From Octopus vulgaris (taxonomy: Eukaryota): a DNA stretch of 64,000 nucleotides. The notes below the pieces were generated by a model that saw nothing but the letters and a program-made list of their open reading frames with translations, was not told where the DNA came from and searched no databases. The position numbers and the translations under genes are program-made. Numbering within the stretch: the first letter of the stretch is position 1; each line of letters opens with the position of its first letter. This document shows positions 1 through 64,000 of the stretch, in pieces. Where the stretch lies: assembly GCA_951406725.2 (NCBI GenBank), contig OX597836.1:2356001-2420000 (forward strand), read 5' to 3'.

Positions 1-13910: not shown

Positions 13911-14662
13911 TGTTTGTGTGTGTGTGTGTGTGTTTGTGTGTGTAAGGAAGTGTTAGAAGCCAACTACCAACGTTGCTCAAAATCTATTCGTACAAATATA
14001 AAGATAGAACACCTACGAAAATCAAGTTTGCTTTGAACGCCATGAGTTTTTCATAGCCTGATCAGGAAACACGTGTCTGCTCACTCTGGACCAGCTCACA
14101 CTTTCCATCATCCGCAGCGAAATAAAGCTGGGATTTTTCATGCCATAATAAAGCTGTTCTTTCCGCTCCTACTACTCATGTTTTTCTTCTTATTTGATGA
14201 AAAACATGAAGGCTGGGTAATTCAGGAATTTGTTTTGGAACTTCCAGTTGTCACGTTCGAGTTTTGCAATGTCAGCTTTATCTTCGAGATTAGTGTTGCA
14301 TACAAACTAAAACAGTTCGACTGAAAATTCCATGATGGCAATTTTATGGAAATGTGTCTCTGGAAAAAATTGTATAATTAAGGGCAAGATTTTAGATATC
14401 GCCAAAAAAATGACGAAATTGCCATCTTGTAGGAAGTATCCCATAAGTTTTTCAGATTTCGAAATATAATTTAGCGCTGAGCTTGAAAAATTAAGTTCTA
14501 TAGTTCTTCGTCATTTACTCTACCGAAATTAGGGGATTATTTCAAATCCCAGCCACCCTATTCCCACCCCAAACGCTTTATTTGCCAAGGTCTCTGTCAT
14601 TTTCTCTACGCCCTTCATTCTCCACTGTATATGACTATATTAATATAAATATAAATATAAAG

Positions 14663-14727
<65 letters not shown>

Positions 14728-15232
14728 AAACCATGTATATATACATATGTTTTTATACATGCATAAATATATGCATGTATATATGTATATATCATATGAT
14801 ATATTTTCACATACATACATACATAAGTATAATGCATGTATATTTATATAAGCATATATATATATAAGTGTGTCCATAGATATATATAATCTCATTCTGG
14901 CTATGTTTTCATTTAATCAACTTGTTCAGCTACAAACAATCAAGGCAGAATAATGAATACAATAAATAAAGACGGGAAAAGTAGGGGAGAATGAAGAGAA
15001 AAAAAGTAATGAAATATATAAATACGGATATGTGTGTCTAGCCCTGTAGATAGGGATTGACATTGGGAAGTAGCGACATCTGTCGAGTAAATAATGAGTA
15101 GAAAATTGAGTATGAAATCTAGTGTGATTCCCAGTCGCGACCATTGTTAACAAGCGGAAATGTTAATCCTCACGTATACATAACATACGCATACGCCTGT
15201 GTGTGTACATGTATATATATATATATATATAC

Positions 15233-15267
<35 letters not shown>

Positions 15268-16261
15268 TGCGTGTGTGCGTGTGTATGTGTGTGTGTGTGT
15301 AAGTATGAATGTTTGTATATAAATAATTCGTACATGTGCGTGATTTATGTATATGATATATATATATATATATATACACAAACACACACACGGACATACA
15401 CAGACACAAGACACAAGCACACACATTTCCCCCTCTTTCTATGTCAGCATTATGTTGTGTACATGTTTGCTTATATACTTTAAGTAACTGGTGTAATGAA
15501 AATTAATTATAAAATTATTTATACACTTGCATACAAACAGTGTCTTGCGGGTTGCTTGGTGCGCAATTGTTTGGAGAAGTTTTGTATTAAAACGTTTGCA
15601 TATAATTTCGCATAAGTTCAACAGATGTTTAAACGTTAACCAATTAAAGATCTTATTAACGTGTCGTTGGCTGAATTGGTATCTTGAAGTCAAATACTGC
15701 CTGAAATTTCTTCTGTAATTTTACGTTCTGTATTCAAATAATGCCAAGTCCTGTTAGGATTTTCATCGCTCTCGTGTATCTTTTCATTCATCTTCTGCTA
15801 GTGTTGAAGACATTAGAGTGCCAGGATGCTAGGGCTCTGGCTTGAAGAATTTGTGGTCGAATGCATTGAACCCTGTACTTTTTAAAGTCTGGTGTTATTC
15901 TATCGAGTCTTTTGCTGAACCGCAAAATTATGGGTGAAATGAACTCGCCAACACAGTGGTGTTGGCGAGTTCATAAATACATACATACGTACTTGCATAC
16001 AATACTTAGACCATGGGATATGCAACACACTACCTAAATACCAATCTTGAGAAATTAGGCTTCTCAAAGCCAGAAAGGAGAAAGCTAATTCGAAGACTAC
16101 ATATGAAATTTATCACTGGAACTGTAAAAATCTGTAAAACTTTCCAGAAGTTTATCATTTAAGTATATATGAGCATGTCTAGATATGCAGTATATGCATG
16201 ATAAGACATACATAAAGCATACAAATCTGCACATAGATACATACATACATACATACATACA

Positions 16262-16295
<34 letters not shown>

Positions 16296-16489
16296 CATAA
16301 TATATACATACATAAATACATATAAATACATACGTCCGTACATGCATACATACATACGCACATACATACAATTACACCCTATTGCTGATGTTGAAATTCC
16401 AATAAAGGAAACCGGTTCTTTCCCATTTGGCAAAACATCTTGAGATAAAACTTGAATAATGGCATACGTATATATCTTCTAATTTTATA

Positions 16490-16652
16490 TTTTATTTCTT
16501 TCAGTCATTAGATTGCGGCCTTGCTGGGGTACCACTTTGAAGAATGTATAGACGAATGTATCGAGACAAGTACTTTTTTTTTGTAAACCTGGTACTTATT
16601 TTGTCGATCTTATTTGCCGACCCACTAAGTTACGGGGACATAAACACAGACG
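16490..16652 (-). mobile_element. SINE family C, 3' half
   Basis: Reverse-complement match to 13575-13752. Confidence 0.7.
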
Positions 16653-16767
<115 letters not shown>

Positions 16768-17184
16768 TGATGTCCCCGGTCACTGATCCTGTGTACTAAA
16801 TTTCATTGACAGTGAATTGTTCAGCGATTGAATTCATCGGTAGATGGCATTTGCGTCAAGTGTCGCATAATGCGTCCTGCTGAACATCACGTTATAACAA
16901 AGCATCCTTTTTAAATACAAGTCATTCTTGGCTTATCTACAGCTAAAAAAAAAAGCGTTTGATGAATTGCGCCATTCTGTCGTTTTGAACTAAAAAAAAC
17001 ACGTTATTTGCTTGAAATGCATGTAACGGATTGTGTGCGGTGCTCTATTGATCACCGTTCCTACCTACAAAATATCATTAAATCAAGTGCCACAAAAAAC
17101 TTCATTAAAAACAAAATAATAACGATGAGAAATATTGAAGCGAAATACGAAATATGATAATGATCAGAAATACGATCGCTCCAA

Positions 17185-17225
17185 TGATGATAATAACGAT
17201 GACGATGACGATGACGATGATGATG

Positions 17226-17316
<91 letters not shown>

Positions 17317-17443
17317 CGATGATGATGTTGATGATGGTGATGATGATGATGATGATGGCGCCGAGTCGCCGCTGACAGAACCAACCATGATGAAGTGTAT
17401 GTTCATGGAAACGATGACGATGTTGATAATGGCGATGATTACA

Positions 17444-17495
<52 letters not shown>
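17185..17495. repeat. (GAT)n microsatellites
   Basis: Direct reading; source of the poly-D/H/M/S ORFs. Confidence 0.95.
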
Positions 17496-17496
<1 letters not shown>

Positions 17497-18717
17497 TATT
17501 ATAATGATAGTGGGCTGATTCACTGAATAACTCCACTTCATTTATTTCTTTCCTTCATTAAATGTACGAGATGTTTATTTCATTTTTTTTGCCTTTATTG
17601 TTTTTTTTATGCTCCCATACACTCGCTTCTACATCACCGTTCATATCTCTGTGTATTTTATTTTTATCATTATTATTATTATTATTATCATTAATGTTGT
17701 TTTTGTCGTTATCATCATCATCATCATCATCATCATCATTATCATCATCATCATTATTATCAACATCAGTATCCTTTATTTTTCATTGCTTTTTCGTTTT
17801 CTTGTCTGCTAACATTTTTTTTTTCTAATACCAATAATGATCGGTGCTAACATCAAAAGTTGTCCTCAATTAGTGCGTCTTTAGATCTTTGACCAATGAC
17901 CATCGCAATAAGCAATGGGGTGTGTTGGGATAGTATGCGGTTCGATGCTTCGTTGAGATTAATATTTCACAGACCAATTTCAGCAAGAATTGAAAGATTA
18001 AAGAAAAAAAATGCCCACGTAAAATACATAAAAAGTACTGAAGATGTGATCTTTGAAGCGTCAACACTTAAAACTTAACACCACTGATGTCTAGATGTCT
18101 CAGTGTTGTTTTATAGCTTCAGAAATTTCGCAGAGGTTGTGAGGTGCCCTCGAATTCTTTTTACATATATGCTGTAGTCAGAAAAGGCTGGGCAGTACCC
18201 ATGAACGTATTCAAGGCCTCTGCGTTTGTTTCGAAAGAAGGGCGGAAGTTATTCTCAGTCCAGAAGTATGTGTTATCGATCAGAGATAATGAATGATAGA
18301 TGGGAAGTATAAACACGGAAGTGGAAGCAAGTGTATCTGCGTCTCGGGTGTCAACTACTGAATATTGTAGGGATACAGCGCTCGCTCCTTTTCGTAATGC
18401 TACAACAACCTCTTAAAGGGAGCCACCCAGGTCAGTGAATGTATTTGTAGCTAAACTACGTTTCTATATTTGTAGCTAAACTACAATAATTTCTTTGATT
18501 TTTGCCACCCACATTCTTCTCCGTTGAGAATCCAATGGCTTTCCTAACATGCTAGAAATACCAGCAAAATACGTTTTCCCCCAAATAAAACTTACTCACT
18601 TGAAGGAACAGAGCGGATGCATTTACAAATAGTCGATATTCAATGGAGAAAAATCGACTTCATCAGTGGAGAATTATATTTGAGCAGTTCAATGAGCTCT
18701 GATATCAATACAGCTGA

Positions 18718-18920
18718 AAGGCGGCGAGGTGAGAGAATCGTCAGTACACCGGACGAAGAGCTCAGTGACATTGTGCCAATCTTCACGTTCTGAGGTGGGT
18801 CACTTTGTCTTCATCTGTTCGTGGTCGATAAAATAAGTACCATTTGAGTACTGGGGTCGGTGTAATGGCCTTAACCCTCACCCAGAATTGTTGGCCTTGT
18901 GCCAAATTTGAAAGCAATAT
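18718..18920 (+). mobile_element. Degenerate SINE family A copy
   Basis: ggcggcgag...ggtcgataaaataagtacc...tactggggtcg...ggccttgtgccaaatttgaaa. Confidence 0.7.
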
Positions 18921-19344
18921 ACCTGTAGCTGCAAATCGACAATGAAGATCCTTCAGGCATTTGTCTCATCTGCAAGAAAGAGCAGAGTTTGTATTTACTA
19001 TATAAAAGCCTTGATGAATCGATCGGTCTCAGTTGCGGCTTGTCCTATATCGCGGAGTGGCCTAGCAGACTTCACTAGTTTAACTAGGCCAACCAATGTT
19101 ACGGTTCAGAAAGCTTGTCTCTGCTGGTTGAATCATTCGGAACTTGCTGAGGCAGAGGTAGGTACGGATATGAATTTTGATCCACAATTGCTGCTCCTGG
19201 GGTGGGTGATGCTTGTGGACAAAGGCTTTGTATTTCTATCCAAATTCCCAAACGTTTATCACTGGAGGGATTAAAGTTGTACGAAAAATAAGTCGTAAAT
19301 TCAAACTGAAGATATCTTACACACACACAGAGACCCCCCCCCAC

Positions 19345-19376
<32 letters not shown>

Positions 19377-20195
19377 ATATAAGCAGTGAGCAGGATGTAA
19401 GGTAAGCATGTCAATAAGTCTCTGTAAGAAACTCGTCGTGACGTCCTCACAGAAAATAATCAGATAATAAACTTATAATAAATGAAGTGATGTCACTCAT
19501 TCATTGCCATTACAAAGTTTATTAACATGAGTAGGATAACCAGTTACCGTTCCTAAAGAAGAAAGTTGTCTACGAGTCAGTTCCTATTCTAGAAGTTCTT
19601 CCGTAATCAGTCAAGACACAATTATAAGCTCCGACAAATCATTATCCAAATAGATCTTACACACTTATCTATTATGCAGCTGCCATTTGCTATGTTTTAA
19701 AATTATTTACAAACTATTCGACGCATATTGTTTTTGGATGAAAACATATAAATATTTTCCATTACATAACCAATGAAGAAGCGTTTCCAACAGGAATTCT
19801 GTAAGAGTTCTTAATATAATAAACAGAGACCCATCAAGAGAAGTACTGGAACGCTTACAGCAACCGTATGACATAAACCAAGCGGCGTGTAAAAACGGCA
19901 AGGCTTAACAATCGATGCCAATCACGTATTGGCAAGCGGATATTTCATGATGCAAATCCCGTCAGCCGCACAAAACTCAACAGTGGATCACGCGTTAGCA
20001 TTTCACAGGGATTATAAAGGACGAAATCTACAAAGGCTGTCTTTGAACATGCATTGTTTTCAAATCTTTCTGTTGAGTCAGAACAGCATTTCAGAGTAGG
20101 TCATCTCTATTATATTATATGCGCATACACTGAAAACACGTACGCATAGATATAACTATACATGCATAACTATACACACACATATGCATATATAT

Positions 20196-20424
20196 GGCGA
20201 GCTGGCAGAATAGTTAGCGCGCCGGGCGAAATGCTTAACGGTATTTCGTCTGCCGTTACGTTCTGAGTTCAAATTCCGCCGAGGTCGACTTTGCCTGTCA
20301 TCCTTTCGGGGTCGATAAATTAAGTACCAGTGACGCACTGGGGTCGATGTAATCGACTTAATCCCTTTGTCTGTCCTTGTTTGTCCTCTCTGTGTTTAGC
20401 CCCTTGTGGGTAGTAAAGAAATAA
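20196..20424 (+). mobile_element. tRNA-derived SINE, family A
   Basis: Head GGCGAGCTGGCAGAA..., B-box-like GAGTTCAAATTCC; near-identical to 3874-4106 in opposite orientation. Confidence 0.85.
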
Positions 20425-20661
20425 TATATATACATATATACATTTGTATGTGTCTATGTATGTATCTATCTATCTCTTTCTCTCCGTCACTCTCCGTCAC
20501 TCTCCGTCACTCTCTCTCTCTCCTCTGTCTCAAGTAAACACGTTAAAATTGTAAATAAAACAGGTTAATTTCCTCCTACCTAAACAAGCTGTTGTTTTCT
20601 ACTTCTGTAAATTTACATTTACACATTATGGGTTTCCAGCTCATCTCATCTAGCACGGCTC

Positions 20662-20694
20662 TTTCTGAAGAAGACCTTTGCTCGAAACGTAAAA
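20662..20694 (+). ncRNA. Minimal type I hammerhead-like motif
   Basis: ttt-CTGAAGA-A-GACC ttt GCTC-GAAA-CGT-A-aaa; intact core, one stem II mismatch, palindromic ACGT helix III. Confidence 0.55.
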
Positions 20695-20744
20695 CCATCT
20701 TTCTTTCCTTGGCTGAGTGCCTGCTAATATGTATGTGTATGTGT

Positions 20745-20935
20745 TTGTGTGTCTGTGTGTATCCCCTCAACATCGCTTGAGAACCGATGCGGGTGCGTTG
20801 ACGTCCCCGTAACCTAGCGGTTCGGCAAAAGAGGTCGATAGAATAAGTGTTAGGCTTACAAAGAATAAGTCCTGGGGTCGATTTGCTCGACTGATGGCGG
20901 TGCTCCAGCATGGCCACAATCAAATGACTGAAACA
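20745..20935 (+). mobile_element. SINE family C, 3' half
   Basis: Matches 13575-13752 and 48420-48640. Confidence 0.75.
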
Positions 20936-21199
20936 TACATATGTGTATATATATATATATAAGAAACACACGGCAGCAGCAGGCATTCACTTGTAAACGT
21001 CCATATATTTGTCAAACCTGTCGCATGGTTTCCCTTTTAGAGACGTAGGCAGTTACATACGAGATCATTGCTACAAACGATTACCTTCATACATTAAATT
21101 ATGCGCAGATGAATACGAAATGTAATGCGCAATTTCCTGTATAGAAATATAATTGAGAATGCATGAATATATATATATATATACTTTTCTTTTTTTTCT

Positions 21200-21352
21200 T
21201 TTATTCTTTTACTTGTTTCGGTTATTTGTCTTCGGCCAAGTTGGAGCACCGCATTTAGTCGAGCAAATGGACCCCAGGACTTATTTTTTTGTAAGCCTAG
21301 TACTTATTCTATTGGTCACTTTTTCCGAACCTCTAATTTACGGGGACGTAAT
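21200..21352 (-). mobile_element. SINE family C, 3' half
   Basis: Reverse-complement match to 20745-20935. Confidence 0.7.
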
Positions 21353-21589
21353 TACACTCGACTTGTCGGTTGGCCCGGTCGACCTCGAAGCAGATAAAGC
21401 TACAAATAATATCGAGTAAATATTAGCTGAAGAATTCCTTTGGATAGAGCAATTTAACAGTTGCTACTCTGCAATGAGATACGCTGTCCTCCAAAAGAAT
21501 TACACGCACACACACATATACGTACCATATGTATATATGTATATGTAAACATATATATATGTATGTATATACATACACACACACACACG

Positions 21590-21639
<50 letters not shown>

Positions 21640-21779
21640 CACAAATAGGTACATAGACAGACACAGACAGACACATACATACAAACATATACATATACAT
21701 ATAAATATATATATATATATATATCCACCCACCCACACATCCACGCACAGATACGTACACAGTATATCACTGGCGTATA

Positions 21780-22100
21780 AAAGACTCCGCCGGTTACACG
21801 ACGAGGGTCCCAGCTGATACGATCAACGGAACAGCTTGCTCGTGAAATACGTGCAAATGGCTGAGCATTCCACAGACACGTGTACCCTTAACGTAGTTCT
21901 CGGGGATAATCAGCGTGACACAGAGAGTGACAAGGCTGACCCTTTGAAATACAAGTACAACTCATTTTTGCCAGCTGAGTGGACTGGAGCAACGTGAAAT
22001 AAAGTATCTTGCTCAAGGACACAACGCGTCGCCGGGAATCGAACTCACAACATTACGATCATGAGCCGAATGCCCTAACCACTAAGCCACGCGCCCTCAC
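21780..22100 (-). mobile_element. tRNA-derived SINE family B with 14-bp TSD
   Basis: Minus-strand head GGCGCGTGGCTTAGTGGTTAGG (A box) and GAGTTCGATTCC (B box); direct repeat atcactggcgtata at 21766-21779 and 22101-22114. Confidence 0.9.
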
Positions 22101-23739
22101 ATCACTGGCGTATACGTGTATGCAGATATGTCAACGCAATGAAGTGAATACGCGTAGAGACTGACTGACAGCCTCAGACACAGACATCTTCACAGATTTA
22201 TAATGAGAAAAACAAAAAAAGGTTAGAAAGGAAGAAATTCTATTCGGACAGTGATTTTGTGAAGATTTATTTATTCGTTTATGTTATTTTTTTTTCCTGT
22301 ATTTAATGACAGATAGGAATGTAATTAGAAACTTTGACACTCATTAGCTTAGTGTCATATGCAAATCATTTCATACGGATTATTTCATCAATGAAGAAAA
22401 CATATCTCTCCTAATTAAATAAAGCCAAAAAAGTGAAAAACAGTAAGAACGATGGAAAGGAGGAAAGACAGAAGGAAGGAAGGAAGTAATGAAAGAAAGG
22501 AACACAAAATAGGAACAAATAATAATGATAAAATATGGGAAGTATATATATATATATCTATCTATATATATATATATATGTATTGTTGATTTTACTGTTT
22601 ATAATTTTGTATCGGGATCAGATGTCTTTTGTTTATTTTCATTTTGTTTCTGTTATTCGGGTTTTCTTTCGATGTTGTTCGAGCCTATGTTGTTTTGTTG
22701 TTGATGTTGTTGTTGGCCTTGATGTTGTTGTGGTTATTGTTACTGTTTAGTATTAGGTCAAACCCTGATCACACAGAGCTTCGAGCGCTGGCATATCTGC
22801 CATGCATTTTGACCCTTTCCCCTGCGCTATCGATTATCTAAAATTTCATTATTCAATATATACCCCTTACATTCTCAAACGGGTCCCAGGAAATCGAACG
22901 AGATGTTGTAACTATCCCTTGTATTTTAAGCAACCATATTGACTCTCCTATATTGAATTGAATTTCTTGTAAGGATCCTTAATTTGCAATATTGTCAAAT
23001 AATCATTCTTTAACATTTTGACTCCCAAATTTCCGGGAATAAAATTCCCACCAATATCGATCGTCTGTTTGATCCTTCACCAAAGATCGATAAAATAAAT
23101 GCGAGTTACTGATCGATTGAAGAATAGGTTATCGATAATTACTAATTGTCTAAATGTGATTAAAGCAGAACTGACTCAAATTATTTGATCATTGGATGAA
23201 AATCCTTTCTATGTGAGTTTTTCTGTTCTGAGATCAAATCCTGTGGGAGACAGGTTTCCATTTTATTCTTACAATCTCGATAAAATAATTTAGGAATATT
23301 AAAACGCTGGACAATTTGCTTTATGTGTTTTATTCTCTTCTTCACGTTCTGTGAACACAGGCAAGAAAATATTTTGTATAACTTCCTCGACGAAAAGCAA
23401 ATTTACTAGAAATTTTTATGAAAATTCGTGGCCCCCGGAAGGATAATACTTACGCTGGTTTATCTCAAGTGTGATTGAATAGAAAAAACAAATGAGTGAT
23501 CGGTGTGTGGCTTTTTTAAACTTCAGCTCAGAAATTATGTACGCTAAAGAAATTTGAAACGAAGTACTCTGATATTTCGTTTAGTCTTAGTTTCAAACCA
23601 TATCATCTGTTTCTATTGATGCCTACCCTTCCAAAGTTGGGTTGGGTACAATTAAAATTACACCAAACAGGTTCTAAATGTTGGTGCCCTGGTTAAGTCA
23701 CCAACGAACGTTTGAAATCAGAGATAAAATGCAACATTC

Positions 23740-24290
23740 TAAAGCATTCGAAGAAATTGTGGCGGAATTCCATAAAACTGGAAGATATCTTCCCAAAAAA
23801 GCTCATTGTTCAATGATATCGTAAGTATACAAACAATTATGGACAAATCAGAGACGCAATGCATTCGCTCGTAGATATGAAGAAATACAGCGGAAAAAGA
23901 CATAAATAATGGAAACGGTACCAAAAACAACATTCACGAAAACAACATTATACTCCAAGATTTAAATTCATAAAAAAAAACAGAAAGGAAGAACAACGAA
24001 TAATCATGTGTCTGTATAAGAATTTGATCTGGGGCGCCAGAATATCAAAAAACAACGCAAGAGGCTATAGATAAATCAAAAGAAAAATCAAATCCGATTA
24101 GAGAACTTTGATGCAACCGCCGTATCTGAGAAAAATCCTCGCTAAATATAGATCAAATAAAACGATAGAGAATTAAATAAAGAGAAATTTATTGGGCAAT
24201 GATAGAAATTAAAAATAACTTTGAACAGAGTAGATTTAGATATCTGTCAAAAAGTTGAGGACCTGGGTGAGAAATGAACGGCAGAAATAG
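23740..24290 (+). pseudogene. Possible highly decayed L1/Tx1-like LINE 3' fragment
   Basis: A-rich, coding-like stretch with a LYKNLIWGAR segment reminiscent of L1/Tx1 ORF2 C-termini; weak. Confidence 0.25.
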
Positions 24291-24877
24291 CAACAACATT
24301 TGACCTAAACTAAGAATCACAACAACAAATTACATTACAGCAAAATATGATATATACATTTGTATGCGAACTACATAAATTTGTAGCCCACAATAATTTA
24401 GTGAAAATATATAAAAGACGATAACATGTATTAATATATATCGTAGAGTATTTCCAAAAGAGGGCCATTGTGTATTTCGTATATGCATACAAGCTAACTG
24501 CATCGTGCACTAACAGTGCATTCAGCGTTTCGAATTTTGCGCGCTGCTGCCTACAGGAAACTTTTCTATACGACGTAATCGTAGATACGAATTATCTAAG
24601 TAAATTATACCAGAAGTATTTAAACATGTATGTGTGTGCGTGCGCGTGTGTGTGTAGCCAAATTTGTTATGTACATATGTATGTATGTACATATATCATC
24701 AGGGTGATGAAAAGTTCAAAGAAATTTTGTCCCCAAAATAAAAAAGAACTCAGATTTAAATTGAAAAGATTTTATCTATAATTGGTAGCCCTTCATAGCA
24801 TATTCTTGTCTGACTAACGATCGCGAATTAAATGCACATACACACATTCCCATATACAAACATTCACAAATACACGC

Positions 24878-24926
<49 letters not shown>

Positions 24927-24928
<2 letters not shown>

Positions 24929-25075
24929 TTGTTTCCGACGAAGAGCTCCGCTCAAAACGTTAAACCCTCCTTCCCTTCTTTCCTGAGCGTCAATAATACT
25001 TTAATTGTTCCACGTCCTGCGTTGCTGTGTTTTTTTTCTCTTTTTTTCTTTTTTTCTGTGTTTTCTTGTTTGGAT

Positions 25076-25080
<5 letters not shown>
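24927..25080 (+). mobile_element. Short (TA)n-embedded element with a degenerate minimal hammerhead at its 5' end
   Basis: gttt-CCGACGA-A-GAGC tcc GCTC-AAAA-CGT-T-aaac (24931-24965), then a T-rich tail; (TA)n on both sides. Confidence 0.65.
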
Positions 25081-25126
<46 letters not shown>

Positions 25127-25452
25127 AAATTGAAGAAATGAGCAGGAAAGCTCCAGGTTAAATATTTCTATGTGGCCAGTAGAACCACATCAGTTCTGCC
25201 TATTAACTTGTGTTCCTTTGTCCACTTGTGACTAAGGTATCTTTAGCCCTTGCACGTGGTGAGCAGCTAGTGGTGTAACCCTCGATCAGTAATTATTACT
25301 CCCGTTGTTTTGCTCCAATCCATCAGTTTGTATATTTATTCGTATTCATAGCAATCTTAGTTGCTAATCGTGGACAATAGGGACACGTTTTTCAACTTAT
25401 CGGACTTCGATTTGGCTTCCCGATAGTTGGTTCTTTCCAAAGAATGTGAGAG

Positions 25453-25485
<33 letters not shown>

Positions 25486-25553
25486 AATAAAGAGGGAGAG
25501 AGAGATAAAGAGAGAAAGAGGAATAGATAGATAGATAAATACAGAGAGAGAAA

Positions 25554-25588
<35 letters not shown>

Positions 25589-25881
25589 GTATACATATCG
25601 GATATAAGTTTGTATGCGTATTTTATAAATATAAATTTTCAAATATGCATTTATGTCTAGAGACGAGAAACGGAAGATGTTATTAATTCAGTCGGGAATT
25701 AAATGAATTAAATGAATTAAATTTACTTCTTCGTCTACAAATGCGTGCAAATAAGTGGAATGAAAAGCGTCGGAGAATGAATCTTAGAACAAACTTTACA
25801 TCACATATAACAACGAAATCAACATCATTTTCATCATCATCATCAACCATATTATATTGATAATGGAACTACTGCTGCAGC

Positions 25882-26001
<120 letters not shown>

Positions 26002-26513
26002 TCCGGCTGCTGCTGGTGCTTTAATTTTGGTAATTCGGCGGTGATTTATGTTTTCGCAATAGTTACGTTAATGTTACACAAGATTAGCAGTAAGTACACT
26101 TAGAGCCGCCGCATGGAATATATATGTATATGTATATGCTCACGAGGGAAATGTACACCAATTAAATGATCTTATAACGAGAAACATATGCGTAGAATGT
26201 TTTTGTGTCTCTGGGTATATGCATAAAGTGATATATGTACGTATCGTGTATATAATATATATGTATATATACACAAGCATACACACATACACGTACACTT
26301 ATATATATATATATAAATATATATATATACATATATATATATTTACATGTGTATATGTATGAATATATATATATACATACACGTATATATATATATATAT
26401 ATTTATGTATATATACATATATATGTGTGTATATATATACATATATATATGTGTATATATATGTATATATATATATATATATGTGTGTATATATATACAT
26501 ATATATGTGTATA

Positions 26514-26559
<46 letters not shown>

Positions 26560-26568
26560 CATATGTGT

Positions 26569-26612
<44 letters not shown>

Positions 26613-28063
26613 GTATATATAAGATACATAGGTGCACATACGCACAGAGATACATAAATCTTTATGCAGAATTGAATTCAACCTGGTGCTGTGATGCCGA
26701 TATTCTGGGTATATATCTCTCTATATCACGCATGTATTACGCCTTTATATATATATAAACACATGTCTGTATTTTACATGTATACGCCCTTACATAAGTT
26801 CATCTTTGCCTTCCTTTGTTTACATACGTCCGCCTATGTACGTGTGTTTAAAGAACGTATTTGCACGCGACCACAACAACGACTGACTACCAAATTTTAT
26901 AACATGTCGGGTCATTTCTAAGTACGCATTAGTTTACATTTATGATTATGTTAACAAATCCCAGCTATGTATTACTATCATATACGCAGCCAATTAAAAC
27001 CAAACATACGAACATACGAACGAACATGCTTGCTGTATATTTTCAAAATGTAAGCCTCTCTCAACTCTGGCATAAACCCCAAACTTATTTAGGGGGAAAT
27101 TTCTCGCCAGTGGCACATATTGAAATTTTGAGGAGGTTTTTTAATGTGATATTTGATTGCAAGGATGTGTAAACACGTCTTTCATTATTAAAAGTACTTT
27201 GAGAATAAATAAGGAAACACGGGTTTACACATCCTTACAATCAAATACAACATAGTCAAAAACCCGCCTATTTGAAATGAGTGCAGCTTGTGTATATCGG
27301 TGAAATTTGCTATGAAAAATAATTCGTAATTCAAAATGTGAAACTTATTGTTGTCATCATTCATTCCTATTACAAACGAGAGAGATCTGAGTGGTAAGGG
27401 CTGTCCTAGGCATAAACAAAATCAGAAGCAACAATTTGAATTGAAACACTGGTCGGTACAATTGCTTGAACATCATATCTTCGAAAGACTAAGTCGCTGT
27501 ACTCTGCGCTCTTTAAGAAATAAACTTGTTCCTATGTTACTGAAACTGTTTACGTTTTCACTACAACCATTGAGTGTCTATAAAATAATTCACGGTTTAA
27601 AAATTCCTGGCAAGATTATACTTTTCAGCTCTGTCTATATTAGCTTCTGTTTAATAGGTTTTTCTTGCCAATAATCTAAATCTAACTTTTGGGCGTGTTG
27701 TCAATAGTTAATTAAGATCTACTGCAGCGACAACAGGGAATATGGGAAGTCAGCGGAATAAAGTTGTGATGTTGGCAGAGGTATAAATAAAATTTTCTTT
27801 ATATCTTTCTCCACGAAAGTAGTTATACATGCGATGCTTAATTGATATACACACTCGCTCGCACACACATTCACGCATATATACACTCCCACACACAAGC
27901 ACACACACAAACACAAACGATTGTATATTTATGACTATGTGGGCGATATGACTGAGTGAAGGTCGTGGATGTGTAGCCTGTATTTGGGGGACAGGGCTTT
28001 TACTGAGACGCAAATCAATCTCACAAAACAAATGCACATTAGTCTCAGTGAGTATTATGTATA

Positions 28064-28123
<60 letters not shown>

Positions 28124-28455
28124 CTGAGAATAATTTCCAAATAATAAAGAATAAATCGGAGTTACTCATGCATGTGTTTGTATATGTGGGGTGTTTGGCG
28201 TGTAGGAGTGTGTGCACGAGTGTGTAAGTGTGTGGTGTGTGTGCGTGTGTGTCTGTCTGTGGTTGTAAGAATATACACGTACAAAATCATAAACATGTTT
28301 ATGGACGAGTGTGTTTATGATTGTATTTCATGCAAAGAAATACACAAGTGGTTGCTTCCATTCTGAAAATTTGATTGCTCTAAACAGTATATAATTAACA
28401 CACACACACACACATACACAAACACACACACATATATATATGTATATATATTGGA

Positions 28456-28775
28456 GCACTTCATCGATTACGACGGCGAGGGTCTAAGCTAATGCAATTA
28501 ACAGGACAGCTTGCTCCTGAAATTAAAGTGCAGGTGGCTGAGCACTCCGCAGTCACGTGTACTGTTAACGTAGTTTTCAGGGAGATTCAACGTGACGCAG
28601 AGAGTGAAAAGAGTGGCTCTTTCAAATACAGGTACAACTCATTTTTGCCAAAGGTGTGCACTGCAGCAACGTGAGAATAAAGTGTCTTGCTCAAGGACAC
28701 AATGAGTCACCCGGAATTGAAATAACGACCTTACGATCGTGAGGAGAATGCCCCAACCACTAAGCCACGTTCCTC

Positions 28776-28778
<3 letters not shown>
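28456..28778 (-). mobile_element. SINE family B copy
   Basis: Colinear diverged match to 21780-22100. Confidence 0.85.
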
Positions 28779-28828
<50 letters not shown>

Positions 28829-53642: not shown

Positions 53643-53690
<48 letters not shown>

Positions 53691-54546
53691 TATATATGTA
53701 TAAATACGTGTGTTCCATCTAAATTCATGTACACATATTTATATACTTATATACACATTTACAAATATATGTGTGTGCATTGAGATAAGTATTTATATAT
53801 GGCAAGGAAAGGGGGAGATGATAAGCAAACCTAGACTTAGCCCCTGTCGTTTGCTTTAAAACGAGAGGCTATGGTTTAATATCGAAAAGCCTCATTAATT
53901 CCTCCCGAATCTGCATGGTGCTTGAAGATGACTTATATATGAAGTTTAAGTAAATGGAACATGTTAAGTACACTTGGTTCTCGAAGGTGATGATGAATGA
54001 GGACGGGAGGCTGGTGAGGAGAAAGTGTGCAAGGAAATGCGATATGGTACACAGAAGTGTTACGCTTTATCTAATCGCTGGATGCATTTGTTGTCGGTTC
54101 TGAGCATAGAGTGTATTATAAATGAGTTTGTTTATGTGTGTGTGTGTGTCTGTGTGTGTAGGTATTGCATCAATGTAGGTTTATACCTAGACATATTAAC
54201 ATACAGGTGTGTAACACAGATTCGCATATTTATGTATGCATATTACTGTCAATACACACATACACAAAAACACATATATTTATATACACAAACCTACAAC
54301 ATATATATATATATATATATACATTTAAATGTGTATAATATTTATATATATAATACATATATACATAAATGTTTATATATATATACATACATACATATAT
54401 ATAATATATATAATATATATATATGATATATATAATATGTATAATATATATAATATATATATAATATATATATATATATGATATATATAATATGTATAAT
54501 ATATATATATATATATATATAATATATAATATAATATATATATATA

Positions 54547-54793
<247 letters not shown>

Positions 54794-54986
54794 GAACTGT
54801 TTTGGGTGTATGTGTCTCAGTGTGGAGAGGATGATTTTTCAGATAAGCGAAACATGTGTACCTGTGGTTGTGGTTAATGTATTCCAGTCTATCATAAACC
54901 AATTATGCACGCATCGCTGTGCACAGCTATTACATCTTTGCAGTCGGCACGATACTTACAGACAGTCTTACTCAAGCACACGTACA

Positions 54987-55020
<34 letters not shown>

Positions 55021-56035
55021 GAGACAAACATACACACACGCAGAAAAACGTACAGATGGACTTAATACATAGGATGTCATACATCTCCATGTTTCGCGCT
55101 ACGTAATTACATGAATCCGTATTGTACACATATCTGCATGTATGTAGAAATATCTGCGGCAACATGTCTATTTCTATGTCGGTATGTGTTTTTAAGGTAC
55201 GCATCGTCATTCACACACAAACGAACTCATATATATACTTATATATATATATGGGTATGTAAGTGTGTGTGTGTGTACATATGCGTGTGTGCGTATGATT
55301 ATTTATGCTCGCACACACACACACACACACACACATACATATTTAGAAAAATATTTTTATCATGTATGTCTACATGAATACATATACGTATAGAGATTTA
55401 TGCTCACTATATACGTTGGTATACTTATATACACCTACAGATATACATAATTATATATGCATAAGTAAACACATGCATATGTAGTGTATATTCAAATATA
55501 TATATCGATATCTATATCTATCTATCTATCTATATATTTATTTATATATATATATACATACATACATACATACATACATACATACATACATACATACATG
55601 CATACATACAAGTATGTATTTATTTATGTACGTATGTATGTATGTTTGTAAAATGCACGTGTCATTCTGTGAGATTGCTCGCACCCAATTATGTGTAGAG
55701 CTTTGGCTTTCGGATTTTGATTTCATTTTCAAATTCCGGTTCCTTCATATTGCGAAACCGTTTGAGATTACCGAATGGTATTTTAGTGAATTTCATTGCG
55801 GATACACTAATTTACAAGGCATTTTTAATTTGTTGTTTTTGTTGTCATTGATTCTTGTGTAAGGCCATTGGTTTTCTCACGTCCCTTGGACTTACTATAT
55901 CGACCAAGTGTCCAAGGGAATATTGCTTCAAAGAAAAACTACTGTCTGTTTATTCAAGCAACCGTGTCACTTTTATTCCAGTGTGACAGTATGGTTGTAG
56001 TCCAATAACTGAACAGGATGAATGTCTATAGGCAA

Positions 56036-56085
<50 letters not shown>

Positions 56086-56087
<2 letters not shown>

Positions 56088-56220
56088 ATAAAAATGGTAA
56101 GATAACAAAAGAAAGGAAGAGACCTCGATATTATGTAAATAGGGGAATTTATCTGTAAATTTAATGTGTGACAATTTTGCGGTAGTCAAGATAAAACTCC
56201 GAGTTTCGGATGCCAAATGC
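56086..56220 (-). mobile_element. Short (TA)n-embedded element with only the 3' half of a hammerhead
   Basis: Minus strand ...catcc-GAA-ACTCgGAGT-T; the CUGANGA half is missing at the truncation point. Confidence 0.4.
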
Positions 56221-56878
56221 TATATAATATAATATGTTGATATACTCTTATATATATATATGTGTGTGTGTGTGTGTGCGTGTGTGCATATGTATAACTA
56301 TAGGCATTTATATACGCATATATTTATATGTGTGTTTCCAAGGTACTATTAATGTCCCTATTAGTATATTAGCAATAAAGCTGTCGCCATTTTGCCCATC
56401 TAAATATATGTACATTACAGTTGCTATAATGACGTTCCTGTCGTAAACTTTGGTTTTTCCTTATCTTTTCGTTTTTCTTCTCGTCATATTTCTGTGTTTA
56501 TTCACTCACATTCAACCATGCATTGACTGTAAAGCTGTTGCGTTTCTATTTTTCTGTTCCACTGTTCCACTTCTGTGACCTAGTTGCCGATTCAATTACA
56601 AGAAGACTGGAAGCACTTAATATCCTGCAGTACCTTACATCTCATATATTCTCCATTACCATTTCGTATGTTATTTCACATCGTTCCGCCCATTCACCAT
56701 TCCTGTGGGATAACAGTGTTTAACAAATTTTATTAGTAGCTTGTTTCTCAGCATTTCTGGTGTTCTCGAGAACTGGTAGTGAGCGTGTCAACCCCCGGAC
56801 ACGTCACGCTCTGTGAGTAAGCGTCACTGGCTGGAGATGCTTTGACAGAAAGAGATTAATGAAAGGATGATGATGATG

Positions 56879-56926
<48 letters not shown>

Positions 56927-57239
56927 TGAACAATGTGTGATTCTCAATAGGAAAGAGACGTTCGAGTAATTCTCGTGGAAGAACCAAAAAAAATCCAATC
57001 CACGGCCACCAAGACTTTTGCTGCAGGCAACTGGAATTTATTTCATCGACGCCGCTATGATTAAAAGCAAAGACGAAGAGCAGCGTGTCTGTGCCTATAG
57101 GGATGGTTGAGAGACACTGACTACACCAAGAGTATTTGAACTCAGAGCGTTATGATCCGGAGGAAATAAGGGCAACTATTTCGCGAAAGATTCTGCCTGC
57201 TCAGTACCTTAAGAATAATAACTGTGACAACAGCAACAA

Positions 57240-57692
57240 CAAAGAGAAGAATAAGAATAAGAAGAAAAGGAACAAGAAGAAAAGGAAGGAAAAGAGGAAG
57301 AAAAAGAAGAGGAAGAAGAAGCGGAAGGGGATGAGGGGAAGGTGGTGGAAGAAGTAGAAAAGCGGAAGAAGATGAAGAAGATTAAAAAAGGGTTGAAAGT
57401 GGAAGTGGAGGAGGAAAAATTGGGGGACGAGGAGGAAGAAGAAAAGGAGGAAGGAGGAAGGGTGATGAAGGAGAAGGTCAAGGGGTGAAGAAGAGGAGGG
57501 AAAAGAAGCGGAAGAAGAAGAAGAAGAAGAAGAAGAAGAAGAAGAAGAAGAAGACGAAAGAGGTAAAGGTGGAAGTTGAGGGAGAAAAAGAAGTGGAGGA
57601 GGAGAGGGAAAAGGGGAAGGAGGAAGGGTAATGAAGGAGGTGAAGAAGAACGGGAGGATGAGGATGAGGAGGAGGAAACGAAGAAGAAAAAG
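57240..57692. repeat. Polypurine (GAA/GGA)-rich low-complexity tract
   Basis: Direct reading. Confidence 0.9.
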
Positions 57693-58294
57693 TGGAAATC
57701 TATGAGCATGAACATATTGAAGAGATTAATGCAAAATATTATTGTGCAATCGTTTTAGATGAGATAAACGTTTGTGCAGTTTGTAGTTTGACATTTGCAG
57801 TTTGCTTCGGCTGCACGTCGGAAGGCTTAAATCAACAATCTCGAAAGATGATAGTTTGCACAAACACGATATAAGCATCGATGCAATATTCAATATGTTT
57901 AACATTCATAAACTAATCGTTTAGAAACATTGAAAGGATCAACGCCTGGCAAATCGTTCGAAATGAAAAGGAAAGCCAAAAAAAAAAAAAAGAAAAAAAG
58001 AAAAGGATATTTTCGAAATATTCCAAATGCTTATCATTGAAAAATCAACGCCTTTCTCTTATTATTTTAACATGGGCTTCTATCTGCCTGCACGCGCGTG
58101 TGTATGTGTCTGTGTATGTACATAGACAATAAGTGAGCTAGATATGCTCAGTGTAGAACACAGATAGTAATGCTCAAATGAATTTGAGCATAAACCTGAG
58201 TCCTTAATGCGGTACTCGGCTTAAGGCGTCCTGAGTAGCTATAGGAGTAGTCACAATATTTGGATTCCAGTAATGCGGCAGTACTCATAGAAAA

Positions 58295-58558
58295 AGTGGA
58301 GGCGCGTGGCTTAATGGTTAGGGTGTTAGCATCATGAGCGTAAGATTGTGGTTTCGATTCCTGGACCAGGCGACGCATTGTGTTCTTCAGAAAAACACTT
58401 CATTTCACGTTGCTCCAGTCCACTCAGCTGGCAAAAATGAGTAACGCTGCGATGGACTGGCGTCCCGTCCAGCTGGGGAACACATACGCCATAGAAACCG
58501 GGAAACCGGGCCCATGAGACTGGCTAGGCTTTAAAAGGGCGCATTTATTTTTGTATTT
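58295..58558 (+). mobile_element. tRNA-derived SINE (family B head, alternative 3' tail) with 13-bp TSD
   Basis: Direct repeat tactcatagaaaa at 58282-58294 and 58559-58571; head shared with 21780-22100. Confidence 0.9.
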
Positions 58559-59034
58559 TACTCATAGAAAAGCTCGTAAACTTATCATCCTAAAAAACAT
58601 ATATCAAGGAAGATATTTAAGTAATGTATTCATCATAAAATATAAGTTATTTGAAAGGTTGAGAGTTACGAAACAAATATGTCGTAATTATAGAATTTTT
58701 CTAATTGATAAATAAAAGTTGATCAAAATAGTTCTCTCTCATTTATGATTATAGTATTTCAGAATCCAAAATATTCCATTTGGGGAAGACATAAATAACT
58801 CGAACAATGCAACAATGTAGTCTCAGCAACGTATTATTCTACACACGTTTATTTGTGTCCAACGGGTTTTACTTGCAGGTGACAGGCGAAACACCATCCA
58901 TTATTCACCTCTTGAAGAAAATCGGGATTACTATGAAGAGCAGCCTCGGGAGTTTCAAATAGCATTGTTTACTTTTAATCTGTAGAAAGACGATATGTTA
59001 AAAATATGTACATCGAACATAAACCATGTGTAAT

Positions 59035-59115
<81 letters not shown>

Positions 59116-59143
59116 CTATGTATATATATATATTACAGCAAAA

Positions 59144-59220
59144 TTTTATATAGAGTTACCCAAGGTTTCGCACCCACAAATCCAAAGCCTTGTGGACAGC
59201 TCGTCAGACTCTATATAAAA
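59144..59220 (-). ncRNA. Type I hammerhead ribozyme with canonical core and long stems I and II
   Basis: UUUUAUAUAGAGU-CUGACGA-GCuGUCCACAAG...UUUGUGGGUGC-GAA-ACCuugGGU-A/ACUCUAUAUAAAA: 13-bp stem I, GUA triplet. Confidence 0.85.
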
Positions 59221-59916
59221 CAAAAGCTCAAAATATCCACGTCGCAGACGTGAGGAAGCGCTCACAGGTCGAGGAATATGAAAAACGTTAATGAGTTACG
59301 GTTTTTTCCCCTTAATCAGAGAAGAAAATAACATTCCTTTATTAACTCGGAGAAGCATAACAAGCCAATAGGGAGATCCAATTTTCTAGTAGGTGTCATC
59401 TGAAGAGGATATATTTAGAGAACAATTTTTTGAAGCCCACCTGTAGCATTCGAAAAATACTTCCAACTATGTTAGTTTAACAAAATATTCCTCCCAGTGT
59501 TTGTAAAATTATTCTTAAAGTGAAAGACAATACTTCCCAGATCGAGATGGGAACGACAAAGGCTTCACCAGCCTGCTCTACTATGTTGCAAACAAGGATA
59601 GTGTTATGTAATTAATCAGATTGTCTCCAGAAGCCATAAACTTCGTCGCTCCAGTTTTGAGAATTAGAATCGGAAAAGGCCGCAGTGCATTGTGAGGGAG
59701 GGGTGAGTAGAGTCTTGTTCTCAAGTTGACTCACCCTCAGCCACGACTATAATACTTGTACTGGTGGTTATCCTAGTAATAACGAAAGACAGAGGCCTGG
59801 ACTGAGAAACACACAATCTCTAGCATTTCCCTCTCGAATTCTCCCCCTCTCTATCTATCTCTCTCTTTCACTTTTTTGCGTCTCTAACTGTCGCTGTCTC
59901 TCTCGCTGTAGACATG

Positions 59917-59983
<67 letters not shown>

Positions 59984-60022
59984 ATATGTTTATATATATA
60001 TGTGTATAAATATATATATATG

Positions 60023-60070
<48 letters not shown>

Positions 60071-60129
60071 TAACTGCCTTAGACATAGAAGTACAGACTG
60101 GAATATAATACAGAGTATTTGTGACAAAG

Positions 60130-60560
60130 CAGAGTGAACACGTGACGCAAGACCGACAAATATGAAGGAGTGATGTTTGCAGAGGCCAGAGCCCATGGAT
60201 CACTAAACCTTAGATTTATGAAAGCTCTGAAGAAGGCCAAACACGACATTAAGACCATTGAAAAGCCAAGGAGATCCATCAGATCACAATTATGTATGTT
60301 GTCCCCCATTGAGAATAGCATATGCACCAATGATAAGTGTATGGTATGTAAGATTAACCCTGGCATTAACTGTAGAATTAAAAACGTAGACTACAGCATA
60401 AGGGGCATAGAGGGTGCTTGTAAAACATGAACATAAAATACATAGGGGCTAGATGGACATTTGAGATAATATGACGACATGATGCAGTTCTCCATACTCT
60501 ACCAACAAGCCAAGGACCACCATAGAGGCAACCTGGGTCATCTTGACATCCGCATTTTAT
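60130..60560 (+). pseudogene. Decayed C-terminal fragment of a second PLE lineage (linker, Cys knuckle, start of GIY-YIG)
   Basis: VMFAEA...IKTIEKPRRSIRSQL..LSP...CTNDKCMVC.....NCRIKNVDYSI....CK, then frameshifted NIKYIG. Confidence 0.6.
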
Positions 60561-60682
60561 ACACGCACCCGAAGTACCCAACTCTCAGACAGGAGTGCAT
60601 ACTCATAAATGATACATCCTCAATACAAAATAGGAAATATACGTAGTAAGTAGTCATACACCTACACCCATTGTTTATATAT

Positions 60683-60736
<54 letters not shown>

Positions 60737-61632
60737 ATACAGGTAGAATATTTAGTGAGCTGTTATGTAGATGTATGTGTGTATATGTGTATATATGTAT
60801 AAGTATATTCGTATACATATATGTATATATACATATGCATATGTATGTAGGTAAATGGATATGAATGTAAACAGATAGACATACAGATACGTACATGGGT
60901 AATATGAACTGACAAGAACACATACATTCGCAAATGAAGCCTGGAACACGTGATCAGATACACACACACTTCACTTCACACAAGGACACACATGCAGACA
61001 CACCTCTATACTACAAACACAGTACATAGTCACAAAAGCCCATACACAGACACACTCAGACAAGCACATGCAGGGAGACGTGAGTACATACACACATGCA
61101 AACACATACACAAGTAAACACACCTGCTAATACACAAACACATGCATATGCAGGATACACACATACAAGCGTAAACACATACATACGTACATATATATAA
61201 ATATACATACGTACAAATATATATATACATGCATTCATACATGAATACATACACACATGCACACATGCATACACCCTTACATACATACATATGTGTATGC
61301 ACAAGCATATTGACCCTTATAGATCCGCACAAACAAACAAGAATAAACGCACCTTGCATAGCGTTCGAAGTGAACGTCTATTGAAAAGTTTGCAAGACGC
61401 GACGAAAATTGTAGAGAAAATAAATAAGTGAATGTGTAAATGAGTGGAAACTGAACCGGTGAGTGTGTTGAACTATAAGACATTAGAACAGAATGACTCT
61501 CCCAACACACAACAAAAAATCCTTCAACACACGAACTCGCATAACGAATCTTGCAAACCAAATCCAAAAACGAAATACATATATATAATAAACACACACA
61601 CACACATATATATACATACACACACACATATG

Positions 61633-61765
<133 letters not shown>

Positions 61766-63645
61766 GAGACACACACACAGATAAATAGATAATTTTATAT
61801 GTACAAACAAATAAACATAAATACATATATAAGAGATGCAGCGAGTGTATATAGTTCTGTGTGTTTTGGAAGTCCAAAGTATATCACGTAATTATGTTCC
61901 CATACATATTTCAAATGAAATAAATGAGAGAAGAAATTTGAACCATAATATTATATTTAGAATTAATACATCACTTTAAATTACATTAACAGCATCGTTA
62001 TATTATCTCGAATCAAGCAGTATTGTGTCGCCCACACCATGAACTTCCGGTCGATTACATTCGCCAAACTCAAAAGGTGAGAAATGGCAATTTCAGATCA
62101 ATTACATTTCTCACTAATTATATTAGACTATTACAAACAAATCGTTAATTACCGCTTCTTTCTTTAATAATGTTTATCAAATTAAGTTGGTTATTGTTAC
62201 TGTCTGTACATTTATAAAATGTTGTTTCTATCGAATTTTATATATACATATATATATATATATATACTGTAGACTTCTATAGTTTCCTTTTAGTACGAAT
62301 AGTTTGATTTCATAGTAGTAGGCAGTTTCTCAAAACGAATTGTTATAACTACATCTAATGTGTTATGTGGAAATAGTACTACCTATATAAGTACTGAAGG
62401 GAGAGAAAACTATGGAACCTCGATATTAATAAAGGGAGACTTCAGGCGAAACACATTAAGAATTCTAGACTTCTGCCCAGATCTGAATCCATTAAAAAAA
62501 TCTCCGATGAAGACAGATGCTATGGAGAAAGTGTGGGCCAAAAGCTGGAATTGTTGTCCAAAGAGATTATTTAGAATAAACAAATAATATGAATATGGGT
62601 TTAGATAAAATTGCTAGAACTATGACATGGGGAATGTACGTGTTAAGGCTGAGAATATTTAATTAGATTCAGATAACGAATTTTGATAATTAGCCGATAA
62701 TGAAACAGAGAACCTAAGGAGGGGATAAGAAAGGAATCGTATACAGGAATAACAATATAAGACAATTGTAATATAAGACAACATTTTAAGCTTACCTGTA
62801 AAAGTTTGTTTCAAAGTGGAATTCTTAGTTCAATGACATCGATTTAGATGAATTTTGGGGTATAAAATTATGAAATAACGTTGCATAAAGTTTGGGGCTT
62901 ATTCGTTATGGAATAACACTATTTAGACATATTTTCTACGCAAATAATCATATTACGTGACCGGAAGCCTATTTGGGAATGTAGTCAAAATCCTTTTATC
63001 ATCCACTTGTTGGCCACATTGCAATATATTTTGAATATGTTCACTCCGTGTGTGATGTCGGTTGAGGTGACATCACTTGCCGAGTGGTTTGTTGTTTCTT
63101 TCAGTCTCAATTATTGTAAATGAATAATATTAGTGTATATATATGTATATATATATATACACACATATAAAGCACGATTTAATCAAGATCAGAATTGTTT
63201 GAAAACCGAGATACTACTGTATAAGTCTGTGTGTATGTGCACACTTGAAATATTTGCGTCTTACTCTAACTTGTGCATTATTCGATATTCGAATGTTGGT
63301 ATGCGTTTAAATTTCAAAAAAAGGCAATAAAATATATTCGTTGATATTTCTGCAGTTATCTTCTTAACTCAGTGATATTTGTTTTTAAATCAATCGCAGA
63401 TGGAGACATGACATTGCAATGGTAATAACAGCTAATTTAATGTGTTCAGCATATTTCGCAGGTGTAACTGCTGTTTTTGTATGCTTAGTTACACGAACAT
63501 CAAGGTAAAACTAGTTTTAATTGCCCTTACGGAGATATGAGAAAGCTTTATCAAAACTGTACACAAACGGCGGTGCATCAGCATGGCCGCAGCTCTGAGC
63601 TGAAACTAGAAAAAAAAACATATATACTTGTAAAATCTAAGTATA

Positions 63646-63685
63646 AGCATCTGAGGAGGCCTAACAATGCCGAAACCGAACTATT
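63646..63685 (+). ncRNA. Degenerate minimal hammerhead-like motif
   Basis: CTGAGGA-GGC ctaacaat GCC-GAAA-CCGaa; core and stem II intact, helix III and cleavage site decayed from the expected ACCGGT. Confidence 0.45.
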
Positions 63686-64000
63686 ACTTTTTAATGCCTA
63701 CTTTTACCTGTAATTGTACATATTTTCCAAATTTCGGATTATCTGATATTATTTACATTACATCTCATGTAAGCTGTGCTTAGAGTTACAACAAGCTTAG
63801 AGGGAGACTTTGTGCTCTGATAGCAAAGATAATCTCACTAAATAGAATCTTTCTTGTTTATTTGATAGTGCGATCGTGCCTCTGTGCGTTTGCATTAAAG
63901 TATACATTTCTCTATGTGTATATTTATGCGCATATGCATGTATATATGAGTGTGTGTGTGCTATAATATTTATACAGCCACACATGCATACACACGTGTA

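Follow-up and report, generated by a model that had tools for sequence, protein, structure and literature searches.

Known hammerheads of Penelope-like elements

Hydra-clade Penelope-like elements (PLEs) are described, in the available parts of PMC8557442, as elements of less than 3 kb with (TA)n targets and canonical hammerheads. The clade is defined there by the RWK and DKT motifs, the absence of CCHH, a CxCX5C linker, and CxxC and CxH around conserved E and N. Its hammerheads have a short, near-palindromic stem III (PMC8557442, File S2, available part). The metazoan PLE hammerheads were reported to have low, dimer-dependent activity, and transcript trimming and circles were proposed in the accessible text of PMC4209133. 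In the anole Poseidon PLE, according to the accessible part of PMC11167929, the tail is set by two internal RT starts, RNA that has not been processed serves as the main template, and cutting by the hammerhead requires the protein of the element. What PLE hammerheads do is treated as an open question in the same parts of PMC8557442 and PMC11167929. A paper on the repeats of Octopus vulgaris mentions PLEs, and neither Hydra nor ribozymes, in its available part (PMC13282606).

A hammerhead was studied in the window, i.e., the whole stretch of 64,000 nucleotides (64 kb) of Octopus vulgaris DNA that was analysed. The hammerhead very probably belongs to the 3' end of a Hydra-clade retroelement, of which the window contains an old, 5'-truncated copy that was likely written into (TA)n by the element's own endonuclease (EN) and RT from uncut RNA.

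The window family was compared with Hydra-1_Obim and the Hydra clade as given in the available parts of PMC8557442. They share the C-terminal GIY-YIG without CCHH, the motifs, the length below 3 kb, and (TA)n. In both, the hammerhead is of type I, lies near the 3' end, and has a short, near-palindromic stem III. The Hydra-1_Obim hammerhead has another sequence in the same layout. The stems are longer in the window family, i.e., 9 bp in stem I and up to 13 bp plus a bulge in stem II, whereas those of File S2 are mostly 4-7 bp. The pLTRs seen in the window family were listed as a difference. The two halves of GIY-YIG are separated by ~125 residues in the window family and by ~20 in Hydra-1_Obim. 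The separating residues are of low complexity and rich in Ser, Thr, and Asp, and were found in L121 (open frame), L003, L061, and L064; the spacing is ~15 in P0008/P0035.

The metazoan PLE hammerheads (PMC4209133, accessible text) have in common with the window family the type I form, the location in the pLTR, a long helix II, the G10.1-C11.1 pair, and a palindromic helix III region, and most copies are dispersed as truncated singles. The D. virilis variant resembles the window motif in its helix II bulge and small helix III. Helix I is longer in the window family, i.e., 9-13 bp against 2-5, and cleavage is here a prediction. With the anole Poseidon PLE (PMC11167929, accessible part), the family shares two RT start sites downstream of the hammerhead, optional tails, and the copying of uncut RNA. 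The tail is ~60 nt in the window family and 30-40 nt in the anole element. The window family also differs in that both ends lie in target-like AT-rich sequence, in its clade, and in an ORF that starts well after the ribozyme.

The hammerhead at 59220-59144

A complete type I hammerhead was read from the sequence of the minus strand at 59220-59144. Stem I has 13 Watson-Crick pairs, formed by a 5' strand at 59208..59220 (structural descriptor and copy comparison; 9 pairs in the family) and a 3' strand at 59144..59156 (fold and descriptor). The catalytic core CUGACGA occupies 59201..59207. Stem-loop II, located by descriptor and alignment at 59170..59200, has 11 pairs, three of them G-U, with one bulged base near the stem base and a loop of 8 nt. 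The apical stem II pair at 59181, present in the family, was lost in this copy. The segment 59157..59169 holds GAA (59169-59167), the near-palindromic stem III (59166-59158; three pairs, ACC/GGU, loop UUG), and the GUA cleavage triplet. As A17 is 59157, the predicted cut lies between 59157 and 59156, after GUA. A short tail (59132..59143) leads to a proximal 3' end site ~25 nt past the cut, and (TA)n begins 11-12 nt past stem I. The initial annotation of this DNA had described a canonical minus-strand hammerhead with a 13-bp stem I, a stem II of ~11 bp, an ACC-uug-GGU stem III, the same cut position, and (TA)n ~12 nt past stem I, and each of these points was recovered.

The CUGANGA core, GAA, an NUH triplet, and the A15.1-U16.1 pair of type I hammerheads were all present. 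Three helices with the open end in helix I were found and are backed by covariation. On these features, 59220-59144 is a canonical type I hammerhead, and self-cleavage is predicted.

The 86-nt hammerhead fold gave z = -3.04, and 0/200 shuffles were equally stable. The structural descriptor had 59220-59144 as its sole match in the 64-kb window and matched 0/200 Markov-shuffled windows. The descriptor demands that the base of stem II be paired; hence, it is blind to another hammerhead at 53.5 kb, where this pair is lacking. In the monomer ensemble, the pairing of stem I was certain, that of stem II had a probability of ~0.6, and that of stem III ~0.06; the predicted minimum-energy fold differs from the active hammerhead fold. 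The 9-nt stem III segment as a self-duplex gave -8.2 kcal/mol, with 8/9 positions paired. A search with a hammerhead model had been proposed as a check by the initial annotation and gave no such match: Rfam returned no hammerhead family for 59125-59400 up to E=10. For the whole window, only microsatellite-driven miRNA matches were seen among 150 listed of 270. The Rfam miss is likely due to the long stem II.

The second hammerhead, at 53546-53600 (minus strand), is also of canonical type I and lies in an island of ~100 bp between TA arrays. It has an 8-bp stem I, a short stem II, a long-looped 4-bp stem III, and GUA, and a long imperfect palindrome (53357-53465) adjoins the island. The two hammerheads had been annotated as unrelated in sequence, and their best local alignment was 13 nt with a score of 16. 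On the plus strand, another island between TA arrays was observed at 60066-60660, with a decayed 94-codon frame (60146-60430) containing Cys pairs. By its motifs, we take this frame to look like the end of an endonuclease from a different Penelope-like family. A repeat at 58290-58545, which we assume to be tRNA-like and SINE-looking, recurs in the flanks of several loci.

Conservation of the fold was examined across subfamilies. The EN search gave 17203 candidates, of which 150 were scored, and 70 loci were examined, i.e., the 30 best and 40 chosen at 47-59% identity. The core pattern matched 33/70 loci. Three were dropped as spurious, mis-anchored, or carrying a deletion, and the other 30 with the window copy made 31 rows. 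In these rows, picked by the core pattern and with figures inflated by relatedness, 83.6% of cells were paired, 39 cells were double-changed, and the score was 0.300, each reached by 0/500 shuffles. Slid-control alignments had 31-47% of cells paired. Double changes were found in 5/7 pairs of helix I and 3/11 pairs of helix II, including clear swaps in stem I (two pairs, from A-U to G-C) and in stem II (from C-G to U-A). Helix III was 92.5% paired with no double change, and the A15.1-U16.1 pair was found in 31/31 of the rows so picked. Two covariation measures based on counts of pairs or types were no better than the shuffles (443/500 and 445/500), and RNAalifold gave no consensus pairs on the 31 rows. 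Because the stems pair and covary across sister subfamilies, the alignment indicates that the hammerhead fold was kept under selection while the subfamilies diverged. The initial annotation had made its reading depend on conserved paralogues, and such paralogues were found.

The long stem I was not general. The 13-bp form occurred in 1/58 measurable copies (of 64) and the family's 9 pairs in 9, and at most 7 pairs were common to all subfamilies. The 13-bp stem arises from a C-to-U change at 59217. The long stems of the initial annotation, for which loop-stem tertiary contacts had been considered, are real in this copy, but the 13-bp stem I is copy-specific and the family stem is 9 bp. No support was obtained for loop-stem contacts such as the loop I/II tertiary contact seen in natural hammerheads that are fast: both loop II and the distal part of stem I differ from one subfamily to another.

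The host element and its copies

In the own genome (2.8 Gb in 227 contigs), the DNA search returned at least 428 candidates, of which 40 were scored, with 43 matches at 78-90%. Exact genome copies numbered 44 for a 19-nt core stretch (control 0) and 10 for a 29-nt stretch (control 0). The sister copies have a common 3' end, and their 5' ends are scattered from ~140 to >2700 nt upstream. Because the sisters share the 3' end yet begin at varied upstream points, the window copy is read as 5'-truncated. An upstream walk gave a 2.76-kb body encoding RT and then, at the C-terminus, a GIY-YIG endonuclease, i.e., by motif order, a single RT and GIY-YIG frame in a body below 3 kb. In L172 and L062, a 5' pLTR (EN end, hammerhead, and tail) runs into the 5' UTR and ORF, and L063 has an inverted 5' piece. 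Both the pLTR-ORF-pLTR order and the inverted 5' pieces are standard for PLEs. Each of the six long copies examined was broken, and an intact element was not encountered. Of 64 copies, in a sample biased toward the window copy, 11 retained the full core together with stem III.

Two inverted hammerhead pieces within one insertion, a known PLE arrangement, were observed at L010, L013, L015, L030, L058, L092, and L095. The own genome also has at least four related subfamilies of Hydra elements (L131-L170), each with its own covarying hammerhead and with GUA and GUC triplets among them.

The clade was assigned from the decayed long copies. The N-terminal RWK was found in 2/6 of them, DKT or DKS at the expected place in 5/6, and CxCX5C in 3/6 and in L121. 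The YRDD motif was present, CCHH was absent, and CxxC and CxH were found in L065 and L007. The pLTR or inverted 5' pieces, the canonical hammerhead, and the (TA)n target are also as expected for the Hydra clade. In the open RT stretch of L062, 55/71 residues were identical, counted by eye, to the published sequence of Hydra-1_Obim of Octopus bimaculoides. The protein search with the RT stretch gave 1449 proteins whose E was at most 0.001. Two full-length matches carry the same motifs, and one of them matches the family EN at E 1e-22. Pfam found no RT and no GIY-YIG in the decayed ORF pieces, and RVT_1 was seen weakly in 1/7 homologues (E 3e-4, below the cut-off); the Hydra clade is hardly detected by Pfam. 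Neptune and Naiad were rejected as candidates. The CX2-5CxxC linker, the CCHH within GIY-YIG, and the N-terminal Naiad EN, as defined in the available parts of PMC8557442, were not found. The host element is therefore assigned, on motifs and the by-eye comparison, to the Hydra-clade PLEs. The initial annotation had set the motif apart from PLE hammerheads; this contrast was mistaken, and the motif is the pLTR hammerhead of such an element.

The window copy is the 3' end, equivalent to a pLTR, of this element. It covers ~300 bp of the minus strand (59131..59431) with ~76-81% identity to sister copies, which extend upstream into EN and RT. The limit of 59290 given earlier was too short, as the sister copies place the start at 59431. 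At 59357..59431, the GIY-YIG endonuclease frame survives as its last ~25 codons in decayed form (L001 frame 2 compared with L002, L008, and L007), with one in-frame stop and Tyr at the position of the family stop codon. The 3' untranslated region, from the ORF end to the hammerhead, was located by copy comparison at 59221..59356. This span is 105-240 nt in relatives, and the hammerhead of the window copy lies ~150 nt past the decayed EN end. The tail sequence at 59132-59143 continues into the 5' UTR in full elements. The insertion target is a (TA)n-(TG)n-(TA)n microsatellite at 59036..59131, and TA targets are typical of the Hydra clade. The copy has no RT and is most likely inert. Three DNA runs, from two studies and with three organism labels, yielded contigs that bridge its 5' junction at 96-98% identity. 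The insertion is therefore shared with related organisms, old, and fixed. In the alignment, copies were ~9-11% from the family majority.

The 3' ends of the 64 copies were bimodal. The proximal site, ~25 nt past the cut, was used in 34/64 and a distal site, ~60 nt further, in 23/64; by alignment, three were between the sites, one was beyond, and three were unplaced. By eye, most 3' ends adjoin (TA)n or (CA)n. Both classes include sequence past the cut; therefore, uncut (or re-joined) RNA was copied. Copies starting at the cut site were found in 0/25 loci with the 5' UTR or ORF start, a count of low power as few are full-length. Following published PLE work, the GIY-YIG domain would nick (TA)n. 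Of two internal start sites on the RNA, ~25 and ~85 nt beyond the cut site, the RT would then use the proximal one, copy through the intact ribozyme, and come to a stop after 300 nt. The ribozyme of active ancestors probably served to trim transcripts that were tandem or read-through. It would have cut slowly, as a dimer through the near-palindromic stem III or with the help of the element's protein.

Other origins of the motif were considered. A chance fold in AT-rich sequence fits a stem I that is partly AT-rich and near a microsatellite, and it fits the lack of an Rfam match. This origin is practically negligible in view of the descriptor result in shuffled windows, the conservation across the family, and the compensatory changes. 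A non-autonomous retrozyme or SINE-like element making self-cut circular RNA would agree with the dominance of short copies, most without RT, and such elements derive from PLE pLTRs (bioRxiv 10.64898/2026.07.22.740005, available text). The non-LTR retrozymes of that work share the type I hammerhead and the PLE pLTR origin with the window family. However, they are non-coding tandem units with one hammerhead per unit, whereas the window copy comes from a coding element and is truncated; it is monomeric and begins inside the EN frame. The 5' ends of the family are not fixed and range from ~140 to >2700 nt upstream, and among the loci compared, none had a short unit arrayed head to tail. A retrozyme is extremely improbable on these grounds.

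It was also weighed whether the host kept the PLE-derived hammerhead to serve some function at this locus, which is very improbable. The ribozyme of the window copy was off the family majority at 2/77 sites, against 36/207 upstream (Fisher p = 6e-4), a better preservation than simple decay would lead one to expect. Its core is wholly intact, as in just 11/64 copies, and orthologous contigs have family-state bases at several upstream sites that are changed in the window copy. However, the low divergence of the ribozyme can be explained by the selection of an intact copy among hundreds, which is how this copy was picked. Other copies are equally intact (lowest 1.3%), and one apical stem II pair is broken. 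The orthologous contigs span only 31 nt of the ribozyme, and the locus is without an established host gene context. The preferred reading is the old, truncated Hydra-clade copy with its own hammerhead.

Possible splicing, expression, and meaning of the family

A tentative and rather unlikely idea is that the GU of the cleavage triplet doubles as the 5' splice site of a 49-62-nt 5' UTR intron, which would end at a conserved pyrimidine tract and YAG. In 37 long-tailed copies of several subfamilies, the distance from this GU to a conserved downstream block was 45-64 nt, with modes at 49 and 56-60; the pattern used for this count presupposes the GU in part. The span, of varying length, ends in YAG after a pyrimidine tract in 28/37 of the copies. 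5' UTR introns are known in PLEs (PMC8557442, available parts), and the D. virilis PLE intron overlaps helix I (PMC4209133, accessible text). A 3' splice site of the D. virilis kind, within the 5' strand of stem I, was rejected, as AG is missing in the most distant subfamily. The own-genome search, of low power, gave no spliced retrocopies, and no spliced read was found. One exact junction-like match, at L171, arose by chance within a sister-subfamily copy that is unspliced. The literature searched, including the available part of PMC7761336, gave no 5' splice site at a hammerhead cut triplet; most subscription papers and preprint supplements were outside the reach of this search.

No RNA run was listed for the sequence. 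In one presumed RNA run, short contigs covered the hammerhead. They were mostly 90-95% alike, and because of this they probably come from other copies. A 41-codon stretch after a polypyrimidine-AG was observed at 58861-58985 (plus strand) and could be a host exon. It had no Pfam match, and no contig was found over the 58560-59030 flank in four runs.

If the splice idea is true, the cut site and stem I's 3' strand would be spliced out, which would give a cleavage-proof mRNA. Unspliced RNA would be both the insertion template and the ribozyme substrate, and such a splice-or-cut switch would give the PLE hammerheads a role. The family is a new sister family of the published octopus Hydra-clade element, and this kind of element and its hammerhead were already known. 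As it stands, the significance is small, i.e., a sister family is added and past selection on the hammerhead is confirmed. The copies are old, and the family offers testable natural variants with long stems, a two-site tail, and a possible overlap with a splice site.
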